Shown: positions 1 through 64,000 of the stretch, piece by piece | Layout of the letters: each line of letters begins with the position of its first letter | How positions within the stretch are numbered: position 1 is the stretch's first letter | Source: a virus | Lineage: Duplodnaviria; Caudoviricetes | Virus record (IMG/VR): IMGVR_UViG_3300031993_000008 | Location: 1 to 64,000 of that record | Strand: one strand, 5' to 3' | Length of the DNA: 64,000 nucleotides | Notes under the pieces: generated by a model | Told to the model about the DNA's origin: nothing | Databases searched by the model: none | Seen by the model: only the letters and a program-made list of their open reading frames with translations | Translations under genes and position numbers: made by a program

Positions 1-252
1 AGCAGCAGAATGAGCATGATATATAACAAATATTTCCTTTATCTGTTCTCTTGTATCTTCATGTCCCTTTACAACACAATACAGTTCACTGTCTTCAAGT
101 TCAGCTTTCACTTCTATACCATCACCATTTCCCCATTCAGGGTCTGCCATTTCTCCAGATAGGCAATTTTCAATTGCCTTATAGAAATCTTTAATCAATT
201 TAGTATCTTTATTACTTGAGAATTCCTTAAAGGTTTTAACACTATTATCCAT
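1..252 (-). CDS. Late protein with capsid-targeting-like N-terminus (runs off window start)
   Basis: ATG at 252 reads MDNSVKTFKEFSSNK...; open to position 1; CATAAATA motif at 281-288. Confidence 0.6.
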   Translation of the reverse strand, partial: MDNSVKTFKEFSSNKDTKLIKDFYKAIENCLSGEMADPEWGNGDGIEVKAELEDSELYCVVKGHEDTREQIKEIFVIYHAHSAA

Positions 253-280
253 ATTCTTTAATATTATTTCTTATATAAAT

Positions 281-288
281 TATTTATG
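281..288 (-). promoter_or_regulatory. T4-type late promoter variant CATAAATA
   Basis: Same 8-mer recurs upstream of the structural genes; T4 late consensus is TATAAATA. Confidence 0.7.
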
Positions 289-312
289 AAAAAGTGAGGA
301 TTAATCCTCACT
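289..312 (-). terminator. Intrinsic terminator abutting late promoter
   Basis: agtgagga-ttaa-tcctcact hairpin followed by T-tract on minus strand. Confidence 0.7.
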
Positions 313-885
313 CTTCTGTTTCTTATTTTCATTGACAAACTTTGAAAATTTCTTTATTTTTCCTTCCTCATATGGATAATTATCAAATGGGAAATCATCT
401 TCCTCATATGTATGTTTTGGTTCATATCCTTCTACTGTAACCTCCAATAATTCATCTTGAATGAATTTGGCACCATCTTCATCAATAAAACTTTCAGCTG
501 GAATCCTAAATGTTAACTCATCCTCATCAAATTCTGCAATATAATCCTCATCTAAATCAACAAGGATATTTCTGAAATTAGGGTCTATACAGTTTCCATC
601 TTTGTCTACAACCTCTTCAATAACCCTCATAGGAATTATACCTGTTAGTTGTTTCAATTGATCAACAAAATTATCCCATATATGTCTATACCTCTCATCA
701 ATTTCACCATTCCATACTGGATCATTATTTGTGTTGATGGCAAGATGGTATTTTGCTTTTGGTCTTTTATTTGCTTCAAGTAAAAAATCAAAGAACTGCC
801 TCAACAATTCTTTATTTTCATCAGATATTTCAGGAAGTTCAGTTTTCTCATTGACAAACTCCTTGAATGATTTTACAATTCCCAT
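301..885 (-). CDS. Acidic putative internal head protein
   Basis: Starts IVKSFKEFVNE and ends IKKFSKFVNE; CATAAATA at 909-916. Confidence 0.6.
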   Translation of the reverse strand: MGIVKSFKEFVNEKTELPEISDENKELLRQFFDFLLEANKRPKAKYHLAINTNNDPVWNGEIDERYRHIWDNFVDQLKQLTGIIPMRVIEEVVDKDGNCIDPNFRNILVDLDEDYIAEFDEDELTFRIPAESFIDEDGAKFIQDELLEVTVEGYEPKHTYEEDDFPFDNYPYEEGKIKKFSKFVNENKKQKSED

Positions 886-908
886 AATTCTACATTACAT
901 ATATAAGG

Positions 909-943
909 TATTTATGAAAAAAGTGGAGATTTTTGTCTCCACT
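909..943 (-). promoter_or_regulatory. Terminator hairpin plus CATAAATA late promoter
   Basis: agtggaga...tctccact hairpin, T-tract, then CATAAATA (909-916). Confidence 0.65.
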
Positions 944-948
944 CTTTC

Positions 949-1161
949 TCATCCGTAATATTCGTCATCACTGAGCTGTATCTCCTCATTACACTCCGGA
1001 CAATTGACATATTCATGGTGAATGAGACAGTCATCCTCCGCCTTATATACATCCTGCTTTGCGAAATTCAAAATCGTTCCGCAGCAGGGACATTTTATCA
1101 CATACTTGTAATAATCCTCAACATTGTCACAGCAGTGTCTTCCTGTCAGTTTGTTTATCAT
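949..1161 (-). CDS. Small Zn-ribbon protein
   Basis: CPCC...CPEC motifs. Confidence 0.6.
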   Translation of the reverse strand: MINKLTGRHCCDNVEDYYKYVIKCPCCGTILNFAKQDVYKAEDDCLIHHEYVNCPECNEEIQLSDDEYYG

Positions 1162-1170
1162 AATCCTTGG

Positions 1171-1431
1171 TTATTTCAAATCATTATCAAAATCCTCTAT
1201 AAGTTCATCAGGACAGCCAACATCATAATCATCATACCAATATTCTCCGACATGGTTCCTGAGCCATTCCTTTGCATCCTCAAGTGCCCTCCTGTATCCT
1301 TCCATATATGCCATCCTGCCCCTTTCATTGTTGTCTTCCATAAGGGTCTGGAGACCATCTGATGTGAAAGCGGTCCGGCAGATTGCATCCACAGGATATG
1401 CTTCAAGTGCCTTTTTTCTTATTTTGTCCAT
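1171..1431 (-). CDS. Hypothetical protein
   Basis: ORF packed in minus-strand gene run. Confidence 0.6.
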   Translation of the reverse strand: MDKIRKKALEAYPVDAICRTAFTSDGLQTLMEDNNERGRMAYMEGYRRALEDAKEWLRNHVGEYWYDDYDVGCPDELIEDFDNDLK

Positions 1432-1434
1432 AAC

Positions 1435-1680
1435 TCAACAAACATCCTTCTGAAATTCCTCCTTGTCCAGGTCCTCAACACTCAATGCATAGTCAATGCC
1501 ATACTTCACTCCGATAAAGTTTATGAAGTCCACAAGAACTCCATCAACCACTCCGGCTGCCGGTTGTTCAGACAGTCCTGTCAGATGTCTGTTCCTGCTG
1601 ATGCTTTCCGTAAGTTTCCTATACTCCTTTGCTCTCCTTGTGAGAGTCTCCAAAAATTCAATTCTTGTCATATCAAACAT
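1435..1680 (-). CDS. Hypothetical protein
   Basis: ORF packed in minus-strand gene run. Confidence 0.6.
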   Translation of the reverse strand: MFDMTRIEFLETLTRRAKEYRKLTESISRNRHLTGLSEQPAAGVVDGVLVDFINFIGVKYGIDYALSVEDLDKEEFQKDVC

Positions 1681-1888
1681 CCATTAATTCATAATTCACA
1701 AGTTTGTGAATAGGATTCAAATCATTATCATATTCCCAAAGGGTATATTCAGCGAACACGGTATGATTATCTGATATGTAATCTATAGTCAGAATATCAA
1801 ACACCCAATACTCTCCCTTATACAATGAGGGATGCTCAAGTATAGCCTTTACCAGGTCTTTCTTTAAATCTCCAAATGTCATACTCAA
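1673..1888 (-). CDS. Hypothetical protein
   Basis: ORF packed in minus-strand gene run. Confidence 0.5.
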   Translation of the reverse strand: MSMTFGDLKKDLVKAILEHPSLYKGEYWVFDILTIDYISDNHTVFAEYTLWEYDNDLNPIHKLVNYELMDV

Positions 1889-1978
1889 AACGGATCATCA
1901 ACACCATCACATCCGGCACCTATGAGTCCGAATGCGAACAGTACACACAATAAAATTTTCCACCACATATCTCTCTTT

Positions 1979-2365
1979 TTATTTGGTTATAAGTTTGTTT
2001 TCAAGTAACCACACCACCAGTTCATAGACAGCTGAAAACAGAGTTTCATATCCTTTGGGGTTTATGTCATAGGATCGAAATACATTGTCACCCTGTGATG
2101 CAAAGATGTTCCACCTTTTATCTATCCTCAGAGTTGGTTCACATCTTGTACAACATTTGATTAACCCAAGTAAACCATCTGTACTCCAACAGGGAAGATC
2201 TCCTACATCCATATATAATTCTTCACCATTGACAGTGGGTTCTTTATCATATCCCCACTCATTTGTCCAAATATTCATACCATAACAGTAGAACATATCA
2301 GCAGTGTTGGGATCTAATCCCAACTTAATGAGTTTCTTGCTCTGTTCAGGAGTTGTATATTTCAT
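1979..2365 (-). CDS. Hypothetical phage protein (TTPEQSKKL...TADM family)
   Basis: Likely start MKYTTPEQSKKL after AT-rich leader; motif resembles a family seen in Bacteroidales phages. Confidence 0.6.
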   Translation of the reverse strand: MKYTTPEQSKKLIKLGLDPNTADMFYCYGMNIWTNEWGYDKEPTVNGEELYMDVGDLPCWSTDGLLGLIKCCTRCEPTLRIDKRWNIFASQGDNVFRSYDINPKGYETLFSAVYELVVWLLENKLITK

Positions 2366-2431
2366 TTTATTAATATTTAAATATAAATAAAGGTCATTTT
2401 CTTCTGTCATATCCTATCAATTTTATAATGT

Positions 2432-2815
2432 CTATTTATCTCCAAAAATTCTATCATACAGGGGTGGAGAATATCTTTGTAATACATCTTTTTCAGTATC
2501 ATTTATATTCCAATCCACAATCAATCCCTCTGTTTTAACAATGAGACGGATCAATCTTATTCCGTCATCGTAGAACTTTTGTTGATATTGAGGCATATCA
2601 GAGTCCACAAATGGTTTAAACAGATGATTGATGCGCAACATTCCACCCTTCTCAACAACCTTCCTCAGGAGTTCCTTATACCTTTCTTCCGGATTATAGT
2701 TGTGAGGTTCAAGTCTTAACCCGTAAGTACATTCATGTGCCCACCCCAGAAAATTATGGATGACAGCCCAGAACACATCTTTTTCACCAAGTGAATAAAT
2801 ATCTATCTCTGTCAT
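2432..2815 (-). CDS. Hypothetical protein
   Basis: Likely start MTEIDIY directly after upstream stop. Confidence 0.6.
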   Translation of the reverse strand: MTEIDIYSLGEKDVFWAVIHNFLGWAHECTYGLRLEPHNYNPEERYKELLRKVVEKGGMLRINHLFKPFVDSDMPQYQQKFYDDGIRLIRLIVKTEGLIVDWNINDTEKDVLQRYSPPLYDRIFGDK

Positions 2816-2816
2816 A

Positions 2817-3029
2817 TTACAATACTTCTTTATGTTTCTTTTGGCAATCCGGACAGTAATGTTTGTCACCATCCTTTACCCAACCTTCCTCAAGTGCTTC
2901 CCGTTCTATCTGGTCACCATTCTTATCCAGGTAATCCTGATAGAAAATACCTTCACCACCTGTCTCATAATAATTGTTACATCCATCACACTTGATGGCA
3001 ATACCTTCAACTTTGATTTTCTTTTTCAT
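2817..3029 (-). CDS. Small Zn-finger protein
   Basis: CDGC...GW...HYCPDC. Confidence 0.65.
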   Translation of the reverse strand: MKKKIKVEGIAIKCDGCNNYYETGGEGIFYQDYLDKNGDQIEREALEEGWVKDGDKHYCPDCQKKHKEVL

Positions 3030-3035
3030 AATTTA

Positions 3036-3329
3036 TCAGTCCAACCAATCAAAATAATCATTGAGTAATTCATACAACTCATTAAGGCAAGGATGTTCTT
3101 TAATGGCATTTTGCACATCCTCATAGTCCCCATCACAAAACATACTGATGAAATCATCAGTGAAGAAATCCTCACCAAGTTCATCAACAGCCTTTTTAAC
3201 TGTCGGGTCAATCTTCTCTATCCAGTTTCCCCAATGCTTCTTGACTGAAAACTTTTCCATCCTGTTGATATAACCATTGTCATAAAGTATCTCATCCAGG
3301 AACTTTCTTGTTATTTCTCTTGTATCCAT
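3036..3329 (-). CDS. Hypothetical protein
   Basis: ORF in gene run. Confidence 0.6.
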   Translation of the reverse strand: MDTREITRKFLDEILYDNGYINRMEKFSVKKHWGNWIEKIDPTVKKAVDELGEDFFTDDFISMFCDGDYEDVQNAIKEHPCLNELYELLNDYFDWLD

Positions 3330-3334
3330 AGTTG

Positions 3335-3673
3335 TTAATACTTTTCTGCTAATTTCTTGAATATATCATAGATTTCAGGATATTCCTTCATCTTCTCTAC
3401 CATATATTCCGCATCATGTTTACCCTTGACTATAAAAAGACTTTTGCTGCCTGGTCTTTTATCATCAAGACTATGAGGAATTCCAAGTATTGTTACACCT
3501 TTATACTCAAATACACTAAAACCCTTTGGTACCAACATTGAATCAATTTCTTCTCCATCCAATTCTGCTGACCAAAAACTGCTTGTTACCCAAACACTTA
3601 AAGGATGTAAGTGATGTCCTGGTTCACCCCAGGTACCAAAATAACCAACAAAATTATCCGGTAATTCTTCCAT
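3335..3673 (-). CDS. Hypothetical protein
   Basis: ORF in gene run; YFGTWG..GH and DKRPGSKS motifs. Confidence 0.6.
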   Translation of the reverse strand: MEELPDNFVGYFGTWGEPGHHLHPLSVWVTSSFWSAELDGEEIDSMLVPKGFSVFEYKGVTILGIPHSLDDKRPGSKSLFIVKGKHDAEYMVEKMKEYPEIYDIFKKLAEKY

Positions 3674-3676
3674 ATT

Positions 3677-3850
3677 TTAAAATTGAATCTGTTGTTTACA
3701 ATGGGGACAGGTAACATATTGCCAATGGACTGTACCCCAACCGGTAAATTCATAGTCTCCCTTCAAGTCACTGTCATCATACTGTACATAACTCTTACAG
3801 TAATTACATTGCTTGATTTTTAAATCTTCCAAATTAACTACTTTTGCCAT
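3677..3850 (-). CDS. Small Zn-ribbon protein (57 aa, not in ORF track)
   Basis: Hand translation MAKVVNLEDLKIKQCNYCKSYVQYDDSDL...VTCPHCKQQIQF. Confidence 0.65.
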   Translation of the reverse strand: MAKVVNLEDLKIKQCNYCKSYVQYDDSDLKGDYEFTGWGTVHWQYVTCPHCKQQIQF

Positions 3851-4108
3851 AGTTATTATTAACCAATGATATGCTCTTTCCCATCAGGAGTTCTTACAAC
3901 CACACAATGAATGACACATCTGTTATCAACATAATAAGAAATTCTACCTCTTGGATATATTCTTCTGATATCTCTTTCATTCATATCTCAAAATGTTAAG
4001 TGTATTAATTAAACCTTATCATCTCCACTCCATTTTGCCAAAAGCCACAGTCCAAATCCCCAAATGAAACCTATGAACAAAATACCCAAAATAATAATTA
4101 TTGTATCC

Positions 4109-4136
4109 ATATGTCCAAATCAATTATCCCAACTTA
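4109..4136. repeat. 28-bp exact direct repeat, copy 1
   Basis: atatgtccaaatcaattatcccaactta, identical to 5884-5911. Confidence 0.85.
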
Positions 4137-4395
4137 CACCTTCCTCTATTGGTTTGCCACACTTGGGACACTTCCAATAGACTGTCATCTCACTTGAACA
4201 CTCACAGAAATATGGATCTTTGGTTATTATGATATCAGTACTTCCGAATGACTCAAGTTCATAATTGTCAAACTCTTCCTGTAGTTCTGCATGACAATGG
4301 GGGCATCTCATAATACCGTCAACTTCCTCCCATTCCAGTGCCTGTTCCTTTATCTCATCACTGACAGGATTCTCACTTTTTCTTATCATACTCAA
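4120..4395 (-). CDS. Small Zn-ribbon protein
   Basis: CPHC...CPKC. Confidence 0.6.
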   Translation of the reverse strand: MSMIRKSENPVSDEIKEQALEWEEVDGIMRCPHCHAELQEEFDNYELESFGSTDIIITKDPYFCECSSEMTVYWKCPKCGKPIEEGVSWDN

Positions 4396-4847
4396 TTCTC
4401 CTTTAGGGGTCCCACATCTCTCAAATATGTGAGTCTTGAACAGAACTCTGATGTTGTCAGTACTGTTTCACTTATCTTATTCTTACCCATAGAGTGAGTA
4501 AGACTGCATCCCTTACTTGCATCCAATGCTTTCCGGAATCCATCATTCTGGTAAAGGGCATTGTAAGCTCTGTTCAGGAGATTCTGGTACTCAACACTGT
4601 CTCTCTTGTATGTCTTACCATTCCAATAGAGTTCCTGTTTCTGCTGCCAGTTCTTATTTTTTCCCTTGAACTTTGCCGCCTTTCCAACCAGACTGCAAAC
4701 ATACTTTTGCATATCCTTGGACTCAAACTTCAATGACTGGAGGAATCCTTCCATTGAGTTACACTGTACCCCATCTATCACAAAGGGGTGGGGTGCAAAG
4801 TTGCTTAATGCTGATGAGGGATAGTTCCCTCCACTTCTTATATCCAT
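4392..4847 (-). CDS. NADAR-family protein, T4 gp30.3-like (putative ADP-ribosyl-guanine hydrolase)
   Basis: LSNFAPHPFVIDG...SMEGFLQSLK...LYWNG...YQNLLNRAY...LTHSMGK...TVLT..EF signature. Confidence 0.8.
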   Translation of the reverse strand: MDIRSGGNYPSSALSNFAPHPFVIDGVQCNSMEGFLQSLKFESKDMQKYVCSLVGKAAKFKGKNKNWQQKQELYWNGKTYKRDSVEYQNLLNRAYNALYQNDGFRKALDASKGCSLTHSMGKNKISETVLTTSEFCSRLTYLRDVGPLKEN

Positions 4848-5167
4848 ATTAGAACAATATTGTTACTCTCATCCACTCCCAAAAAGCATACCAAAAACTG
4901 CTGTACTGGGGAGACTCATCAAAACGGACACCATTCTTGTATATTCCTATCATCCAAAACGGTGACTTCGTACCGTCATTGTATCTGACTCTTTCTAACT
5001 TGTATTTCATAGTTAATACTTCATAAATGTCCTGTCCAATCCTTTGTAGATGTAGAGTTGATCCAAAACAAACTCCCTCCTCAATCTCTTGGTACGCTTT
5101 CCGAACCTCTCCTCTGGATAGGTCTTTTCAGCCTTCTTTCTCCACCTTTTCAGAAATGTTATATCCA

Positions 5168-5620
5168 TCACTCTGTACGTTTACTCTTTACTCTCATATG
5201 AAGACTTGAGAAGTCTCCATCCATAACCAGGGATCCGAACTTGAAAGCATCCGTCAGATCCTGGCCTACACTCAATCTATTGTAGTAATCCTTACTCACA
5301 GGAATCTCCACCTCAATGGCATTCATACTATTCTTGATATGCTCAAATGGGTCAAGGGTGAATGTTCCCTGCTTTATCTCAAACTTGACAATGTATTTTA
5401 CCTCACGGCCTGACTTGAGTGCATTCTTCTCAACATTCAGGTCACGGATTTGTGTCCTGAGACTTGACACCTCATCATTAAGATAATTCTTGGTTGATCT
5501 AAGACTCCTGCACTCCTTTTCAAGTCTCTCACATTCCTGGTTCAGGAACTGTCTGTCACTCTCTGTCCGGCAACCTGCAAATGTCAGGCACACCATCAAC
5601 ATTACTAAAAACTTTTTCAT
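5168..5620 (-). CDS. Putative lipoprotein with coiled coil
   Basis: MKK-hydrophobic-FAGC lipobox followed by heptad-like region. Confidence 0.65.
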   Translation of the reverse strand: MKKFLVMLMVCLTFAGCRTESDRQFLNQECERLEKECRSLRSTKNYLNDEVSSLRTQIRDLNVEKNALKSGREVKYIVKFEIKQGTFTLDPFEHIKNSMNAIEVEIPVSKDYYNRLSVGQDLTDAFKFGSLVMDGDFSSLHMRVKSKRTE

Positions 5621-5629
5621 AATTTCTTA

Positions 5630-5815
5630 TTAACTAAAGAGTTTGTTTAAAAAATCCGGGGCAAACAGTCTGCATATATTGTAAATTATACAAATCACAT
5701 TGAGTACCAGGAGAACCCAATCAGCAATTCTCCAACCCTTTCTTGTCTCAAAACTCAGGCAGTAACCCATCAGGAAAACTGCCAATACATTCAACATTAA
5801 AGCAAAAATAGTCAT
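5630..5815 (-). CDS. Small membrane protein
   Basis: Two hydrophobic segments. Confidence 0.5.
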   Translation of the reverse strand: MTIFALMLNVLAVFLMGYCLSFETRKGWRIADWVLLVLNVICIIYNICRLFAPDFLNKLFS

Positions 5816-5883
5816 AATATTAAAATTAAATTATACATTTTCTATAATCACTTGTCATAGATGTTACTCTCCATCTTTAAACT

Positions 5884-5911
5884 ATATGTCCAAATCAATT
5901 ATCCCAACTTA
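5884..5911. repeat. 28-bp exact direct repeat, copy 2
   Basis: Identical to 4109-4136. Confidence 0.85.
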
Positions 5912-5916
5912 TAGTT

Positions 5917-6126
5917 TTAATTGAAAAATAAATTATTACAAATACTCAAAAGTTTAAACGCATTGTAAAGGATTCCTACACTTGACAGGATAATAAATAT
6001 CACTGTCACAATCCTTTCAGACTTCTTCACCGTATAAGGATATATGGCAGAGAAGATTATTGCCGGGACTGTATATAACAGTACCAACAGAAGATAATGT
6101 AATGTTTCAGGAAATTGTAATGCCAT
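5917..6126 (-). CDS. Small membrane protein
   Basis: Two hydrophobic segments. Confidence 0.45.
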   Translation of the reverse strand: MALQFPETLHYLLLVLLYTVPAIIFSAIYPYTVKKSERIVTVIFIILSSVGILYNAFKLLSICNNLFFN

Positions 6127-6256
6127 AACTTTAACTTTTAATCATCCCACTGATCTGCCAATTCTCTCAATGACTTTGCGACTGCGCTGTTACCTACATA
6201 ATATTTGTGAGCAACCAACCAGTCCTTCAATTCTTGAATGTCTTTCTCGTTCATAA

Positions 6257-6454
6257 CTATTCATCATGTTTTCTTATCCAATCCAGGACCCATGTATAAG
6301 CTTTGGTCTCTCCTACATTCACACCTCTGTTGAATGAATGTTCATTATGATTCTTCAAGTCAAAACCAAGGTGTACCAGTTTTGCTACAATTTCTTTTGC
6401 CAATGGAGATTTCTCCTTGGATTGTTCAATTTTGATTATTTCATCTAAACTCAT
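6257..6454 (-). CDS. Hypothetical protein
   Basis: ORF in gene run. Confidence 0.55.
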   Translation of the reverse strand: MSLDEIIKIEQSKEKSPLAKEIVAKLVHLGFDLKNHNEHSFNRGVNVGETKAYTWVLDWIRKHDE

Positions 6455-6469
6455 ATTTTCAAATATTAC

Positions 6470-6865
6470 TTATATACAACCTCCACAACAACCTTGGGGT
6501 ACATTTTCATTGAATACCTCATCAATCTCTGCCGCAACATCCCAGAACTGTTTGGGAAGTTGTTCCATATCTATCACCCACTCACCATGTTCAATATCAA
6601 ATTCCCAGTCCTTGTTGTGAGTGACACATCCACCGCTACTCCAGAAACTTTCAAAGTTGGGGTTCATGTGATCCTCATCTGTCTGGACATATTTCTTTGT
6701 TTTGGCATCATAATGTCCATACCTATAGTCATGACCGAACTTGTACTGCTTACCGTCAATCTCAAGTGTCAAGACCCCACTGCACAGATTGGGATATTCA
6801 CCGGTATAACTGATGAACTTTACCCTTGATGTATTCACATCACCTGTCGGTTTGTTTATCAACAT
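6470..6865 (-). CDS. Hypothetical protein (YPNLCSG...GCCGGC family)
   Basis: Cys-rich C-terminus GCCGGCI. Confidence 0.65.
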   Translation of the reverse strand: MLINKPTGDVNTSRVKFISYTGEYPNLCSGVLTLEIDGKQYKFGHDYRYGHYDAKTKKYVQTDEDHMNPNFESFWSSGGCVTHNKDWEFDIEHGEWVIDMEQLPKQFWDVAAEIDEVFNENVPQGCCGGCI

Positions 6866-6868
6866 ATC

Positions 6869-7108
6869 TTAAATATTTTTACACTTATCTGCTTCAACAA
6901 TGGAATCATCCTCAATGAAGGTATAACTCACCACACCCTTACCATTCTCATCCTTCTTATAAGGATGTTCAATGATTCCGGAAACAGTGTTCACCTTCAA
7001 TAAGGACTTGAAGGGTTTGCCTGATTTCTTGCAGACCTTTGTCCCTTCCGGATAAATGATGTCTGGTGCAGTCTTCATCTTAACATTGAGTGTTATTATC
7101 CTGAGCAC
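6869..7108 (-). CDS. Hypothetical protein
   Basis: KKSGKPFKS motif; ORF in gene run. Confidence 0.55.
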   Translation of the reverse strand: MLRIITLNVKMKTAPDIIYPEGTKVCKKSGKPFKSLLKVNTVSGIIEHPYKKDENGKGVVSYTFIEDDSIVEADKCKNI

Positions 7109-7301
7109 ATATCATAATGGTACCAGACTTTTCATCCAATATTATGTCCTCATCTTTCATTTCAATCGGTTCCCTGGACACCAGATCTATTTCACCGCAA
7201 ACCACATTATATACCAATTCGGTATTCATTACATCATAATCACCCGCATTGTTGGTGTCCCGGATGTTTATGAGTTTCTCTATGAATTTATTCAGCTTCA
7301 T
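7080..7301 (-). CDS. Hypothetical protein
   Basis: First ORF after TATCTTTG promoter-like site. Confidence 0.55.
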   Translation of the reverse strand: MKLNKFIEKLINIRDTNNAGDYDVMNTELVYNVVCGEIDLVSREPIEMKDEDIILDEKSGTIMICAQDNNTQC

Positions 7302-7320
7302 ATTTCAAGCAATTTACAAT

Positions 7321-7330
7321 ACAAAGATAA
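7321..7330 (-). promoter_or_regulatory. Bacteroidota-type -7 promoter element (TAnnTTTG)
   Basis: TATCTTTG on minus strand upstream of ORF start at 7301, downstream of terminator at about 7352-7381. Confidence 0.5.
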
Positions 7331-7386
7331 TGAAAAGTTCTGAAATATCCAAAAAAAAAAAGAGTGAATTTCTTCACTCTTCTCAA

Positions 7387-8268
7387 TCAAATCTCCTCAC
7401 AGTGCTGATAAGTACGGTACAACACCGCATTATCCTCTTTCCTTATGTCTATTCCAGTCTTCCAGGGACAGATACTGTCAATACTTTTCTCTGGGACTCC
7501 GGCGTGATAAAGTATCATATACATCGGCCAACCTGGACCATAATCACAATACAGGTCATGGAATGAATACCTCCACTGGAAATCCTGACCATCTGTGGGA
7601 AGTGTCTTCCTGAGCCAGTCCATATCCTTTTCATCATCAGTGTCTCTGTAGTGCATCTGGTGCAGATAATATCCCTCAAAGAGTTCATGTGCCTTGGTCA
7701 CCATTTCCTTGGTTATACTTTCCTTTGCCCTGTCTGCCAACATTGTACCAAGAGCACAGGCCATAAATCCGCCGGCATGATCCTCATGCATAGCACCATT
7801 GTCCTGGATATGGTCTCCAAAGATGACCTCACACCACTTGTCTGCTGCCTTCTTGGCCGCCTCTTCATTGGTGTTTGCCTTTCCGTTCTTTTCAACCCAT
7901 GCCTCTTCAAGATTACAGTTGTACTTGGCCATTGACCATGCACTTCTGACATTGGATGACCTTTTCCATGCCTTGAATTCAGGAGACTCCTCATCCCATT
8001 TTCCATCATTTCTGGGAATTGCATCATAAGGTGCATCCTCAACATACTCCCAAAGGACATTATACCAATATTCATTGGCCGCTGTCAGGGTGGGTTTGTT
8101 CAGATACTCATTGATGATGTCATTGATGACATCATCTGACATTTCAGTCACCTGGTCTCCATTGGTGTTATCCCTGTCTTCCGCATAAATCTGACGGAAC
8201 TTGTTTATAACTCTCTCATTCAAAGATGTCTCATCCACCTCTTCTTTCTTTTTGAACAATTTAAACAT
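7387..8268 (-). CDS. Hypothetical protein
   Basis: 293 aa ORF; AADKW...QDNG...CDYGP...PWKT motifs. Confidence 0.7.
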   Translation of the reverse strand: MFKLFKKKEEVDETSLNERVINKFRQIYAEDRDNTNGDQVTEMSDDVINDIINEYLNKPTLTAANEYWYNVLWEYVEDAPYDAIPRNDGKWDEESPEFKAWKRSSNVRSAWSMAKYNCNLEEAWVEKNGKANTNEEAAKKAADKWCEVIFGDHIQDNGAMHEDHAGGFMACALGTMLADRAKESITKEMVTKAHELFEGYYLHQMHYRDTDDEKDMDWLRKTLPTDGQDFQWRYSFHDLYCDYGPGWPMYMILYHAGVPEKSIDSICPWKTGIDIRKEDNAVLYRTYQHCEEI

Positions 8269-8269
8269 A

Positions 8270-8611
8270 TTATTTCTTGTTATAGTAATTCAATATTCCA
8301 TCAAGTTGATCATGATATACTCCATGATCAGCCAACCAGTAACCATATGTGACAGCACCTGCAATATCATCCTCAAGTTCTGTGGGAAAGAAACATGTCA
8401 TAAGCTGTTTATCTGACATATAGAACTTCTGACCGAGATTGTTGTCACTCCTCACCTCATACTTTCCATCAGTGTGATGTTCAAACCAATATGACTCACC
8501 TCTTTTCATCCAGGATAAAAAGGGAGAGACACATCTGAAGAATTTTCCATGAAGATAATTGGTTATCTCATCCTCATTCCTAAATATTTTCTCTGTGGGA
8601 TACATATACAA
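8270..8611 (-). CDS. Hypothetical protein
   Basis: ORF after TATATTTG site at about 8613-8621. Confidence 0.55.
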   Translation of the reverse strand: MYMYPTEKIFRNEDEITNYLHGKFFRCVSPFLSWMKRGESYWFEHHTDGKYEVRSDNNLGQKFYMSDKQLMTCFFPTELEDDIAGAVTYGYWLADHGVYHDQLDGILNYYNKK

Positions 8612-8645
8612 TACAAATATAATTAAAAATTCTGATTATTCCAAA

Positions 8646-8837
8646 TCAATCATAAGATTCTGATGTATAAAAACCCTGACCACACTCACCACAATAAAGG
8701 AAATACTCCTTGTTTCCATCCGGAAGTGTAGCATATTCATCACCCTCATCTACATAGTTTATCTCTCCACAGGATGGACACCAGCAGGCCAACATATCAC
8801 TGGCACCATCATGCCATAATCTTGCTACCAAACTCAT
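8646..8837 (-). CDS. Small Zn-ribbon protein
   Basis: CPSC...CGEC. Confidence 0.6.
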   Translation of the reverse strand: MSLVARLWHDGASDMLACWCPSCGEINYVDEGDEYATLPDGNKEYFLYCGECGQGFYTSESYD

Positions 8838-8839
8838 AA

Positions 8840-9190
8840 TTACTCCAGATTATCATCAATATACCTATATCCCATAAATCCTTTCATAGGAACAGGGTTT
8901 TTCAAATAATGAAACTCACCAGACCTGGAAATATAACTTCCCTCATCCCATTTCTTTCCTGTTGTAGTACAGTCAAACCCATCTTTCTTACCAACACCGG
9001 TAATCTCCATCCACCCTATGATCTGACCGTTATAGCAGACATAACATCTGTCTCCAACTTCAACATCCTTCGGTACTGTGGGGAGTCTGTAGTTCATCTC
9101 CTGCTCTCCATCCAGGACAGCATCTAGTTCCTTCTCATACTCTTCCCATTTTATGGTCTTGGGAACAGTTATACAAATATTCCTACTCAT
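8840..9190 (-). CDS. ASCH/EVE/PUA-like protein
   Basis: VGDRCYV..GQIIG and C-terminal PVPMKGFMGYRY resemble ASCH/PUA-fold signatures. Confidence 0.5.
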   Translation of the reverse strand: MSRNICITVPKTIKWEEYEKELDAVLDGEQEMNYRLPTVPKDVEVGDRCYVCYNGQIIGWMEITGVGKKDGFDCTTTGKKWDEGSYISRSGEFHYLKNPVPMKGFMGYRYIDDNLE

Positions 9191-9480
9191 TCTCCCTCCT
9201 TTTTCTCTCTCTTGTATTGTCTCAACAGGATGAAGTTGAGATCCTCTGTAATATAGTCAAAATCATTGATGAGTGCTGACATATTCGCCTCATTCAACTT
9301 TTGGGCAAACTCTGTCATCCTGTCACTATCTGATCTGTCAAAATAGAAGATACCATCAACATAATCGAATGTCTCGTCAATGATGGCATATCTGATCTCC
9401 TTGAAACCCTGTCCCAACATCACTGTTGTTGAAATGAAAAACGGATGTACAGGACTCTTTAATACTTCCGGCTTCTGCAT
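9187..9480 (-). CDS. Hypothetical protein
   Basis: ORF in gene run. Confidence 0.55.
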   Translation of the reverse strand: MQKPEVLKSPVHPFFISTTVMLGQGFKEIRYAIIDETFDYVDGIFYFDRSDSDRMTEFAQKLNEANMSALINDFDYITEDLNFILLRQYKREKKEGE

Positions 9481-9481
9481 A

Positions 9482-9682
9482 TCACCAATTACCTTTTATA
9501 TGATTAGACTTGAATGGAAACCAACCGATAGCCCAGTCTGTACCTTTCAATATGGTGACCAGGTTTCTTATCGGATTCCAATAAAAAACATACAAATATT
9601 TGCTTCCGTCTGTGGGTTTGAAATATATACCAAATCTGTCAATATGATCTATTACAAACCACTTAAACTTTGGTGCTTTCAT
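9482..9682 (-). CDS. Hypothetical protein
   Basis: ORF in gene run. Confidence 0.5.
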   Translation of the reverse strand: MKAPKFKWFVIDHIDRFGIYFKPTDGSKYLYVFYWNPIRNLVTILKGTDWAIGWFPFKSNHIKGNW

Positions 9683-9968
9683 CTTTATTCTTCTTTATAT
9701 AATAAACACTGTCCTGACCATCCACGAATTTTATCGTATCTTTATCAGGGTAATATTTGACATATACATCAACTCTCTCATCTGTCTTTTTGTTCCTGAA
9801 CAACCATCTGTATTCCTCAAAGAATCTTACTGTGAAATTGTCACAGATGTAATCCAGGTCCTCGCGAATGAATTCCAGTATGTCATCCTCCTCCTTTCCC
9901 TGACCTATCTGCTGGAGTCTTTTAAGGGTATATTCCTTCCCAAATATCTCTACTTTCCCTCCGTTCAT
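9663..9968 (-). CDS. Hypothetical protein
   Basis: ORF in gene run. Confidence 0.55.
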   Translation of the reverse strand: MNGGKVEIFGKEYTLKRLQQIGQGKEEDDILEFIREDLDYICDNFTVRFFEEYRWLFRNKKTDERVDVYVKYYPDKDTIKFVDGQDSVYYIKKNKDESTKV

Positions 9969-10152
9969 CTTTTCTGTCTTTATATATCACATCCATAAAA
10001 TAATATGTATCTGTGTCATATTCATCATATCCTTGGAATCTCTTTGAACCCTTAGGAATGACATTGATTATCTGGTCTTCATCAAGTTCATCATTGATTT
10101 TCCTGATACAGTCTTCCTCTGAATAACCTGAAAATGTCTGCATATGTATCAT
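9922..10152 (-). CDS. Hypothetical protein
   Basis: ORF in gene run. Confidence 0.5.
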   Translation of the reverse strand: MIHMQTFSGYSEEDCIRKINDELDEDQIINVIPKGSKRFQGYDEYDTDTYYFMDVIYKDRKDERRESRDIWEGIYP

Positions 10153-10772
10153 AACACTATTTCTCCTTTAAGATATTTTACAGTGAAATCCTCAAGTGAA
10201 TCAACTCTCACAATCTGCTTGCTGTTTGTCTTGGCAATAAGTTCATCCAGGACCACATCCTTGTTATAAGGTTGGGTAACAAGTACAGATGTACCACAGT
10301 GGGTACCAAGGAAGTTCCAGTCATTGTCATCAATCAAAGCATCAGCATGAACAAGAGTCTTGTCTTTCAGGAAACATATACCATTTGGTTCTATCCCATT
10401 CTTTTCCAACCACTCAAGGGTATATTTCTTGTTTGTGTAGTCTTTCTGATAAGTGACAATGACAATATCAGCAACCTCCTTCAGTTTGCATATACACTCC
10501 TTTATGTTAGGATATGCAGGTGCATCCAGGAATATCTCCTTTGCATGTATCTTGAAGAAGAAAACACTCGGGTTGATGTGAAGGATTGGCTCAACAAGAG
10601 GAAATGCCTTTTCGGCCTTATAAACCTTCAGGTCATCAACAGTCATATTCAAATTCTTTTGATATGTATTCCTGAACAATTCATTATATAAATCCACCAT
10701 AATCCCAAGATTATCTCTCAGGACACCATCAACATCAATGGCTATGGTTGGTCTCCTTTTACTTGTTTCCAT
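10149..10772 (-). CDS. HAD-family 5'(3')-deoxyribonucleotidase (NT5C-like)
   Basis: IAIDVDGVL motif I, IVIVT motif II, K, LIDD motif IV. Confidence 0.8.
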   Translation of the reverse strand: METSKRRPTIAIDVDGVLRDNLGIMVDLYNELFRNTYQKNLNMTVDDLKVYKAEKAFPLVEPILHINPSVFFFKIHAKEIFLDAPAYPNIKECICKLKEVADIVIVTYQKDYTNKKYTLEWLEKNGIEPNGICFLKDKTLVHADALIDDNDWNFLGTHCGTSVLVTQPYNKDVVLDELIAKTNSKQIVRVDSLEDFTVKYLKGEIVL

Positions 10773-10775
10773 AAC

Positions 10776-11039
10776 TTAATAAACTTGACTCAATGTAGAA
10801 AAAACTCTCTGATATACATTGTCCAGGAAATCTGAACCTATGGGTTCATAGTTGAATCCCCAGTCAATATCAGTCTTTATATCATGCATAATGTCATTTA
10901 CCTTCCACTTGGGCCACTTGAACAACTCATCCTCAAGTCTTTTTGAGAACTCCACAGTGATGACATTGTTTATATCCCCTGAAAGGGTGATTTTGACATC
11001 TTTCTTGTTTATATATTCTTTAGGTATTCTGTAACTCAT
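10776..11039 (-). CDS. Hypothetical protein
   Basis: ORF in gene run. Confidence 0.55.
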   Translation of the reverse strand: MSYRIPKEYINKKDVKITLSGDINNVITVEFSKRLEDELFKWPKWKVNDIMHDIKTDIDWGFNYEPIGSDFLDNVYQRVFSTLSQVY

Positions 11040-11040
11040 A

Positions 11041-11277
11041 TCAATCCAATGGCACTAATTTTGTAGTAACTATTATTTTCTGAAGTTCACACTTATCCCA
11101 CCTTTCAACCCTTGGTGTCATACCTACAGTCTTTTCCTCTGTAACAACAAACCATACCTGGTTAGGCATATCCTCATCCTTAACAATATCAGTTATTATC
11201 CCGTCATATCCATTCATTTCAGATCCGGCATAGACCTTCCTTCCAAGATATTTCAATTTAAGTTTTTCTATATCCAT
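11041..11277 (-). CDS. Hypothetical protein
   Basis: ORF in gene run. Confidence 0.55.
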   Translation of the reverse strand: MDIEKLKLKYLGRKVYAGSEMNGYDGIITDIVKDEDMPNQVWFVVTEEKTVGMTPRVERWDKCELQKIIVTTKLVPLD

Positions 11278-11278
11278 A

Positions 11279-11623
11279 TTACCACAATGATTTTAACATT
11301 TTTGTATAATCATTCTCAAGTTTATCCACTCTGACTGGTTGAACAGTTGTTACAAACCTTCCCAGATTGTTATATACATCATAGAATGAACAGAACTCAT
11401 GTGTATTCCTGAGTGCTTCAACATCTATAAGACAACAATCTGTCATTACCCTTGCATAACCACCCCGGCGAAGAATCCCAAGGATACAAAGTAACCACAT
11501 CATCTGCTGTCTGGATATTCTTGTATCCTTCTTGACCCTTTTTTCAACCTCACGGATCATATCTTCCTCTGTGGGTTTATTTGTCTTATTTTTACTTGCA
11601 GTTTTAATTACTGGTATGTTCAT
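11279..11623 (-). CDS. Hypothetical protein
   Basis: ORF in gene run. Confidence 0.55.
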   Translation of the reverse strand: MNIPVIKTASKNKTNKPTEEDMIREVEKRVKKDTRISRQQMMWLLCILGILRRGGYARVMTDCCLIDVEALRNTHEFCSFYDVYNNLGRFVTTVQPVRVDKLENDYTKMLKSLW

Positions 11624-11643
11624 AATTCACAATCTTACAGGAA

Positions 11644-12219
11644 TCACCACACTTTCTTGTTATCCCATTTGCCGGCAGCAACCACCTTGTCTTTGTTGAG
11701 GAAGAAATAAGTGCAGTAACCCTGGTATCTCTCAAACCATTTGTCAATATTGTTGAAGACAACAAACCATGTCATTCTACCACTGTTCCTTTCATTCTCT
11801 TCCTTCTCACCCACAATGTTGTACTCTTTCAGTTTATCAAAGAGTTCTCCAAGGGTGGGTGCTGTCAATACAATGGTGTCCTCATCAAACTTGGGGGTGT
11901 ATATGATGACAGTGTGTTCATCCAACTTGACTTCATCCCACTTTTTATAGAACTTCGTGTCACGGACTTTGTATTCCATCTTATCTCCATCTATCTTTGC
12001 CAGACAGATGTCATCAACTTCATTCTCCATTCCCGGAATGACTTCCCTTTCCTGGTTGAACTTACCATTGAAATCCTCCAATGGCCAACACTTGATGACC
12101 GGAAGATAAGACTTTGTAAATGGGTCATAATGAGGTCTGTATGCACCAACCTGTTTCTTTATCTGCTCTTCATTGTTCAGCAGCTCATCTGCCATAGAAT
12201 TTGTCAATAATATCTTCAT
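11644..12219 (-). CDS. Hypothetical protein
   Basis: 191 aa ORF. Confidence 0.65.
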   Translation of the reverse strand: MKILLTNSMADELLNNEEQIKKQVGAYRPHYDPFTKSYLPVIKCWPLEDFNGKFNQEREVIPGMENEVDDICLAKIDGDKMEYKVRDTKFYKKWDEVKLDEHTVIIYTPKFDEDTIVLTAPTLGELFDKLKEYNIVGEKEENERNSGRMTWFVVFNNIDKWFERYQGYCTYFFLNKDKVVAAGKWDNKKVW

Positions 12220-12369
12220 ACTTATGCTTTAGGTTCCAATAAACAGACACAAAAATTACCATAAAGACCAGAGAATTTTCCACACTGTTCACATATTTCC
12301 CTACTTGTCTTCACATTTGGATGGTTAGGACATTTCTCTCCATAACATATTGTAAATTTTACTCCCATA

Positions 12370-12552
12370 TCAGTACACTTCTATCTTATTTCCACACTTG
12401 GGACAGGTGATGATTTTTGCCACATATGTCTCACCGGCATAGGTACCTACATCATACCCTCTTTCCACCTTTTCAATGTCGGAATCGGAATATGTGATGT
12501 ACTTACTACAGTTCATACACTTCACAATATTTCCTTCATATATCTTTACCAT
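12370..12552 (-). CDS. Small Zn-ribbon protein
   Basis: CMNC...CPKC; resembles 949-1161 and 3677-3850. Confidence 0.65.
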   Translation of the reverse strand: MVKIYEGNIVKCMNCSKYITYSDSDIEKVERGYDVGTYAGETYVAKIITCPKCGNKIEVY

Positions 12553-12557
12553 AATTC

Positions 12558-12989
12558 TTACTCCTTATATGAGACACAATACAACTGATTCTCATCATCA
12601 GTGACATAGAACTTTGTCTCATCATCACCCACAACAACATATGCACGACTGTTGTTGGCATTGTCTATGACTATCTTATCATACTGCTTGACAACATTGT
12701 CTTCTCTCCTGATGTTGTGAATCTCTTCATTTGTGAATCTCTTTGAAGTACTGGCAAGAAGGATGTTTTCCAAACCTTTCTGTCTTGAAACCTTATAGTC
12801 CCTGTATCCTATTGGAGTTGCAGGTACCCAATTACCATTCTCATCCTCACATGATTCACTGATTTCTCTCTCATCAATGGATGGTTTCCAATCATTCAGA
12901 TAACCATACTCACCTTCTGCTATGAAAGCATCTTCATAGAGTTTCTTGTTTACTTCATTGATTTCCATAACTATTTCATTTAATGTCAT
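12558..12989 (-). CDS. Hypothetical protein
   Basis: ORF in gene run. Confidence 0.6.
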   Translation of the reverse strand: MTLNEIVMEINEVNKKLYEDAFIAEGEYGYLNDWKPSIDEREISESCEDENGNWVPATPIGYRDYKVSRQKGLENILLASTSKRFTNEEIHNIRREDNVVKQYDKIVIDNANNSRAYVVVGDDETKFYVTDDENQLYCVSYKE

Positions 12990-13405
12990 TCATACTCATC
13001 CAATATGTGCTCAAAGTCCAAATCTGCGGCAAATACTCCGAGAACCTTGTCACCCCTGTTGATGGTGACTATATGGTCATCCAGGAGGATTTCAGTTTCA
13101 AACTCACAGAGAGTAAGATGTTCCCCAGATTCACCCAATTCCTTGTAATATTCGGAATTGATGATTTCAGGTACATTCTGAACATCCATCACATACTCCT
13201 TTGACACATCATACTGGTCCTGGATGAACTCACCCAGTTTATCCCTGTCAAACTCAAACTTCTTGGGTGACACCATATTTGGATAATCACCGAAAACCGA
13301 TTCAAGAAACTTCTTGACGGGAACAGAATTCACAACTCCCTTGTAGTCCAATGACTTATCAAATCGGACATACACTACTTCAACAACATCTTCTGTCTCT
13401 TTCAT
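12986..13405 (-). CDS. Hypothetical protein
   Basis: ORF in gene run. Confidence 0.6.
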   Translation of the reverse strand: MKETEDVVEVVYVRFDKSLDYKGVVNSVPVKKFLESVFGDYPNMVSPKKFEFDRDKLGEFIQDQYDVSKEYVMDVQNVPEIINSEYYKELGESGEHLTLCEFETEILLDDHIVTINRGDKVLGVFAADLDFEHILDEYE

Positions 13406-13431
13406 AACCTAAATATAACAAATGGAGTGGT

Positions 13432-13989
13432 CTATTTGTCACTTTTTTCATATTTTTCTATCAATTTATCCAAATTTATGAACTTTACTCTTCCTGCCAT
13501 ATACTGTGAGAAAGTCACATCCACATGGTATTTTTCCCTCAATTTGATGATAATCCCATTCATTTCATCAGCACATATGGTTGAATACAGATAACCTCCC
13601 ATCTGATTGAATGCCTCCGACAAATTCTTCAATTCAGTAAGCAGATCATATATCTCCTTGTCTATGTCACACTCTTTCACATATCTCTTCACAGAGTTCC
13701 ACACATCCCTTTTCAGTGCTATCTCATCAGAACCGTCTCTCTTCCACAGATAAGACTGTTGTGAGTTCCTTTTAATGGTCTTTGAGAATGTGTCACACTT
13801 GGTACACTTTATAGTGGCATAGTATGGATCCACAATGGAGTCACCTCCACCCTGATGAAAGACATATTCAAGTTCACCCCCACAGACAGGGCATCTGCTG
13901 GCCTGGATCTCCTTGTCTATCTTCTCCGATTCCTCAAGAATCTGCAATTTCTTCTGGAGATCCTCCTTGGTATAGTTTATATCATTCAT
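13432..13989 (-). CDS. Zn-finger-containing hypothetical protein
   Basis: CPVCGG...CTKC. Confidence 0.6.
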   Translation of the reverse strand: MNDINYTKEDLQKKLQILEESEKIDKEIQASRCPVCGGELEYVFHQGGGDSIVDPYYATIKCTKCDTFSKTIKRNSQQSYLWKRDGSDEIALKRDVWNSVKRYVKECDIDKEIYDLLTELKNLSEAFNQMGGYLYSTICADEMNGIIIKLREKYHVDVTFSQYMAGRVKFINLDKLIEKYEKSDK

Positions 13990-14429
13990 TTCTTCCTTGA
14001 CTTCTGATTGATTATATTAGTAGCTTCTACGATTCTACTCATTATCTTTTTCCTCCCCTCTTCTGACATGTAATACTTGTTTCCATCCTTATCTGTCACC
14101 AATGCTTCTTTGGCAATCTCATCATTCTTTCTGGTGGTCTCCTCACATACTTTGATTCTCCTCTCAATATCTACCATTGTACTTTCAAGATCCAGTCTCT
14201 TGATGTCCTTGTTGATTTTGGCAATATATTCCTGAAGGTACCTCAATGTACACCTGTAACAAAATATGGTCATATTTATGTTTTCAAGTCTTTCAGGAGT
14301 AGGATTATACTTCTTGATATATTCCCTCAATGACCTTTGTCTTTCAGAGAATCTTTCCTCCATTTTCTTATAAAACAGATAGTCTCTCTTTGCGACCTTG
14401 ATGTCTGTGTAATTCTTATACTTTTTCAT
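13986..14429 (-). CDS. Basic coiled-coil hypothetical protein
   Basis: ORF overlapping neighbours by 4 nt. Confidence 0.55.
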   Translation of the reverse strand: MKKYKNYTDIKVAKRDYLFYKKMEERFSERQRSLREYIKKYNPTPERLENINMTIFCYRCTLRYLQEYIAKINKDIKRLDLESTMVDIERRIKVCEETTRKNDEIAKEALVTDKDGNKYYMSEEGRKKIMSRIVEATNIINQKSRKK

Positions 14430-15217
14430 ACTTTCTTATATTTGTTATAGTAATCTATCTTCTCTTGGGTGAGTTCATTATAATTATTAAAATATTCCAA
14501 TCCAACAGAATCTATCATATTGATGTGTTTTCTGACACTCTTACATTTGACAAAATCATCAATACATCCTGTAGGAAAATGCTTCAAAAAGGCATTTTTT
14601 TCATGCTTGAAAGATGCAATACCAAAAAGATGATTGGTTTCACCATCTACATTACAAATATACTTCTTATCCTTTATTGTGGGTATATGACAAGAATGAC
14701 CATAATCATCAAACCTGACTTCATTATTCTCACAGCGGACAATACTTTTCACAAATACCCAATGGGTCTTTCTATTTTCTCTGGTATATTTGTCAAGTCT
14801 GGTATTGGAACCATTGATTATAATGTCATTATCATCATAATCCTTATTAGTAACCGTTATTACATTATATCCATCATATATCTTATTACTCAAGAAATCC
14901 TTGATGTTTGATGCAGAGTTAAGTACAAGATATTCATCCGCATCAAAGAAAGCAATCCAGTCATATTCATCTTTATGATTATCCCAGCAATCCTGGTATG
15001 AAAGTATTTGAGATTTTAATGAACAATCTGTCCATTCAATTACCTCAATGAAACCACCATCAACAAAGTCATTTACCTCATCAATGATTCTTTCCTCTCC
15101 GGGTCTGTTGTTGTCATATATGAATATTTTGTCAAATCCCAGATTTTTATAATATTCAACATATTCCCTCAAATATTTGTTCTCTAACCTGGCAATCAAA
15201 CAAAGGGCAACTTTCAT
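14426..15217 (-). CDS. GT-A glycosyltransferase (GT92/GT2-like)
   Basis: CLIARLENKYLREYVEYY..LGFDKIFIYDNN; WIAFFDADEY DxD motif. Confidence 0.85.
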   Translation of the reverse strand: MKVALCLIARLENKYLREYVEYYKNLGFDKIFIYDNNRPGEERIIDEVNDFVDGGFIEVIEWTDCSLKSQILSYQDCWDNHKDEYDWIAFFDADEYLVLNSASNIKDFLSNKIYDGYNVITVTNKDYDDNDIIINGSNTRLDKYTRENRKTHWVFVKSIVRCENNEVRFDDYGHSCHIPTIKDKKYICNVDGETNHLFGIASFKHEKNAFLKHFPTGCIDDFVKCKSVRKHINMIDSVGLEYFNNYNELTQEKIDYYNKYKKV

Positions 15218-15220
15218 ATC

Positions 15221-16036
15221 TTATTTGATTTTATGTTTTATTAAATAATCTTCCTTTTCCTGATTCATCTCATTACGGTTGCGGAAGTATTGTATTCCTA
15301 TAAAATCATGCCAAACAATATGTTTCCTGACATTCTTGTATTTAACAAAGTCATCAATACATCCTGTAGGAAAATGCTTTAAAAAAGCATTCTTGGCATC
15401 TCCAGAATACCATATGCCTTTAATAAATTTATCATTATTTTCAGTATTATAAAAGACTCCATCAGCATCACAAATACATTCCTGATGTTCTATTTTTGGT
15501 ACATGGTAAGAATAATATTCCTGATCCATAAAATCAACATTATTATCCTTACATCTTATGATACTCTTTACCCAATTATCAATTTGTTTTTTCCCTATTC
15601 TTGTATATTTGTCAAGTCTGGTATTGGAATCATTGATTATAATGTCATTATCATCATAATTCACAGCTCCAACAGTTACTATATTATACCCATCATAAAT
15701 CTTATTACCCAAGAAATCCTTAATATTTGATGTATTATTAAGTACAAGGTATTCATCTGCATCAAAGAAAGCAATCCAGTCATATTCATCTTTATGATTA
15801 TCCCAGCAATCCTGGTATGATGTTCTCTGATCAGTGGAAACAAAATACTTCCAATCAATGACATCAACAAAACCATCATCAACAAAGTCTTTCACCTCAT
15901 CAATGATATTCTCTTCATCTGGTCTGTTGTTGTCATATATGAATATCTTGTCAAACCCCAGATTTCTGTAATATTCGACATACTCCCTTATATACTTATT
16001 CTCCAATCGGGCAATAAGACAAAGTGCAACTTTCAT
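15221..16036 (-). CDS. GT-A glycosyltransferase (GT92/GT2-like), tandem paralog
   Basis: Near-identical N-terminal two-thirds to 14426-15217, DADE motif. Confidence 0.85.
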   Translation of the reverse strand: MKVALCLIARLENKYIREYVEYYRNLGFDKIFIYDNNRPDEENIIDEVKDFVDDGFVDVIDWKYFVSTDQRTSYQDCWDNHKDEYDWIAFFDADEYLVLNNTSNIKDFLGNKIYDGYNIVTVGAVNYDDNDIIINDSNTRLDKYTRIGKKQIDNWVKSIIRCKDNNVDFMDQEYYSYHVPKIEHQECICDADGVFYNTENNDKFIKGIWYSGDAKNAFLKHFPTGCIDDFVKYKNVRKHIVWHDFIGIQYFRNRNEMNQEKEDYLIKHKIK

Positions 16037-16039
16037 AAG

Positions 16040-16567
16040 TTACTTGATATATTGCGGTAATACTTCCTTTGTAAGCCAGACACCATTGTTTGACAGGAAA
16101 AACTCTATCCCATCCTCTACCATCTTCTTTGCATCAATGATCAGGACCACAGGTTTTCCATGTCTCTTACCTACTGTTGCAGCAGTATTGGAATCTGCAG
16201 ACAGATGGACATAAAGTCTGGACATAGGTTTCAGACCTTCCTGGAAAATGGATTCTATAAACCTGTCAGCAGTACCATGATAAAGTATATCCGGTGGAGT
16301 TGTCGGTGTCAACCCCACATCAACAGGAATTGAATGACCCTGGCGTGCCCTGATCCTGGTATGGTCAGGAGAATACTCATACCTTGACTTGTTGTTTGTC
16401 TGTACAATCTCCTCAATAAGTTCCTCTGTGAATCCTCTTTGGGTCAGTTCAGAGATGAGCATATAACCATTTTCATCTATCTTGCCCTCATTGAAATCCT
16501 CCATACTGTGCCTGAGGATGTATGAAAGGTATTTACCTTTACTTGTTAATTCTTCTTCATGTTTCAT
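16040..16567 (-). CDS. kptA: RNA 2'-phosphotransferase Tpt1/KptA
   Basis: LSYILRH, K.RY, IRARQGHS, LYHGT, R.YVHLS, NGVWL motifs. Confidence 0.92.
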   Translation of the reverse strand: MKHEEELTSKGKYLSYILRHSMEDFNEGKIDENGYMLISELTQRGFTEELIEEIVQTNNKSRYEYSPDHTRIRARQGHSIPVDVGLTPTTPPDILYHGTADRFIESIFQEGLKPMSRLYVHLSADSNTAATVGKRHGKPVVLIIDAKKMVEDGIEFFLSNNGVWLTKEVLPQYIK

Positions 16568-16571
16568 ACTA

Positions 16572-16584
16572 CAAATATAACAAA
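16572..16584 (-). promoter_or_regulatory. Early/middle promoter motif TTTGTTATATTTG
   Basis: Contains Bacteroidota TAnnTTTG; recurs before many non-structural genes. Confidence 0.6.
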
Positions 16585-16627
16585 TAAAAGTGATAAAAAC
16601 AAAAAAGAGTAGGTTTAATTCCTACTC

Positions 16628-17209
16628 TTATTTCTTGTCTTTTACCAGGAATGCTGGATACTTATTATCTTTATTTACAATCCTTATACTGAATTTTCCT
16701 TCATTATTAAATCCATATACTTTAGGAGATCCATTCCAAAAATCATCACTTTCAAATATATCCTTTGTCCAGAATTGGTCTATGGTACTTGTCTTATCAG
16801 GAATCCCTGGAATTCTTTTGAGTTTCAGGACATTCTTTTCATCAAATACAGGGTTCTTCATGTTATTGCTGATATGAAACCATACACATCCACCTTTAAA
16901 ATCACCAAATGGTTTCAGATTATAATATCCTCTCACCCAGTTGAGTTGTTTTACTTCTTCAACAGTTGGTAGTCTCCAACCGTCACCATTGTATTTTATC
17001 CAACCGTTTATCCAATCATAGTCAAACTTTATCTCACCATCAATCTCAAGAGCACAATCTGCCCAATATACTGTGGTATCCTTTCCAAAATCAATATAAT
17101 CAGGATTATACTCATCCTCTTTCTTTATACTTTCTCCGGCACCCTTATCCAGGATACCTCCCCAAACAGATTCTTCCAGATATTCTGAACAAGTCTTTAT
17201 GACACCCAT
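16628..17209 (-). CDS. DUF1566/Lcl-like (C-type lectin fold) late protein
   Basis: IDFG..VYWA, GWRLPTVEE, FWT, terminal FLV strand; N-term IKTCSEYLEES; CATAAATA at 17232-17239. Confidence 0.6.
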   Translation of the reverse strand: MGVIKTCSEYLEESVWGGILDKGAGESIKKEDEYNPDYIDFGKDTTVYWADCALEIDGEIKFDYDWINGWIKYNGDGWRLPTVEEVKQLNWVRGYYNLKPFGDFKGGCVWFHISNNMKNPVFDEKNVLKLKRIPGIPDKTSTIDQFWTKDIFESDDFWNGSPKVYGFNNEGKFSIRIVNKDNKYPAFLVKDKK

Positions 17210-17231
17210 AATTCATATATTACATATAAAT

Positions 17232-17266
17232 TATTTATGAAAAAAAGGTGGATTCTCATCCACCTT
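17232..17266 (-). promoter_or_regulatory. Terminator hairpin plus CATAAATA late promoter
   Basis: aaggtggat-tctc-atccacctt hairpin, T-tract, CATAAATA. Confidence 0.65.
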
Positions 17267-17269
17267 CAA

Positions 17270-18172
17270 TCAAGATTCTATATTATGTTTCTTCTTAAAT
17301 TCTTCTATATATTGAAGTTTCTCATCTGTCTCATCACAATATGAAAAGAACTCCTTTATTGTATCTTCAATTTTTTCCAATTTGGGATATGCAAGGAATC
17401 CATCCTGTGTCCAAACTCTATTATATCTCCTTTCCAGATATTCCTCTATGGTCTTGGTTTTATAATGGTTCACAACACATTTATAATGAGGAAGCAAAGT
17501 ATCTACTTCAGATTTTGGAATTACATAAAAATTATGGTCATCATTAAGGCCATTAACCTTTAAACCATCTGCATATTTAACTCTATCTCCAACCAATCTG
17601 AATGTGTGTATTATATGTCTTATTGATTCATCATACACTTCCTTATTGGTTCTCACAAATGATTTAAATGCATACCATTGTCTTTTTGACAAATGTGTGA
17701 ATCTTTCTACAACAGGTCTATCCTCATAATGTAACAATCCATTGTCATCATATGTTATCCAGGGACACATTATTACATCTGCATCCTTAAACACATCATC
17801 ATTAAGGAATGACTCCAATGTATAATCAAATTTGAACTCTATAAATTCATCAACATCACAGAAAAGTACCCAATCAAATTCAGACACCCTTTCCTTATAA
17901 CACTCAATATAACATGTGTGTTGGATAGAACTTCTATATGCCTGTTCATATTTATTAACTTGTATAGAAGATGTTTCTACTCCTCTAACATCAATGACCT
18001 CAACAAAACCAGATTCAATATAATCATTTATAACCTCTTCAAATCTTTCACCATCAACATCATTGTTGTCATAAATGAATATCTTACTTACACCAAGGTT
18101 TTTGTACCACTCAACCCATTCCCTTATATAAAGGTTTTCTTTCTTTGCTATTGCACAAACTGCTACTTTCAT
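17270..18172 (-). CDS. GT-A glycosyltransferase (GT92/GT2-like), third paralog
   Basis: CAIAKKENLYIREWVEWY..LG..KIFIYDNN; WVLFCDVDEF. Confidence 0.85.
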   Translation of the reverse strand: MKVAVCAIAKKENLYIREWVEWYKNLGVSKIFIYDNNDVDGERFEEVINDYIESGFVEVIDVRGVETSSIQVNKYEQAYRSSIQHTCYIECYKERVSEFDWVLFCDVDEFIEFKFDYTLESFLNDDVFKDADVIMCPWITYDDNGLLHYEDRPVVERFTHLSKRQWYAFKSFVRTNKEVYDESIRHIIHTFRLVGDRVKYADGLKVNGLNDDHNFYVIPKSEVDTLLPHYKCVVNHYKTKTIEEYLERRYNRVWTQDGFLAYPKLEKIEDTIKEFFSYCDETDEKLQYIEEFKKKHNIES

Positions 18173-18173
18173 A

Positions 18174-18539
18174 TCAATCAATATTTATGTATAATCCATA
18201 TTTGTTACAGAAGGTATCTATCTTTTCTTTTATATAGTATCCCCACTCCTTTTCATCATTTGATGCTTCATCCATAGTTCTGGGCCAGTTTCTGTGTCTT
18301 TCCCAAATCCATCCCCGGAGTTCCTCCAATTCCTCACAATCCTTGATGAAATCTTCCCTCAATTCAGGTTTCAGAACATTACATATGAAATGAACAGCAC
18401 CTGAAATGAATGAAAGACTGTGGAGTTCAACCATCCATTTACCTTTCTCCCGATCACTCTCCTTAATATAATATTCTATGTCAAAGAGGGTTTCACCCGG
18501 TCTTTTCTCACCATAATAAATCTGATATACCATAATCAA
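18174..18539 (-). CDS. Hypothetical protein
   Basis: ORF in gene run. Confidence 0.55.
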   Translation of the reverse strand: MIMVYQIYYGEKRPGETLFDIEYYIKESDREKGKWMVELHSLSFISGAVHFICNVLKPELREDFIKDCEELEELRGWIWERHRNWPRTMDEASNDEKEWGYYIKEKIDTFCNKYGLYINID

Positions 18540-18811
18540 TCCTTCTTTTTATTTGTTAACATACTATGCAGTTCTCTCTTGAACTCGGCAGCACAATACT
18601 CGGCAGCATTTATACCATACTTCTGAAGGTCATCCATCTGTGCCTTTGTTATTTCAATACCAAGTCTCCTGGGATTCTTGTCTGCCTTTATGAGTTTCAG
18701 GTTGTCATAAACAATCCTTGTCAGTTCAACTTCAAAATCCACACCTTTCTCCTTCAATTCGGCAATATGTTCAGGAGTAGGTAAAAGTATCACCAATTTA
18801 CTATCTATCAT
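18536..18811 (-). CDS. Hypothetical protein
   Basis: ORF after TTTGTTATATTT motif at 18836-18847. Confidence 0.6.
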   Translation of the reverse strand: MIDSKLVILLPTPEHIAELKEKGVDFEVELTRIVYDNLKLIKADKNPRRLGIEITKAQMDDLQKYGINAAEYCAAEFKRELHSMLTNKKKD

Positions 18812-18857
18812 ATCTATATATATTTCTTATAGACTAAATATAACAAAAAAGAGAAAC

Positions 18858-19712
18858 CTACTTGGTTTCTCTTTTGTGGTACTGGTCCCAAATCATATTC
18901 ATCATCCTTTTGACATCTTCATACTCCCAAAAGGTGAAATCAACAAATTCATCACTACTTACAAATATATCAACACAATCCTTTCCACCTTTCATCTTAC
19001 CAGGTTTCATTGTGTATTCTTTTCCAATAGGATCTATAAGTACTGCTTTGTTCAATTTTACATAGACAACGAGAATCATACCCTCTGTCTCTATAATCTT
19101 TTTGATAGATCCCCTGATTTTTATAATTTCAGTATTATTAATTTTTGAAGTGAACTTTGTTTTCAATTCAATGGGTACTTCTATCTGTTCCTTATCAGGT
19201 CTTGGTGGATTTTTATATATAAAGTCACAATAAGTTGAAATCTTGCCACTTCCGGCAGAGGCATTTTCATTTTGTGATAGAATTCCTTTGGTATGATATG
19301 CTATCATCCTTTCAACCACATTACCGCTTTCAACATCTTGCATAAGTTGAAATAATGTCCTTGCACCATAATCTGATGCCGCAAACAGTCTTTCCTGTTC
19401 ATCTGATGGTTGATTTTTAAAAAAGTCATCATATTCTTTTGCATGAACATTTTTATATCCATCCTCATTCATATAGAACAAATCCTTTTTATAATCAGGA
19501 AGTTTCAGCTTTACAGCAACATCATAAACCTTTTTGGGTAAATCACCATTATAACTATATTTCAGAAATTTTGACACCATATCAAAATATCTTGGTGGGT
19601 TCTCATTTCTGCCAATAATATAATTATAAAACCTTTTAACCTTACATACTTCAGAAAATTCAACAGGCATTTTCTTTTCAAAATACATGAATGTATTTTT
19701 TGTCCCATCCAT
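18858..19712 (-). CDS. Putative PD-(D/E)xK nuclease
   Basis: Likely start MDGTKNTF; SGNVVE...CDF...IELKT arrangement resembles restriction-fold active site. Confidence 0.45.
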   Translation of the reverse strand: MDGTKNTFMYFEKKMPVEFSEVCKVKRFYNYIIGRNENPPRYFDMVSKFLKYSYNGDLPKKVYDVAVKLKLPDYKKDLFYMNEDGYKNVHAKEYDDFFKNQPSDEQERLFAASDYGARTLFQLMQDVESGNVVERMIAYHTKGILSQNENASAGSGKISTYCDFIYKNPPRPDKEQIEVPIELKTKFTSKINNTEIIKIRGSIKKIIETEGMILVVYVKLNKAVLIDPIGKEYTMKPGKMKGGKDCVDIFVSSDEFVDFTFWEYEDVKRMMNMIWDQYHKRETK

Positions 19713-19713
19713 A

Positions 19714-20097
19714 TTACTCAACTTTTCCATAATTGTCACTTTCTGAATTAAACAAACCCTCTTCATTGTCTGAATCCTCATCCTCATAAATCTCAACAAC
19801 TGCCTTGTTGAGTCCGCAGAATGTTGTAAGTGTAGTGCAGACATCCTTCCTGGATGAAATGACCATATGGGATCCTGGTCTTGGATCTGCCTTACCATAT
19901 CCCTGGTGATCTACAATAAACCTCTCTTTTCTGTTCATAGGTACTTCTTCATCATCATATTCTTCAAGGACAGCGGTCATAAGAAATCTGTCTGGTCCAT
20001 TCCAGGCCGCGAAATTACTTCGTCCACCTTTTGCATACCAGGCAACAATGGTTCTTGCTGTGCCATCCTTACAAGTATTTATAACTTTCCTTACCAT
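19714..20097 (-). CDS. Stand-alone target-recognition-domain (TRD)-like protein of C5 methyltransferase
   Basis: Two TRD-like modules (DGTARTIVA.Y.K; DVCTTLTTFCG); start overlaps stop of catalytic subunit. Confidence 0.55.
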   Translation of the reverse strand: MVRKVINTCKDGTARTIVAWYAKGGRSNFAAWNGPDRFLMTAVLEEYDDEEVPMNRKERFIVDHQGYGKADPRPGSHMVISSRKDVCTTLTTFCGLNKAVVEIYEDEDSDNEEGLFNSESDNYGKVE

Positions 20098-20834
20098 AAT
20101 GTCTCATCCTCCAGTTCAATATCCTCACCTTCATCATCTGGATATTCCTGGTTCATAATCTCAACATACTTGTCAGATACTTCCTGAGCCATATAATACT
20201 TCTTGGGAACATCATCTTCAAGAATATCCTCAACACTCTTTTCCAGCTTTATCTTATGAGGGAACTCAAAATATGGATTGGGGTCATCCTCTGTCTTTAA
20301 GATGGAGATCATAAATATCCTCTCCCTTGACTGTGGAACACCATAGTCCTTTGCATTGAGAACCTGTGCGAAATTGACATAACCATAGGATTCAAGTTCA
20401 GCACACCACTTGTCAAAGAGGTACTTGAACTTGTCAGTAACCAATGCCTTCACATTCTCAAACATCAGATACTTTGGTTTCTTTGCAAGGATGGTCTTCC
20501 TACACTCCCACAGAAGTGATGACCTGGTGCCAGAACCCTCCTCACCACCAGCCTGCTGACCGGCATTTGAAAAGTCCGTGCAAGGTGAACTGTAAGTGAA
20601 CAGGTCAAAATCCGGAACCTGGGACCAGTCAATCTTGGAGATGTCACCATAATTCCTGTCCTTATACTGAGGAAACAGTGCATTATGGGCTATGATAGCA
20701 GCCTTGTCTATCTCTGACCAACCCACCAAATCATAACAGATTCCCAATCTGTTGAGTGCCAGACACTGGGAATCATAACCTGAAAATGCTGTGAACACTC
20801 TCAAGGGATTCTTTTTTGTATATTTCTTTACCAT
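20091..20834 (-). CDS. C5 cytosine DNA methyltransferase, catalytic half (motifs I-VIII only)
   Basis: FSGYD, SEID, GDI, SSPC, ENV, QSRERIF; no TRD, IX or X. Confidence 0.9.
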   Translation of the reverse strand: MVKKYTKKNPLRVFTAFSGYDSQCLALNRLGICYDLVGWSEIDKAAIIAHNALFPQYKDRNYGDISKIDWSQVPDFDLFTYSSPCTDFSNAGQQAGGEEGSGTRSSLLWECRKTILAKKPKYLMFENVKALVTDKFKYLFDKWCAELESYGYVNFAQVLNAKDYGVPQSRERIFMISILKTEDDPNPYFEFPHKIKLEKSVEDILEDDVPKKYYMAQEVSDKYVEIMNQEYPDDEGEDIELEDETLW

Positions 20835-21046
20835 AATTTCTTGGTTATATTATCCTCTTTCTTCTTAAGAAACAGATTATCAAAGATATGAACCATACAG
20901 TCCACAACAATACTGTTTCCATACATCTTATAAAGGGCATTGTCACTCAAATCTGCATTGAGCATTGTGTTGATGTCCTTATCCTCCACACCCATCAGTC
21001 TTCCACATTCCCTGGGTGTCATTTTCCTGATTCTGTATTTTTTCAT
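20828..21046 (-). CDS. C5 methyltransferase small subunit (motifs IX-X only)
   Basis: RKMTPRECGRLMG...LYKMYGNSIVV. Confidence 0.85.
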   Translation of the reverse strand: MKKYRIRKMTPRECGRLMGVEDKDINTMLNADLSDNALYKMYGNSIVVDCMVHIFDNLFLKKKEDNITKKLW

Positions 21047-21065
21047 ACCTTAAATATAACAAAAA

Positions 21066-21272
21066 TTACTCTACATCATAATCCAGAGTATCAACATCAA
21101 TGTTATTATGGTTAAGAACCTGCAAGAATTCATACACTCCTGCTGAGAATGCATTCTTGACATCATCATATGTATATTTCTTGTCTTCCCTTAAACTCAC
21201 TGCAACAGCAAGTCCCCAGGAATAACCCCTCCACTTATCTTCAATAAACTTATTTAATTTCTCTCTTGCCAT
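21066..21272 (-). CDS. Hypothetical protein
   Basis: ORF in gene run. Confidence 0.55.
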   Translation of the reverse strand: MAREKLNKFIEDKWRGYSWGLAVAVSLREDKKYTYDDVKNAFSAGVYEFLQVLNHNNIDVDTLDYDVE

Positions 21273-21273
21273 A

Positions 21274-21492
21274 TCACTTATTTTTTAACCAATTCTTTAA
21301 ATAATCCGATAGTTCCTTTGCACACTTATCACACAGACAAAAATCAAACCTGTCAATATCCTCTTCACCACCCATACTTCCACCATGCCAGTAATACAGA
21401 CCAAAGTTGATATTACGAGGTCGGTGCCACATCTGAATATCCAATGTGATATCTTCACCACATCTGTCACATGTATATGTTTCCTTTTTCAT
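21274..21492 (-). CDS. Small Zn-finger protein
   Basis: CDRCG...LCDKC. Confidence 0.65.
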   Translation of the reverse strand: MKKETYTCDRCGEDITLDIQMWHRPRNINFGLYYWHGGSMGGEEDIDRFDFCLCDKCAKELSDYLKNWLKNK

Positions 21493-21493
21493 A

Positions 21494-21658
21494 TCATTTC
21501 CAGGTTATAACCAATTCAGAAGGTTTATCCATAACCACCATAGGTTTGTTTTTAAGTGCATATAGGAGTTTATTAAGTCCTACTTCTGCTTCCTTGAGAC
21601 CACATCCAGTCTCCTGTCTTATAAGTTTCAATATACTTATTCTCTCATCGTCTGTCAT
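21494..21658 (-). CDS. 54-aa protein with L7/L12-CTD or EF-Ts-like helix motif (not in ORF track)
   Basis: Hand translation MTDDERISILKLIRQETGCGLKEAEVGLNKLL...; fills the gap exactly. Confidence 0.55.
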   Translation of the reverse strand: MTDDERISILKLIRQETGCGLKEAEVGLNKLLYALKNKPMVVMDKPSELVITWK

Positions 21659-21660
21659 AA

Positions 21661-22002
21661 TCAAAACAATTTTATTTCTTCTTTTGGTTTCCTGTCCTCA
21701 TAGAACATTTCCCTGAATATATTTGTCATCACATCAACAACAATGGAGTTTCCGAAAAGTGAATTGACTACCCCTGGTGCCATGACATCTGTCATCTTGT
21801 CAATATCCTCATCATCCACACCCATCAGTCTTCCTATCTCCTTGGTGGTCATCTTCCTGACTCTCCCATTATCCAGAATCTTCAGGTAACTGTTGGTATT
21901 GTTGTGTTGACCTACACATATACAACGGCAGACCCCATCAGTGTACATTACTGTGTCCTGCTGATGGGGTCCCACCTTTACTATGTGTACATCATTTCTC
22001 AT
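21661..22002 (-). CDS. C5 methyltransferase C-terminal subunit (TRD + IX-X)
   Basis: HQQDTV..TDGVCRCI then RKMTTKEIGRLMG...LFGNSIVV. Confidence 0.8.
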   Translation of the reverse strand: MRNDVHIVKVGPHQQDTVMYTDGVCRCICVGQHNNTNSYLKILDNGRVRKMTTKEIGRLMGVDDEDIDKMTDVMAPGVVNSLFGNSIVVDVMTNIFREMFYEDRKPKEEIKLF

Positions 22003-22501
22003 TCAGAGACACTTCTTTCATTGTGTTTCTGTACTCCTGGAGGTCAAGATTGTCACTTACATATTTGAATGCGGTCACATTCTTGAATCCAAGTGCCATA
22101 ATGTATCCAAGTTCCATATCAAAGAGACAACCAGTCTCATCTGATTTGGTAACAAAGTCTGTACCTGTATAACATCTTACTCCTTCAAAGTCAGAATCAC
22201 TTTCATCAACTTCTTCAAACCATGCACTTGATGTGAATTTAAGATTATATACAGGTTCATTATACTGCACATTAGGATGATAAAGTGTAACAGAATGAAC
22301 ACCATAGAACTTACCTGGTGTAAGGTCTTTACTTCCGGCATATCCTATATTAATTATCTCTATATCCTTTGGAACATCCTTCAATGCCTCAATGACATTC
22401 AATGCACCAACACCTGTAATAAGAACAGGAAACCTGTCATACCCTAGTTTTTTTACGAGAGGCATTTCCTCACTTTCTGCAATAATTACTAATCTTTTCA
22501 T
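21992..22501 (-). CDS. MTA/SAH nucleosidase-like (PNP/UDP phosphorylase family)
   Basis: IIA..EE, TGVG, NIGYAG, TG.DFV, DME, KYVSD motifs of Pfs/MtnN. Confidence 0.75.
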   Translation of the reverse strand: MKRLVIIAESEEMPLVKKLGYDRFPVLITGVGALNVIEALKDVPKDIEIINIGYAGSKDLTPGKFYGVHSVTLYHPNVQYNEPVYNLKFTSSAWFEEVDESDSDFEGVRCYTGTDFVTKSDETGCLFDMELGYIMALGFKNVTAFKYVSDNLDLQEYRNTMKEVSLNEK

Positions 22502-22508
22502 AATTGTT

Positions 22509-22865
22509 TTAATATTGTGCCACTGTTTTAATAAACACTATATCCTTACTTTCAAAAGTATATCCATTTATACACCAGGATGCACCAAACTCAATATTCT
22601 TTCTCTCACCTTTCACCAATTTGAATATTGGATTCGCATCTATCCTTGATGAACAAAGATATTCAACCTGGCATTCATTATTGGTACCTTCATTGAATAT
22701 AATAGGTTTGTCTGTAGGCCAAGTCTTTTGAAGTTTTTTCAGGAAACTGTACCAGGTGTCTTCACCGGATGCCGGAGTCACTCCCATCATATTATCAAAC
22801 TTACACTTAAAATAAATCGGTTCTTCCATATTAAAATAAAGGTATTTCTGGATTTTTTCTTTCAC
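22509..22865 (-). CDS. Hypothetical protein
   Basis: ORF in gene run. Confidence 0.55.
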   Translation of the reverse strand: MKEKIQKYLYFNMEEPIYFKCKFDNMMGVTPASGEDTWYSFLKKLQKTWPTDKPIIFNEGTNNECQVEYLCSSRIDANPIFKLVKGERKNIEFGASWCINGYTFESKDIVFIKTVAQY

Positions 22866-23364
22866 TAAACAAATTTCTGAACATCTCTGTCATCACATTC
22901 ACCACTATACTATTTCCAGCAAGTTTCTTACAGTACTTCTGGGGGACAACTTTCAGGATCTTGTCAGTATCCTCCGGGTCAACATCCATCAGGCGGAATG
23001 CCTCCCTGTCTGTCAGTTCCCTCACCTTGTAGTTTCTGTCCCAGACATAATTGTCCATTGAGAATGTGGTGAGTGTGTTGGCATATCCATCTCCTGTGGG
23101 TTCAGCATAGAAACCCTTTCCGAACTTCTTTCCCTTGTCACCGAAACGGTGTCTTCTCAATTTCTCGTCTTCTGTCCTCTTCTGTTTCAGTATCTGGGGT
23201 GGTTTGATCCCCTCTACAAACAGATAGACATCATCACCTTTTACAGTACACATCATAGGAAGAGTAGTCCTGAGGTACTTCCTTTTCTCCCAGTCCTTTT
23301 TCTTGAAGTACATTTCTTCCGGAACATCCTTCTCGATTATCTCATCCAATGTGGTTACTTTCAT
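22831..23364 (-). CDS. C5 methyltransferase C-terminal subunit (linker + TRD + IX-X)
   Basis: TLDEIIEKDVPEEMYF linker, ANTLTTFSMDN TRD, RELTDREAFRLM, LAGNSIVV. Confidence 0.8.
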   Translation of the reverse strand: MKVTTLDEIIEKDVPEEMYFKKKDWEKRKYLRTTLPMMCTVKGDDVYLFVEGIKPPQILKQKRTEDEKLRRHRFGDKGKKFGKGFYAEPTGDGYANTLTTFSMDNYVWDRNYKVRELTDREAFRLMDVDPEDTDKILKVVPQKYCKKLAGNSIVVNVMTEMFRNLFSERKNPEIPLF

Positions 23365-23645
23365 TTTCTGGTAATATAATACATTCTCATAACACCACAC
23401 AAAGTCTCCCCGTTTACTTCATCACATTCCTTTTGACACCAACAGGTTGAACATTTTGGATCAGTCATAAGAGCCCTCATTACATTAATTTCACCTTCTG
23501 TCATATTCTTTCATCATTAAATATTTCACATAATTCCTCCACCATTCCATTCTCTCCTTGGTTTCATAACAGTCATGTTCCAGGTAACCAATCAAGGCAA
23601 AGGAATACATATCCTTGGCAATATCAAGTTCTGATGCTTTCATAA

Positions 23646-24884
23646 TTATCCAATTCTGTTCATCAATTCCTTTCCTATCCTCTCCACTATTCCGCATACA
23701 AGAGCATTTCCCATCAGAAAACCTCTTTTTTTGTCTGTAGTGCCCTCCGTATGGTTGTCGGGGAACATCTGTATCCTTTCAAGTTCAACCGGCACCAGAC
23801 GGCGGAATTTACCTGTCTCCGGGTCTTGTATCACATGGGTGAATCTGTTGGACACAATGGTCACCTCACTGGTGATGAGTGTTCTTGCCGGTTTGTCAAG
23901 AGGATCAGGAAATGCCATACTTCCTTCTGTGTACATATACTCATGTCCATCCTTGTTTGTCCTGGGTATCTGCTTGGGACCTTTGGCATACTTCCACTTT
24001 GACAGTTCATCATTGGGTATGTAATAATCATCAGTCACATACTTTCTGTCATCACCTTTTACAAGGATATCTCCAAGGGTTGTATATGGTCCTGAATAAT
24101 CAGGTGTGAGTTTGTCTGTATAAACAAGTCCATCAATGACAACACCACCGTTTTCAAATGGGTTGAGGACAACATTCTTCTTGTTGAAGTTGTCGGAAAG
24201 ATTGACAAGGTCTGAACTCAACTTCCTGCCATCAAGTCCCCAAAGACCAGAATCACCCTGTGGTTTTACAGGAAATGCCTGGGCCAATATACCATCCGAA
24301 TACAACCAGGAATCAGGTGAGAATATCTTGAACTCACCTTTCAGGAAAGCGAATATGAATATTCTCCTTCTCTTCTGGGGCATACCATATTCGGCTGCAT
24401 TGATTATCCTCCATTCCAGGTTGTAACCCAGATTGACCAGTGACTGTATAATAAGGGCAAAGTCCCTACCTCTCTGCTTTGATGGTGAGATGAGCATCCT
24501 GTCCACATTCTCAAACAGGAGATACTTGGGTTTCTCCTTCATTTCAGATATAAGTCTGATAATCTCCCACCAGAGAACACCCTTCTTTCCTTCTATTCCT
24601 AATGCTCTCGATTTATTATTTGCAACCGAGTAGTCCTGGCAGCAAAATCCACCAACCATAAGGTCTGCTTCAAGGTTTTCTCCTGACACCTTACATATAT
24701 CATCATTTATAAGAAGATCATCAGGAAATCTCTCCTTATATATATTGGCAGCAAACTGGTCTTTGAGACCAGGCTCCCATTGATTTGCCATAACACACTT
24801 GAAGAAATCCTTGTCTGCCCTGTCAAGACCTACATGGAATCCTCCAACTCCTGCAAATAATTCTATGTATTTACACTTTTTCAT
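23646..24884 (-). CDS. Full-length C5 cytosine methyltransferase, M.Sau3AI-like
   Basis: ELFAGVGG, NQWEP, GGFCCQDYSVA, GIEGKKGVL, ENVDR..SPSKQRGRDFA, GNALV. Confidence 0.9.
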   Translation of the reverse strand: MKKCKYIELFAGVGGFHVGLDRADKDFFKCVMANQWEPGLKDQFAANIYKERFPDDLLINDDICKVSGENLEADLMVGGFCCQDYSVANNKSRALGIEGKKGVLWWEIIRLISEMKEKPKYLLFENVDRMLISPSKQRGRDFALIIQSLVNLGYNLEWRIINAAEYGMPQKRRRIFIFAFLKGEFKIFSPDSWLYSDGILAQAFPVKPQGDSGLWGLDGRKLSSDLVNLSDNFNKKNVVLNPFENGGVVIDGLVYTDKLTPDYSGPYTTLGDILVKGDDRKYVTDDYYIPNDELSKWKYAKGPKQIPRTNKDGHEYMYTEGSMAFPDPLDKPARTLITSEVTIVSNRFTHVIQDPETGKFRRLVPVELERIQMFPDNHTEGTTDKKRGFLMGNALVCGIVERIGKELMNRIG

Positions 24885-24968
24885 ATCTAAACACTCTAAA
24901 TATAACAAAATTCCATATACAATATTCTGAAACTTTTGTTATTTTTAATCTATAAAAATCAAATTTCT

Positions 24969-25682
24969 ATGGAAGTTATATTGGATGAACTGACACCATT
25001 GGAGTTTTTCAATCATGGTGGTATTGTAAAAATCACAATCAATGATGATCTTGTAAAGGAATGTAACATCAAGAAGAAATACACCTTCTTTGATTACAAG
25101 TCTTATGTGAGGTTTTTCAACAGCCTGTATATGTCATATATGCACAAACACCAGGATGAGAACACATATAACCTCTACAAGTATGTGAATGACAGGTTGG
25201 AGATATCTCCTACAATGGGAACATTCGAGTATGTTGTAGACCTGAAGTATGATCAGGTGTGGTCTTATGTAAGTGGAAGATTCTACTATTCTTCAGACAG
25301 GAGAGACTCCAAAGTTCAACCAAAAGACCCATATGGTATCAAGAATGTCTGTTTTTCATCAATCAAAACCAATGACAGTGAATGGGATGAATATGAAAAA
25401 CAGAGACTTGAAAGGGGATTTGATGTTTCAGAAACCTGGAGTCTTGATGGTACAATAGCAAAGTTCATATATCCCAGACTTCAAGAATTCACCAATGAGT
25501 GTATAAGAATCCAGATTCATCCGGATGAGATAGAATTTGATAAATGGATAAACATCCTGAATGTGATGACTGAAGGATTCAGACTGATTTCACAAGACAA
25601 TGAAAAAACAAAGGAGGAAGATGAAATCATTGAAAAAGCACTTGACCTTTTCAGAAAACACTTTCATGATCTTTGGAACTAA
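24969..25682 (+). CDS. Hypothetical protein
   Basis: C-terminal RGF..SETWSLD.TIA.FI.PRL...LW motif; likely start MEVILD. Confidence 0.65.
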   Translation: MEVILDELTPLEFFNHGGIVKITINDDLVKECNIKKKYTFFDYKSYVRFFNSLYMSYMHKHQDENTYNLYKYVNDRLEISPTMGTFEYVVDLKYDQVWSYVSGRFYYSSDRRDSKVQPKDPYGIKNVCFSSIKTNDSEWDEYEKQRLERGFDVSETWSLDGTIAKFIYPRLQEFTNECIRIQIHPDEIEFDKWINILNVMTEGFRLISQDNEKTKEEDEIIEKALDLFRKHFHDLWN

Positions 25683-25707
25683 TTTTAAACTATAAATATT
25701 TAAATCT

Positions 25708-26085
25708 ATGAGTACATTTCAAACAATCATTGTCATTTTGGCAATCATTTATGTAGTTGCTTCTCTGTATTTCTCAATCAGCGGCAGAATACTTGCAATA
25801 AGGAAGGATGAGAAGGATGATGAGAGATTCAGATCCCAGATGAATTTTGAAGACCAGGTAAAGGTTCTTACAAACAGACTTGGTGAAATTATGACAGAAA
25901 ATGACAGACTCAATGGAGTGGTCAGACACTGGATGGAATCATCTGCTTCATACAAGGCTCAATATGAAAGAGCAATGACTGAAACACAGGGTTGGCAGGA
26001 AGAGGTTGAAAAACTGGAAAATGAAATCAAGAAGCTGAAAGGTGGGGCAGTTCCCAAGAAAATAACTAAGAAAGGAGGTGAGTGA
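25708..26085 (+). CDS. Membrane-anchored coiled-coil protein
   Basis: N-terminal TM helix and coiled coil; TATAAATA at 25691-25698. Confidence 0.6.
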   Translation: MSTFQTIIVILAIIYVVASLYFSISGRILAIRKDEKDDERFRSQMNFEDQVKVLTNRLGEIMTENDRLNGVVRHWMESSASYKAQYERAMTETQGWQEEVEKLENEIKKLKGGAVPKKITKKGGE

Positions 26086-26107
26086 TCATCTCCTTTTTTC
26101 ATAAATA
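26071..26107 (+). promoter_or_regulatory. Terminator hairpin plus CATAAATA late promoter
   Basis: aaaggaggtga...tcatctcctttttt then CATAAATA (26100-26107). Confidence 0.65.
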
Positions 26108-26127
26108 TCATATATAATTTTTTATAT

Positions 26128-27762
26128 ATGAATACATTGTCAACAAACACAATCACTAATGTATATAATGTTGGAACCAGCTCTTGTGATGCCGGAACCA
26201 AATACTGTACAAATGAATATGCACTTTACTTCCCTTGTCTGAAAGATGTTACCAGAGGTCAGAATGTCTGCTTTGATTTCTATATTGCAGATGGTTCTAC
26301 CCAGGATGTTGTGGATTTGAGGACAGTTGATGCAATCACATTGAACCTTAATGGACAGTTCAACTGTTCATATGGTTCATTCTCATATCCGGATAACATC
26401 ACCTCATTACAAAAAGAAGATTATTCCCAAGTATATCATCTTGATTTCAAAGACAGTGAAAAGTGCAATCTCACTGTTTATATGGTAGATAAGGATTCCC
26501 AGGATGTATTGAACAAAATAGGTGATGAATGTGGTTCAGATCCGGTTCAGTTCTGGTCCGGAACAACAGTCAGATTGAAGGCAGAGGATACACTTACACA
26601 TATCTTTGTAGGTTGGGCAATTGTTGGTTCAGATGATGACTGTCCTGATGATTCCCTGGAGGATTACATAATTGACACCAACAAGGAGTTTTCTTTCACC
26701 ATAACAGAAGACACAGTTATCACAGCAGTATATAGGGCAAGAAAGAGATACAATGTTGTTTCTGACTCAAATAACCTGTCATCACATTTCAAAGTTCTTT
26801 ATGTTAACTCAAATGGAGACATAGTAATATCTAAATTATCAAACAGGGATGATGGATATCCTGATGGTGAAGATGTCATTGAAGGTGTGATGGAAGGTCA
26901 TGAGTTGGTTGCTCTCTGTATCCCCAGTGGTGACAGAATCGATGCAAACTCTAATCCAGGAGATGATAAGGGTTGGAGATTCAAACAGTGGAAGGATGGA
27001 AACACAGAGAGATGCAGGACATTCATCATTGGTGATGTCTGTGGTACTGCATACTTTGAAGATGGTGACACCATTAGACTGAAAGCAATTTGTGACGGTC
27101 CATTTGACGGTTATGTTGAACCGGATGTAGATGAAAAATTTCCAAACAATATCTTTGATGAAGAGGGTATTCACATTGATTATCCTGATGGTATAATAGA
27201 AACCTATGACTATAAGGGTGATGGAAAGTACATAAAAAATGCTGAAGATGTACAAAAGTGTGTCAATGATGAGGGTTACCTTTATGTCAATTCAGGAAAA
27301 CTTGTATTATCATCAGAAGGTATTGAGAATGGTATAAAGATTGACATACATGCTCAATCAGGTTCAAATTCAGATTCAGAACCTTGTGAACTTATAGTAA
27401 GAATCAATGATTATGCAATAGGTCAGGAAATAGATGACATCAAGAATTATTCATTCTACTTCACCAAGTGTAATGGTTCAGATATAGAAATATACATAAA
27501 TGGTGAATGTATCATTGATGATATAATTGTATATAAGGAGATTCTCATTGATGGTGGAAAGGCACAGTTCTGTCTTGATGCAGAGACAACATCAAGTATT
27601 CCTCCTGGACCATTGTTCGTAAATGGTGCAATCGCAGTTGGAGAACTGGGTATTGATGAGAATGGTGACATTGTGGTTGTTGACCCACAGTCATATGGTC
27701 TTGCAACAACACCAATAGGTCAAGTGAATAAATTACCAAAGATAAATATAAACATTGAATAA
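26128..27762 (+). CDS. Late beta-rich structural protein with InlB-B/Flg_new-like repeats
   Basis: HIFVGW...ITEDTVITAVY and GWRFKQWKDGNT repeats; late promoter. Confidence 0.55.
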   Translation: MNTLSTNTITNVYNVGTSSCDAGTKYCTNEYALYFPCLKDVTRGQNVCFDFYIADGSTQDVVDLRTVDAITLNLNGQFNCSYGSFSYPDNITSLQKEDYSQVYHLDFKDSEKCNLTVYMVDKDSQDVLNKIGDECGSDPVQFWSGTTVRLKAEDTLTHIFVGWAIVGSDDDCPDDSLEDYIIDTNKEFSFTITEDTVITAVYRARKRYNVVSDSNNLSSHFKVLYVNSNGDIVISKLSNRDDGYPDGEDVIEGVMEGHELVALCIPSGDRIDANSNPGDDKGWRFKQWKDGNTERCRTFIIGDVCGTAYFEDGDTIRLKAICDGPFDGYVEPDVDEKFPNNIFDEEGIHIDYPDGIIETYDYKGDGKYIKNAEDVQKCVNDEGYLYVNSGKLVLSSEGIENGIKIDIHAQSGSNSDSEPCELIVRINDYAIGQEIDDIKNYSFYFTKCNGSDIEIYINGECIIDDIIVYKEILIDGGKAQFCLDAETTSSIPPGPLFVNGAIAVGELGIDENGDIVVVDPQSYGLATTPIGQVNKLPKININIE

Positions 27763-27763
27763 T

Positions 27764-29062
27764 ATGGATAGAATATTGAAGAGGGATGACTTCATCAATG
27801 AAGTATATAATCCTATGATGGAAAAGAAGGAGTATGAGGAACTTGTATCCATCAATGAAGGTCTTTTGAAGACATTGTTTGGTATGGTGAAGAATATGTT
27901 CAAGAAAGACTGGGCATCAATCAAGGGTGATCCTGAAATTATCAAGATTTATAAAGAACTTGATGACAACCTTACAGGATTCTCAACAATGAAGTTGAGT
28001 AAGAAAGACCAATGTAACAAAATACGTCAGGAATTGGTTGACTTTGCCTGTGACTGGTATAACTACAAGATGAACAATGCCAAAAAGAATGAGACAGATC
28101 CAAAACCGGCAGTATCAATGAAGTTTAAGGATGAGACTCTCAAAAGTAATCTTGAAGGAGTCAAGGACAAAATCAAGACTCTTACTGAAGGTGATGAACA
28201 GATGCAGAAGTGGGCAGACATCCTTATGAATGATATGAAACTTGTCATCAACAGGTCAATCCTTGCAGATATCCAGGATGAGGAAGCAAAGAAAGAACTT
28301 GAACAAAAGATTGAGGAAGATAAGAAGAAACAGGCAGAGATTGATGAGATCAACAAGAAAATGGAAACCTGGCAGAATGAACAGTTGAAGAGAGTTCAGG
28401 ATGAAAGGAAACAACTCATTTCAGATACAGAGTCAACACCTATCAAGGATGATTTACTTGGAGATAAGGCAATCCAGAACCTGTGTGGCGAATTTGACCA
28501 AATCCGTACAGCAAAGAAAAACAAAAAGAACACAACTGACCTCTTCAAGAAAAATGAATCTCTTGGATTTAAATCTATTTTTGCTGATGAGGACTATGGT
28601 AAGAAAGAGTTTAAGACTGCTTACAAACTGATGGATTCTTTCTATACTGCACTTGATGCAAGTGATGTAATGAAGAAATTTGCTGAAACACCAGGTCAGT
28701 CAGTACAGGCAATGTGTATTTCTGTAAATGCCTTCATAAAGAATTGTGTCTATGGTGGTACCGATTATGGTGATACACTCCCATTAATGGCAAAATGTGC
28801 TGTCATCTCAAATGGACTTGTAAGTTATAATCTTCCTCTTAATGATAAGACAGGTGATGAAGCAGGTAACTATTTTACAGATATTGTCAAGATAATCACT
28901 GATGGTCAATTAAAAGACACAGAAGGAAAGGAAATAGAACTTCCAGAGGATTTCAAGAAAAATTCAAGTACGCTTCTAAACAAGATTATTGATGAAGCCA
29001 AGAAAATCAAGGAACAGGCAGACAAAGATTATAATGATGCAGTCAAGAATTTGAACCTGTAA
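27764..29062 (+). CDS. Putative internal head protein
   Basis: ILKRDDFINE...SINEGLL motifs; alpha-helical, charged. Confidence 0.55.
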   Translation: MDRILKRDDFINEVYNPMMEKKEYEELVSINEGLLKTLFGMVKNMFKKDWASIKGDPEIIKIYKELDDNLTGFSTMKLSKKDQCNKIRQELVDFACDWYNYKMNNAKKNETDPKPAVSMKFKDETLKSNLEGVKDKIKTLTEGDEQMQKWADILMNDMKLVINRSILADIQDEEAKKELEQKIEEDKKKQAEIDEINKKMETWQNEQLKRVQDERKQLISDTESTPIKDDLLGDKAIQNLCGEFDQIRTAKKNKKNTTDLFKKNESLGFKSIFADEDYGKKEFKTAYKLMDSFYTALDASDVMKKFAETPGQSVQAMCISVNAFIKNCVYGGTDYGDTLPLMAKCAVISNGLVSYNLPLNDKTGDEAGNYFTDIVKIITDGQLKDTEGKEIELPEDFKKNSSTLLNKIIDEAKKIKEQADKDYNDAVKNLNL

Positions 29063-29080
29063 AATAAAAAGGAGAGTTGA

Positions 29081-29440
29081 TTAACTCTCCTTCTTTTTTC
29101 TACCCCCATTTGATGAAGTTGCTGGTTGTTCAGAATTTGGTTCTGGTTCAGATCCAGGTACCGGTGCAGCAGACACTGGTGTAGGTACTGGAATATACTT
29201 CTCAAATCCCTCCAATGCAATATAAAGATAATATGCATCCCTGAGACTGTAAACACCCTTCTTCTGTCCAATATTGATTGTCTTATTAAGTATGGTATAT
29301 GCCTCCTTGAGAGATACATTTTTATTGAAGGCATCAACTGCCTGCTTGGCATAATAAGCATCATCAAGTGTCAAAGCACCATTCTTCTGTGCTATTTCAG
29401 CACCCTGAATAATAATACCAACCCTTTCTTCTAATTCCAT
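29081..29440 (-). CDS. Hypothetical protein with internal duplication
   Basis: AQKNGALTLDDAYY / GQKKGVYSLRDAYY; TTTGTTATATTT at 29466-29477. Confidence 0.65.
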   Translation of the reverse strand: MELEERVGIIIQGAEIAQKNGALTLDDAYYAKQAVDAFNKNVSLKEAYTILNKTINIGQKKGVYSLRDAYYLYIALEGFEKYIPVPTPVSAAPVPGSEPEPNSEQPATSSNGGRKKKES

Positions 29441-29511
29441 ATTAAATACTTATGTTATATACTCTAAATATAACAAAAATCCATAAATACTATAAATATG
29501 GAATAGTACCT

Positions 29512-31242
29512 ATGATTAACAACAATACCCAAAAGAAGAATAATGTCTCTGTTGGTGTAAAGACAGAATCAGAGATTTATTTGAAGAAGAGTGAACTTCC
29601 AAAAAATGTCAGTTCATTCAAAAATGATGCTGGGTATATATCTCAGTCTTCATTGGAAACTTGGTTAAATAATAACAACTACATATCTGAAAGTGAGATC
29701 AGGACAATCATAAGTGATGCATATTCTGTGGTTGTAAGACAAAGTGATGATGGTGTCATAAGTGGAATCAATGGTGAAATTGTTGCAATCAAAGACAGAT
29801 TGGGAAATATTGAATCCGGAATCACTGAAATAAAAGATGAATATGCAAAATCTGATGATATTCCTGTACTGACAGGTTATGCAACAGAAGAATGGGTGGA
29901 AAGTCAAGGTTACCTCACAGAACACCAGTCACTTGATGGTTATGCAACAGAACAGTGGGTGGAAGGTAAGGGTTATCTTACAGAACACCAGTCACTGTCA
30001 GCATATGCAAAGAAAAGTGAAATACCTTCAGTTGAGGGTCTTGCATCAGAATCCTGGGTGGAAAGTCAAGGTTACCTCACAGAACATCAGGACATATCTG
30101 GTAAGGCAGATAAAACAGAACTCCAGAACTATGTAAAAACTACAGTTCTCAGGAATTATCTAAAAAAGAGTGATATGCCTGACAGAAATGATATTGCATT
30201 AGTATCAGAACTTCCTACATTGTTGGATGACTATACAACAAAGGAATGGGTAGAAGACAAACATTATCTTACAGAACACCAATCACTGTCAGCATATGCA
30301 TCAAAGAACTGGGTGATAAACCAACATTATCTTACAGATCACCAGGATTTGAGTGAATATGCAAAGTTGATAGATATTCCAGATACAAGTAATTTTGCTA
30401 CAAAGAGTGAAATACCTCAAATGAGTAAATATGTTACAAAAGGCTGGATAACCAACCAAGGATTCATCACAGCGGATGATATTCCTGAAGTAACAGGATA
30501 TGTAACTGAAGAATGGGTGAATAACCAAGGTTTTCTTAAAGAACATCAGTCATTGACAGGATATGTAAAAAAGTCAGAACTCAATGGGTATGTAAAAGAA
30601 AGTAATCTCCCAAATTTTAATGATTTTGCAACACAACAGTGGGTAGAAGATAAGGGTTATTTAACAAGTCATCAATCACTGGATGATTATGTAAAGAAGT
30701 CTAGTCTCAATTCATATGCAAGAAAGACAGATCTCAATGAATATCTCAAAGAATCTGATGTCAATACAATAATTGAAGGTTATGATTTTCTGACATCATC
30801 TGATTTGGACAGCACATATGCAAAGAAGACAGATCTCCCTGATATGTCCAAATATGCAAAATCTTCAACATTGTCAAATTATGCAAGAATAGAAAATGTA
30901 TATAGTAAGGAACAGACAGATTCAATCTTCCTTTCAAAAGAGAGTGCAGCAGACATATATACTTCAAAATCAGATGCTGATTCCAAATATCTTTCAAAAT
31001 CAGATGCCAGGAAGAATTATCTCCAGATTGAAGATTATATAGGTATGAAAGATGCTGCTGTAATCAGTAATGAGTTCAAACAAAATACAAGAGATGAGTT
31101 TATAAATGATATTCTGCCACAGACCAGTGTAAGGGATGGTTTGTATATTGTAGATACAAATGACCTCATTATTGTAAAGAAAAATGACCCTGTCCCTCTT
31201 ATTATTGATAATTATCCTGCCCTTATGTGGAAAGAAATTTAA
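29512..31242 (+). CDS. Fibre-like protein with YATExWV...GYLTEHQSL repeats
   Basis: Many imperfect repeat units; CATAAATA and TATAAATA at 29482-29498. Confidence 0.7.
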   Translation: MINNNTQKKNNVSVGVKTESEIYLKKSELPKNVSSFKNDAGYISQSSLETWLNNNNYISESEIRTIISDAYSVVVRQSDDGVISGINGEIVAIKDRLGNIESGITEIKDEYAKSDDIPVLTGYATEEWVESQGYLTEHQSLDGYATEQWVEGKGYLTEHQSLSAYAKKSEIPSVEGLASESWVESQGYLTEHQDISGKADKTELQNYVKTTVLRNYLKKSDMPDRNDIALVSELPTLLDDYTTKEWVEDKHYLTEHQSLSAYASKNWVINQHYLTDHQDLSEYAKLIDIPDTSNFATKSEIPQMSKYVTKGWITNQGFITADDIPEVTGYVTEEWVNNQGFLKEHQSLTGYVKKSELNGYVKESNLPNFNDFATQQWVEDKGYLTSHQSLDDYVKKSSLNSYARKTDLNEYLKESDVNTIIEGYDFLTSSDLDSTYAKKTDLPDMSKYAKSSTLSNYARIENVYSKEQTDSIFLSKESAADIYTSKSDADSKYLSKSDARKNYLQIEDYIGMKDAAVISNEFKQNTRDEFINDILPQTSVRDGLYIVDTNDLIIVKKNDPVPLIIDNYPALMWKEI

Positions 31243-31293
31243 ATTTTTTGGTATATTTATAGTTAGATTGTTTTAATTTAATTATAATTAGTG

Positions 31294-31782
31294 ATGATAA
31301 GTATTGTTGATTTTAGAAAGACATCTGGTGAAAGAGTAACAGATCTTGTATCTTATGTAAAGGAATATGTAGAAACACATCCAAACATTGATGTGATTGT
31401 CGGTACAGATTCACAGTCAAGGGGATCCAAAACATATTTCTCAACGGTGGTGGCCTTATATGATCATGGTGATGGTGTGCATGGACATGGTGCCCATTGT
31501 ATATTCAAAAGGTGGTCAACACCCAGGTATAAAAAAGAACAAAGGTTTGCAAGACTTATCAAGGAGACAGAAGAGAGTCTTAATATTGCAAAAGGATTGA
31601 AGGATTGTGGTATCAAAGTCAAGTATGTTGATATTGACATCAATCCTGACCCTAAATACAAGTCCAATGAAGCATTTGATGCTGCATATGGTTGGGTGAC
31701 TGGTGAAGGATTTGATTGCCGTCACAAGACACTTGCACCACTTATAACATCATTTGCAGATTTCTTGGTAAAAAGTAGATAA
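31294..31782 (+). CDS. RNase H-like YkuK (DUF458) protein
   Basis: IVGTDSQ, E.E.S, DIDIN...KSN, FAD motifs. Confidence 0.75.
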   Translation: MISIVDFRKTSGERVTDLVSYVKEYVETHPNIDVIVGTDSQSRGSKTYFSTVVALYDHGDGVHGHGAHCIFKRWSTPRYKKEQRFARLIKETEESLNIAKGLKDCGIKVKYVDIDINPDPKYKSNEAFDAAYGWVTGEGFDCRHKTLAPLITSFADFLVKSR

Positions 31783-31803
31783 CAAACAAAATAACATAAC
31801 AAT

Positions 31804-32007
31804 ATGGAAAGTTTTAAAAAAGATTTGGAAACCTTTGAATATGATTCAAGGAATATTCCACAAGACCACAAATGGGACCGTCTTGCATCTGTTGAAGAAA
31901 CAAAGAAGTTCTATGAGGCAAAGGAAAGGATTTACTTTTCAAGAGTAAAAAGAAGTAGAGTACAATCTGACCCAGAAACAACTGGTCAGCATGGTACAAT
32001 GATTTAA
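31804..32007 (+). CDS. Hypothetical protein
   Basis: ORF followed by terminator at 32011-32037. Confidence 0.5.
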   Translation: MESFKKDLETFEYDSRNIPQDHKWDRLASVEETKKFYEAKERIYFSRVKRSRVQSDPETTGQHGTMI

Positions 32008-32070
32008 AGAAAAGAGAGGGTTTGACCTCTCTTTTTTCATAAATACAGTATAACAAAATATACATAACAA

Positions 32071-33600
32071 ATGAAAACATTTGACAATTTTGAACTTACA
32101 AACAAGCAAAAAGATTTGTTAAAGAAGGCCAATGCAAAGAAAGCCATCAGAAAGTACATCATTGAACATGGTGTTGAACCCAGTGCTGAACTTATTGAGA
32201 GTTTCCACACATACACACAGGAACAGTATGACAAATGCAAGAAGTATCTGTATGCCTGTGCAGTTGTTGATTATGTATCAGTTGTTCCTGAAAAACCGGC
32301 AGAAACTGAAAACACAGCAAGCCAGGCTCAGACAGCTACCAACATTTATGATGCGATTGACGGTGGTGCCAACACCTATACAGCAGGTGAAAATGAGACT
32401 ATCAACAATATGACAGTTCCTGCATCGGCACCAAAGGCAATAACTATCAATGGTTCTGTTCAGGATGGTGCAACTATCACCAATGAAAGTACAAAGGGTT
32501 TGACCATCAACAACACCAATGAGGATCCTATTGACATCAATGTTGTAAATACAGGTGCATCAACCACTATGACACTTAAGGGTGGTGAATACAATGATGT
32601 TTATGCAGAGACCAATAAGATTACTGTAGAAACTCTTAATGGCACCATTTCACTTGTACCTGTAAATGAGAACAGTGCTATGACAGTTGGTGCAGGATGG
32701 CAGGATGGTTCAGCTCTTGTTTCTGATGCTGCCGGCACAATCACCATTTCAAACACTAATTCAGCAAATGAACCTTCTGTAAACATCAATACTCCTAATG
32801 CAACAGTTGTAATGACTGGTGGTCAGTATGATGAACTTACAGTTACCTGTTCAGAGAACACCTTAAAGATCTCAGGTGCATTCCATGCAAAGAAACTTAT
32901 CATAAAGAAGGGTACAATTGAGTTTGGTGCTGCTGATATTCATGACCTGGTTGATGAACTCATCACAGAGGATGAAGTTACACCTACCACTTATGAAATC
33001 TCCAACTCTTCAATTGCCGGATTCTCAAAGAATGGTGTATCTAATGTAATTGAGGATGTAACAAGTACAAGTAGAGTTGGTTTCGGTATCTTTGCAAACG
33101 GTACTTACAGATACAACTTCAATAACCACACTGTTACATTGAAGGGTGGTACATCTGCTGCTATGTATTTCAGAGGTAGTAATCCTACAATTGACATCTA
33201 TGGTCCTGGTAAGATTATTGAATCAAGTGGTACTTATGGTATCTGGACTGGTTCAGAAACTACAACAGTCAATATCTATGGATGTGATGTTGAAGCATAC
33301 ACACATACATTATATGCTTACAGTGGTACAATCAATGTATATGGTGGTTCATTCAAACTCCTTGATGAGACTCCAGAACTTGATACAAATGGTCACCACA
33401 AGTTCCTTTTGAACTGCTATGATGCAAACTATACAGCAGGCACAGCAAAGATTAATGTCTATGGTGGTAAGTTCTACAACTTCAACCCAGCAGAGGCATA
33501 CAGTGAGCCAGGTGGTCCTGTAAGTTATGTTGCAGAAGGATACCATGTTGTTGAAACTATTGAGGATGGTGTTCCAGTATTTGAAGTAGTTGCTGACTAA
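32071..33600 (+). CDS. Late beta-helix/adhesin-like structural protein
   Basis: T/N/I/G-rich (INVYGGKF) repeats; CATAAATA at 32038-32045; N-term MKTFDNF. Confidence 0.6.
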   Translation: MKTFDNFELTNKQKDLLKKANAKKAIRKYIIEHGVEPSAELIESFHTYTQEQYDKCKKYLYACAVVDYVSVVPEKPAETENTASQAQTATNIYDAIDGGANTYTAGENETINNMTVPASAPKAITINGSVQDGATITNESTKGLTINNTNEDPIDINVVNTGASTTMTLKGGEYNDVYAETNKITVETLNGTISLVPVNENSAMTVGAGWQDGSALVSDAAGTITISNTNSANEPSVNINTPNATVVMTGGQYDELTVTCSENTLKISGAFHAKKLIIKKGTIEFGAADIHDLVDELITEDEVTPTTYEISNSSIAGFSKNGVSNVIEDVTSTSRVGFGIFANGTYRYNFNNHTVTLKGGTSAAMYFRGSNPTIDIYGPGKIIESSGTYGIWTGSETTTVNIYGCDVEAYTHTLYAYSGTINVYGGSFKLLDETPELDTNGHHKFLLNCYDANYTAGTAKINVYGGKFYNFNPAEAYSEPGGPVSYVAEGYHVVETIEDGVPVFEVVAD

Positions 33601-33618
33601 TTCAAGACACAATAAATG

Positions 33619-33650
33619 AAAAAAGGAGAGTGAAATCACTCTCCTTTTTT
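33619..33650. terminator. Bidirectional intrinsic terminator
   Basis: aaaaaaggagagtga-aa-tcactctccttttt between convergent genes. Confidence 0.8.
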
Positions 33651-34092
33651 AATACATACCTTCTTTTGCTTCCAGGGCTCTATTCTGCCCTATGAAATCA
33701 TTGTAATCAAAGTGATGTGCATTGAGCCAGTTAACCTGGTGGATGTTGGGTAGATGTATTCCATTAGTGAACACTATTCCGGGAGCAATCTTCCTGTACT
33801 CATCCTTCTCTTCCTCAGTCATAGATGACATTGGTCTGAGGTATGGTAAAAAGTCATCCACTGTATAGTTATAATCAGATATTACATCATTGTATTTGTC
33901 ATCTATTGGATAAACTGTAATATCATCTCCTTCAATACCAAACAGTTCTACATCCACATCTACATCTGTATATTCAAGACATCCACTATATATATCATAT
34001 TCACCAGTTGATGCCTCTATCACCACCTGTCCCTTTAAACCATATGGATACCTTGCACAAATCTCTTTGTAAAATGAATCCCTTTCTTTCAT
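33649..34092 (-). CDS. Hypothetical phage protein (PYLRPMSSMT...HHFD family), paralog A
   Basis: Shares motifs with adjacent gene. Confidence 0.65.
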   Translation of the reverse strand: MKERDSFYKEICARYPYGLKGQVVIEASTGEYDIYSGCLEYTDVDVDVELFGIEGDDITVYPIDDKYNDVISDYNYTVDDFLPYLRPMSSMTEEEKDEYRKIAPGIVFTNGIHLPNIHQVNWLNAHHFDYNDFIGQNRALEAKEGMY

Positions 34093-34096
34093 ATAT

Positions 34097-34522
34097 TTAA
34101 ATATTATACATTCCTTCCAGTGCCTCCAAAGCCTGGCCTTTTCCAATTAAACCTCTGAAGTCAAAGTGATGTTTGTTGAGCCATTTTATCCACTCATCCA
34201 TCAACTCTATATCATAATAGATGTTTTCTCTCTCAACAGTTTCCTTGGTACTTGAAACATCTCCATATTTGTCAACCTCAAACTGATACATACTGTTGTT
34301 GAATATAGCACAACATTCATTCTTTTCCTCATCAGTCATAGTTGACATTGACCTGAGGTAAGGTTTAACCATTCCGATGGGATAGTTTATACCTCTGTCT
34401 GTTGACACAGTTCCACTATCCACACCTTTAAGAATACCTGTGTGATATTTTTCTACCTCTACATATGTATTAAATGGTATCCTCCCACAGAGGTCATATT
34501 TCAATAATTCTATATCACTCAT
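34097..34522 (-). CDS. Hypothetical phage protein (PYLRSMSTMT...HHFD family), paralog B
   Basis: Tandem paralog, both ending ALEA.EGMY. Confidence 0.65.
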   Translation of the reverse strand: MSDIELLKYDLCGRIPFNTYVEVEKYHTGILKGVDSGTVSTDRGINYPIGMVKPYLRSMSTMTDEEKNECCAIFNNSMYQFEVDKYGDVSSTKETVERENIYYDIELMDEWIKWLNKHHFDFRGLIGKGQALEALEGMYNI

Positions 34523-34523
34523 C

Positions 34524-35279
34524 TTATGCTTTCCTTTCATAAATCATTCTTGCATAATGCCTGGTATCAACAGGGAAGTCAACATTATCCATCATCCACT
34601 TGAAATAAGACTTGTCAACCTTGTCAATACTTGTACCTTTCCACTTACCGAAATCAACATAAATCTCCTTTGCACCAGATTCAAGGATCCTGTACTTGAA
34701 GTTTCCAGGTAAATCCAACCTGTCATTGAAATAATCAAGATCAGCATCCTCAAATTCCTGATTCATACCTCTCATTATCTTATATACTTCAAGTGTTGCC
34801 GTAATATCTGCATCTGCCTGGTGAGCATCCTCCAAATCCTTACCTGTGAGTCTCTTATATACATCACCAAGTTTATTGGAATTGTATTTTCTCCACAGTG
34901 TGAAGATGTCATAATTCTTCAGATTCCTGTACTCCCAAGTCAATCCTGCCCTTATGAAAGAATAATACAGGATGGGAATATCAAAGACTGAACAATAATA
35001 TCCACCAACATCACATCCCTGGAAGAAATCAAATGTTTCCTTTGCACATTCCTGGAATGTGGGATAACCAACCAAATCAGCCTCTACAATTCCATGTCTC
35101 TCTGTTGCATCTGGGTCAATCGGAACATTTCCATTATTACACTTAAAATACAACCTATCTATCACCTCCAGGGTTTCTGGATTTACCTTATGTGCTGATA
35201 TTTCAATAATTCTCACATTATCCGGATTTTGGTGTTTACCGGTTGTTTCCAGATCAAAAAATACAATTGGTTTACTCAT
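34524..35279 (-). CDS. DEDDh 3'-5' exonuclease (DnaQ/ExoX-like)
   Basis: FDLETTG, HGI, FD, AHQADAD; C-terminal FGKWKG...Y..W domain. Confidence 0.88.
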   Translation of the reverse strand: MSKPIVFFDLETTGKHQNPDNVRIIEISAHKVNPETLEVIDRLYFKCNNGNVPIDPDATERHGIVEADLVGYPTFQECAKETFDFFQGCDVGGYYCSVFDIPILYYSFIRAGLTWEYRNLKNYDIFTLWRKYNSNKLGDVYKRLTGKDLEDAHQADADITATLEVYKIMRGMNQEFEDADLDYFNDRLDLPGNFKYRILESGAKEIYVDFGKWKGTSIDKVDKSYFKWMMDNVDFPVDTRHYARMIYERKA

Positions 35280-35285
35280 ATATAA

Positions 35286-35855
35286 CTAATCTAAATATTC
35301 AATGTTTATACGTACTATTCCCCTCCTATATTCTATATCATCTCTCATCATCTTTGACCTCATTTTTTCAAAATCAGTCATATCAACATATGGTGTACCA
35401 CAATTAAAAGTAGATGGGAACAAATCATACTTCTCTTCAAATGCCTTGACTAAATCATGGGATGCATAATCATATGCAAACCCTATCAGTTTCAAATCAT
35501 CTTTCAATTCTTTTACCACCTGTGGATCCATATCTTTCAGATATACATAATCTTTATATACACCATCATATATACCTTCAAACCGTCTGGCTGCCAGATT
35601 ATCCCCATATGGTGAATTCTTTTGAGGATTGAATACAAACAAGTGTTTCTTATCAAGTCTATACATACATTCATGTGTCCTGATATACTCTTCCTTTCCA
35701 CCAAATCTTTCATATACATCCCCATCAGGAATATCAAGCATAAATTTCTGGGCAGATTTCTTGTTTGAAAATCCAAACTCTGTCTTACCCATATATTTTC
35801 CCTTGTAGAAAGGAAATATCCTCTCTTCATTATTCTTTATCTGTTCATAGTTCAT
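35286..35855 (-). CDS. Hypothetical protein
   Basis: ORF after motif at about 35882-35893. Confidence 0.6.
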   Translation of the reverse strand: MNYEQIKNNEERIFPFYKGKYMGKTEFGFSNKKSAQKFMLDIPDGDVYERFGGKEEYIRTHECMYRLDKKHLFVFNPQKNSPYGDNLAARRFEGIYDGVYKDYVYLKDMDPQVVKELKDDLKLIGFAYDYASHDLVKAFEEKYDLFPSTFNCGTPYVDMTDFEKMRSKMMRDDIEYRRGIVRINIEYLD

Positions 35856-35947
35856 ATCTATACAACATTAGTTATCAACATAAACATAACAAAAAAGAGA
35901 GAATCCCGAAAGATTCTCTCTAATTTTATTTACTATCTACTTTAAGA

Positions 35948-37690
35948 TTAATAAAGGCTTACACCCTCACCAAGCTTAATATCGAATGAGTAGTAGTAAA
36001 GCTGTGGGTGATGACCTGCACGTACGATAGCGTAACGTGACTTCAATGAAGTAACAGGAGCACCTTCCATACCCTCTGCAGGATATGAGAGCTTGTCAGC
36101 CATCAAATAAGGCATGAATACAAGACCAGGCTCGTTGTCCTTACCCTTACGACCAACAACAATCTTTGTTGATGCGAATGGGAGGTTAGGATCTACATAG
36201 ATAGATACACCTGAAATTGCACCTACTGGGTAGATTGAACCAGCATTCTGGTTGATTGTATTTGAAAGAGGATAAGCTGTGAAACCAGCGCAATCCTGGA
36301 GAGCAGTTGCAATAGCAGCAGCGCATACTGCAAATGTACCAGCACCTCTACGACCTCTCTGAGCGATAAGGTTAGAAGCGGCAAGAACCTTACTCATAAT
36401 TCTCCTCTGGATTGTACCAAGGGTTTCAGCACCACCACCAACGTATGATGAAACATAACCTTCTGGTGCAGCCTCACCTGGATTTACAGTGAAGTAAGTA
36501 TTAAGGTTGATACCTTCAAATGCCTCAGCTTCAACATGGTTCTGATCACCAAGTGCAAAAATCTCATTGAGAAGTTCACGGTTGATGTGCTGTGTCAACT
36601 CATTTACAAGCTCTGCTTCTACCTGAGCAACAGCGTCGATACCATAAGCCTTGAGGTCCTGAATCTGCTCACGAGTGATAGCACCCTTAACCTGGATGGT
36701 CTTAGCCTTTACACTCAATGTAAAGGTGTTGAGTGACATCATGTTTGAAGGAGTAGATTCACCAGTCTCTCTGTCATATGACTTTGCTGACATAGGATCG
36801 CCATTCTTGAAACCATTACCTGAGAAACCAGGGATGAAGTCTTCAAGAGCCTTAACTGTGTCAATGTCAACTACATAGAACTTTGAACCATCCTTACCAG
36901 TGATAACAGGCTCGTCAACGAGAAGAGTTTCTGCAAGTGAAGCAGCAGCACCCTCACCACCGTTAACCTTACCAAGACCAGCATAGTAAGCTTTCTCCTT
37001 AACCTGGAAGATAGGACGACCGTCGATACGACCAAGGGCTACGAAGATAAGGTCATAGTCACCTACTGAAATAGGATCCATATGAGGAACAAATGCCTTC
37101 TGGAGATCCTTGAACTTAAGAGCATGGTTGATTGCATCTTCATTAACCAAAGCAGCATCTGACTTAAGAGCATTCTCGATATCACTATCTGAGTTTGCAT
37201 CACCTGCTGAAAGGGTCAACTTAACCATAAGAGGAGCAGTCTTTGACTCATCTGCACCCTCGAAACGAGGACGGAAATTGGTCTTACCACCTTCATATAC
37301 ATAGTCCATATACTGAAGGATACCAAGAGGACCCTGCATAGGAACTACAGGTACAAGGTCAAGAGCAATTGTCTGAGCTGCAACCTGAACTGCAAGAGGA
37401 AGAAGTGAGAATGGGTTATCACCTGAACCACGAACACCGTCATAACCGTTGTTAGGATTTGCACCTGGGAAGTAAGCAGCACCCATACCACCAACATTCA
37501 TATTTGGGTTGAGATGTGCATAACCGAGAGCACTCTCATTAAGACTCTGCTTCTCATTCATATCATGATAAGCACAGTACTTTGACATCCAAGTCAATTT
37601 AGCACGATCGGTAACGCCAGTTGACTCAGTAATAAAACCTGACCAAGTTTTCAAAACTTCAGCCTCGTTCAAAATAACATTCTGTAACAT
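35948..37690 (-). CDS. gp23: Major capsid protein (T4 gp23-like)
   Basis: VVPMQGP.G, EQIQDLKA.GIDA..E..L..EL...INRE, RGAG, FMPY, KSRY motifs; biased codon usage. Confidence 0.93.
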   Translation of the reverse strand: MLQNVILNEAEVLKTWSGFITESTGVTDRAKLTWMSKYCAYHDMNEKQSLNESALGYAHLNPNMNVGGMGAAYFPGANPNNGYDGVRGSGDNPFSLLPLAVQVAAQTIALDLVPVVPMQGPLGILQYMDYVYEGGKTNFRPRFEGADESKTAPLMVKLTLSAGDANSDSDIENALKSDAALVNEDAINHALKFKDLQKAFVPHMDPISVGDYDLIFVALGRIDGRPIFQVKEKAYYAGLGKVNGGEGAAASLAETLLVDEPVITGKDGSKFYVVDIDTVKALEDFIPGFSGNGFKNGDPMSAKSYDRETGESTPSNMMSLNTFTLSVKAKTIQVKGAITREQIQDLKAYGIDAVAQVEAELVNELTQHINRELLNEIFALGDQNHVEAEAFEGINLNTYFTVNPGEAAPEGYVSSYVGGGAETLGTIQRRIMSKVLAASNLIAQRGRRGAGTFAVCAAAIATALQDCAGFTAYPLSNTINQNAGSIYPVGAISGVSIYVDPNLPFASTKIVVGRKGKDNEPGLVFMPYLMADKLSYPAEGMEGAPVTSLKSRYAIVRAGHHPQLYYYSFDIKLGEGVSLY

Positions 37691-37800
37691 AATTTAGTTT
37701 TGATTTTTTTGTATGTTTATTTATTGAATCAACCTAAAAATAGATCTTTGCTTCTATTATCATTTTTAGATTTTTCCATATTGCTGTGTTTAACTATATA

Positions 37801-37808
37801 TATTTATG
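37801..37808 (-). promoter_or_regulatory. Late promoter CATAAATA of gp23
   Basis: Motif about 110 nt upstream of the gp23 ATG. Confidence 0.65.
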
Positions 37809-37839
37809 TAAATTACTTTTTCAAAATTTCTTCAACTAA

Positions 37840-38310
37840 TTAAATGTAATCGGGATCAGGATTTTCTATTGGATTTATTGCATCTGCCGGGAAATCCATC
37901 TCACCGAATTTTCTTGGTGGACGCCTGTAAGGACAACCATTAACTTCACATCTGTACCAGTTAAGTTCAGCGATCACCATATCTTTCTTATTACATTCTG
38001 ATCTGCTGTCACTGTATCTGTCCCATGCTGCATCCTTTGATTTATAGACCTCATCAAGTTTATCTGAAAGTTTCTCTATATCTGCCTCAAGTTTCTCCTT
38101 TTCGGCAACACAATTGTGATATAGTTTTATCCATTCTTCATTGGATGAGGATAAGTTTGATATTTCTTTTGTTTTTACATCAACTTCTGCTGCTTTTACT
38201 TCAGCTGCTTTTAATCTCTTGTTGAGTCTGAAATAGAAAATACTTACCAAACCTCCTCCAGTGATAAACGTAATAAGATAGCCCAACAAGTTTGAAAGTA
38301 TTTCGGACAT
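37840..38310 (-). CDS. Membrane-anchored coiled-coil protein (possible lysis-related)
   Basis: N-terminal TM with GGG, coiled coil, C-terminal RC...C..R.PP. Confidence 0.55.
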   Translation of the reverse strand: MSEILSNLLGYLITFITGGGLVSIFYFRLNKRLKAAEVKAAEVDVKTKEISNLSSSNEEWIKLYHNCVAEKEKLEADIEKLSDKLDEVYKSKDAAWDRYSDSRSECNKKDMVIAELNWYRCEVNGCPYRRPPRKFGEMDFPADAINPIENPDPDYI

Positions 38311-38340
38311 TGTTTTCTATTGGTTTTGTTTGTATAAAAT

Positions 38341-38369
38341 CACACTGGATGAGTGTTTCATCCAGTGTG
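38341..38369 (-). terminator. Hairpin after protease gene
   Basis: cacactggatga-gtgtt-tcatccagtgtg perfect inverted repeat. Confidence 0.6.
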
Positions 38370-38379
38370 TTGATTGTTT

Positions 38380-40389
38380 TTAATATCTTCTCATCCTTCT
38401 CTGGATTACTTCAGACATTGCCTTGAGTCTTTCTTCAGAAACTACGTTTTCATTAACAGGTGTAGGTTGTGCTACTACTGCCTCATCAACTTTCTGAAGT
38501 TCAATCTGCTTGTCTCTGAAATCTCTGGTATTCCAGAAATAAACTGCACTTGCTTCATTGTTGATTACAAACATCTTTGACTCTGCAAGAATCTCCTGTT
38601 TTCTCTCATCTGAAAGTTTTGACCATCTCTCATTGAGTCTTTCAGGAAGATAGTTGATAAGTGTGAAGTTTGCTGCTTCAACATTCTTCTTTGACTCTTC
38701 AAGTGCCTTTGCCTCTGCAGCCTTTTCCTCTGCATATGCAGCCCTTGCTGTTGCAAGGATAGCATCAAGTTTCTCTGAAAGTTCTGTCTGATACTTCTTT
38801 GCATCAAACTTCTCTTCCTCAACTGTAGCAACTGGTTCAGCGGGAGTCTCTTCTGTTGTGTTGTTCTCATTGACTGGAGTTTCAACAGTTGCAGGTTCCT
38901 CAGCAGGAGTCTCTTCAGTTGTTGTATTATTCTCATTAACAGGAGTCTCAACTGTAGCAGGTTCTGTTGCTGGTTCAGCAGGAGTCTCGACAGGAGTCTC
39001 ATCCTTCTTTTCCTCAACAAGATTCAAACCACCCTTATTGAGTTCCTCAACAATGTAATCCTGATGTTCGATAATCTGGTTCATCTTCTCTGCAAGATAA
39101 TCATTATGGGCAATTGACTTATTCTGTTCCTCAGCAAGCATATTTGAATAATCAATAGACTTGTCAAGCATTTCAGCAACATAGTTCTGATATGAGATTG
39201 TGTCATTGATATTCTCTGCAAGATAATCCTGATGAGCAACCATCTGGTTCATCTTCTCTGCAAGATAATCATTGTAACCAACAATCTTGTTCATGCTCTC
39301 TGCAAGGTAGTTGTTATGTTCAATAACCTTGTTTGTCTCATCAGCGATATAATCCTGATGAATGATAGACTTATCAAGAGTCTCTGCAAGATATTTGGTA
39401 TAACTCTTAAGGTTGTTGAATGATTCTTCAGTTGCGGCAACCTTTGCCTCAAGTTCAGCCACTTTCTGATTACCTCCAACCTGTGCAGCACCATCACCAG
39501 TAATTCTGGCAACTTCCTTGGCAACAAGGTCAGCAATCTGTGAGTTATCAATTTTTGCAGGATCAAAAGTCTGGGTTGGAGTCTCACCACCCTTCTCCTT
39601 ATAACTGATCAACTCATCCTTGATATTTGAAATGGCAGACTGAAGTTCACCTACAATCTCTGACAGGTGTTCACTGTATTTCTGGAAATCAGAATACTGT
39701 ATGAATTTGTTGTCTTCCATATTTGTGTCTTTTAATGTATCCTCATTCCTTTGAGCCTGTGGTGCTGCTTGGTCAACAGTCTTGGTTACCTGGGGATCAA
39801 GGTTGGTGTTTGCATCTTCAGAGATGTCATAGATGTCAATTGAGTCATCATCACCAAATCCATAAGACTCATTAACCCTCTTGAGTTGGGCATTGGCAAA
39901 GCCAGGATCTGCAACAAGGTCATAAGTAAAAAGTTGCTGAAGCTTTACATGTCCAGATTCATCAACTGTTCCGGCAGCCCTTGATGAGATATTCAAAGGA
40001 ATACCATCCTTTACAAGTGCCTGTGCTTCCTTACCAGCAGTGGTGTTAAGGAGTCTAATCTTACCCACAATTGCATTTTGCTGTGGGTCAAATTCAAGAC
40101 TTTCAACAACATGAGAAACATTTCCAAGTGAAATCTCAAATCCATGTGGATGATCCAACTCACCAAGAAGTCTCTTACTTTCAATCTGTTCCCTCAATGC
40201 TTCTACATGTGGAAGGAAGTCAGCAGACTCATAGATTCTGCCGTTACGGTTTTTGGTATTGAAAGATGTGAAAAGTCCAGTTAATACAATAGAATCGCTG
40301 TGTTCATTATTTTCATTCAGTACCTGCTCAACTGAATAATTGAGTGTGGCATTAGAGCGTTCTACTATCAATAGTTTCTTCTCTTTCAT
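38380..40389 (-). CDS. gp21: Prohead protease (gp21-like) fused to scaffold/core region
   Basis: NRNGRIY, LGELDHP, ISSRAAG, TYDLVADPGF; long coiled-coil C-terminus; CATAAATA at 40423-40430. Confidence 0.9.
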   Translation of the reverse strand: MKEKKLLIVERSNATLNYSVEQVLNENNEHSDSIVLTGLFTSFNTKNRNGRIYESADFLPHVEALREQIESKRLLGELDHPHGFEISLGNVSHVVESLEFDPQQNAIVGKIRLLNTTAGKEAQALVKDGIPLNISSRAAGTVDESGHVKLQQLFTYDLVADPGFANAQLKRVNESYGFGDDDSIDIYDISEDANTNLDPQVTKTVDQAAPQAQRNEDTLKDTNMEDNKFIQYSDFQKYSEHLSEIVGELQSAISNIKDELISYKEKGGETPTQTFDPAKIDNSQIADLVAKEVARITGDGAAQVGGNQKVAELEAKVAATEESFNNLKSYTKYLAETLDKSIIHQDYIADETNKVIEHNNYLAESMNKIVGYNDYLAEKMNQMVAHQDYLAENINDTISYQNYVAEMLDKSIDYSNMLAEEQNKSIAHNDYLAEKMNQIIEHQDYIVEELNKGGLNLVEEKKDETPVETPAEPATEPATVETPVNENNTTTEETPAEEPATVETPVNENNTTEETPAEPVATVEEEKFDAKKYQTELSEKLDAILATARAAYAEEKAAEAKALEESKKNVEAANFTLINYLPERLNERWSKLSDERKQEILAESKMFVINNEASAVYFWNTRDFRDKQIELQKVDEAVVAQPTPVNENVVSEERLKAMSEVIQRRMRRY

Positions 40390-40451
40390 TTTAAATGAAT
40401 TTTCTTGTATAGTTTTATATGTTATTTATGAAAAATAAAATTTACTATTTT

Positions 40452-42173
40452 TTAAAGACCTGACAATGGATTACCTCCACCACCATTTTCATTATTTTCT
40501 TCAGCTTCTTCGTTTTCTTTTGCCTTTTTCTTATCCGGTTCAAAATCAGATTTTGGGGCACCGTCAAGAATTTTTGCTATATCTTCCTGCTTATATCCCT
40601 CCTTCTTGAGTTTCTTCTCATCCTTGTATCTCTGGTTGAGTTGGAGTTTCTCATCACTCAATCCAAGGAACTCACGGACCATAAAGTCAAGGTCAAAATA
40701 AGGCTTGTCATTACCCTCATCATCAGTTTCTACAATAGAACCCATAATAGATGAGATGAAGTCTGCCTTCTTCTGGAGAAGTTCAATCTCCTTGTTTTCC
40801 TCAAATACTGAATCCTTATTATAATCAAGACCAAGATTGACACGGAAGTTCATATCTGTCATAATGTTCTTGTGTTTCAAGCACATCTGGAGATATGTAG
40901 GTTTGATGAGGATTTCAGCAAAGATTGCTCTCAATCTTCCGATAAACTTACTGAACCTGATTTCCTCACGGGCAATACCTTCAGCACTCATTGTATACTG
41001 ACCTTCACCCTGTTCCTTCTCAAACCTGGTAAAAGGAATCTTTGATGCCTGACGGAGTTTATCCCTGAAGTATCTCAAGGTCTCTGTATCTGAAATTTCA
41101 GGACCGTCACCACCGAGGTTCTGGATTTGTGGAGTCTCACCACCTTCAGATGCCATAAAGATGTCCTTATAGAACTGAAGCATTGGCCTACCATTAGTCT
41201 TAATCTCACCTGAATCCCAATCGAAGTCCACAAGTTCCTTATAGTTTGCCATTGCCTGGGCCAGAGTCTGCCTACCTCTTGGTGACTGCACTGAACCGAC
41301 AGGAATGATATACTGTGTCTTATATGAAGCATTGGTGACAGCCCATATGATACGGGTTGCCTCCATTGTCCTCAGGATATTAAATGACCTGATAAGTCTT
41401 TCAACATAAGAAATTCTGGAAACTGTATCTGCCTTTGCATAAGAAAGGTAGATAATCTGGGAATCATAAAGAATCCTGTCCTGTGTGGTCTGACCGTTTA
41501 TACCAACCCTCTGGTTGACAAACCAGATTTTTTCATTGGTGGCTGGGTCAATACCTGGGGTAAGACAGGCAGGATCCAATTCAACAAAACCAATAATCTC
41601 TGTTTGGTCTGTGTTGTAAACAATTTCAAAAGCAAGGAAACCGTCAATCAACCATTTTCTGAAATAGTCAGTTGCCTGGACGGTATCATAGAATCCAAAA
41701 TAGTTATATAACTTATTGTATTCCTCTGAAAATTCATCAAGGATTGCCTGGTCTGCCTTGTAGTTGAGTTTGATGTTTGCGAATTTGTTCGCACCATCAA
41801 ACACAATACTCTCCTCACATATAATGTCAAGGATTTCCTCAACCTCATCCTGGAGAGCAAACCTTCTCAACTGTTCCTTTTTCTTCTGGTAATTCTCTTC
41901 TGAAAGATGAAAATATCCTTTTGACAAAGATGGATCTGTTGCAGACATCCTTGCAAAAAGGACTTGAATGTTTTCATCATTAAGAGAACCAACCTGTCCG
42001 GTTGTAGGATTGACCTGCAGGTTCTGTGTCTGCAATTCCATATCCATAGAACGGACATTCTTGATAACATCATCCTTGTAGTTCATTCCGAAACTGGACA
42101 AACTACGAAGCATCCTTGTTACAGGATTAGGGTTACTTGATGAATTTCTATTTGTATTAGTAAAACCAGCCAT
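40452..42173 (-). CDS. gp20: Portal protein (T4 gp20-like)
   Basis: FRKWLIDG, I..L.GG, YF..KL..AS.IP..R, I.REE.RFSKFI.RLR; CATAAATA at 42214-42221. Confidence 0.92.
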   Translation of the reverse strand: MAGFTNTNRNSSSNPNPVTRMLRSLSSFGMNYKDDVIKNVRSMDMELQTQNLQVNPTTGQVGSLNDENIQVLFARMSATDPSLSKGYFHLSEENYQKKKEQLRRFALQDEVEEILDIICEESIVFDGANKFANIKLNYKADQAILDEFSEEYNKLYNYFGFYDTVQATDYFRKWLIDGFLAFEIVYNTDQTEIIGFVELDPACLTPGIDPATNEKIWFVNQRVGINGQTTQDRILYDSQIIYLSYAKADTVSRISYVERLIRSFNILRTMEATRIIWAVTNASYKTQYIIPVGSVQSPRGRQTLAQAMANYKELVDFDWDSGEIKTNGRPMLQFYKDIFMASEGGETPQIQNLGGDGPEISDTETLRYFRDKLRQASKIPFTRFEKEQGEGQYTMSAEGIAREEIRFSKFIGRLRAIFAEILIKPTYLQMCLKHKNIMTDMNFRVNLGLDYNKDSVFEENKEIELLQKKADFISSIMGSIVETDDEGNDKPYFDLDFMVREFLGLSDEKLQLNQRYKDEKKLKKEGYKQEDIAKILDGAPKSDFEPDKKKAKENEEAEENNENGGGGNPLSGL

Positions 42174-42255
42174 AAAAGTCTGTATTTAAATAATTAAACA
42201 ATTCTATACTATATATTTATGTGAAAAAGAAAATGAGAGGTTTTAAACCCCTCAT

Positions 42256-44691
42256 TTATGATTCTGTATATACACTATATGAATCTGTTCTAAGCCATGC
42301 ATATTGAGAACCAGATCCAGAATAATTTGGTAATTCTATTGCTATAAGTCTCATACATTGAAATGTTCCAACACCACTATTAGTATTACCTCCAACATAA
42401 CCATTATCATTATTGGCTGGACGTATTACCATTGCATTTGTTGGGGGGGTTCCAGTAGTATAATAATCAACCCCATTATGTCCTACACTTATTGTTTTTT
42501 TGGGAATAAAATTCAAAACATTTAATTCCATTCCTACCATATCTGCGGTTATACTTGGAGTTCTAACATCAAATATAAGACCCACACCAGAAGGTACAGG
42601 TGGTATATATGTTATTTCTACATTTTTTTTAATTTTATTAAGATCTATTACATAATATGGTTCTCCATTTCTTTCACCAATTTGAGTTGCATATTCCTGC
42701 CAATTACTTGATGTTATTTTAAAATATCTATTAATAACTCCAGATACATTTGCTTTTTCAGCATAAAATGTACCATCCTCATATACCCTGAATGGAGCAG
42801 ATGCTGTATCAGCACTTCCGGCGAAGAATCTCAAATCATTTCCACTTGTGGAACCACCCATCATACCGGCAGTAACATTATTACTTGAATCAGCAGCAAA
42901 TACATTTCCTGTCAAAACAAGACCCCCACTTATAGCAGTTTTACCAAATGCCCTGGTCAACCATCCATCTGAATATGATGCAACACTTGAAAGGTCTGAT
43001 TTTGTAGCATAATTACTTAAAGCATATCCCAAAGCAGTTGATGTGGTATAATTACTCAATGCAGTAGTTAATGTTGAGGTATTAATATAACCAGCAACAC
43101 TACCAGCACTTTGAACAAGACTATTAAATTGTGATGTAGCAGAAGAGTTGGGTGCGATTGTCAATGATGTCGCTTCAATTGTACCTGTAATATGAGCATT
43201 TGTAGCATAAAAAGAACCATCCTCATATACTCTGAATGGTGCAGAACCTCTACTACTTAAATTACTACTTCCAGCAAAAATCCTCAAATCATTTCCACTT
43301 GTGTTTCCACCCATTATACCGGCAGTAATATAACTACTTGCATCAGCCACAAATACATTTCCTGTCAAAACAAGACCACTATTCATATTTACCTTACTCA
43401 ATGCACTTGTCAACCATGTATCATCATATTCATCCGGAACTTCTGATTTTTTTGCATAAGTACTCAATGTATTGTTTAAAGTGGATGTTGTAGTATAATT
43501 ACTCAATGCAGAATTGGTAATAAAACCTGTATCATTGGAAAGGTCACTTATTTTTTCAGGTATTTCTGATTTTTCTGCCCAGGTGGTACCACCTGCTGAC
43601 AATACAAGACTATTAAATGTTGATTCTGCTGATGAATTTGGTGCAATTGTCAATGATGTTGCTGTAATGGCACCATTGATGGAAACATTACCATTTGAAT
43701 CAATATTGAAGTTTGATGATGTTATTTCAAACTTTCCACCACTTTTTATCTTCAAATCACCACCACTTTCAATATTAAAACCACCACCACTCTTGATGTT
43801 TACATTTCCACCACTATTAATACTCAAATCATGATTGGCAGATATATTGATATGATCAGCATTGAGTTTGACTTCAGAACCTTCTGAATTTGCTTGAGCA
43901 ATTATAGCAGCAGAAATTTTCTTTCCTTCATCATTTGTAACTTGTGTCACAATATCCAACTGTGCCATATCTTCAGCAACCTTTGTTGAAAATCCAACAA
44001 GTTCTGTTGAAACAGTTTTGAATACAGACTCACATAATGTCATAAATCCTTTCAAAACATTGGGGTCTGACAAACCTGCACCATTTGGATCAAATTGAGA
44101 TTTTTCAAAAGGAGTCAAAGAATTGTAATATTCCTTCAAATTCTTATATTCTGACCTTTCTCCATTTACATAAACAAAATATTCATTTCCAGAATATTCT
44201 ACAGTATAAAACTTGCTGTTTGCTGTAATTATGTTTGATTCTGCCTGATTTTCTTGAGCATTTGATTTATAATCATTAAATGTTGTAGATACTACATATC
44301 CCTCTAATTTCTCATTAACAGCAGATGTTTTGGCATAGTCATTCATTGCTGCACCAAACTCCTGTCCAGCCAATGCCCTGATTGCAAGACCAACCTCACT
44401 GTCTAAATTAGAAATGGCATTTGCAATCTGCCCCTGGATATTATCCATATTTGGTAAATTATCAAACTTATCATCAACACTTTCAATAGCCCTTCTCATT
44501 TCAATACCATCCAATTGAAACAGATTTTGGATGGCATCTATTTTATCTTCTATCTGTTTAGTATATCTCTGCCACCTAAGATCATTCTGTTCATCAACTT
44601 CAGAAAGTGTATTGAAATTGTGATTGATTTTAGACATTGATTCAGAAATAAGGTCTGAACCTTTTATTTCAATGATTGAGTCTTTAGCCAT
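42256..44691 (-). CDS. Tail fibre/spike-like protein
   Basis: LNADHINI segment, duplicated LRxFAG...APFRVYEDG unit, divergent AT-rich C-terminus. Confidence 0.7.
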   Translation of the reverse strand: MAKDSIIEIKGSDLISESMSKINHNFNTLSEVDEQNDLRWQRYTKQIEDKIDAIQNLFQLDGIEMRRAIESVDDKFDNLPNMDNIQGQIANAISNLDSEVGLAIRALAGQEFGAAMNDYAKTSAVNEKLEGYVVSTTFNDYKSNAQENQAESNIITANSKFYTVEYSGNEYFVYVNGERSEYKNLKEYYNSLTPFEKSQFDPNGAGLSDPNVLKGFMTLCESVFKTVSTELVGFSTKVAEDMAQLDIVTQVTNDEGKKISAAIIAQANSEGSEVKLNADHINISANHDLSINSGGNVNIKSGGGFNIESGGDLKIKSGGKFEITSSNFNIDSNGNVSINGAITATSLTIAPNSSAESTFNSLVLSAGGTTWAEKSEIPEKISDLSNDTGFITNSALSNYTTTSTLNNTLSTYAKKSEVPDEYDDTWLTSALSKVNMNSGLVLTGNVFVADASSYITAGIMGGNTSGNDLRIFAGSSNLSSRGSAPFRVYEDGSFYATNAHITGTIEATSLTIAPNSSATSQFNSLVQSAGSVAGYINTSTLTTALSNYTTSTALGYALSNYATKSDLSSVASYSDGWLTRAFGKTAISGGLVLTGNVFAADSSNNVTAGMMGGSTSGNDLRFFAGSADTASAPFRVYEDGTFYAEKANVSGVINRYFKITSSNWQEYATQIGERNGEPYYVIDLNKIKKNVEITYIPPVPSGVGLIFDVRTPSITADMVGMELNVLNFIPKKTISVGHNGVDYYTTGTPPTNAMVIRPANNDNGYVGGNTNSGVGTFQCMRLIAIELPNYSGSGSQYAWLRTDSYSVYTES

Positions 44692-44710
44692 AATCAGTCA
44701 GTTGGTTTTG

Positions 44711-44926
44711 TTATTTATTGAGTTGGTCAAACATTTGTGTATATTCTGCTCTCAAAGCATTAAGTGCTAACCTGAAATCTTCTTTTATTTTTCTAATTTC
44801 TGCATCTTTTTTAGAAATGGCAGTCTCTAACTCACCAATTTTTTTGATAAGTTCATCAATATTACCATTATATATATCTGGAAAATCCTTTATATTGGTA
44901 TCATTTTCAATCTTTGTAAATGCCAT
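44711..44926 (-). CDS. Small coiled-coil late protein
   Basis: In late operon; N-terminus resembles that of the fibre gene. Confidence 0.55.
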   Translation of the reverse strand: MAFTKIENDTNIKDFPDIYNGNIDELIKKIGELETAISKKDAEIRKIKEDFRLALNALRAEYTQMFDQLNK

Positions 44927-44938
44927 AACCTTTCAATT

Positions 44939-45232
44939 TTAGTTCTTATATCCTATATATGCTGCCACAGCAGTTGTGAACAACCTACTGTTGAACAAGT
45001 CATAGAGAAGACCACTGGTAATACCCAATGCCTTACATATTGCCCTTCCAATTATGGGACCAACTGCTGCACCGGTGATACCACCTACAACAGATCCGAG
45101 GATTCCTTCATCAACCTCCTCACCATTCTTTATCTTTTCAGCAATTGTTTCAACCGCCTCATTTATCATCTGTTCCTCTGATTCATTCAACTGGACATCT
45201 CCATTGAAATAATCTTCATATTTCTTAATCAT
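44939..45232 (-). CDS. Late protein: acidic pro-region plus glycine-zipper hydrophobic domain
   Basis: IKKYEDYF..LNES..INEA..VDE/GILGSVVGGITGAAVG; CATAAATA at 45258-45265. Confidence 0.65.
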   Translation of the reverse strand: MIKKYEDYFNGDVQLNESEEQMINEAVETIAEKIKNGEEVDEGILGSVVGGITGAAVGPIIGRAICKALGITSGLLYDLFNSRLFTTAVAAYIGYKN

Positions 45233-45323
45233 ATAACCTTATAGATATAATATATAGTATTTATGACAAATAAAAAGAGAGGGTAGTTTCCTACTCTCTC
45301 TTTTCCTGTATATTAGGTTTTGA

Positions 45324-48185
45324 TTACTCATCAAATCCACCAGCTGCAATAGCACCAGTCTTGAGGATTGTGAGTCTCTGAGCGATAATCTCAAGACCAC
45401 GAACGATTTCAACATAAATGTCAATGACACCCATATTGTGGTCGATAACCTCAGGAGTATTGTTTGATGTATCCATTACAGTTCTGAAGTCATAGAGACC
45501 TCCATTGTCCTTCATTGTTTTGAGGAAGTCATCAACAAGAGTCTTGATTTCAAGTCTTGTCTCTGGAGTATTGAACTCAAATACATACTTCTTCAAGATA
45601 CTCTCAACACCATCCTGGATGTAGATAGCAGCCTCACGTACATGTGCTGATGAAAGTGCTGAAACAGGAGTCTGTTTTGCAGTCTTGTTTGCATATACCT
45701 CAACACCAATACCTGGTTCCCAAATAATTGAGTTGATACCCATTGGTTCAAGCCAATCTCTGTTGTCAGAGATAAGTGTTGCCTCAACACCTACAACCTG
45801 GTTACCAGAAATGACACCTCTCTTCTGACCGGCAACAATTGACCATGCAAATCCTCTGTTGTACTTCTGCATATAGAGGTTAGAAACATATGCTGCTGGT
45901 GGTACAGACTTGGCTGCACTGAGATCTGTGATTCTCAAATATGGGTAGTAGTAAGCACCCCAAGAAGCACCATTCTCAATCTTTGGAAGAGTGAACAGGA
46001 ATGAAGGATTCTTTGAAAGGTCACCACCCTTTGCTATGAACTCAACTTCTACACCACCTGTCTTATTGGTGAATGAAGGATCAAGACTCTTCTTGAAATC
46101 AAGCTGTGAAGGACAGTTGATGATAGCAAAAGCACTCTTTCTTGCCTTACACAACTGGGTATAAACCTTCTTACACTCCTCTTCAATACCAAGACCAAAT
46201 GTATCAACAAGGTATCTGAACTGGATGTAATCACGGTCAATAAGTGCCTTGAACAGATGTGATGTGGTTGATGGGAATTCAGGATTCTCACGGAGCATAT
46301 CAAGAATCTCATTCTGTCTCTTGTTTGAACCATCAGGCATTGCATCCTTTCTTACCTGGAAACCTCCAAGTGATATCCACTGGAATCTGTCAGCAATCTT
46401 ATCAATAGGAGTAACCTTGATGATTACCTTATCTTCAGTTGATCCTGCAGTCTTGTGAATCTTATCAGCACAAACTACAAGGATACCAGATTTCTTACCA
46501 TTGCTATAAACATTCTTTACTTCAACAACCTTTGTTATTCTTGAATGTCTGTCTTGATTATCATCCTCATCTGTGTCTGAAAGAAGGTAATCACCAACAA
46601 CTACATTAGCAGTCTTATCAAGGATAACTTCATTATCCCTTTCAATGTATGCATTTTCAGAATTTGCATCCAAATAATATGGACCATCATTTTCTGACTT
46701 AAATGCATATTCTGATATCAAAGGTTTAACATCCTTTACAATTTCAGTTACTGTTCCTGTTCCAATAGTTGAACCAACAGTAAGATATGTAGAATCTGTA
46801 TAAACAATGTCTTCATTTGTAGGATCTTCAGGTACTTCACCATTTGCATCCAATTTTACCCAAGCAAATGGGGTACTTGATTCTACAGAATCACCTTCAG
46901 CATATCTTTCATATACATAAGAATCAGTTTCAACCTTTACTTTTACCTGCTGATTTTCTTCCTCATATTCAAATACATAACTCAAGAAATCAAATGTCTT
47001 TGATTTAGGAATATTTACCTCACTGTCAGAACCAATAACATCATCACATATACTGTGACCAACAAGGTCAATCTTCTCATCAATAAAATTATCATCATAA
47101 TCTACTTTTTCAAGAAGTTCAACATTCTCTGTACAAAGAAGACCTACTGTATCAACATCATCATTGATGAGTTTCTGGATCCAGATATTCTTACCAAGTT
47201 TGTCAACAAAGTTAGGAATCAATGAACCAACATACTTTGCACGAACATCAACTGATGGGAGGTTCAGGAACTTAACAAGATTTGCATCATTCTCACCTCT
47301 GATGAAACCATTCTCATCAAAGTATGACTGATAAACAATATCTGATGAGAATCTCTTATATGGGTTAGTTGCAACAGTGTACATTTTAATCTCATCAAGA
47401 TTTCCATTAAAGTTGTCATCATCCAAATCAAGACCTGAAACAACAGTGTCATATGGTTCATTTCCATCTGCTGATGAAAGTGCTGGACCGAAGTCACCAC
47501 CTACAACATAAACCTCAACAAGGTAATCACTTACATATGAAGTACCATTGAGATATTCAGGTACATTACCTTCACCATACCATTCATTAAGAGTAAGGTT
47601 GTAATTCTTTGAATAGTAATCACTTGCCTTCTTAATCAATACTGAAACAGGTTTCTTACCAACATTGGTAATGTGAAGGACACCTGCATTCCAATCTACA
47701 TCCTCACTAGTACCAACATTAGCACCACCAAGAATCTTCTCAACAGCATCAAGATATGCCTCATCACTTGTATACCAGAACTTATCTGTGTTGTAAAGTG
47801 ACTGTAATGGAAGAGTTACAGATTTCTTGTTAACCTCACCTGAACTAATTGAGAATGATTTCTCAACAACTTGATCCAGGTCTGGATCAAGATTCAAGAG
47901 ATTCAAACAAAGAATTGGACCGGCACTCAAAGCAACCAATGCACTTCTGTGGAAAAATGAACCCTTCTTTTCAAGAGAGCGATCAATATTTCCATACAGC
48001 TTGATGAACTGGGCTGGAGAAGTCACCAATTTAACTGTATTGAATGGACCTGTCTTGCTAAAACCTACAACCAATCTAACATTAGAAATAGCTGTAATAC
48101 TGTTATTTGAAAGTTCAGACTTATCTCTCTCAAAACGATAAGCACCTGCTGATTTCAAATTAATCAATTCTGCATCTAAAGCCAT
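45324..48185 (-). CDS. gp18: Tail sheath protein (T4 gp18-like)
   Basis: SAGAYRFERD, VGFS..GPFN, AGQKRG, FEFNT..TR, MDTSNNTPEVID; CATAAATA at 48214-48221. Confidence 0.92.
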   Translation of the reverse strand: MALDAELINLKSAGAYRFERDKSELSNNSITAISNVRLVVGFSKTGPFNTVKLVTSPAQFIKLYGNIDRSLEKKGSFFHRSALVALSAGPILCLNLLNLDPDLDQVVEKSFSISSGEVNKKSVTLPLQSLYNTDKFWYTSDEAYLDAVEKILGGANVGTSEDVDWNAGVLHITNVGKKPVSVLIKKASDYYSKNYNLTLNEWYGEGNVPEYLNGTSYVSDYLVEVYVVGGDFGPALSSADGNEPYDTVVSGLDLDDDNFNGNLDEIKMYTVATNPYKRFSSDIVYQSYFDENGFIRGENDANLVKFLNLPSVDVRAKYVGSLIPNFVDKLGKNIWIQKLINDDVDTVGLLCTENVELLEKVDYDDNFIDEKIDLVGHSICDDVIGSDSEVNIPKSKTFDFLSYVFEYEEENQQVKVKVETDSYVYERYAEGDSVESSTPFAWVKLDANGEVPEDPTNEDIVYTDSTYLTVGSTIGTGTVTEIVKDVKPLISEYAFKSENDGPYYLDANSENAYIERDNEVILDKTANVVVGDYLLSDTDEDDNQDRHSRITKVVEVKNVYSNGKKSGILVVCADKIHKTAGSTEDKVIIKVTPIDKIADRFQWISLGGFQVRKDAMPDGSNKRQNEILDMLRENPEFPSTTSHLFKALIDRDYIQFRYLVDTFGLGIEEECKKVYTQLCKARKSAFAIINCPSQLDFKKSLDPSFTNKTGGVEVEFIAKGGDLSKNPSFLFTLPKIENGASWGAYYYPYLRITDLSAAKSVPPAAYVSNLYMQKYNRGFAWSIVAGQKRGVISGNQVVGVEATLISDNRDWLEPMGINSIIWEPGIGVEVYANKTAKQTPVSALSSAHVREAAIYIQDGVESILKKYVFEFNTPETRLEIKTLVDDFLKTMKDNGGLYDFRTVMDTSNNTPEVIDHNMGVIDIYVEIVRGLEIIAQRLTILKTGAIAAGGFDE

Positions 48186-48329
48186 AATATTTACTTTTTA
48201 TTGTATTATAAGTTATTTATGTAAAAACATTTTTGGTCTTGGGTATCCCAATTCCACATTTATACTTTCATAAATAATGTATGTGGAGGCGGAGTCTCCA
48301 CTACATAAAAATAAAATAACAACAAGAAT

Positions 48330-48914
48330 ATGGCACTTAGTCACTTTAACAATTCACATGCCGCAAGGAATAAGTGGGAAGTTGTAAACCCAGCGTTGTT
48401 TGAAGCTTCATTTATGCTTCCAGACCTTGATGGTGAAACAGACAATCTGACAACCACATTCCTTCTTGAACACATACGTTCAATTTCAGGTCTTGATGGT
48501 GTAACACCTCCAATGGGTACTGTGATCCAGAAGTACAAACAGGCTGAAAGAGTTTATCTCGGAACTCCTGAACAGACACACCTTGAATTACAGGTAGTAT
48601 TCTCTTTGAACTTAAATGATGCAAATGAGAACTACATCTACACAACTCTCCGTAAGTGGTACAACAAGTCATTCAACCCTGCAAATGGACAGTATGGTCT
48701 CAAGAAAGATTATTCAGGTTCAATGGTTGTTGTTGAATACAACCGTGATGGTTCAATCTGGAGAAAAATCAATTGTCTGGATGTAATTCCTACCCAACCA
48801 ACAGGTCTTAATGATGACAACTACGACAATGGTAATGAAGCAAAGGAAATTTCCATAACATTCTTTGTGGATAACTGGAAGGAAGAAACTGTTGGACTTC
48901 CTGTTTACGAGTAA
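48330..48914 (+). CDS. gp19: Tail tube protein (T4 gp19-like)
   Basis: LRKW......GLKKDY, YNRDG, P.....D motifs; CATAAATA at 48269-48276. Confidence 0.8.
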   Translation: MALSHFNNSHAARNKWEVVNPALFEASFMLPDLDGETDNLTTTFLLEHIRSISGLDGVTPPMGTVIQKYKQAERVYLGTPEQTHLELQVVFSLNLNDANENYIYTTLRKWYNKSFNPANGQYGLKKDYSGSMVVVEYNRDGSIWRKINCLDVIPTQPTGLNDDNYDNGNEAKEISITFFVDNWKEETVGLPVYE

Positions 48915-48979
48915 ATCTGAAAGAGTGGGAGTTCTTTCCCACTCTTTTTGTTTATTCCTATATATAATATTTTGTTTGT

Positions 48980-49705
48980 ATGGCAAAAAAGAAGAAAATT
49001 GAAGATCCCCAAATACCAGAACTGGTTATAGACAAGAATCCGATAACTCTTCTACCTCTCAAATGTAGAAATTCAAAACAAAAACATTTTTTAAGTGAAA
49101 TCAGAAATCACGATATTACAATATGTGATGGAATAGCAGGTTCAGGAAAAACATACATCGCCCTCTATGAAGGTTTGATGGGAGTTATCTCCAAGAAATA
49201 TGACAAACTGATTTTATGCAAGTCTGTAATTTCAACTCCAAATGAAGATATAGGATTCATTCCCGGAACAATCGCCGAAAAGATGGAACCTCATATAATG
49301 TCCTACAAGGGAAATATGAAGAAGATGATAAAGAATGAATCAGATGTCGAGAGACTCTTCAAGGAAAAGAAAGTGGAAGTTCTGCCACTTGCATATATAA
49401 GAGGTGTGACACTGGACAATTCATTCATCATAATAGATGAGTCACAAAACATCACAATGAATCTTTTCAAATCAATAATCACAAGAATAGGTGATGACAG
49501 CAAGATGGTGTTCCTGGGTGATATAGAACAGGTTGACTTTGACCAGGAAAAGAAAAGGAAACAATCAGCACTTCAACATATCATTGAAATTTTCCAGGAT
49601 GAGGATTATATGGGACACTGCCACTTCAATGATGATGAGGTTGTCAGGAATCCGATAATACCGAAAGTCATCAAGAAATTAAGAGATTGGAATGAAGGTA
49701 AATAA
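48980..49705 (+). CDS. phoH: PhoH-family ATPase
   Basis: GIAGSGKT, IGFIPG, YIRGVT, DESQN, TRIG, GD..Q.D, VRNP. Confidence 0.93.
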   Translation: MAKKKKIEDPQIPELVIDKNPITLLPLKCRNSKQKHFLSEIRNHDITICDGIAGSGKTYIALYEGLMGVISKKYDKLILCKSVISTPNEDIGFIPGTIAEKMEPHIMSYKGNMKKMIKNESDVERLFKEKKVEVLPLAYIRGVTLDNSFIIIDESQNITMNLFKSIITRIGDDSKMVFLGDIEQVDFDQEKKRKQSALQHIIEIFQDEDYMGHCHFNDDEVVRNPIIPKVIKKLRDWNEGK

Positions 49706-49734
49706 AAAAGAGGAAGGTTTGACCTTCCTCTTTT
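49704..49734. terminator. Bidirectional intrinsic terminator
   Basis: aaaagaggaagg-tttga-ccttcctctttt between convergent genes. Confidence 0.8.
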
Positions 49735-49735
49735 G

Positions 49736-51502
49736 TTATCTTATACTTTCCGCTTTTGTCGTGATTATGTGTTCCAATCCTACTATTTCTCTCAAATAAG
49801 CAATCTCTCCGGCAAACATACCTTCACCATTACCCATATAGTATGTCAATACACATATATCATTAAGTACCTTTGCACCACAAACCTCCTTCAAGTAAAT
49901 AGGTTTATGAGGGTTACCATAACAACTCCATATGGCATCACCGAATATAAGGAATACGGAATCCTTATCCTTTCTCCTGATTTCATTGATTGTATGGGCA
50001 ACATCTTCAAAGTTCTCGGAACCACCACCAGGATTCTGACTATTGATATAATCCCAGGTCTGTGAAAGAACAACATCCTTACCCTTTGCCCTGAGCATCT
50101 TTCCGTTTATCTTTCTTGGGAGGACAATCTGGTCACCAAAACCATATACAATTACATCTGTATAAGAGAGTTCCTGACACAAGTCAATGACCTTTCCAAG
50201 GAAGGTATAAACCAAATCCTGATTTACAGAACCAGAGAAGTCAATAAAGCAATATATCTTCTGGATTACACCATGACCATATGTCCTGGTAGGAAGTACT
50301 GCATCTCTCCATAAGTGGTTCTTATGACCATATACAGTCTTATTCTTTGCCTTTGTGGTATCTCCCTTCATCACTGATTTACCTTTAAGGAAGATCTTCA
50401 ACATTTCCTTCCATTCCTCATTGTCTATCTTTGCTCTCATTGCATTTTTCACAACAGTCCTGGACAATGCTGAACCACCTCTCTTTTCACATTTCTTTTC
50501 AAGACCATCAACAACATCTTTCTTCAACTTCTCCATTTCCTCTTCAGATATGTCTTCTGATGTATTCTTGTTTTTGGTGTCTGTCATTTCATCAATATCC
50601 TCATCAGATATACCTGCCCTCTCCATATCACTTCTGAATTCTTCATCAGATACACTGTCTCTATGTTCACCGGCAAGTTTTCCTGAACCATCATCACCAT
50701 CCTTGAGTTTGTCCATAGCACTGTCAAAACCACCCTCATCACCATTCTCAAGTGCATCTTTCAGTTCAGACAATTTCTTATCTTTTGCTGATGTGTATTT
50801 TCCAGACTTTGAACCTGAACTACTTGATGAACCACTTGATTCATCTGATGATGAACTACCAGATTCTGAACCAGATTCACCACCTGATTCTCCTTCTGAC
50901 TGACTACCGCTTGACTTACTTCCAGAATCACCTCCAGTTTCCTTATCTTGTTTCAGTTTATCAATGGCATTGTCAATGGCATCCTTAAGTCTGTCCTTCT
51001 CTGATTTGTCAGAATCATCACCACTTCCACTTCCACCGGATGGATCCATATCTGATGTATCCAAATCTGATGTATCACCGCTGTCACCAAACTCATTATC
51101 CTTATAATCAAAGTCATCAAAACCATCAGAATCACCTGCCAGATCAAGTTCAATCTCTTTCTTAAGTTTCTCCAGGTCATTCTCATCCCAAAGAACCTTA
51201 TTCTTCTTAAATTCCTTATCCTGGGGTTTTCCTGACATCTTACCTTTAAGAATAGGGTCAATGAAATCATCTGGAATATCCATCTCATCAGTTGATGTCT
51301 GCTCATCATCCCCACCTTCTGACCTCAACTTATAGAAATACTTGGCAAACTTTTCCCATGCCTTTGCAAGACCCTGTTCTGTAGTCTCCATTTCTGGATT
51401 GATAGGTATAGACTTGACAACCTTTTCTGCCTTTTCTTCAACAGATTCCTCTGATTCATTGATATTCAATATGGCATCCAATTGTTCTAATATGCTTATC
51501 AT
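49736..51502 (-). CDS. vWA-domain protein (DUF2201 C-terminal-like) with acidic Ser/Gly linker
   Basis: MIDAS FIDFSGS, GGG, FGD; W...LK.F; N-term NINESEE. Confidence 0.8.
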   Translation of the reverse strand: MISILEQLDAILNINESEESVEEKAEKVVKSIPINPEMETTEQGLAKAWEKFAKYFYKLRSEGGDDEQTSTDEMDIPDDFIDPILKGKMSGKPQDKEFKKNKVLWDENDLEKLKKEIELDLAGDSDGFDDFDYKDNEFGDSGDTSDLDTSDMDPSGGSGSGDDSDKSEKDRLKDAIDNAIDKLKQDKETGGDSGSKSSGSQSEGESGGESGSESGSSSSDESSGSSSSSGSKSGKYTSAKDKKLSELKDALENGDEGGFDSAMDKLKDGDDGSGKLAGEHRDSVSDEEFRSDMERAGISDEDIDEMTDTKNKNTSEDISEEEMEKLKKDVVDGLEKKCEKRGGSALSRTVVKNAMRAKIDNEEWKEMLKIFLKGKSVMKGDTTKAKNKTVYGHKNHLWRDAVLPTRTYGHGVIQKIYCFIDFSGSVNQDLVYTFLGKVIDLCQELSYTDVIVYGFGDQIVLPRKINGKMLRAKGKDVVLSQTWDYINSQNPGGGSENFEDVAHTINEIRRKDKDSVFLIFGDAIWSCYGNPHKPIYLKEVCGAKVLNDICVLTYYMGNGEGMFAGEIAYLREIVGLEHIITTKAESIR

Positions 51503-51521
51503 AATATATGTTCAGTTTATT

Positions 51522-53807
51522 TTATTCTTCATCCATTCCTGATTCCCAATCACCCAATTCATAATCCGGATGTTTTTCAAGTTTTTCAATCAATTCATCA
51601 AGATCCACAAAGTCAAATGTATCCACATAACAGACTTCAAAAACAGATTCCATAAGTTCTGATACACGGTATTCTGGGAAATCCTTCTCAAACTTCAAAG
51701 CAAATCTCTCATAATTACTGTCTTCCAGTCCATCTGAAATATCTGAAAGTTCAAGTATTGTTTCAGAATTCTCATCAATCCAGGCACTGTAATAAAGTTT
51801 TCCTTCATATGGTTTAGGATCAATACCTTCATCTTCATATTCACTGTCTGCACCAGTAAAATCATCTGTAAATCTTGTGGGTTTACTCTTAAGAATATCA
51901 TCAAGGTCTTCTGGACTAAGTGGTTTAACATCATCAGAATCTTCACTCATACCTCCCATTATCTTGAAGTATATCTTTCTGCTTTCCTCATCAAGATACA
52001 TTGGGTTGATGGTGCCCTTATCTATCAGGTACTTCATCACTTCTTCCTTACCCTCTTTCTTGAGCATCTCTGTGAGTTTCTTCATTTCATCAATATAAGC
52101 AGTCTTGAAGTCTTCTCCAGTCCTCCATACCTTCTGGGTCTTGAGAATCTTACCTATAACTCTCATCTTCTCGGCTGCCATTCTTATTACAGAACCTTTC
52201 TCATCTTCATTGAGTTCAGTATTAAGAATATTATTAAATGCATTAAACACTGTTTCAAATACAGTATCAAGAAGATTCTGCATATCTTCCTCTGTTTTGT
52301 TGAGAATTGTCTCATTGTCTATCAACTTAATCAGGTCAGGAAGGAAAGACTCCTTCAGATCATTCAACATTTTAATGAGAGAATCAACATCATCTTTACT
52401 CATTTCAGAGAAATGGAGTTCTGTCAATGATTCAAACTTGTCAATACCACTCTGTAATATTTCAACAGTCTTTCCGGATACAAGTTCAAACTGTTGGAGA
52501 TCAATGAAATTGTTAAACAAAATAATCCACTTCCTGAAAGGATGTTGTCTCTTGAATTTCTCTTTCCTTTCTTCAGCCTTCTTTGCATCCCTTTCCTCTC
52601 TCTTCTTTTTCAGTTTCTCCTTTTCAATATCATCTGAAATGATGTCTTCCAAATCATCCTTTGCTTTATCAATCAAGTCCTGTTTCTCCTCCCTTGAAAG
52701 ACCACCTTCCTTCATTTTCTCCATTGCTTCCTTCAATGATTCCCTGGCCTTTTCAGCATCACTCATAACATCATCACTTGATTTTCCAAACTGATCAGCA
52801 ACCTCATCAGCATTTTCATTAATATCATCCATCAACTTGTCAATGTCTTTCAAAGTCTTATCCATTTCTTCTTCAGACATTCCTTTTGGACTCTTATACA
52901 AATCCTCAACAAGATCTTCAATGTCCATCTTCAATCCACCTATATCACCAAGTTTTGAATCACCAAGTTCCTCAAGTTCATCCTGGATGGTCTTGTCACC
53001 ACGAGACTCCTTACCAAGAATGTCATCAAGTGTCTTCTGGAGTTCCTTTCTTGCATATCTCTTTTCCTCATCCTCTGCATCCGGATTCATCAGAACCTTT
53101 GATGCCTTTTCAATTGCATCAAGAATTTTAAGTTCAATGTCATCAAGTGAGAAACCATTTCTGTCAAGCCACTCCTTATATTCCTTATCACCATACTTAT
53201 CCATGATTTCCTCCCAGGTCATACCTGCATATTCCTTATTATAAAGCATATTCATCTTCTTGAAGAAACTGTCATCAACAATACCATCCTCAACCATTGA
53301 TGAATTAACCTCATAGTCCATACAGATGTTGGCCTTCATGTTGGCCTTCTTTCTTGCACCCTTCAAACCGTCAGCAAACATCTCTTCAGGATACATATCA
53401 TTGAATCTCATAAGATGATCAAAGAAGACATGGAACATTTCATGGAACAGGACACCGAATACCCTATCACTGTTCATCTTACAAGTATTATAGACATAAC
53501 CCATATTTATCCAGAGATTGTTGAAATTATCAACCATCATTGTATCACAGAACTCACTTGGATAAACAGGAATATACATAGGTTTACACTTTGACATAAA
53601 ATTATAGAGATATGGATAATCTCTCATCATTTTATATATGGCATCTGAACAAACCTTAAGAATATCATCAGCTTTAACCTTCACATATCCTTTTTTGGTT
53701 ATGTCATATATGTCTATTTCTCCCATCTTTTCAATGATGTCTTCATTACCAGTTATGACATCATAATAAGATGATTCATTTAAACTTCTATACATCTGAT
53801 TATACAT
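51522..53807 (-). CDS. HExxH metallopeptidase (DUF2201 N-terminal-like) with long helical extension
   Basis: TMMVD, GVLFHEMFHVFFDH, ANICMDYEVN; N-term SLNESS; CATAAATA at 53833-53840. Confidence 0.8.
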   Translation of the reverse strand: MYNQMYRSLNESSYYDVITGNEDIIEKMGEIDIYDITKKGYVKVKADDILKVCSDAIYKMMRDYPYLYNFMSKCKPMYIPVYPSEFCDTMMVDNFNNLWINMGYVYNTCKMNSDRVFGVLFHEMFHVFFDHLMRFNDMYPEEMFADGLKGARKKANMKANICMDYEVNSSMVEDGIVDDSFFKKMNMLYNKEYAGMTWEEIMDKYGDKEYKEWLDRNGFSLDDIELKILDAIEKASKVLMNPDAEDEEKRYARKELQKTLDDILGKESRGDKTIQDELEELGDSKLGDIGGLKMDIEDLVEDLYKSPKGMSEEEMDKTLKDIDKLMDDINENADEVADQFGKSSDDVMSDAEKARESLKEAMEKMKEGGLSREEKQDLIDKAKDDLEDIISDDIEKEKLKKKREERDAKKAEERKEKFKRQHPFRKWIILFNNFIDLQQFELVSGKTVEILQSGIDKFESLTELHFSEMSKDDVDSLIKMLNDLKESFLPDLIKLIDNETILNKTEEDMQNLLDTVFETVFNAFNNILNTELNEDEKGSVIRMAAEKMRVIGKILKTQKVWRTGEDFKTAYIDEMKKLTEMLKKEGKEEVMKYLIDKGTINPMYLDEESRKIYFKIMGGMSEDSDDVKPLSPEDLDDILKSKPTRFTDDFTGADSEYEDEGIDPKPYEGKLYYSAWIDENSETILELSDISDGLEDSNYERFALKFEKDFPEYRVSELMESVFEVCYVDTFDFVDLDELIEKLEKHPDYELGDWESGMDEE

Positions 53808-53893
53808 AAAATTGTGGATAAATAATATATTGTATTTATGAAATAAAAAAGGAAGTGGGTGTCCACTTCCTTTCATTCATATGCCTATTTTTA

Positions 53894-56701
53894 TTAAGCA
53901 AAATCACTCTTGTCATACTTGTATCTTTCAGCAGTTGCATCAAGATATTCCTTCAATTCCTTCAATGTCTCCTTATTCTTCATAACATCAAGGAACTTGA
54001 TGATATTGATGTGCATAATCTTTACAAAGTTGTCCTTTGAACCAGAGAAGGTCTTATTAAGATTGTTGAATACATTCATAAGAATATCAACACTTGGGAC
54101 ATTGTCAGGTGAATAAACAACCTTTATGTAATTCTCAATTCTCTTACATACTTCTGCACATTTTGCAGTTGAAGGAATCTCATAATCAGGATCCTCCAAA
54201 ATCTTCTGTACATTGATAGATGTCTTTGCGTGTTCTGTGAGGAATCTTACATATTTCTTTGCCATCTCAGCACCGATAATTGAAGAAGCCTTCAAAAGTA
54301 TTTCATCTGCCGGAATTTCTGAAATCTCTGCATATCCATGATTCTTCTTGTAAAGATGTAACTCATTCATAAGAGCTGACCAGGTACGAGGTGTTGGCCA
54401 ACCTGATTTACCCTTTTCATACTCTTCAGGTCTGATAGTATGCCAGTTGGTATATTCACCTTCCTCATTCTTTTCAAACATAAGGAACTCAAGAGTTACA
54501 TCATCAAAATGGCCCTTTGTTACAGCCCACTTTTTCCAGTCATCAAATGATGGGATGAAATTGTACTGACCACCAAGGAAACGTGTACCTACAACAGCAC
54601 CTGTTGAACCATAACCCCTCTCAACTTCAGCGTCATCAGCTGGACGGTTAGAACAGCAGATGATTGCCCATTTGTCACCAAGCAGGAACTCATCATTGTA
54701 TGTTCTTGTAAGAAGAAGCTGCATCAAAATCTTGAATATCATCTCATCAGCACGGAAGAACTCATCAAAGAGAAGGATACCTCCTTCTGTTGTTTCTGTG
54801 ATAACAAGACGACCTTTCTTCATACTCTTGTCAACATGACCATTGGCAATATTGTTAAGAATGTCATTCTCTTCCTGACTTGCTGATATACGATAACAAG
54901 GCAACCAGGTCTTTGGAGCTTCTGTTGAAACCTTGTGCATATTACCCTTAATCTTCTCAATGGTGTCTGTTGAAACACCTGATGTCTGGATGAGTTCCTT
55001 TACCTTTGGTCTTTCATTAAGGTAATCATCAACTTTCTTATCCATAGGAATAGGAAGTGTAAAACCATCAACTGTAAGGTCACCACACTCAACAACCATC
55101 AATGCTTTCTGATGGAATGCATCCTGATTTGAGTTCCATTCCTTTATTATACTCTTTGGAATACTTGACTTACCAATACCGGGAGCACCCCAGATAAGAA
55201 CTGAACCACCACCTTCTTCCTCACCTTCCTGATAGGCAGGTACATTCTTGATGGCATCTTCAAGTATCATTCCAAGCTGCTTTGAATTGATGTCTGGAAT
55301 ATCCCTAAGACCACCAGCCTCTGCACTGAAACCTACTCTCTTGAAGTTTTCCTCATTAATCATCTGGAGATAACCAGTATTACCATACTTCTCATAGTGT
55401 TCATTGATCATACCTTTGAAAGTCTCATAGTTCTTGTACTCAATACTGTCCTTGTCAATGATTCCATAATATTCAGGACTCTCAACAATGTCAGCATGTT
55501 TCTCAACACCCTCAAGGAAATCATTATCAACACCACAGAAACCATGAACACCAGGTATTGCATCAGAGGCAATCACATTCAATGATGTATAAGGACTCAT
55601 TACAGGATACATTTCTCCATTTTCTGCAAAGAAGGTGATAAATTTATCAAACTTCAAAGCAATTGATTTAAAAAATCCCCTGATTTTATCAACACCTTTA
55701 TTGATGAAATCCTTTACCTTTCCCTCATTCACAAAGGTATCGAAATCAACTACATGATTCAATTTATTATCCATATCTGTTATATTTTTATTTTCAGTAA
55801 CACCTTCTTCTCCTTCTTCATCAGTCACTGACTTGAAGAAATCTCTTCTATATTTCTTGTTCATTGACTTTGTCTCATCCTCTGTACCACCAATGATAGG
55901 AAGATCAGCCCTTACTGTCTTGGTCTCAAGTGTACCATCAGGATTTCTGAATTTCTTCTCAATCCACTTTGGAGTCCATTTCTTCAATGACTGTGAGAAT
56001 GAACTGAACAGGAACATATTCTTGAAATCAGCACAAGATGAAACATCCCAACTACAAATAGTGTCATTGTTGAATGTTGATTTGTAGAACATACCTTCCA
56101 TAGTCTTTACCCTACCGGTATCCCAACTACTCAAATCAATGTTTGGAAGATCTGTAAAAGCAAACAATGCTGCCATATTGGTGATTGAAGAAACATCCAG
56201 TCTTCTCAAGATACCCTTATGAGTCATCTCATTGGTGTGTTCCTCTTCTACCATATCATAGAAGTCATTGATAAAACCAAAGATGTTGTATTTTGATACC
56301 TTGTTGTCAGTAAGTTTGACAGCACCAGTGATTGTTCTCTTTTCTTCTGGTTCATCAGGATCAGTCTTTTCACCACTACCTTCACCACCTTCATCCTCAA
56401 CATCACCAGTAATAGGTTCATCCTCATCTTTCTTAATGTCATCATCTGACAAAAAGTCATCATCCCAGAATGCCTCATTGAGTCTTGAGAACTTCAATCT
56501 GTTTCTCTCAATTGTCTCATTGATATGTTCAATGTTGTCTTCTACAGATTTATTGATAAGTTCCTCATTTTCAACAAGCCACTTGTCAAACTCATCTGCA
56601 ATCTCATCATCAGACATTGTAATATTACTCTCATTTAGTTTCTTCCTAAACTCAGCTTCCCACCTGATAACAGCAGGACACAGTAATTGTTCTATTGTCA
56701 T
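53894..56701 (-). CDS. MoxR-like AAA+ ATPase with N-terminal DUF285/BspA-like LRR
   Basis: WGAPGIGKS, LLFDEFFRA, CSNR, TRF, WPTPRTW; LDVSSITNM..LF / WDTGRVKTMEGMF / WDVSS repeats. Confidence 0.85.
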   Translation of the reverse strand: MTIEQLLCPAVIRWEAEFRKKLNESNITMSDDEIADEFDKWLVENEELINKSVEDNIEHINETIERNRLKFSRLNEAFWDDDFLSDDDIKKDEDEPITGDVEDEGGEGSGEKTDPDEPEEKRTITGAVKLTDNKVSKYNIFGFINDFYDMVEEEHTNEMTHKGILRRLDVSSITNMAALFAFTDLPNIDLSSWDTGRVKTMEGMFYKSTFNNDTICSWDVSSCADFKNMFLFSSFSQSLKKWTPKWIEKKFRNPDGTLETKTVRADLPIIGGTEDETKSMNKKYRRDFFKSVTDEEGEEGVTENKNITDMDNKLNHVVDFDTFVNEGKVKDFINKGVDKIRGFFKSIALKFDKFITFFAENGEMYPVMSPYTSLNVIASDAIPGVHGFCGVDNDFLEGVEKHADIVESPEYYGIIDKDSIEYKNYETFKGMINEHYEKYGNTGYLQMINEENFKRVGFSAEAGGLRDIPDINSKQLGMILEDAIKNVPAYQEGEEEGGGSVLIWGAPGIGKSSIPKSIIKEWNSNQDAFHQKALMVVECGDLTVDGFTLPIPMDKKVDDYLNERPKVKELIQTSGVSTDTIEKIKGNMHKVSTEAPKTWLPCYRISASQEENDILNNIANGHVDKSMKKGRLVITETTEGGILLFDEFFRADEMIFKILMQLLLTRTYNDEFLLGDKWAIICCSNRPADDAEVERGYGSTGAVVGTRFLGGQYNFIPSFDDWKKWAVTKGHFDDVTLEFLMFEKNEEGEYTNWHTIRPEEYEKGKSGWPTPRTWSALMNELHLYKKNHGYAEISEIPADEILLKASSIIGAEMAKKYVRFLTEHAKTSINVQKILEDPDYEIPSTAKCAEVCKRIENYIKVVYSPDNVPSVDILMNVFNNLNKTFSGSKDNFVKIMHINIIKFLDVMKNKETLKELKEYLDATAERYKYDKSDFA

Positions 56702-56713
56702 AATCTATATAGT

Positions 56714-58696
56714 TTATTTTCTTGATAATTCTCTCTTAAGTTTCTTCTTCCAGAACTCACGACCTTCCTTACCGTTCAATACATCATGGAACATACTCAA
56801 TGTACGCCAGTTGATTGACTGGTAATTTGGATCAGCCAGGAGTTTCTCAACTTCCTCAATGAACTCCTCAACCATATCCCTTGGAATTGCACATCTGTCA
56901 TCAGGAATAGTCTTATCTGCATATTCTGTAAGAATCTTCTTCTTCATAACTGTCCAGATTGATTCAGCAAGAGGTGCAATATCATAGTTCTCAAAACGAG
57001 ATGAGATAGCATCCCAGTTACCCTTACCTACTTCATTGATAAATACATCTCTTTCAGAGTTGGAGATGATAACAACAAGACCTCTGAAGATGAACTCATT
57101 AGGCATTGCAGGTTGGGTATTTGCTTCCTCATCCTTCCATGCATCATCAATTTTTGTCATATAGAGGTCAATCATTTCCTGATCGGCATCTTCCTTACTT
57201 GCAACACCACCAGGTGCAGTACCACTATAGTAAAGACTGTATTTCTTCATCTCCTTCTTATAAAAATCTGTCTTATCATCAGCTGACTTACGACCGATTT
57301 CTGTATAATACATCTTCTGTCTGTCACCCTTAAGTCTTCTTACATTATAAACCTTCAGTTTTGACTCCTTACCAGGATAACCTATCAAACAGTCTTCAAT
57401 ATCTGTCTGGAGAGCATTCTTCCACATAGAAACACGGTAGTCACCATCAAAAAGGTTTGGTGAATCATCAAATACCAGCATCTTACCATTGTATTCATAC
57501 ATAAGCTGATAAACAGAGTCTGCTGTTGAGCAACCTGAACCTGCCCATACATAGTCTCTGTTCAATACCATATTCTTTTCCTTGAGGATCTTCTTGAGGG
57601 TATGTGTCTTACCGATACCACCCTTACCAGTGAGAAGGACACCACGTCTTGACATAATAGACTTGTCATTACTATCAAGGTCACCATTCTGATGTACATA
57701 GTTACACATAGCACTTATAACCAACTCCAACTCTGTGATGGTTGATTCATAGTTCTCTGTGTCCTCTTCAATCCTGGCCTTCAGAAGGTCTTCTCTTGCT
57801 TTCATCTTCTTTTCAAGAGAATCTTCCTCATCAGTAACTTCATATGCAATACCAGCAGATGTGGAAATTGCAGGACCCTCACCCTTATATGACTTTACAA
57901 GATTGTCAAATACACCGGCATCAACTGCCTTCTGTACTGAACCAGCAACTCTACCACCTGTTGCAAGCAACATTACATTGTTGGCACAGTCCATCATATA
58001 TCTTGTCTGACCATCCCTGGTAGCCAATGGACCACCAACAAATATCTTAAGAATTCTTGTTGCCACTGGATCATTATCCTGAATCAATAAGAAATACTGT
58101 TCAACTGCATTCTTTACACCATAATCACGGATAAAACCATATACATACTGTTTGTCATCCTCTGACATCTTCTCGAAGTTCTTTACATTCTTCTCAACAT
58201 AACCGGCACCAATTCTTCCGGCAAATGACTCATCAACTGGTTCAGGATTCTGCAAGTCATAAACCAACTGATCAAGCATATCCTTGAAACCAAGTTTCTT
58301 TGTTGAATAGGTAACCAATGCAACATTTTCCTTACCCATCTCAAATGTGTCAAATATTGAAATGAATTTCTCATTCTGGTCACGGCAGCAGACAATCTGC
58401 TTACCTCCATCCCTGTCAAAGAACCTTACACCAGGGACACCATTCAGATAAACAACATTGTATCCAACAGCAAAATCACCAATATTCTGCAGCCTCTTTG
58501 CTACAATATTGGAGATTTTTGAAAGATATTTATCCTCATAAACAGTTGTACCTATGATAATGTCATTTTCAGATATTCCCAAATCATCAGTATCTGGGAT
58601 TTCCAAAGTCTTATCCTCATTATCAACTGCTTCTTTCAATGCCTTTTTATTTGAAACAAATTCTTCGGCATCAAAATTTTTGAAATGTCTTATCAT
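56714..58696 (-). CDS. AAA-type P-loop ATPase
   Basis: LTGKGGIGKT Walker A, LVFDD Walker B, VIISN, AISSR; CATAAATA at 58728-58735. Confidence 0.8.
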   Translation of the reverse strand: MIRHFKNFDAEEFVSNKKALKEAVDNEDKTLEIPDTDDLGISENDIIIGTTVYEDKYLSKISNIVAKRLQNIGDFAVGYNVVYLNGVPGVRFFDRDGGKQIVCCRDQNEKFISIFDTFEMGKENVALVTYSTKKLGFKDMLDQLVYDLQNPEPVDESFAGRIGAGYVEKNVKNFEKMSEDDKQYVYGFIRDYGVKNAVEQYFLLIQDNDPVATRILKIFVGGPLATRDGQTRYMMDCANNVMLLATGGRVAGSVQKAVDAGVFDNLVKSYKGEGPAISTSAGIAYEVTDEEDSLEKKMKAREDLLKARIEEDTENYESTITELELVISAMCNYVHQNGDLDSNDKSIMSRRGVLLTGKGGIGKTHTLKKILKEKNMVLNRDYVWAGSGCSTADSVYQLMYEYNGKMLVFDDSPNLFDGDYRVSMWKNALQTDIEDCLIGYPGKESKLKVYNVRRLKGDRQKMYYTEIGRKSADDKTDFYKKEMKKYSLYYSGTAPGGVASKEDADQEMIDLYMTKIDDAWKDEEANTQPAMPNEFIFRGLVVIISNSERDVFINEVGKGNWDAISSRFENYDIAPLAESIWTVMKKKILTEYADKTIPDDRCAIPRDMVEEFIEEVEKLLADPNYQSINWRTLSMFHDVLNGKEGREFWKKKLKRELSRK

Positions 58697-58740
58697 ATCT
58701 TATTTCTTATGATTATATAATATAAGTTATTTATGAAATA

Positions 58741-59580
58741 TCAATTGACATACAATTTCTCATAAACATTACTATTGTCCATCCTTTGTGTTATCTGCCT
58801 GTATCCCCAATTCCTTGTATTGATGTCAACACAGTTCTCATAACAGTCACCAGGAACAACCAGATTCTCATCTGTGGAATCAAAACTCAGGGCATATTTT
58901 ATACCCCTCTCATTCATCATTGCTATCCTGTCAAAGAGGTCAAGGTAATCTATCTTTCCGAAATACTTTCCTGTACTCCTGGTCATCTCATATGGGGGAT
59001 CCAGGTAAGTGAAATCATCAAGGTTCATTGCTTCCAGCATCACCCTATAGTCACACCTCTTGAATAATACATTGTGTTCATTGAGAAGTTTACTCCATTC
59101 ATCAATGATCTTCTTCAACCTCTTTGGTTTTATACCCTCCCTGGTAAGATGGAAGGTATTGTTGAAGTTACCATATTTGTTGTATCTGGGGATTCCATTG
59201 GTGCATGTCCTCATCAGGAAAAAGAAACAATAAGGACTCCTGGTCTGGTTGAACTCCTCCCTGACCATTTCAAAATATCTCTTTCTGTCCTGTATGTTAT
59301 CAAGAGAATGCATCTCTTCCCACATCCTGGAGTACTCACTGAAAAGACCATCTGGGTCTCTCTTGATGGTATTCCACAAATCTATCAAATCACCATTGAT
59401 ATCAGAACAGACACACCTGTTCACATAATGGTCAGGTGACTTGAGTAACTGGAAGAGGACTGAACATCCCCCACAGAAAGGTTCATAATATGTATCAATG
59501 AAATTAGGAAAATATTGAATGATGTCTTCACTCTGGACTCTTTTAGATCCTATCCATTTTACGACACAAGGAACATCCAT
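58741..59580 (-). CDS. dam: DNA adenine methyltransferase (Dam family)
   Basis: KWIGSK, EPFCGG, DIN, RYN..G.FN, YLDPPY. Confidence 0.9.
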   Translation of the reverse strand: MDVPCVVKWIGSKRVQSEDIIQYFPNFIDTYYEPFCGGCSVLFQLLKSPDHYVNRCVCSDINGDLIDLWNTIKRDPDGLFSEYSRMWEEMHSLDNIQDRKRYFEMVREEFNQTRSPYCFFFLMRTCTNGIPRYNKYGNFNNTFHLTREGIKPKRLKKIIDEWSKLLNEHNVLFKRCDYRVMLEAMNLDDFTYLDPPYEMTRSTGKYFGKIDYLDLFDRIAMMNERGIKYALSFDSTDENLVVPGDCYENCVDINTRNWGYRQITQRMDNSNVYEKLYVN

Positions 59581-59680
59581 AAATTACACATTTCTTATAA
59601 ATTAAATATAACAAACAAAAAAACCTCCCACCTATTTATTTATAGATGGGAGGAAAAAACAATAAAAATATGAACAACAA

Positions 59681-60475
59681 TTACTTCATATTACGGAATG
59701 AAGTCTTTTTATCAAATCCATGTGACTCCAGGTGCTGAACATCAGTCCTGTTGTCTATTATGGGTGGTTCCTTCATTGAGAGAAGATAATCTGTTATATT
59801 ATTCCACACCTCTTCTGCCGGTATCACTGAAGGTATCCATGTACCCATCATTATAGGGTTCTCATCATATTCACCATATCTGTTGGGTCTTATGTATCCA
59901 ACCCTGGAGAGCATATCATAAAAGTCCTTATCTCTCTTCCATGCTATATTCCAAGGTATGTCATGATGATTATAAGAGAGTCCACCTATTATTATCGGTG
60001 CCTTACAATCAACCTTTGACCTGTCGAATGTAAACTTCTTTCTCAATTTGGGAACAAGTTTAACCTCTGTGTCTGTCTCATTCTGGAGAACCCTATAAAC
60101 ATCAAACATATATGAAACATTACCTATGACTATATTGAAATCATATGAGTTTACATTATATACACCAGGGAACTTATCTGACTTATTGGGATGATAACCT
60201 GGACCACTCTGTCTGTATGCCCAGCCCTGGTTCTTATTCCCTTTATCCCAATCTTCTGCATATGTGGGATTTGCTATGTTTTTAGGGTTAACACCATTCT
60301 TCCATGTACAGAAACATTGTGCATAACCCATAGGGTATCTGTCATACATTAAATCTGATGATGTATTATTGACCAACCGGCGTGAGTTTCTTCTGTCAAA
60401 AGTTATGTGTCCATCTATACCAAACACACCCGCCAGATAATCATAATAATCCTTCTTGTTGTCTATTATTCTCAT
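59681..60475 (-). CDS. Hypothetical phage protein
   Basis: MRIID.KKDYYDY...HGFD.KTSFR; TATCTTTG upstream. Confidence 0.65.
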   Translation of the reverse strand: MRIIDNKKDYYDYLAGVFGIDGHITFDRRNSRRLVNNTSSDLMYDRYPMGYAQCFCTWKNGVNPKNIANPTYAEDWDKGNKNQGWAYRQSGPGYHPNKSDKFPGVYNVNSYDFNIVIGNVSYMFDVYRVLQNETDTEVKLVPKLRKKFTFDRSKVDCKAPIIIGGLSYNHHDIPWNIAWKRDKDFYDMLSRVGYIRPNRYGEYDENPIMMGTWIPSVIPAEEVWNNITDYLLSMKEPPIIDNRTDVQHLESHGFDKKTSFRNMK

Positions 60476-60531
60476 AACTTCACATTTACAATACAAAGAT
60501 AACAGATTTATCTGACATTACCAAATTTTTT

Positions 60532-61674
60532 TTATCTGAATCCAAGCTTCTTTTTCTTCTTGTTGTCCTTGAACTCAATTTCAGGATTGAAGAGTTCAGC
60601 CAATGAAACATCATCATCAACCTTTGCAAGACCAAACCTTTCAGCAACCTTGTTTGCCCTATCCTTGTCAAGAAGTTCAAACTCATACTTACATCTACAT
60701 CTTCCTGGTCTCAAGAGTGCCTCATCAATCTTTTCATATTCAGTATTGAAGGTACATATGATTTTGATGTTGAGTGCATCTGCAAGAAGACCATCAGTCA
60801 TATTGAGCAAGTCTGCGATACCCTCACTTCTTCCGCCACCGTCAACAGTGACAAGACTTTCACAGTCCTCAATGATGAATACACATCCCTTGTGTCTCAA
60901 AAGGAAAGGAAGAATACCTGGATCCGTGAAATCACCAAACAGACTACTTGGAACATAGACAAACTTCATCTTCTCTGTACCACACTCCTTTATTATATGT
61001 CTGATATATGTACTCTTTCCGGTACCAGGCTTTCCATAAAGGAGATAAAGACCATTCTCATCCTCCCTGAGGGATTTTACAATACTGTTATGTACCTCAT
61101 CAAAACCTTCATTGTACATATCAAAATCCAGTTCACCCTTGAGTTTGATATCAAAGTTTTCAAGATAAAGGTCAGGATCCTTCACCATTATGTAACACTT
61201 GGCATTGTCATCATCCTGGTTGTATCCGGACAGATACTTCTTGACCACTTCCTCTATCTTTTCAGGACCAAGATGTGAAACCACATTGAGGGTATCATAG
61301 TCATAATAAATCATAACCGGTTCATTCTTCATTATAACATAGAACCTGTCAGTATAGATTTCTTCACTTATTGATTTCTTTTCATCATCCCCCGGAAGGA
61401 TAGGTCTGACCCTGTCACCCTTTGTCTTCTGCTTGTTATATTCATAGATGAGGGTTTCAAAGTCACCGGTCTTAATCAGATCATTGTAGATGACATTGTA
61501 TATGTCAAACTCCTCCTCATCATCAACCCTGTTGATATCAATATAGTACCTGTATGTGTACATATGACCATACAATTCACCATACCAGTATCCTGGGTCA
61601 ATTGCATATGTTGAAGACTTTACAAACAAACTGTTTGAAATCTGCTTTGTCTCATTTCCTACTTTAATATCCAT
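60532..61674 (-). CDS. AAA ATPase
   Basis: YGKPGTGKS, IIEDCE, LLN.TDG, ID.ALLRPGR, terminal KLGF. Confidence 0.85.
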   Translation of the reverse strand: MDIKVGNETKQISNSLFVKSSTYAIDPGYWYGELYGHMYTYRYYIDINRVDDEEEFDIYNVIYNDLIKTGDFETLIYEYNKQKTKGDRVRPILPGDDEKKSISEEIYTDRFYVIMKNEPVMIYYDYDTLNVVSHLGPEKIEEVVKKYLSGYNQDDDNAKCYIMVKDPDLYLENFDIKLKGELDFDMYNEGFDEVHNSIVKSLREDENGLYLLYGKPGTGKSTYIRHIIKECGTEKMKFVYVPSSLFGDFTDPGILPFLLRHKGCVFIIEDCESLVTVDGGGRSEGIADLLNMTDGLLADALNIKIICTFNTEYEKIDEALLRPGRCRCKYEFELLDKDRANKVAERFGLAKVDDDVSLAELFNPEIEFKDNKKKKKLGFR

Positions 61675-61679
61675 ATCTT

Positions 61680-63017
61680 TTATGCTAAATGTTCATTAGT
61701 ATCTATGCAGTCCGTTCTCTCGATAAGTTTCATCTTTCCATAGTTGATGTCAACTCTGAACTTGTGTCCTTTTCCTTCACCTTCCCTGATTTTCAGAATC
61801 TTGAACCAATAGTAAGGTGTTGCCACACCCTCAATGAGTTCACCTATTCTCATCTCCTCTGTCTGGATAATACCTATACAATTATCAACAGTGTGCATAA
61901 GACCCATTGACTCTGATACATCAGTAATACTGATGTCTGAACTGTCAAGAGCACCTCTACCAATCTGGGATGCTGTTATCATAAGTAGATCATACTTTAC
62001 TGCAAGACCTCTCAAATCTTCAGCCAAAGACTTGAGTTTCAGATAAGTATTCTCTGAATTAGGCTGACGGTAATTACACATAATGTTGATATAGTCAATA
62101 ATTACAATATCAACCTTGTACTTCTGTGTTTCCTCAACCTCTTTGATATATCTCTCAACATCCAGGACTGTACCCTGACCCGTAGGAAGTTCCTTCACAC
62201 GGAGTTTACCAGGTTCAAAGAAACTTGAATTCCTGAAATTCTTAATCTTCTTCTTGACATTGGCAGGATTCTCAACCAGTTTGTCATATTCCTCCAATGT
62301 CATATCAAACATATTGGCAGAAATTCTCCTGGTCACTTTCTCCTTTGCCATCTCACAGGTAATGAACAGTACATTCTTACCCTGTCTTACATAACTGGCA
62401 GCATCATTACAAAGGACTATTGACTTACCAACATTGGTTCCACCTATGTAACAGGTGAGAGTCTTCCTGTCAAGACCACCATGAGAAACCTTGTTCCAAT
62501 ATTCCCAGGTTGATGGTACCTTGTCACCCTTTATGTTGTGGTGACTGTCAGGATCCCAGAAGTCATCACCTAAATCCCTGTCAAATGAAATAAGGTTGGT
62601 GTCTCCAACCAATGCAGCAGCCCTCTGAACAATGTCTGCAACATTATCCAGGGTTATATCAGATGTCTTTACAAGTGCAGCTGCCTCAAACAGGTTATGG
62701 TTGAGTGCCCTGAACTTTATCCAGTTTTCCGTAATGTTCGCAAGCCATTCATTATCATAAGCAGTGATTTCAACATTGTATATTGCATCAACTGTTTCAG
62801 ATGAAATTTCATTCTTATCACCCTTTATGATGGCCTTCATCTGTTCACAGGATGGTGATTCCTTATACTCCTGAAAGAACAGTTTGGCGTTGTTTGCCAG
62901 ATACTGTATATCAGGGTTTGAAAAGAAATCTCCACCCATATCCGGAAGATACTGGGGTTTCTTCAGTGCATATGCAAAGATGATCTTCTCCTGATCAATT
63001 GTGGTCTTCATTCCCAT
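61680..63017 (-). CDS. gp41: Replicative DnaB-like helicase (T4 gp41-like)
   Basis: GGTNVGKS, TCEM, IDYINIM, AEDLRGLA, TASQ, SESMGL. Confidence 0.92.
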   Translation of the reverse strand: MGMKTTIDQEKIIFAYALKKPQYLPDMGGDFFSNPDIQYLANNAKLFFQEYKESPSCEQMKAIIKGDKNEISSETVDAIYNVEITAYDNEWLANITENWIKFRALNHNLFEAAALVKTSDITLDNVADIVQRAAALVGDTNLISFDRDLGDDFWDPDSHHNIKGDKVPSTWEYWNKVSHGGLDRKTLTCYIGGTNVGKSIVLCNDAASYVRQGKNVLFITCEMAKEKVTRRISANMFDMTLEEYDKLVENPANVKKKIKNFRNSSFFEPGKLRVKELPTGQGTVLDVERYIKEVEETQKYKVDIVIIDYINIMCNYRQPNSENTYLKLKSLAEDLRGLAVKYDLLMITASQIGRGALDSSDISITDVSESMGLMHTVDNCIGIIQTEEMRIGELIEGVATPYYWFKILKIREGEGKGHKFRVDINYGKMKLIERTDCIDTNEHLA

Positions 63018-63029
63018 AATTCACACGGT

Positions 63030-63296
63030 TTAATCCCAAGGTGTTTTAACAATCTTATATCTTGTGTTGTTCTTCTGTATATATCCATTTGAGGTGAGTT
63101 CATCAATGATTTTTGACACACCCTCCTCATCCAGGTTATATTTGTTCTGAAGTTTTGCATCAGAGAACAAATTAGTATCCGGACTCTCCACACAACTGTC
63201 ATACAGAACATCCAATGGTGTTGGATAATCCGGCAGGCATTTGTTGATACCTGTTATATATCTTACCTCTACTTTTTCCTTGTTTATACTTATCAT
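63030..63296 (-). CDS. Small protein, possibly winged-helix
   Basis: IIDEL...GYI C-terminal pattern; upstream of helicase. Confidence 0.45.
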   Translation of the reverse strand: MISINKEKVEVRYITGINKCLPDYPTPLDVLYDSCVESPDTNLFSDAKLQNKYNLDEEGVSKIIDELTSNGYIQKNNTRYKIVKTPWD

Positions 63297-63380
63297 ATTA
63301 TAAACACTTCTTATCACCATAAAAAATAACAAAAAACATGTAAATCCATAAATAATTTATACCTTATAAATAAAAAAACT

Positions 63381-64000
63381 ATGATTTTAACTTTTAGAGA
63401 CTACCAATCTTGTAGTGTTGATTTCAACACATTGGGACAGATAAATGAGTCACATCAGTATTCTGATGCAATCAGTTCTGTCATGGATAAGTTCACTTTC
63501 TACATAAAGAGAAATGTCGCTCTTCAGAACAGTACCCTCAATGAGGCAGCAAAGAGAGCATACAGTAAGGATATCAAGTTCAACAGAGATGAAAGAGTCG
63601 CTGCCATCTGCATATTCAATGAAATGCTCAAACAGTATGAAGAGAATATGAAAGAGGAACTTGCTGTATGTGAAGCAATCATCAATAATGAGTCAGTCCT
63701 TGAAGAAGGTGTTGAATATGATGAGGAAACTCTTTCAAACATCCTTTCACTTAATGAGGAAATCAAGATATTCAAGAAATTGAAGAATGTCACAAAGACT
63801 GTCCTTGATGGTGCAAAAGACCTTTCTGTAAAAGGTATTGAGGTTGTAAAAGCAAAGAAGGAAGACCTTATTACCTGGGCCAAGGAAGCAAAGAAAGAAT
63901 TTGAGGAAAAATACAATGCCCTCAAAGAACTCATCAGTGATATTGTAGAGAAAGGTATTGACAGTATTGAGAAATTCATAAACAAGATTCTTGAAGTATT
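63381..64000 (+). CDS. Late putative internal head protein (runs off window end; not in ORF track)
   Basis: Hand translation MILTFRDYQS...QINES...TLNEA...NNES.LEEG...LNEE; CATAAATA at 63347-63354. Confidence 0.7.
   Translation, partial: MILTFRDYQSCSVDFNTLGQINESHQYSDAISSVMDKFTFYIKRNVALQNSTLNEAAKRAYSKDIKFNRDERVAAICIFNEMLKQYEENMKEELAVCEAIINNESVLEEGVEYDEETLSNILSLNEEIKIFKKLKNVTKTVLDGAKDLSVKGIEVVKAKKEDLITWAKEAKKEFEEKYNALKELISDIVEKGIDSIEKFINKILEV

Follow-up and report, generated by a model that had tools for sequence, protein, structure and literature searches.

Does a C5 DNA methyltransferase whose conserved motifs are spread over several separate genes still act as an enzyme, and can one catalytic chain be completed by several different specificity chains? 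This question is raised by a locus in the first 64 kb of a 248-kb viral record that is 67% complete. Hereafter, these 64 kb, the whole stretch of DNA analysed, are called the window. The genes of the split methyltransferase all lie on the minus strand (Table 1), and a megablast search with the region gave 0 matches to GenBank phages. On balance, we favour the view that the record derives from a large gut phage with a modular, multi-chain C5 DNA methyltransferase system.

Table 1. Positions in the window of the split methyltransferase genes, their overlaps and neighbouring features
Feature	Position	Strand	Match or remark
Two-module TRD-like protein, 127 aa; module 1, residues 1-52; module 2, residues 56-113	19714-20097	-	no family
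ATGGTAA stop/start overlap, alpha1/TRD-like protein	20091-20097	-	
Alpha1, motifs I-VIII, proximal linker and acidic tail ending LW, 247 aa	20091-20834	-	PF00145
ATGGTAA stop/start overlap, IX-X chain/alpha1	20828-20834	-	
IX-X-only chain, 72 aa, no TRD, ends LW	20828-21046	-	PF00145 positions 271-322
Beta-113, compact TRD and motifs IX-X, 113 aa, ends LF	21661-22002	-	PF00145 positions 269-323
MTA/SAH-nucleosidase-fold protein, 169 aa	21992-22501	-	AlphaFold2 pLDDT 80; gene end overlaps beta-113 start
Beta-177, own linker, different TRD and motifs IX-X, 177 aa, ends LF	22831-23364	-	PF00145 positions 185-323
Complete single-chain C5 methyltransferase (context, outside the split set)	23646-24884	-	PF00145 positions 2-323, E 1e-55

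Anatomy of the split methyltransferase

Alpha1 contains the AdoMet site and the catalytic Cys, and has neither motif IX, nor the motif X helix, nor a TRD. Motifs I-VIII, with SSPC, FENV and QSRER present, place it among the C5 methyltransferases. Its match to PF00145 covers profile positions 6-219 of 324 (E 8e-51), in line with a preliminary description of this DNA that had read the gene as motifs I-VIII only. Motif I (SGYDS) and motif IV (PCT) are both unusual. However unusual, these variants are compatible with an intact enzyme, since they also occur in the closest single-chain relative, MT835567 (386 aa). In some relatives, the catalytic Cys of alpha1, and likewise that of a second catalytic chain, alpha2, described below, is the exact insertion site of an intein.

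Motifs IX and X were found on three separate chains, each scoring above the Pfam cut-off, and the motif residues R..T.RE and GNSIVV vary little or not at all across the IX-X chains. At 38-49% identity, the three IX-X segments are paralogs of one another and have a common motif X, GNSIVV...F..LF; all resemble IX-X of the full-length subfamily to which alpha1 belongs (BMBphi, 340 aa; SPR, rho11s, H2). PF00145 agrees with the earlier proposal of three separate IX-X genes, the first without a TRD and the other two with one. As had also been proposed, beta-177 opens with its own copy of the linker that follows motif VIII, which is confirmed by the alignment of TLDEIIEKDVPEEMYF with VEDILEDDVPKKYYM. 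Because this linker is already present in alpha1, its repetition fits a descent of beta-177 from another alpha/beta pair. The TRD part of beta-177 is unmatched in GenBank phages. Beta-113 and beta-177 lie 0.8 and 2 kb from alpha1, with other genes between. In addition, a recombinant IX-X chain (P0209, P0212), with an N-terminus of the 72-aa type and a C-terminus of the 113-aa type, occurs on many contigs, which argues that IX-X parts are interchangeable.

The 72-aa IX-X chain, alpha1 and the TRD-like protein form a trio. Both of the identical ATGGTAA overlaps to which the preliminary description had attributed the coupling of these genes are present. The ATGGTAA sequence occurs at 21 sites in the 64 kb, and only two of them join pairs of real ORFs, both in the trio, which is the only translationally coupled set. 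In the whole 248-kb record, the PF00145 pieces amount to the split set and one complete C5 methyltransferase (about 412 aa from its ATG, motif IV FCCQ) that is kept in relatives. The search for further I-VIII halves yielded none in the record itself and alpha2 in relatives.

The 127-aa protein has no Pfam or PHROG family, no TRD match at the BLAST level and an empty tblastn result against phages. Just 15 representative clusters among 1.84 billion correspond to it, all short. Its two modules, residues 1-52 and 56-113, are also found elsewhere as separate proteins of 56-67 aa, so that the two-module structure proposed earlier holds; its identity as a TRD stands at the level of motif likeness. 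With an HMM built on 14 TRD cores, it ranked 4th of 1023 six-frame ORFs with both modules matched, at a marginal E of 0.048; only the two beta chains, which had served for training, and a spurious ORF ranked higher. Comparison with the TRD cores by hhalign gave an E of 0.08 in the expected register, the TL-core likeness to SPR/rho11s being marginal. Modelled alone, the protein reached a pLDDT of 43, too poor for a fold search. These data are suggestive of a TRD identity.

A complex prediction of the kind that had been called for was run on the trio, with the TRD-like protein as the partner of alpha1 and the 72-aa chain. It gave a score of 0.38, the best control being 0.12; the runs share at least 54% of contacts, and the pLDDT of the partner is at least 47. 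Of 80 solved complexes, 58 reach the mark used for such predictions, as do 2 of 110 mismatched pairs; with a score of 0.60 or under, however, it is reached by just 7 of those 80 and by both mismatches. The model weakly supports a docking of the TRD-like protein in the trio.

Conservation and gene counts in related phages

Seven related loci on contigs of large gut and rumen phages (L006, L007, L008, L011, L013, L015, L022) were compared. The pieces are separate genes in 7/7 of them, and different, unrelated genes are inserted between, with one to three whole genes separating pieces; a read-through product is therefore not needed. Searched with Pfam, these inserted genes showed no homing endonuclease and no other family. 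Pig, human and other gut or rumen samples all contain phages with this split, and among close relatives neither a fused nor a permuted single-chain form was found. Alpha1 homologues make up more than 100 stand-alone protein clusters of 245-248 aa with 82-90% identity. Median dN/dS values (NG86), to be read at a near-saturated dS of about 1, are 0.10 for alpha1, 0.14 for the 72-aa chain (a gene of 71-73 aa in all relatives), 0.05 for beta-113 (83-91% identity in relatives; about 90 stand-alone clusters), 0.07 for beta-177 (89-92% identity) and 0.09 for the TRD-like protein. Within the region, conservation is highest in the genes of the beta chains. The earlier argument that this arrangement is not the frameshift decay of one gene is borne out by this purifying selection and by the separate genes of all seven relatives.

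Two relatives that are 94% complete, G001 and G003, each carry two I-VIII halves, four IX-X chains and one complete methyltransferase. With two halves for four IX-X chains, at least one catalytic chain serves several partners, if all are subunits. The idea that each small chain has a catalytic half of its own thus fails in these genomes. The second half, alpha2, is present in G001, G002 and G003. It is 56-57% identical to alpha1, with the same motif I region, and forms a second split pair with the directly adjoining beta2, about 42-46 kb downstream. Beta2 has the architecture of beta-177 (linker, TRD, IX-X). In the more distant L022, one cluster of about 6 kb contains one alpha chain, four IX-X chains (178, 113, 71 and a new one of 130 aa) and two single-module TRD genes. 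The alpha2/beta2 pair of the present phage probably lies beyond the contig end. The single catalytic subunit of the preliminary description therefore holds for the window and probably not for the phage, since relatives carry alpha2 downstream. What the analysis shows is the anatomy, the retention of the pieces as separate genes, the purifying selection on them, the excess of IX-X over catalytic chains and the MTAN fold described below; the wording "one catalytic subunit" is too strict.

Proposed assembly, alternatives and known systems

The reading that we consider the most plausible, with some confidence, is that one I-VIII core is completed by alternative specificity chains, giving enzymes with different target sequences that serve in anti-restriction. 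The system would descend from the single-chain phage methyltransferase subfamily to which the multispecific Bacillus phage enzymes belong. Alpha1 would have three alternative complements: beta-113, beta-177, or the 72-aa IX-X chain together with the 127-aa TRD-like protein. Each complement would close the large domain via motif X and bring its own DNA-reading module, and the resulting holoenzymes would differ in target sequence according to the complement. The embedded MTAN-like enzyme may remove the inhibitory product S-adenosylhomocysteine, and the purpose of the whole would probably be to shield phage DNA from several host restriction systems. We infer the assembly in trans, the activity, the distinct specificities and the anti-restriction role.

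The catalytic chain that is shared might be the other one. The trio would then be one three-chain enzyme, and beta-113 and beta-177 would serve alpha2 instead of alpha1. The occurrence of alpha2 in three relatives at 56-57% identity to alpha1, the layout that beta-177 shares with beta2 and the restriction of translational coupling to the trio are consistent with this, and alpha2 could be the real partner of some beta chains. However, beta-113 and beta-177 are always in the alpha1 cluster, 42-46 kb from alpha2, with beta2 directly beside the latter, and four IX-X chains flank alpha1 in L022, which makes this allocation rather unlikely. The TRD and IX-X proteins might also be kept for another role: binding DNA sequence-specifically, acting as regulators, or blocking methyltransferases or restriction enzymes of the host. 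Strong purifying selection shows a function, not which one, and a human-gut contig (L020/L021) carries the hybrid IX-X gene although no I-VIII gene lies within 8 kb of it. We judge such a role unlikely nonetheless: R..T.RE and GNSIVV are kept, residues of motifs IX and X that are meaningful only inside the methyltransferase fold; the chains co-occur with alpha1 in seven loci; and the 72-aa chain has no DNA-reading part.

That mobile DNA often hits the region is indicated by the inteins and inserted genes, and beta-177 is broken once more in L015/L016, into 107 and 64 aa. Even so, it is very improbable that the pieces are functionless remains of methyltransferase genes disrupted by mobile elements or frameshifts: dN/dS values of 0.05-0.14 at near-saturated dS contradict this, as do lengths and starts that are conserved over more than 100 clusters and the recurrence of the split in pig, human and other gut or rumen phages. 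Post-transcriptional joining to one chain, whether through a frameshift at ATGGTAA, at the RNA level by splicing or at the protein level by trans-splicing, draws on the identical junctions, which put the downstream frame at -1, and on the inteins known in the family. It has against it that there is no slippery site and no split-intein halves on the pieces, that whole genes stand between pieces in relatives, and that other lineages use TGGTGA and further types of junction; we give it hardly any credence. The window region and three relatives were scanned with Rfam, which detected no intron and no other RNA family, and RNA splicing was dropped on that ground. Between 18.8 and 25 kb there is no run of six or more G or C, so that a phase-variable switch does not apply here.

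The preferred reading, a shared core with interchangeable complements, has features in common with several known enzymes. To our knowledge, a natural enzyme with a catalytic core encoded once and completed by alternative, separate specificity chains is undescribed; we found no published description of this architecture in the papers searched, while two-chain and multispecific single-chain C5 methyltransferases are each known. Enzymes of the SPR group (M.SPRI, M.Rho11sI, M.H2I, M.Phi3TI) have a presumed anti-restriction role and carry tandem TRDs in one polypeptide, between motifs VIII and IX. They belong to the same subfamily, as alpha1 is 33-35% identical to them (BLASTP E 1e-38 to 1e-39) and the IX-X segments about 46% (E 1e-14), and in them several TRD modules with a TL core share one catalytic core, as is proposed here. 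In the present locus, by contrast, the TRDs are on separate chains, mostly with their own IX-X, and not in tandem. M.AquI, as described in PMC3404938 after Karreman and de Waard 1990 and Pinarbasi et al. 2002, has an alpha chain (motifs I-VIII and the proximal variable region) and a beta chain (the distal variable region and motifs IX-X) encoded by separate genes. The same division, with I-VIII on alpha and a TRD part with IX-X on beta, is observed here. However, M.AquI-type systems have one adjacent beta gene per alpha, whereas here there are several IX-X chains to an alpha, the ratio of alpha to IX-X chains being 1:3 in the window, 2:4 per genome and 1:4 in L022. Moreover, one of these chains is reduced to IX-X, its TRD being carried by a third chain, and the genes are not all adjacent.

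That an active C5 methyltransferase can be assembled from parts on different chains is known from M.EcoHK31I, whose small chain is described in PMC3404938 (after Lee, Kam and Shaw 1995) as motif IX only, and from inactive N- and C-terminal fragments of M.BspRI, M.BsuRI, M.HhaI and M.SssI, which assemble into active enzymes in E. coli (PMC3404938). Unlike what is proposed here, they offer no natural case of alternative partners. M.BssHII, M.Alw26I and M.Esp3I, among others, are natural circularly permuted enzymes of type H, with TRD-IX-X-I-VIII in a single chain (PMC5944983). The locus resembles them in that IX-X is encoded ahead of I-VIII, and differs in that IX-X, I-VIII and TRD are on three chains, in another order, with no fused form found. 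If the proposed assembly is correct, it would be a low-cost way for huge phages to evolve anti-restriction methylation with several specificities and would explain many "truncated methylase" annotations in metagenomes. Engineered, targeted DNA methylation could then also draw on halves that nature has optimised as split proteins; those made in the laboratory are hampered by poor solubility and assembly (PMC3404938, PMC5944983).

An embedded nucleosidase-fold gene and C-terminal tails

The 169-aa protein encoded within the cluster has no Pfam or PDB sequence match. Its model has the MTAN fold: each of the best 50 PDB matches obtained with Foldseek (E about 3e-6, TM about 0.6) is either an MTAN or futalosine hydrolase, a related enzyme, and an Atlas feature matches PNP_UDP_1. 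In E. coli MTA/SAH nucleosidase, the catalytic acids are Glu12, Glu174 and Asp197. The invariant residues E9/E11/E12, D128-M129-E130 and S149-D150 of the 169-aa protein are, judged by eye, at the positions expected for catalytic acids. The gene lies inside the cluster and is present in 6/7 relatives. No TET/JBP dioxygenase was identified when searched for; hypermodification of 5mC via TET is thus not indicated.

Nearly every chain of the system has L-W or L-F at its C-terminus. Single-chain and beta-type relatives end in QLELF or QLTLF, forms of the QLxLF beta-clamp-binding motif. If the L-W/L-F tails were docking peptides derived from this motif, the host sliding clamp or another common platform would gather the chains on newly replicated DNA. 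A search of G000, G001 and G003 for a phage-encoded clamp (PF02916, PF00712) found none. A combinatorial system of two catalytic chains, four IX-X chains and free TRDs, docked to a host clamp or platform through QLxLF-derived tails, is in our opinion a doubtful extension of the shared-core reading.

Layout of the split methyltransferase locus

The genes of the split C5 methyltransferase (MTase) and the neighbours considered here are all minus-strand genes, in the opening 64 kb of an IMG/VR virus record of 248 kb, estimated by CheckV to be 67% complete. The preliminary description claimed one gene with motifs I-VIII (alpha1, the catalytic chain) and three with motifs IX-X, which the PF00145 spans confirm. 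The latter encode a 72-aa chain without target-recognition part (TRD), IX-X 72, and two chains with TRD, beta-113 and beta-177. Besides these four and the complete C5 MTase, Pfam detected no PF00145 segment in the whole record. Rfam detected no introns in the window region and three relatives. The two identical ATGGTAA couplings are present as claimed, and are the window's only ATGGTAA sites linking two genuine ORFs. The observed split-gene anatomy is confirmed.

Features of the window (in transcription order) and of related phages (L, contigs; P, homologous proteins). dN/dS, pairwise Nei-Gojobori medians at dS ~1
Feature	Position	Strand	dN/dS	Remarks
Complete C5 MTase	23646-24884	-		First in transcription order; motif IV GGFCCQDYS, Cys replacing conserved Pro
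Two small ORFs	between complete C5 MTase and beta-177	-
beta-177	22831-23364	-	0.07	PF00145 positions 185-323
118-aa ORF	between beta-177 and 169-aa gene	-
169-aa gene	21992-22501	-		MTAN-like fold (model); 3' end overlaps beta-113 start
beta-113	21661-22002	-	0.05	PF00145 positions 269-323
Three small ORFs	between beta-113 and IX-X 72	-
IX-X 72	20828-21046	-	0.14	PF00145 positions 271-322
alpha1	20091-20834	-	0.10	PF00145 positions 6-219
127-aa (TRD) protein	19714-20097	-	0.09	Last of cluster in transcription order
287-aa gene	18858-19721	-		Begins right after TRD gene; conserved, 54-56% identity in relatives; no Pfam family
L-W/L-F gene ends	20091-20096, 20828-20833, 21661-21669, 22831-22839			Also L022 gene ends
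386-aa MTase ORF, MT835567	L026:1289-2449
133-aa insert	between alpha1 and TRD protein			L006, L007, L013, L015
238-aa + 80-aa inserts	between IX-X chain and alpha1			L007, L013
Three-gene insert	between alpha1 and TRD protein			L011
Inserted genes begun at ATGGTAA overlap	L006:5598; L007:3901; L008:3805; L013:6028, 7738; L022:8985			Proteins begin MVKN or MVNK
NADAR-domain gene	L006:1366-1848; L011:3146-3652; L013:2569-3075			Between complete MTase and beta-177; absent from window; N6_N4 MTase instead in L015
beta-177 split again	L015:3933-4466; L016:2514-3047			107-aa TRD part, 52-64-aa IX-X part
alpha2 + beta2 pair	L017:1997-3180; L018:528-2836; L019:1761-3302	- (L019)
Intein-bearing MTase genes	P0104; L015:7001-8206; L022:9802-11628; L018:528-2372; L015:405-2762
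70-aa hybrid IX-X chain	L020:8001-8213			One of many human-gut contigs

Conservation and origin of the pieces

Frameshift decay had been judged unable to explain the pieces, and comparison with relatives upholds this view. Three huge-phage contigs of 233-411 kb, reached via the 127-aa protein, and more contigs of up to 377 kb, reached via exact-protein look-ups (labelled sources, pig and human gut), keep the same pieces as separate genes at every locus. Unrelated genes, whose identity varies among phages, intervene between them; hence a need for read-through or frameshifting at the junctions is ruled out. All dN/dS values are in the purifying range (0.05-0.14), and no proteins of the region are better conserved than the beta chains, with 83-92% identity as compared to 40-55% for flanking ORFs. 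The best 120 matches of alpha1 in a 5.8-billion-protein collection share 82-90% identity and are in majority stand-alone proteins of 245-248 aa, while beta-113 has about 90 stand-alone clusters. The pieces are neither decay nor a sequencing artefact. L015 and L016, from independent samples of which one is labelled pig gut, have beta-177 itself split again.

The nearest kin of alpha1 and of all three IX-X segments form one subfamily of single-chain phage MTases. It contains the 340-aa gp034 of Bacillus phage BMBphi (56% identity to alpha1, 38-50% to the IX-X segments), the MT835567 enzyme (62% identity) and the multispecific SPR, rho11s and H2 enzymes. Motif I of alpha1, SGYDS, has Asp in place of the usual Gly, and Thr replaces Gln in its motif IV, PCT; both are shared by the intact MT835567 relative and found in 118 and 119 of 120 alpha1 homologues, respectively. 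With 38-49% identity, the three IX-X segments are paralogs of one another. In the simplest history, a single-chain ancestor was split first and its C-terminal part was duplicated afterwards. Among close relatives, we found neither a fused IX-X + I-VIII form nor the TRD protein within a long MTase.

Catalytic chains and their putative partners

Two relatives' genomes, G001 and G003 (94% complete), contain seven PF00145 segments each: the complete MTase, beta-177, beta-113, IX-X 72, alpha1, and a second split pair, alpha2 and beta2, located 42-46 kb downstream of the main cluster. Alpha2 measures 239-242 aa, except in G001, where an intein brings it to 614 aa; beta2 is 155 aa long. Their genes share an ATGA overlap in G003 and are separated by a 121-aa gene in G002. 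In the present record, the pair would fall past the contig end and is therefore not seen. The four IX-X chains thus face two catalytic halves; if all four are MTase subunits, at least two of them must share a catalytic chain. The earlier idea of a shared catalytic chain is retained in part: this count contradicts a dedicated half for each IX-X chain, but the search for other I-VIII halves, negative in the 248-kb record, finds alpha2 in relatives. The clearest example is L022, a more distant lineage, in which all pieces lie within one ~6-kb cluster, with beta-177-like and beta-113-like chains, a 71-aa IX-X chain, a fourth beta (130 aa) whose TRD is new, a 156-aa MTA/SAH nucleosidase (MTAN)-like gene, one intein-containing alpha1, and separate genes, of 58 and 67 aa, for the two TRD modules. 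A widespread 70-aa IX-X chain (P0209, P0212) combines a 72-aa-type N-terminus with a 113-aa-type C-terminus, which suggests that IX-X parts are functionally interchangeable. The 8 kb around this hybrid contain no I-VIII gene.

The 127-aa protein, described as two TRD-like modules, has no Pfam or PHROG family. Run exhaustively against 1.84 billion representatives, phmmer matched only 15 clusters, all short, several of which span residues 1-52 alone or 56-113 alone; within the protein, the modules have similar ends (VLEEYDDEE and VVEIYEDED). Each core resembles the TL core of SPR and rho11s TRDs, most clearly VISSRKDVCTTLTTF...KAVVEIY as compared to VYSPDGVSPTLTTM...KIAVEYV. With a profile of 14 known TRD cores, the protein ranks 4th of 1023 six-frame ORFs (E 0.048), and hhalign aligns it in the expected register (E 0.08). 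The modules do occur separately, in other clusters and in L022; their likeness to known TRDs is statistically marginal. The logical argument for a DNA-reading role is stronger: alpha1 and IX-X 72 have no such part, and the 127-aa protein is conserved and translationally coupled to alpha1. Alone, it is predicted to be disordered (pLDDT 43). The three-chain prediction with alpha1 and IX-X 72 gives weak support (score 0.38, best control 0.12; contact agreement between runs at least 54%, partner pLDDT at least 47). Of 80 solved complexes, 58 reach the prediction mark, as do 2 of 110 mismatches, but only 7 of those 80 do so at scores up to 0.60, a range that includes both mismatches.

Alpha1, and probably alpha2 too, would be completed in trans by alternative partners, which would provide several specificities. 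Both the two-chain M.AquI and the complementation of fragments of monomeric C5 MTases are consistent with such completion (PMC3404938). In contrast to the separate chains observed here, known permuted C5 MTases are single chains with another motif order (PMC5944983). Two-chain and multispecific C5 MTases are known kinds, and the locus varies on both; the literature searched contained no description of a single catalytic chain that has several partners in nature. A shared core with alternative specificity chains is partly supported, by the separate conserved genes and the 2:4 count but weakly by the predicted assembly; assembly and specificities remain putative.

Accessory gene, inteins and C-terminal endings

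Searches of Pfam, PHROG and PDB sequences gave no match for the 169-aa protein. All 50 best PDB matches of its model (pLDDT 80) are MTA/SAH nucleosidases or the related futalosine hydrolase, feature search indicates PNP_UDP_1, and, as judged by eye, invariant acidic residues lie about where catalytic ones are expected. The predicted fold is that of an MTAN. Its gene is kept by 6 of 7 relatives; L015/L016 lack it. Removal of S-adenosylhomocysteine by the predicted MTAN would fit a locus given to heavy methylation.

Some alpha1 genes (P0104, L015, L022) contain an intein exactly before the catalytic Cys (SSP/C...HN/CTDFS). The same motif IV site is used in alpha2 of G001 and in the complete MTase of L015; the L018 intein is large, with a host protein of 614 aa. 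Apart from the inteins, the genes inserted between MTase pieces that begin at an ATGGTAA overlap share a TTATGGTAAAGAA-like junction, which may be a site of cassette recombination.

Finally, L-W or L-F terminates nearly every chain: 118 of 120 alpha1 homologues end LW, though the preceding residues vary; 6 of 7 chains in L022 end LW; and 53 of 57 beta-113 homologues end LF or LW (background, 4 of 87 other ORFs of the window). This ending is independent of the type of stop/start overlap, so that ATGGTAA does not force it. Single-chain and beta-type relatives have QLELF or QLTLF C-termini, which fit QL[S/D]LF, the consensus for beta-clamp binding at the C-terminus (PMC3716654). The tails may be docking points to the clamp, to each other or to another target. 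The alpha1 and TRD-protein tails are strongly acidic ahead of LW.

Follow-up and report, generated by a model that had tools for sequence, protein, structure and literature searches.

A MoxR module with a split zincin peptidase-vWA protein and head-protease-type leaders, a candidate for loading into the head of a giant uncultured T4-like gut phage

Many large T4-related phages encode sets of MoxR, vWA and peptidase proteins, for which any role has so far been guessed. In the group 2.2 (T4-related) jumbo phages, a MoxR-like ATPase gene lies next to a gene for a zincin peptidase-vWA protein in genomes with T4-type head genes, as at the locus described here, and a role as virion-assembly chaperone and peptidase was proposed (Iyer, Anantharaman, Krishnan, Burroughs and Aravind 2021, Viruses 13:63, PMC7824862). 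The module itself had thus already been published; relative to that paper's treatment of it, the locus described here differs in the split and enlargement of the peptidase-vWA protein, a DUF285 fusion, a further ATPase (P0001) and leaders. The MoxR protein p618 of the virus ATV is a major virion protein and acts in the particle (PMC4124505). Among tailed phages, a MoxR-like ATPase has been detected directly in a virion only once, as one peptide that was found beside GroEL and UvsX and that its authors doubt (PMC10638138), and the MoxR subunits of phage 0305phi8-36 were grouped among non-structural genes (PMC2147016). Other proteins are known to be loaded into heads: T4 propeptides have 10-19 residues, of which residues 4 and 7 act in targeting and residues 8 and 10 in cutting (PMC9026906), and SPN3US packs, and ejects, many protease-processed ejection proteins (PMC10052503).

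The window, the whole stretch of 64,000 nucleotides that was analysed, comes from a giant uncultured T4-like gut phage, a myovirus whose record is 67%-complete; the searches made found no close cultured relative. Profile searches detected in the same genome a Gp23 capsid protein (121 bits), a T4-type portal (Portal_T4, 236 bits) and a head protease of the T4 gp21 family (Peptidase_S77, 34.2 bits with a cut-off of 27; phrog_207, 1e-39). Placed between the replication and tail genes, four consecutive co-directional genes occupy the minus strand from 49736 to 58696, where the preliminary description had located an AAA ATPase, a MoxR ATPase, an HExxH peptidase and a vWA protein, and both coordinates and domains bear this out. 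The genes encode P0001, an AAA+ ATPase without a named family, P0002, which combines DUF285 with a MoxR-like AAA_5 ATPase, P0003, a DUF2201_N-like peptidase with an HExxH motif, and P0004, a vWA protein with a MIDAS motif.

P0001 (660 aa; 56714..58696, minus strand) matches phrog_1250 and belongs to a phage-specific family. It consists of an N-terminal alpha/beta domain (residues ~50-150), a helical domain (~168-270) and an AAA+ module (~350-657) with Walker A GKGGIGKT (357-364) and Walker B MLVFDD (406-411), an architecture that is the same in 54 representatives at E<1e-30. The AAA+ fold of the C-terminal half is given by a structure model (pLDDT 80) and by fold-search matches. Residues 1-22 form a leader, MIRHFKNFDAEEFVSNKKALKE↓A (58631..58696, minus strand; here and below the arrow marks the putative cut), in which at least 90% of 30 homologues retain each of M1, F5, F8 and E22. 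E156 (PVDE, followed by S; 58229..58231, minus strand) is a second candidate for cleavage; it is invariant in the 30 homologues at 22-88% identity and sits in a variable linker with indels and pLDDT <50.

P0002 (935 aa; 53894..56701, minus strand) is a candidate polyprotein. Its order is a long propeptide with sites at E24, E62 and E76, an acidic linker with DUF285/PARCEL repeats (residues 163-245; 55967..56215, minus strand; PF03382, E 9.7e-15), an internal leader and the MoxR-like AAA+ part. The last is recognized by AAA_5 at 25.4 bits (cut-off 22) over profile positions 33-96 only, by phrog_1297 "ATPase" at 1e-28 and by tblastn to a cyanophage "MoxR-like ATPase" (E 1e-8); a PDB profile search with this part gave Walker-A-level matches only. 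Walker A GAPGIGKS (505-512) and Walker B ILLFDE (642-647) are invariant in eight sequences, including distant ones, and we predict an active ATPase of the hexameric-ring type. Its vWA partner P0004 is encoded two genes downstream; in the paralogous MoxR-vWA pair the two genes are adjacent. The internal leader, MDNKLNHVVDFDTFVNE↓G (residues 310-326; 55724..55774, minus strand), matches in alignment the start of the paralogous MoxR that stands alone, Met1 and leader included, and is kept in the relatives at two distant loci, L009 and L011. Four relatives of 60-85% identity retain the sites E24, E62, E76 and E326, the last of which is also present at both distant loci.

P0003 has 761 aa when read from the ATG at 53807 (51522..53807, minus strand) and consists of the leader MYNQMYRSLNE↓S, a DUF2201_N-like zincin domain and a long, charged, helical and acidic C-terminal extension. 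Its DUF2201_N score of 22.5 bits is just below the cut-off of 23.2, and most of its 120 homologues carry precomputed PF13203; the motif HEMFH occupies residues 122-126, with HExxH in 119 of the 120. P0004 (588 aa; 49736..51502, minus strand) begins with the leader MISILEQLDAILNINE↓S, continues through an acidic, Ser/Gly-rich, low-complexity middle and ends in a vWA domain with the MIDAS motif DFSGS (421-425), kept as D.SGS in 120/120 homologues. No Pfam match was found for P0004; its C-terminal 259 residues fold as vWA/MIDAS (model pLDDT 73, pTM 0.77; Foldseek probability 1.0), with Rea1/MDN1 MIDAS, C2a and TRAP as best matches and all top matches of the vWA/MIDAS type. P0003 and P0004 are the two parts of a split DUF2201. 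The family phrog_1314 spans P0003 (profile positions 8-215) and P0004 (161-311), and an unsplit paralogue of 771 aa in the same genome (DUF2201_N, 26.3 bits) matches both, in agreement with the earlier claim that DUF2201 is divided here into two enlarged proteins. The split is fixed in 120/120 near homologues of each half; L011 and four close relatives have, like this phage, separate genes for peptidase and vWA, which form one chain in L009 and the same-genome paralogue.

The module comprises two transcription units, each with a promoter-like CATAAATA site ahead of it, one at 58728..58735 (minus strand; 31 nt upstream of the P0001 start) and one at 53833..53840 (minus strand; 25 nt upstream of ATG 53807), and both sites are present where the preliminary description had placed them. 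A terminator-like hairpin with a 12-bp stem and a T run (53847..53874, minus strand) closes the first unit, and a bidirectional one (49706..49734) lies between P0004 and a convergent PhoH gene. Since the second promoter-like site falls within the longest P0003 ORF and downstream of the hairpin, the real P0003 start is taken to be ATG 53807. The CATAAATA octamer occurs 18 times in the window versus 5.0 expected, and across the genome 55 of the 62 sites are found at the start of an ORF on the same strand (4.8 expected; median spacing 25 nt). It was previously noted before structural genes, and the capsid, protease, portal and sheath genes are indeed preceded by it, but it also stands ahead of the second MoxR pair, of the gene for an ATP-grasp enzyme and of many genes of unknown function. 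The T4 late-gene class likewise has a -10-like octamer just upstream (gp55-dependent TATAAATA) that is common to head and tail genes and has its counterpart here in CATAAATA. A search with T4 gp55 brought up no homologue in the 67%-complete record, and "late" therefore rests on motif analogy; by this analogy, we infer that the module is expressed late.

All four products appear to be pro-proteins whose leaders end in (L/I/V)-(N/x)-E, with S, A or G as the next residue, a site of T4 gp21 type. The leaders of P0003, P0004 and P0001 and the first leader of P0002 have 11, 16, 22 and 24 residues, respectively. The N-terminal sites of P0003 and P0004 are kept in 92-99% of ~110-120 homologues: [VIL]NE[SA] is found in ~105/113 homologues of P0004, with the site Glu kept in 0.99 versus a flank identity of 0.57, and [LM]NE[AS] in 110/120 homologues of P0003, again with the Glu kept in 0.99, against just 0.06-0.61 for five internal chance motifs of P0003 that serve as a control. 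At L009 and L011, where the P0001-like protein is just 23-25% identical, most module proteins have NE↓S/A leaders (IE↓S for the L011 peptidase), the exception being the DUF285-MoxR protein of L009. The compact MoxR (332 aa) and DUF2201 (383 aa) proteins of cyanophage S-TIM61 are without leaders, and the leaders of the module read as additions when the sequences are compared.

Counted over whole proteins, [LIVMFY]xE[SAG] motifs are at chance level in all four components (observed versus expected, P0001 3 vs 3.1, P0002 6 vs 4.9, P0003 5 vs 4.3 and P0004 1 vs 3.4), and the NE variant is enriched only in P0002 (3 vs 0.3, p = 0.0025). The preliminary description had listed processing motifs in each protein. 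Because whole-protein (L/I/V)xE(S/A/G) counts are at chance, several of its internal examples carry no weight, and the "MINE" examples are unsupported; what stands are the N-terminal sites, E62, E76 and FVNE↓G of P0002, and PVDE↓S of P0001, all strongly conserved.

Similar sites recur elsewhere in the phage. The motif [LIVMF]NE[SAGT] occurs 45 times versus 21.8 in shuffles, half of them within 75 residues of the N-terminus, and xE[SAG] is found within the first 40 residues in 37% of CATAAATA-driven genes versus 16% of others (Fisher p = 0.005), while control motifs in which D, Q or K takes the P1 position show no N-terminal or late-gene enrichment. The phage has 13 WGGxLDRG-type tags, and all 12 that follow a leader or internal junction have xxE↓S before the tag, the four internal junctions being VNE↓S or TNE↓S; the conserved sites of the module match these junctions. 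The N-terminus of the capsid protein carries ILNE↓A, FITE↓S and SLNE↓S. The T4 internal proteins IPII and IPIII begin with MKTYQEFIAE↓A (read from NC_000866), and an aromatic pair like T4 Y4/F7 is found in the internal leader of P0002 (FDTFVNE) and in P0001 (F5/F8), where it lies apart from the cut in a leader of 22 residues. The heptad [FYW]xx[FYW][LIVM]xE occurs 31 times versus 16.1 in shuffles; the scaffold has three copies, and others are found at residue 320 of P0002, in the paralogous DUF2201 and N-terminally in further late proteins. This aromatic heptad of the T4 targeting sequence is absent from the leaders of P0003 and P0004 and the first leader of P0002, and docking of these three is thus derived from the cut site alone.

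These observations suggest a route into the head. The leaders, like the T4 capsid-targeting sequence (CTS), would dock the proteins on the scaffolding core while the prohead assembles, and the Peptidase_S77 protease would then remove the leaders. The same protease would separate the DUF285 part of P0002 from its MoxR part at FVNE↓G, and would probably cut P0001 at PVDE↓S. Being too large to exit the shell, the mature proteins would stay in the head. Head loading and processing are reasonable because conserved sites and, in some cases, CTS-like leaders occur together with a gp21-family protease, Gp23 and a T4-type portal, and from these sequence features we consider packaging and cleavage plausible, an evenly balanced proposition. 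Ejection into the host, for which the basis is analogy with T4 Alt, the internal proteins and the SPN3US ejection proteins, is less certain and is offered tentatively. Under this last step, the proteins might leave with the DNA and, in the new cell, the MoxR ring might act through the vWA adaptor, together with the peptidase, so that a target is remodelled or cleaved, a sequence of events that we rate as possible and somewhat doubtful. A hexameric AAA+ machine would need to unfold for tail passage and then reassemble, which speaks against ejection. The full proposal, in which two AAA+ proteins, a zincin, a MIDAS adaptor and a binding domain of DUF285 type make up a complete ATP-driven machine for remodelling and proteolysis that is packed as separately tagged pro-proteins, trimmed, ejected and reassembled as the first active enzyme complex in the new host, is likewise speculative.

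Alternatively, the module may stay outside the head and, late in infection, help virion assembly as a chaperone and processing system: in the cytoplasm or on the surface of the prohead it would fold, assemble or trim structural proteins, with the N-terminal sites serving regulation, e.g., as points where the head protease or the zincin of the module switches the proteins on or off. Iyer et al. 2021 (PMC7824862) proposed this role for the MoxR and peptidase-vWA pairs of T4-related jumbo phages. In general, MoxR proteins act as chaperones in maturation, and the grouping of the 0305phi8-36 MoxR with non-structural genes (PMC2147016) and the location of the module between replication and tail genes agree with it. 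Moreover, the leaderless compact cyanophage versions are not annotated as virion proteins: the S-TIM61 record marks some neighbouring genes as virion structural and does not so mark the MoxR and DUF2201 genes. Yet this explanation leaves unaccounted for a protease-type site on every component, and on both halves of P0002, across 22-88% identity, as well as the same sites before the WGG tags and at the mature end of the capsid protein. T4 gp21 is active only within assembled proheads (PMC9026906), so that cutting by such a protease implies residence in the prohead. On balance, we consider such an unpackaged role rather improbable, though a serious competitor.

Action confined to the prohead core, e.g., in building or clearing a very large scaffold or in expansion, followed by degradation or expulsion without delivery, is unlikely. 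It shares the leader and scaffold-like heptad evidence with the head-loading reading, the long charged helical extension of P0003 is scaffold-like, and ATV uses a virion MoxR in morphogenesis (PMC4124505). Against it, the mature parts have few or no conserved internal sites (those of P0003 are not conserved, and P0004 falls below its expected count), which suggests that they survive at 60-85 kDa, a size that would not allow escape from a closed shell. This explanation and the head-loading reading overlap up to the retention step. Finally, that the motifs reflect chance together with shared ancestry or N-terminal codon or composition bias, in an ordinary cytoplasmic MoxR-vWA conflict or counter-defence system, would suit a short motif at chance whole-protein counts and the commonness of MoxR-vWA systems in conflict contexts, reportedly described by Kaur et al. 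in 2020, but is very improbable given the flat D/Q/K controls, the invariance of P0001 E156 across 30 divergent homologues in an indel-bearing linker, the retention of N-terminal sites in 0.99 of sequences while internal look-alikes drift, and a PADLOC search without matches of note.

If the leaders are head-loading and cutting signals, the module would act inside the capsid, and probably in the next host, instead of in the cytoplasm of the producer cell. Delivery of multi-subunit ATPases would then be within reach of giant phages, and if the whole machine were ejected, the principle of T4 Alt and the internal proteins would extend from single proteins to a multi-subunit motor. A leader with (L/I/V)NE↓S would also provide a simple rule to predict the packaged cargo of this uncultured phage clade, and by this rule the cargo here would include the ATP-grasp enzyme and the WGG-tagged proteins.

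Compared with the pair of Iyer et al. 2021 as presented there, peptidase and vWA are separate, enlarged genes here (761 and 588 aa versus ~380 aa), MoxR is fused behind DUF285, and P0001 joins the set as a further, conserved AAA+ protein; protease-type leaders are found on all parts, and none are mentioned in the account of that pair in PMC7824862. The T4 CTS cargo proteins IPI, IPII, IPIII and Alt, processed by gp21 (PMC9026906), share with the module short N-terminal propeptides ending in (L/I)xE and a gp21-family protease. In some leaders the likeness extends to an aromatic pair that precedes the cut, its members three residues from each other (KTYQEFIAE in T4; FDTFVNE, KSFKEFVNE and KTFTEFLLE here), whereas several leaders here are without the pair and P2 prefers Asn. 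T4 Alt is an enzyme, as are the putative cargo proteins here, but T4 cargo comprises small basic proteins or a single enzyme, in contrast to the putative multi-subunit ATP-driven machine here. The giant phages SPN3US and phiKZ-like (PMC10052503) have many non-shell head proteins with N-terminal propeptides cut at xxE and Ser favoured at P1'; they represent another lineage with an AxE cut motif, and no AAA+/vWA/zincin set is reported among their ejection proteins. ATV also encodes a MoxR-vWA pair, p618 and p892 (PMC4124505; Scheele et al. 2011), but is an archaeal spindle virus without peptidase, prohead protease or leaders, in which the function is extracellular tail growth. In Rea1/Midasin (AAA_5 ring and MIDAS), NorQ-NorD and RavA-ViaA, labour is divided as predicted here, with a ring of AAA_5 type that pulls by way of a MIDAS/vWA adaptor, although these systems act in cellular remodelling without a peptidase and the likeness is at the fold level only (10-15% identity).

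Four consecutive genes, all on the minus strand, fill positions 49736-58696, where the preliminary description had placed them. They encode an AAA+ ATPase (P0001), a DUF285 and MoxR-like ATPase (P0002), a DUF2201_N peptidase (P0003) and a vWA protein (P0004). At one end the module is bordered by the sheath and PhoH genes; at the other lie a DNA methyltransferase gene, an AAA clamp-loader-like gene and DnaB. The 248-kb source record (67% complete according to CheckV), whose first 64 kb form the window, represents a large myovirus that has a tail sheath gene and whose head genes are of the T4 type. Using profile searches, we identified the capsid protein as a Gp23 match (121 bits) and the portal as a Portal_T4 match (236 bits). 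The prohead protease is a 669-aa protein (window 38380-40389, minus strand) with an N-terminal Peptidase_S77 domain, the family of T4 gp21 (34 bits against a cut-off of 27), and a long, repeat-rich, scaffold-like C-terminal part in which (S/G)Y-x-x-Y-(L/V)-A-E units are repeated.

P0001 (660 aa) contains Walker A and Walker B motifs, and its AlphaFold model (pLDDT 80) comprises a disordered leader (the N-terminal stretch ending at a predicted cut point of the head protease), an alpha/beta domain, a helical domain and an AAA+ module with a lid. Its Foldseek matches are exclusively AAA+ proteins: dynein modules, Msp1, NSF and NorQ in PDB, and small phage AAA+ proteins in BFVD, among them "nrdC.10" of Aeromonas phage 25. 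No named family fits P0001, Pfam scans of distant relatives of its ATPase domain likewise named none, and an Atlas look-up of its N-terminal half gave no usable match. P0002 (935 aa) carries DUF285/PARCEL repeats at residues 163-245, and its C-terminal two thirds are a MoxR-like AAA_5 ATPase. P0003 is a DUF2201_N zincin carrying HEMFH. P0004 had no match in the Pfam scan, yet its C-terminal 259 residues adopt the vWA fold, and the MIDAS motif in them (DFSGS) is invariant; the best structural matches are the Rea1/MDN1 MIDAS domain, complement C2a and TRAP. P0003 and P0004 are both acidic (P0003, pI 4.5, D+E 24%; P0004, pI 4.65) compared with the proteome median pI of 5.3. PDB sequence and profile searches with the capsid protein, P0001, P0002 and P0004 yielded nothing useful, and PADLOC and NCBIfam scans added only weak P-loop matches and the PARCEL repeats. 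Complex prediction for the P0003 peptidase domain and the P0004 vWA domain scored 0.00, which gives no verdict and is evidence neither way.

P0003 and P0004 had been taken for the two parts of a split DUF2201 protein, and this is borne out by PHROG 1314, whose first half aligns to P0003 and second half to P0004, and by a single-chain 771-aa paralogue elsewhere in the genome that matches both. HExxH is present in 119 and the MIDAS motif in 0 of the 120 nearest cluster representatives of the peptidase half; for the vWA half, D.SGS is present in 120/120 and HExxH in 0/120. The split is real and fixed. The four-gene order is kept in four relatives (60-87% identity) and in two distant ones, L009 and L011, whose P0001-like protein is 23-25% identical; DUF2201 is split in L011 and fused in L009. 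Directly upstream of the P0001-like gene in both lies a ClpB-like AAA_2 ATPase of 653-656 aa (L009:2850-4811, L011:5951-7921), and an IS605 OrfB/TnpB gene sits beside the module in L009.

The 771-aa DUF2201 paralogue (HExxH and vWA) belongs to a second, unsplit module at 144924-149400 of the whole record (plus strand; L003:4925-9401), where it is followed by a 710-aa MoxR with 30% identity to P0002. This module adjoins NrdD, and the promoter-like octamer CATAAATA is located 25 or 16 nt upstream of each of its genes. Between the two halves of the paralogue there is an internal heptad, KSYEDYINE↓D (the arrow marks the predicted cut point), so here proteolysis, not a gene split, might be what parts the two domains. 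A DNA search of the module region against 50,697 phage records gave no match. Protein searches of phage records with P0001-P0003 returned only distant partial matches, in Lak phages, cyanophages, and Roseobacter and Ralstonia phages, and thus no cultured relative with proteomics was found there. The cyanophage S-TIM61 has a compact 332-aa MoxR and a 383-aa single-chain DUF2201, both without leaders, which marks the leaders and large acidic extensions as having been added in this giant-phage lineage.

We found CATAAATA 18 times in the window (5.0 expected) and 62 times genome-wide; for 55 of the 62, an ORF on the same strand starts nearby, the site lying between -60 and +75 nt of that start (4.8 expected; median spacing 25 nt). 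Genes preceded by the octamer include those for capsid, protease, portal and sheath, in line with the preliminary description, but it is not exclusive to structural genes, as it also precedes both MoxR modules. The assignment of these genes to a "late" class rests on the likeness of the octamer to T4 TATAAATA. A T4 gp55 query found no match in the phage's own record, which is uninformative at 67% completeness. Judged from sequence signals on the minus strand, P0001 and P0002 form one transcription unit, headed by the 58735-58728 site and closed by a hairpin terminator at 53874-53847; P0003 and P0004 form another, with the 53840-53833 site before it and a hairpin at 49734-49706 after it. This last hairpin, which separates P0004 from the convergent PhoH gene and has a 13-bp stem and T runs on both strands, is likely a bidirectional terminator. 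The longest P0003 ORF, starting at 53876, would cross the first terminator and the second promoter and was dropped; the start is therefore ATG 53807 (761 aa), the same as in the nearest database homologue.

The predicted cut site is defined independently of the module proteins by WGGxLDRG-type tags. There are 13 such tags in the genome; 12 come after a leader or an internal junction, and all 12 are preceded by xxE↓S, with either VNE↓S or TNE↓S at each of the four internal junctions. The capsid protein N-terminus carries ILNE↓A, FITE↓S and SLNE↓S. Genome-wide, [LIVMF]NE[SAGT] occurs 45 times, half within the first 75 residues, against 21.8 in shuffles. xE[SAG] is found within the first 40 residues in 37% of CATAAATA-driven genes and 16% of others (p = 0.005), and motifs carrying D, Q or K at P1 instead, which served as controls, are alike in the two groups.

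In the module, the predicted sites match this cut site and are conserved well above their surroundings. NINE↓S in P0004 appears as [VIL]NE[SA] in about 105/113 homologues, with E retained in 0.99 of sequences at a flank identity of 0.57. SLNE↓S in P0003 appears as [LM]NE[AS] in 110/120, again with E in 0.99; in five internal look-alikes E is retained in just 0.06-0.61. The P0001 leader reads MIKKFxDFD...xxE↓(A or S), with M1, F5, F8 and E22 each conserved in 90% or more of 30 homologues, and E156 (PVDE↓S), in a variable-length linker with pLDDT below 50, is present in 30/30 homologues of 22-88% identity. Like the capsid protein propeptide, the first 76 residues of P0002 contain three sites; a further one, FVNE↓G, lies at 323-327, and all of these are retained in four relatives. 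P0002 residues 310-326, conserved in L009 and L011, align with the start of the paralogous MoxR that stands alone (Met1 and its leader), so P0002 would be a DUF285 protein fused before a complete leader and MoxR unit, and looks like a candidate polyprotein. The P0002 and P0004 leaders begin alike, (I/L/F)-E-(E/Q)-L. Whole-protein counts of [LIVMFY]xE[SAG] are at chance level in all four proteins. Processing motifs had been reported in each of them; the conserved N-terminal and linker sites stand, while several of the internal examples carry no weight given these counts. The idea that each xNE or xxE string inside the proteins is a site was rejected on these counts and on the unconserved P0003 look-alikes.

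According to the T4 genome sequence, IPII and IPIII start with MKTYQEFIAE↓A; in T4, targeting depends on residues 4 and 7, and cutting, which follows (L/I)xE, is directed by residues 8 and 10 (PMC9026906). The corresponding heptad, [FYW]xx[FYW][LIVM]xE, occurs 31 times in the genome, compared with 16.1 in shuffled sequences and no more than 29 in any of 200 shuffles. It is found at the N-termini of several putatively late proteins (KSFKEFVNE, KTFTEFLLE, KSFNEFINE) and three times in the scaffold repeats; P0002 has it at residue 320 (FDTFVNE), and the paralogous DUF2201 has it internally. Neither the P0003 and P0004 leaders nor the first of the P0002 leaders contains it. The shape shared by scaffold units, cargo leaders and T4 KTYQEFIAE hints that leaders mimic scaffold repeats. 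Leaders or heptads on other proteins may extend the candidate packaged cargo to further enzymes: a RimK-like ATP-grasp enzyme (record 69508-71295, minus strand; L016) with PLNE↓S at residues 18-21 and its own CATAAATA site, a WYL_2-domain protein (131866-132525, minus; L018) with FIINE↓S, and a DUF5856 protein (100356-101381, plus; L022) with a C-terminal KSFEEFIYE heptad and its own CATAAATA site. A 194-aa putatively late protein (window 301-885, minus) has KSFKEFVNE at residues 5-13 and KKFSKFVNE near its C-terminus, reminiscent of T4 Alt, where both ends are trimmed. A small one (window 44939-45232, minus) starts MIKKYEDYFNGDVQLNE↓S, resembling the P0001 leader, and has a second site, MINE↓A, before a glycine-rich hydrophobic segment.

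Because the sites are conserved and the genome encodes a T4-type protease, targeting of the module to the prohead and its processing there is the best single reading, to which we give an even chance. The preliminary description went on from head loading and maturation by the prohead protease to delivery into the host; that further step is possible but unlikely. The main rival, in which the module acts as a cytoplasmic assembly chaperone, seems rather improbable. In 0305phi8-36 the MoxR pair was grouped under non-structural genes (PMC2147016), and in the S-TIM61 record neighbouring genes are marked as virion proteins, whereas MoxR and DUF2201 are not. As regards prohead targeting, ATV p618 (MoxR) is a major virion component (PMC4124505) and SPN3US packs many protease-processed ejection proteins (PMC10052503). 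A MoxR-like ATPase whose gene adjoins a metallopeptidase gene was detected in virions of the Staphylococcus jumbo phage DC4, but only one of its peptides was seen and GroEL and UvsX were present too, so the authors requested confirmation (PMC10638138).

Published accounts of Jug gut phages, Atu_ph07 and XacN1 contained nothing on this module. The pairing of MoxR with a metallopeptidase-vWA protein was already described for T4-related jumbo phages in the excerpted text of Iyer et al. 2021, where virion assembly with peptidolytic processing is proposed for it (PMC7824862). Compared with the module as presented in that text, the fixed split, the extra AAA+ partner, the candidate DUF285-MoxR polyprotein, the occurrence of two modules in one genome and the leaders on each part are new.
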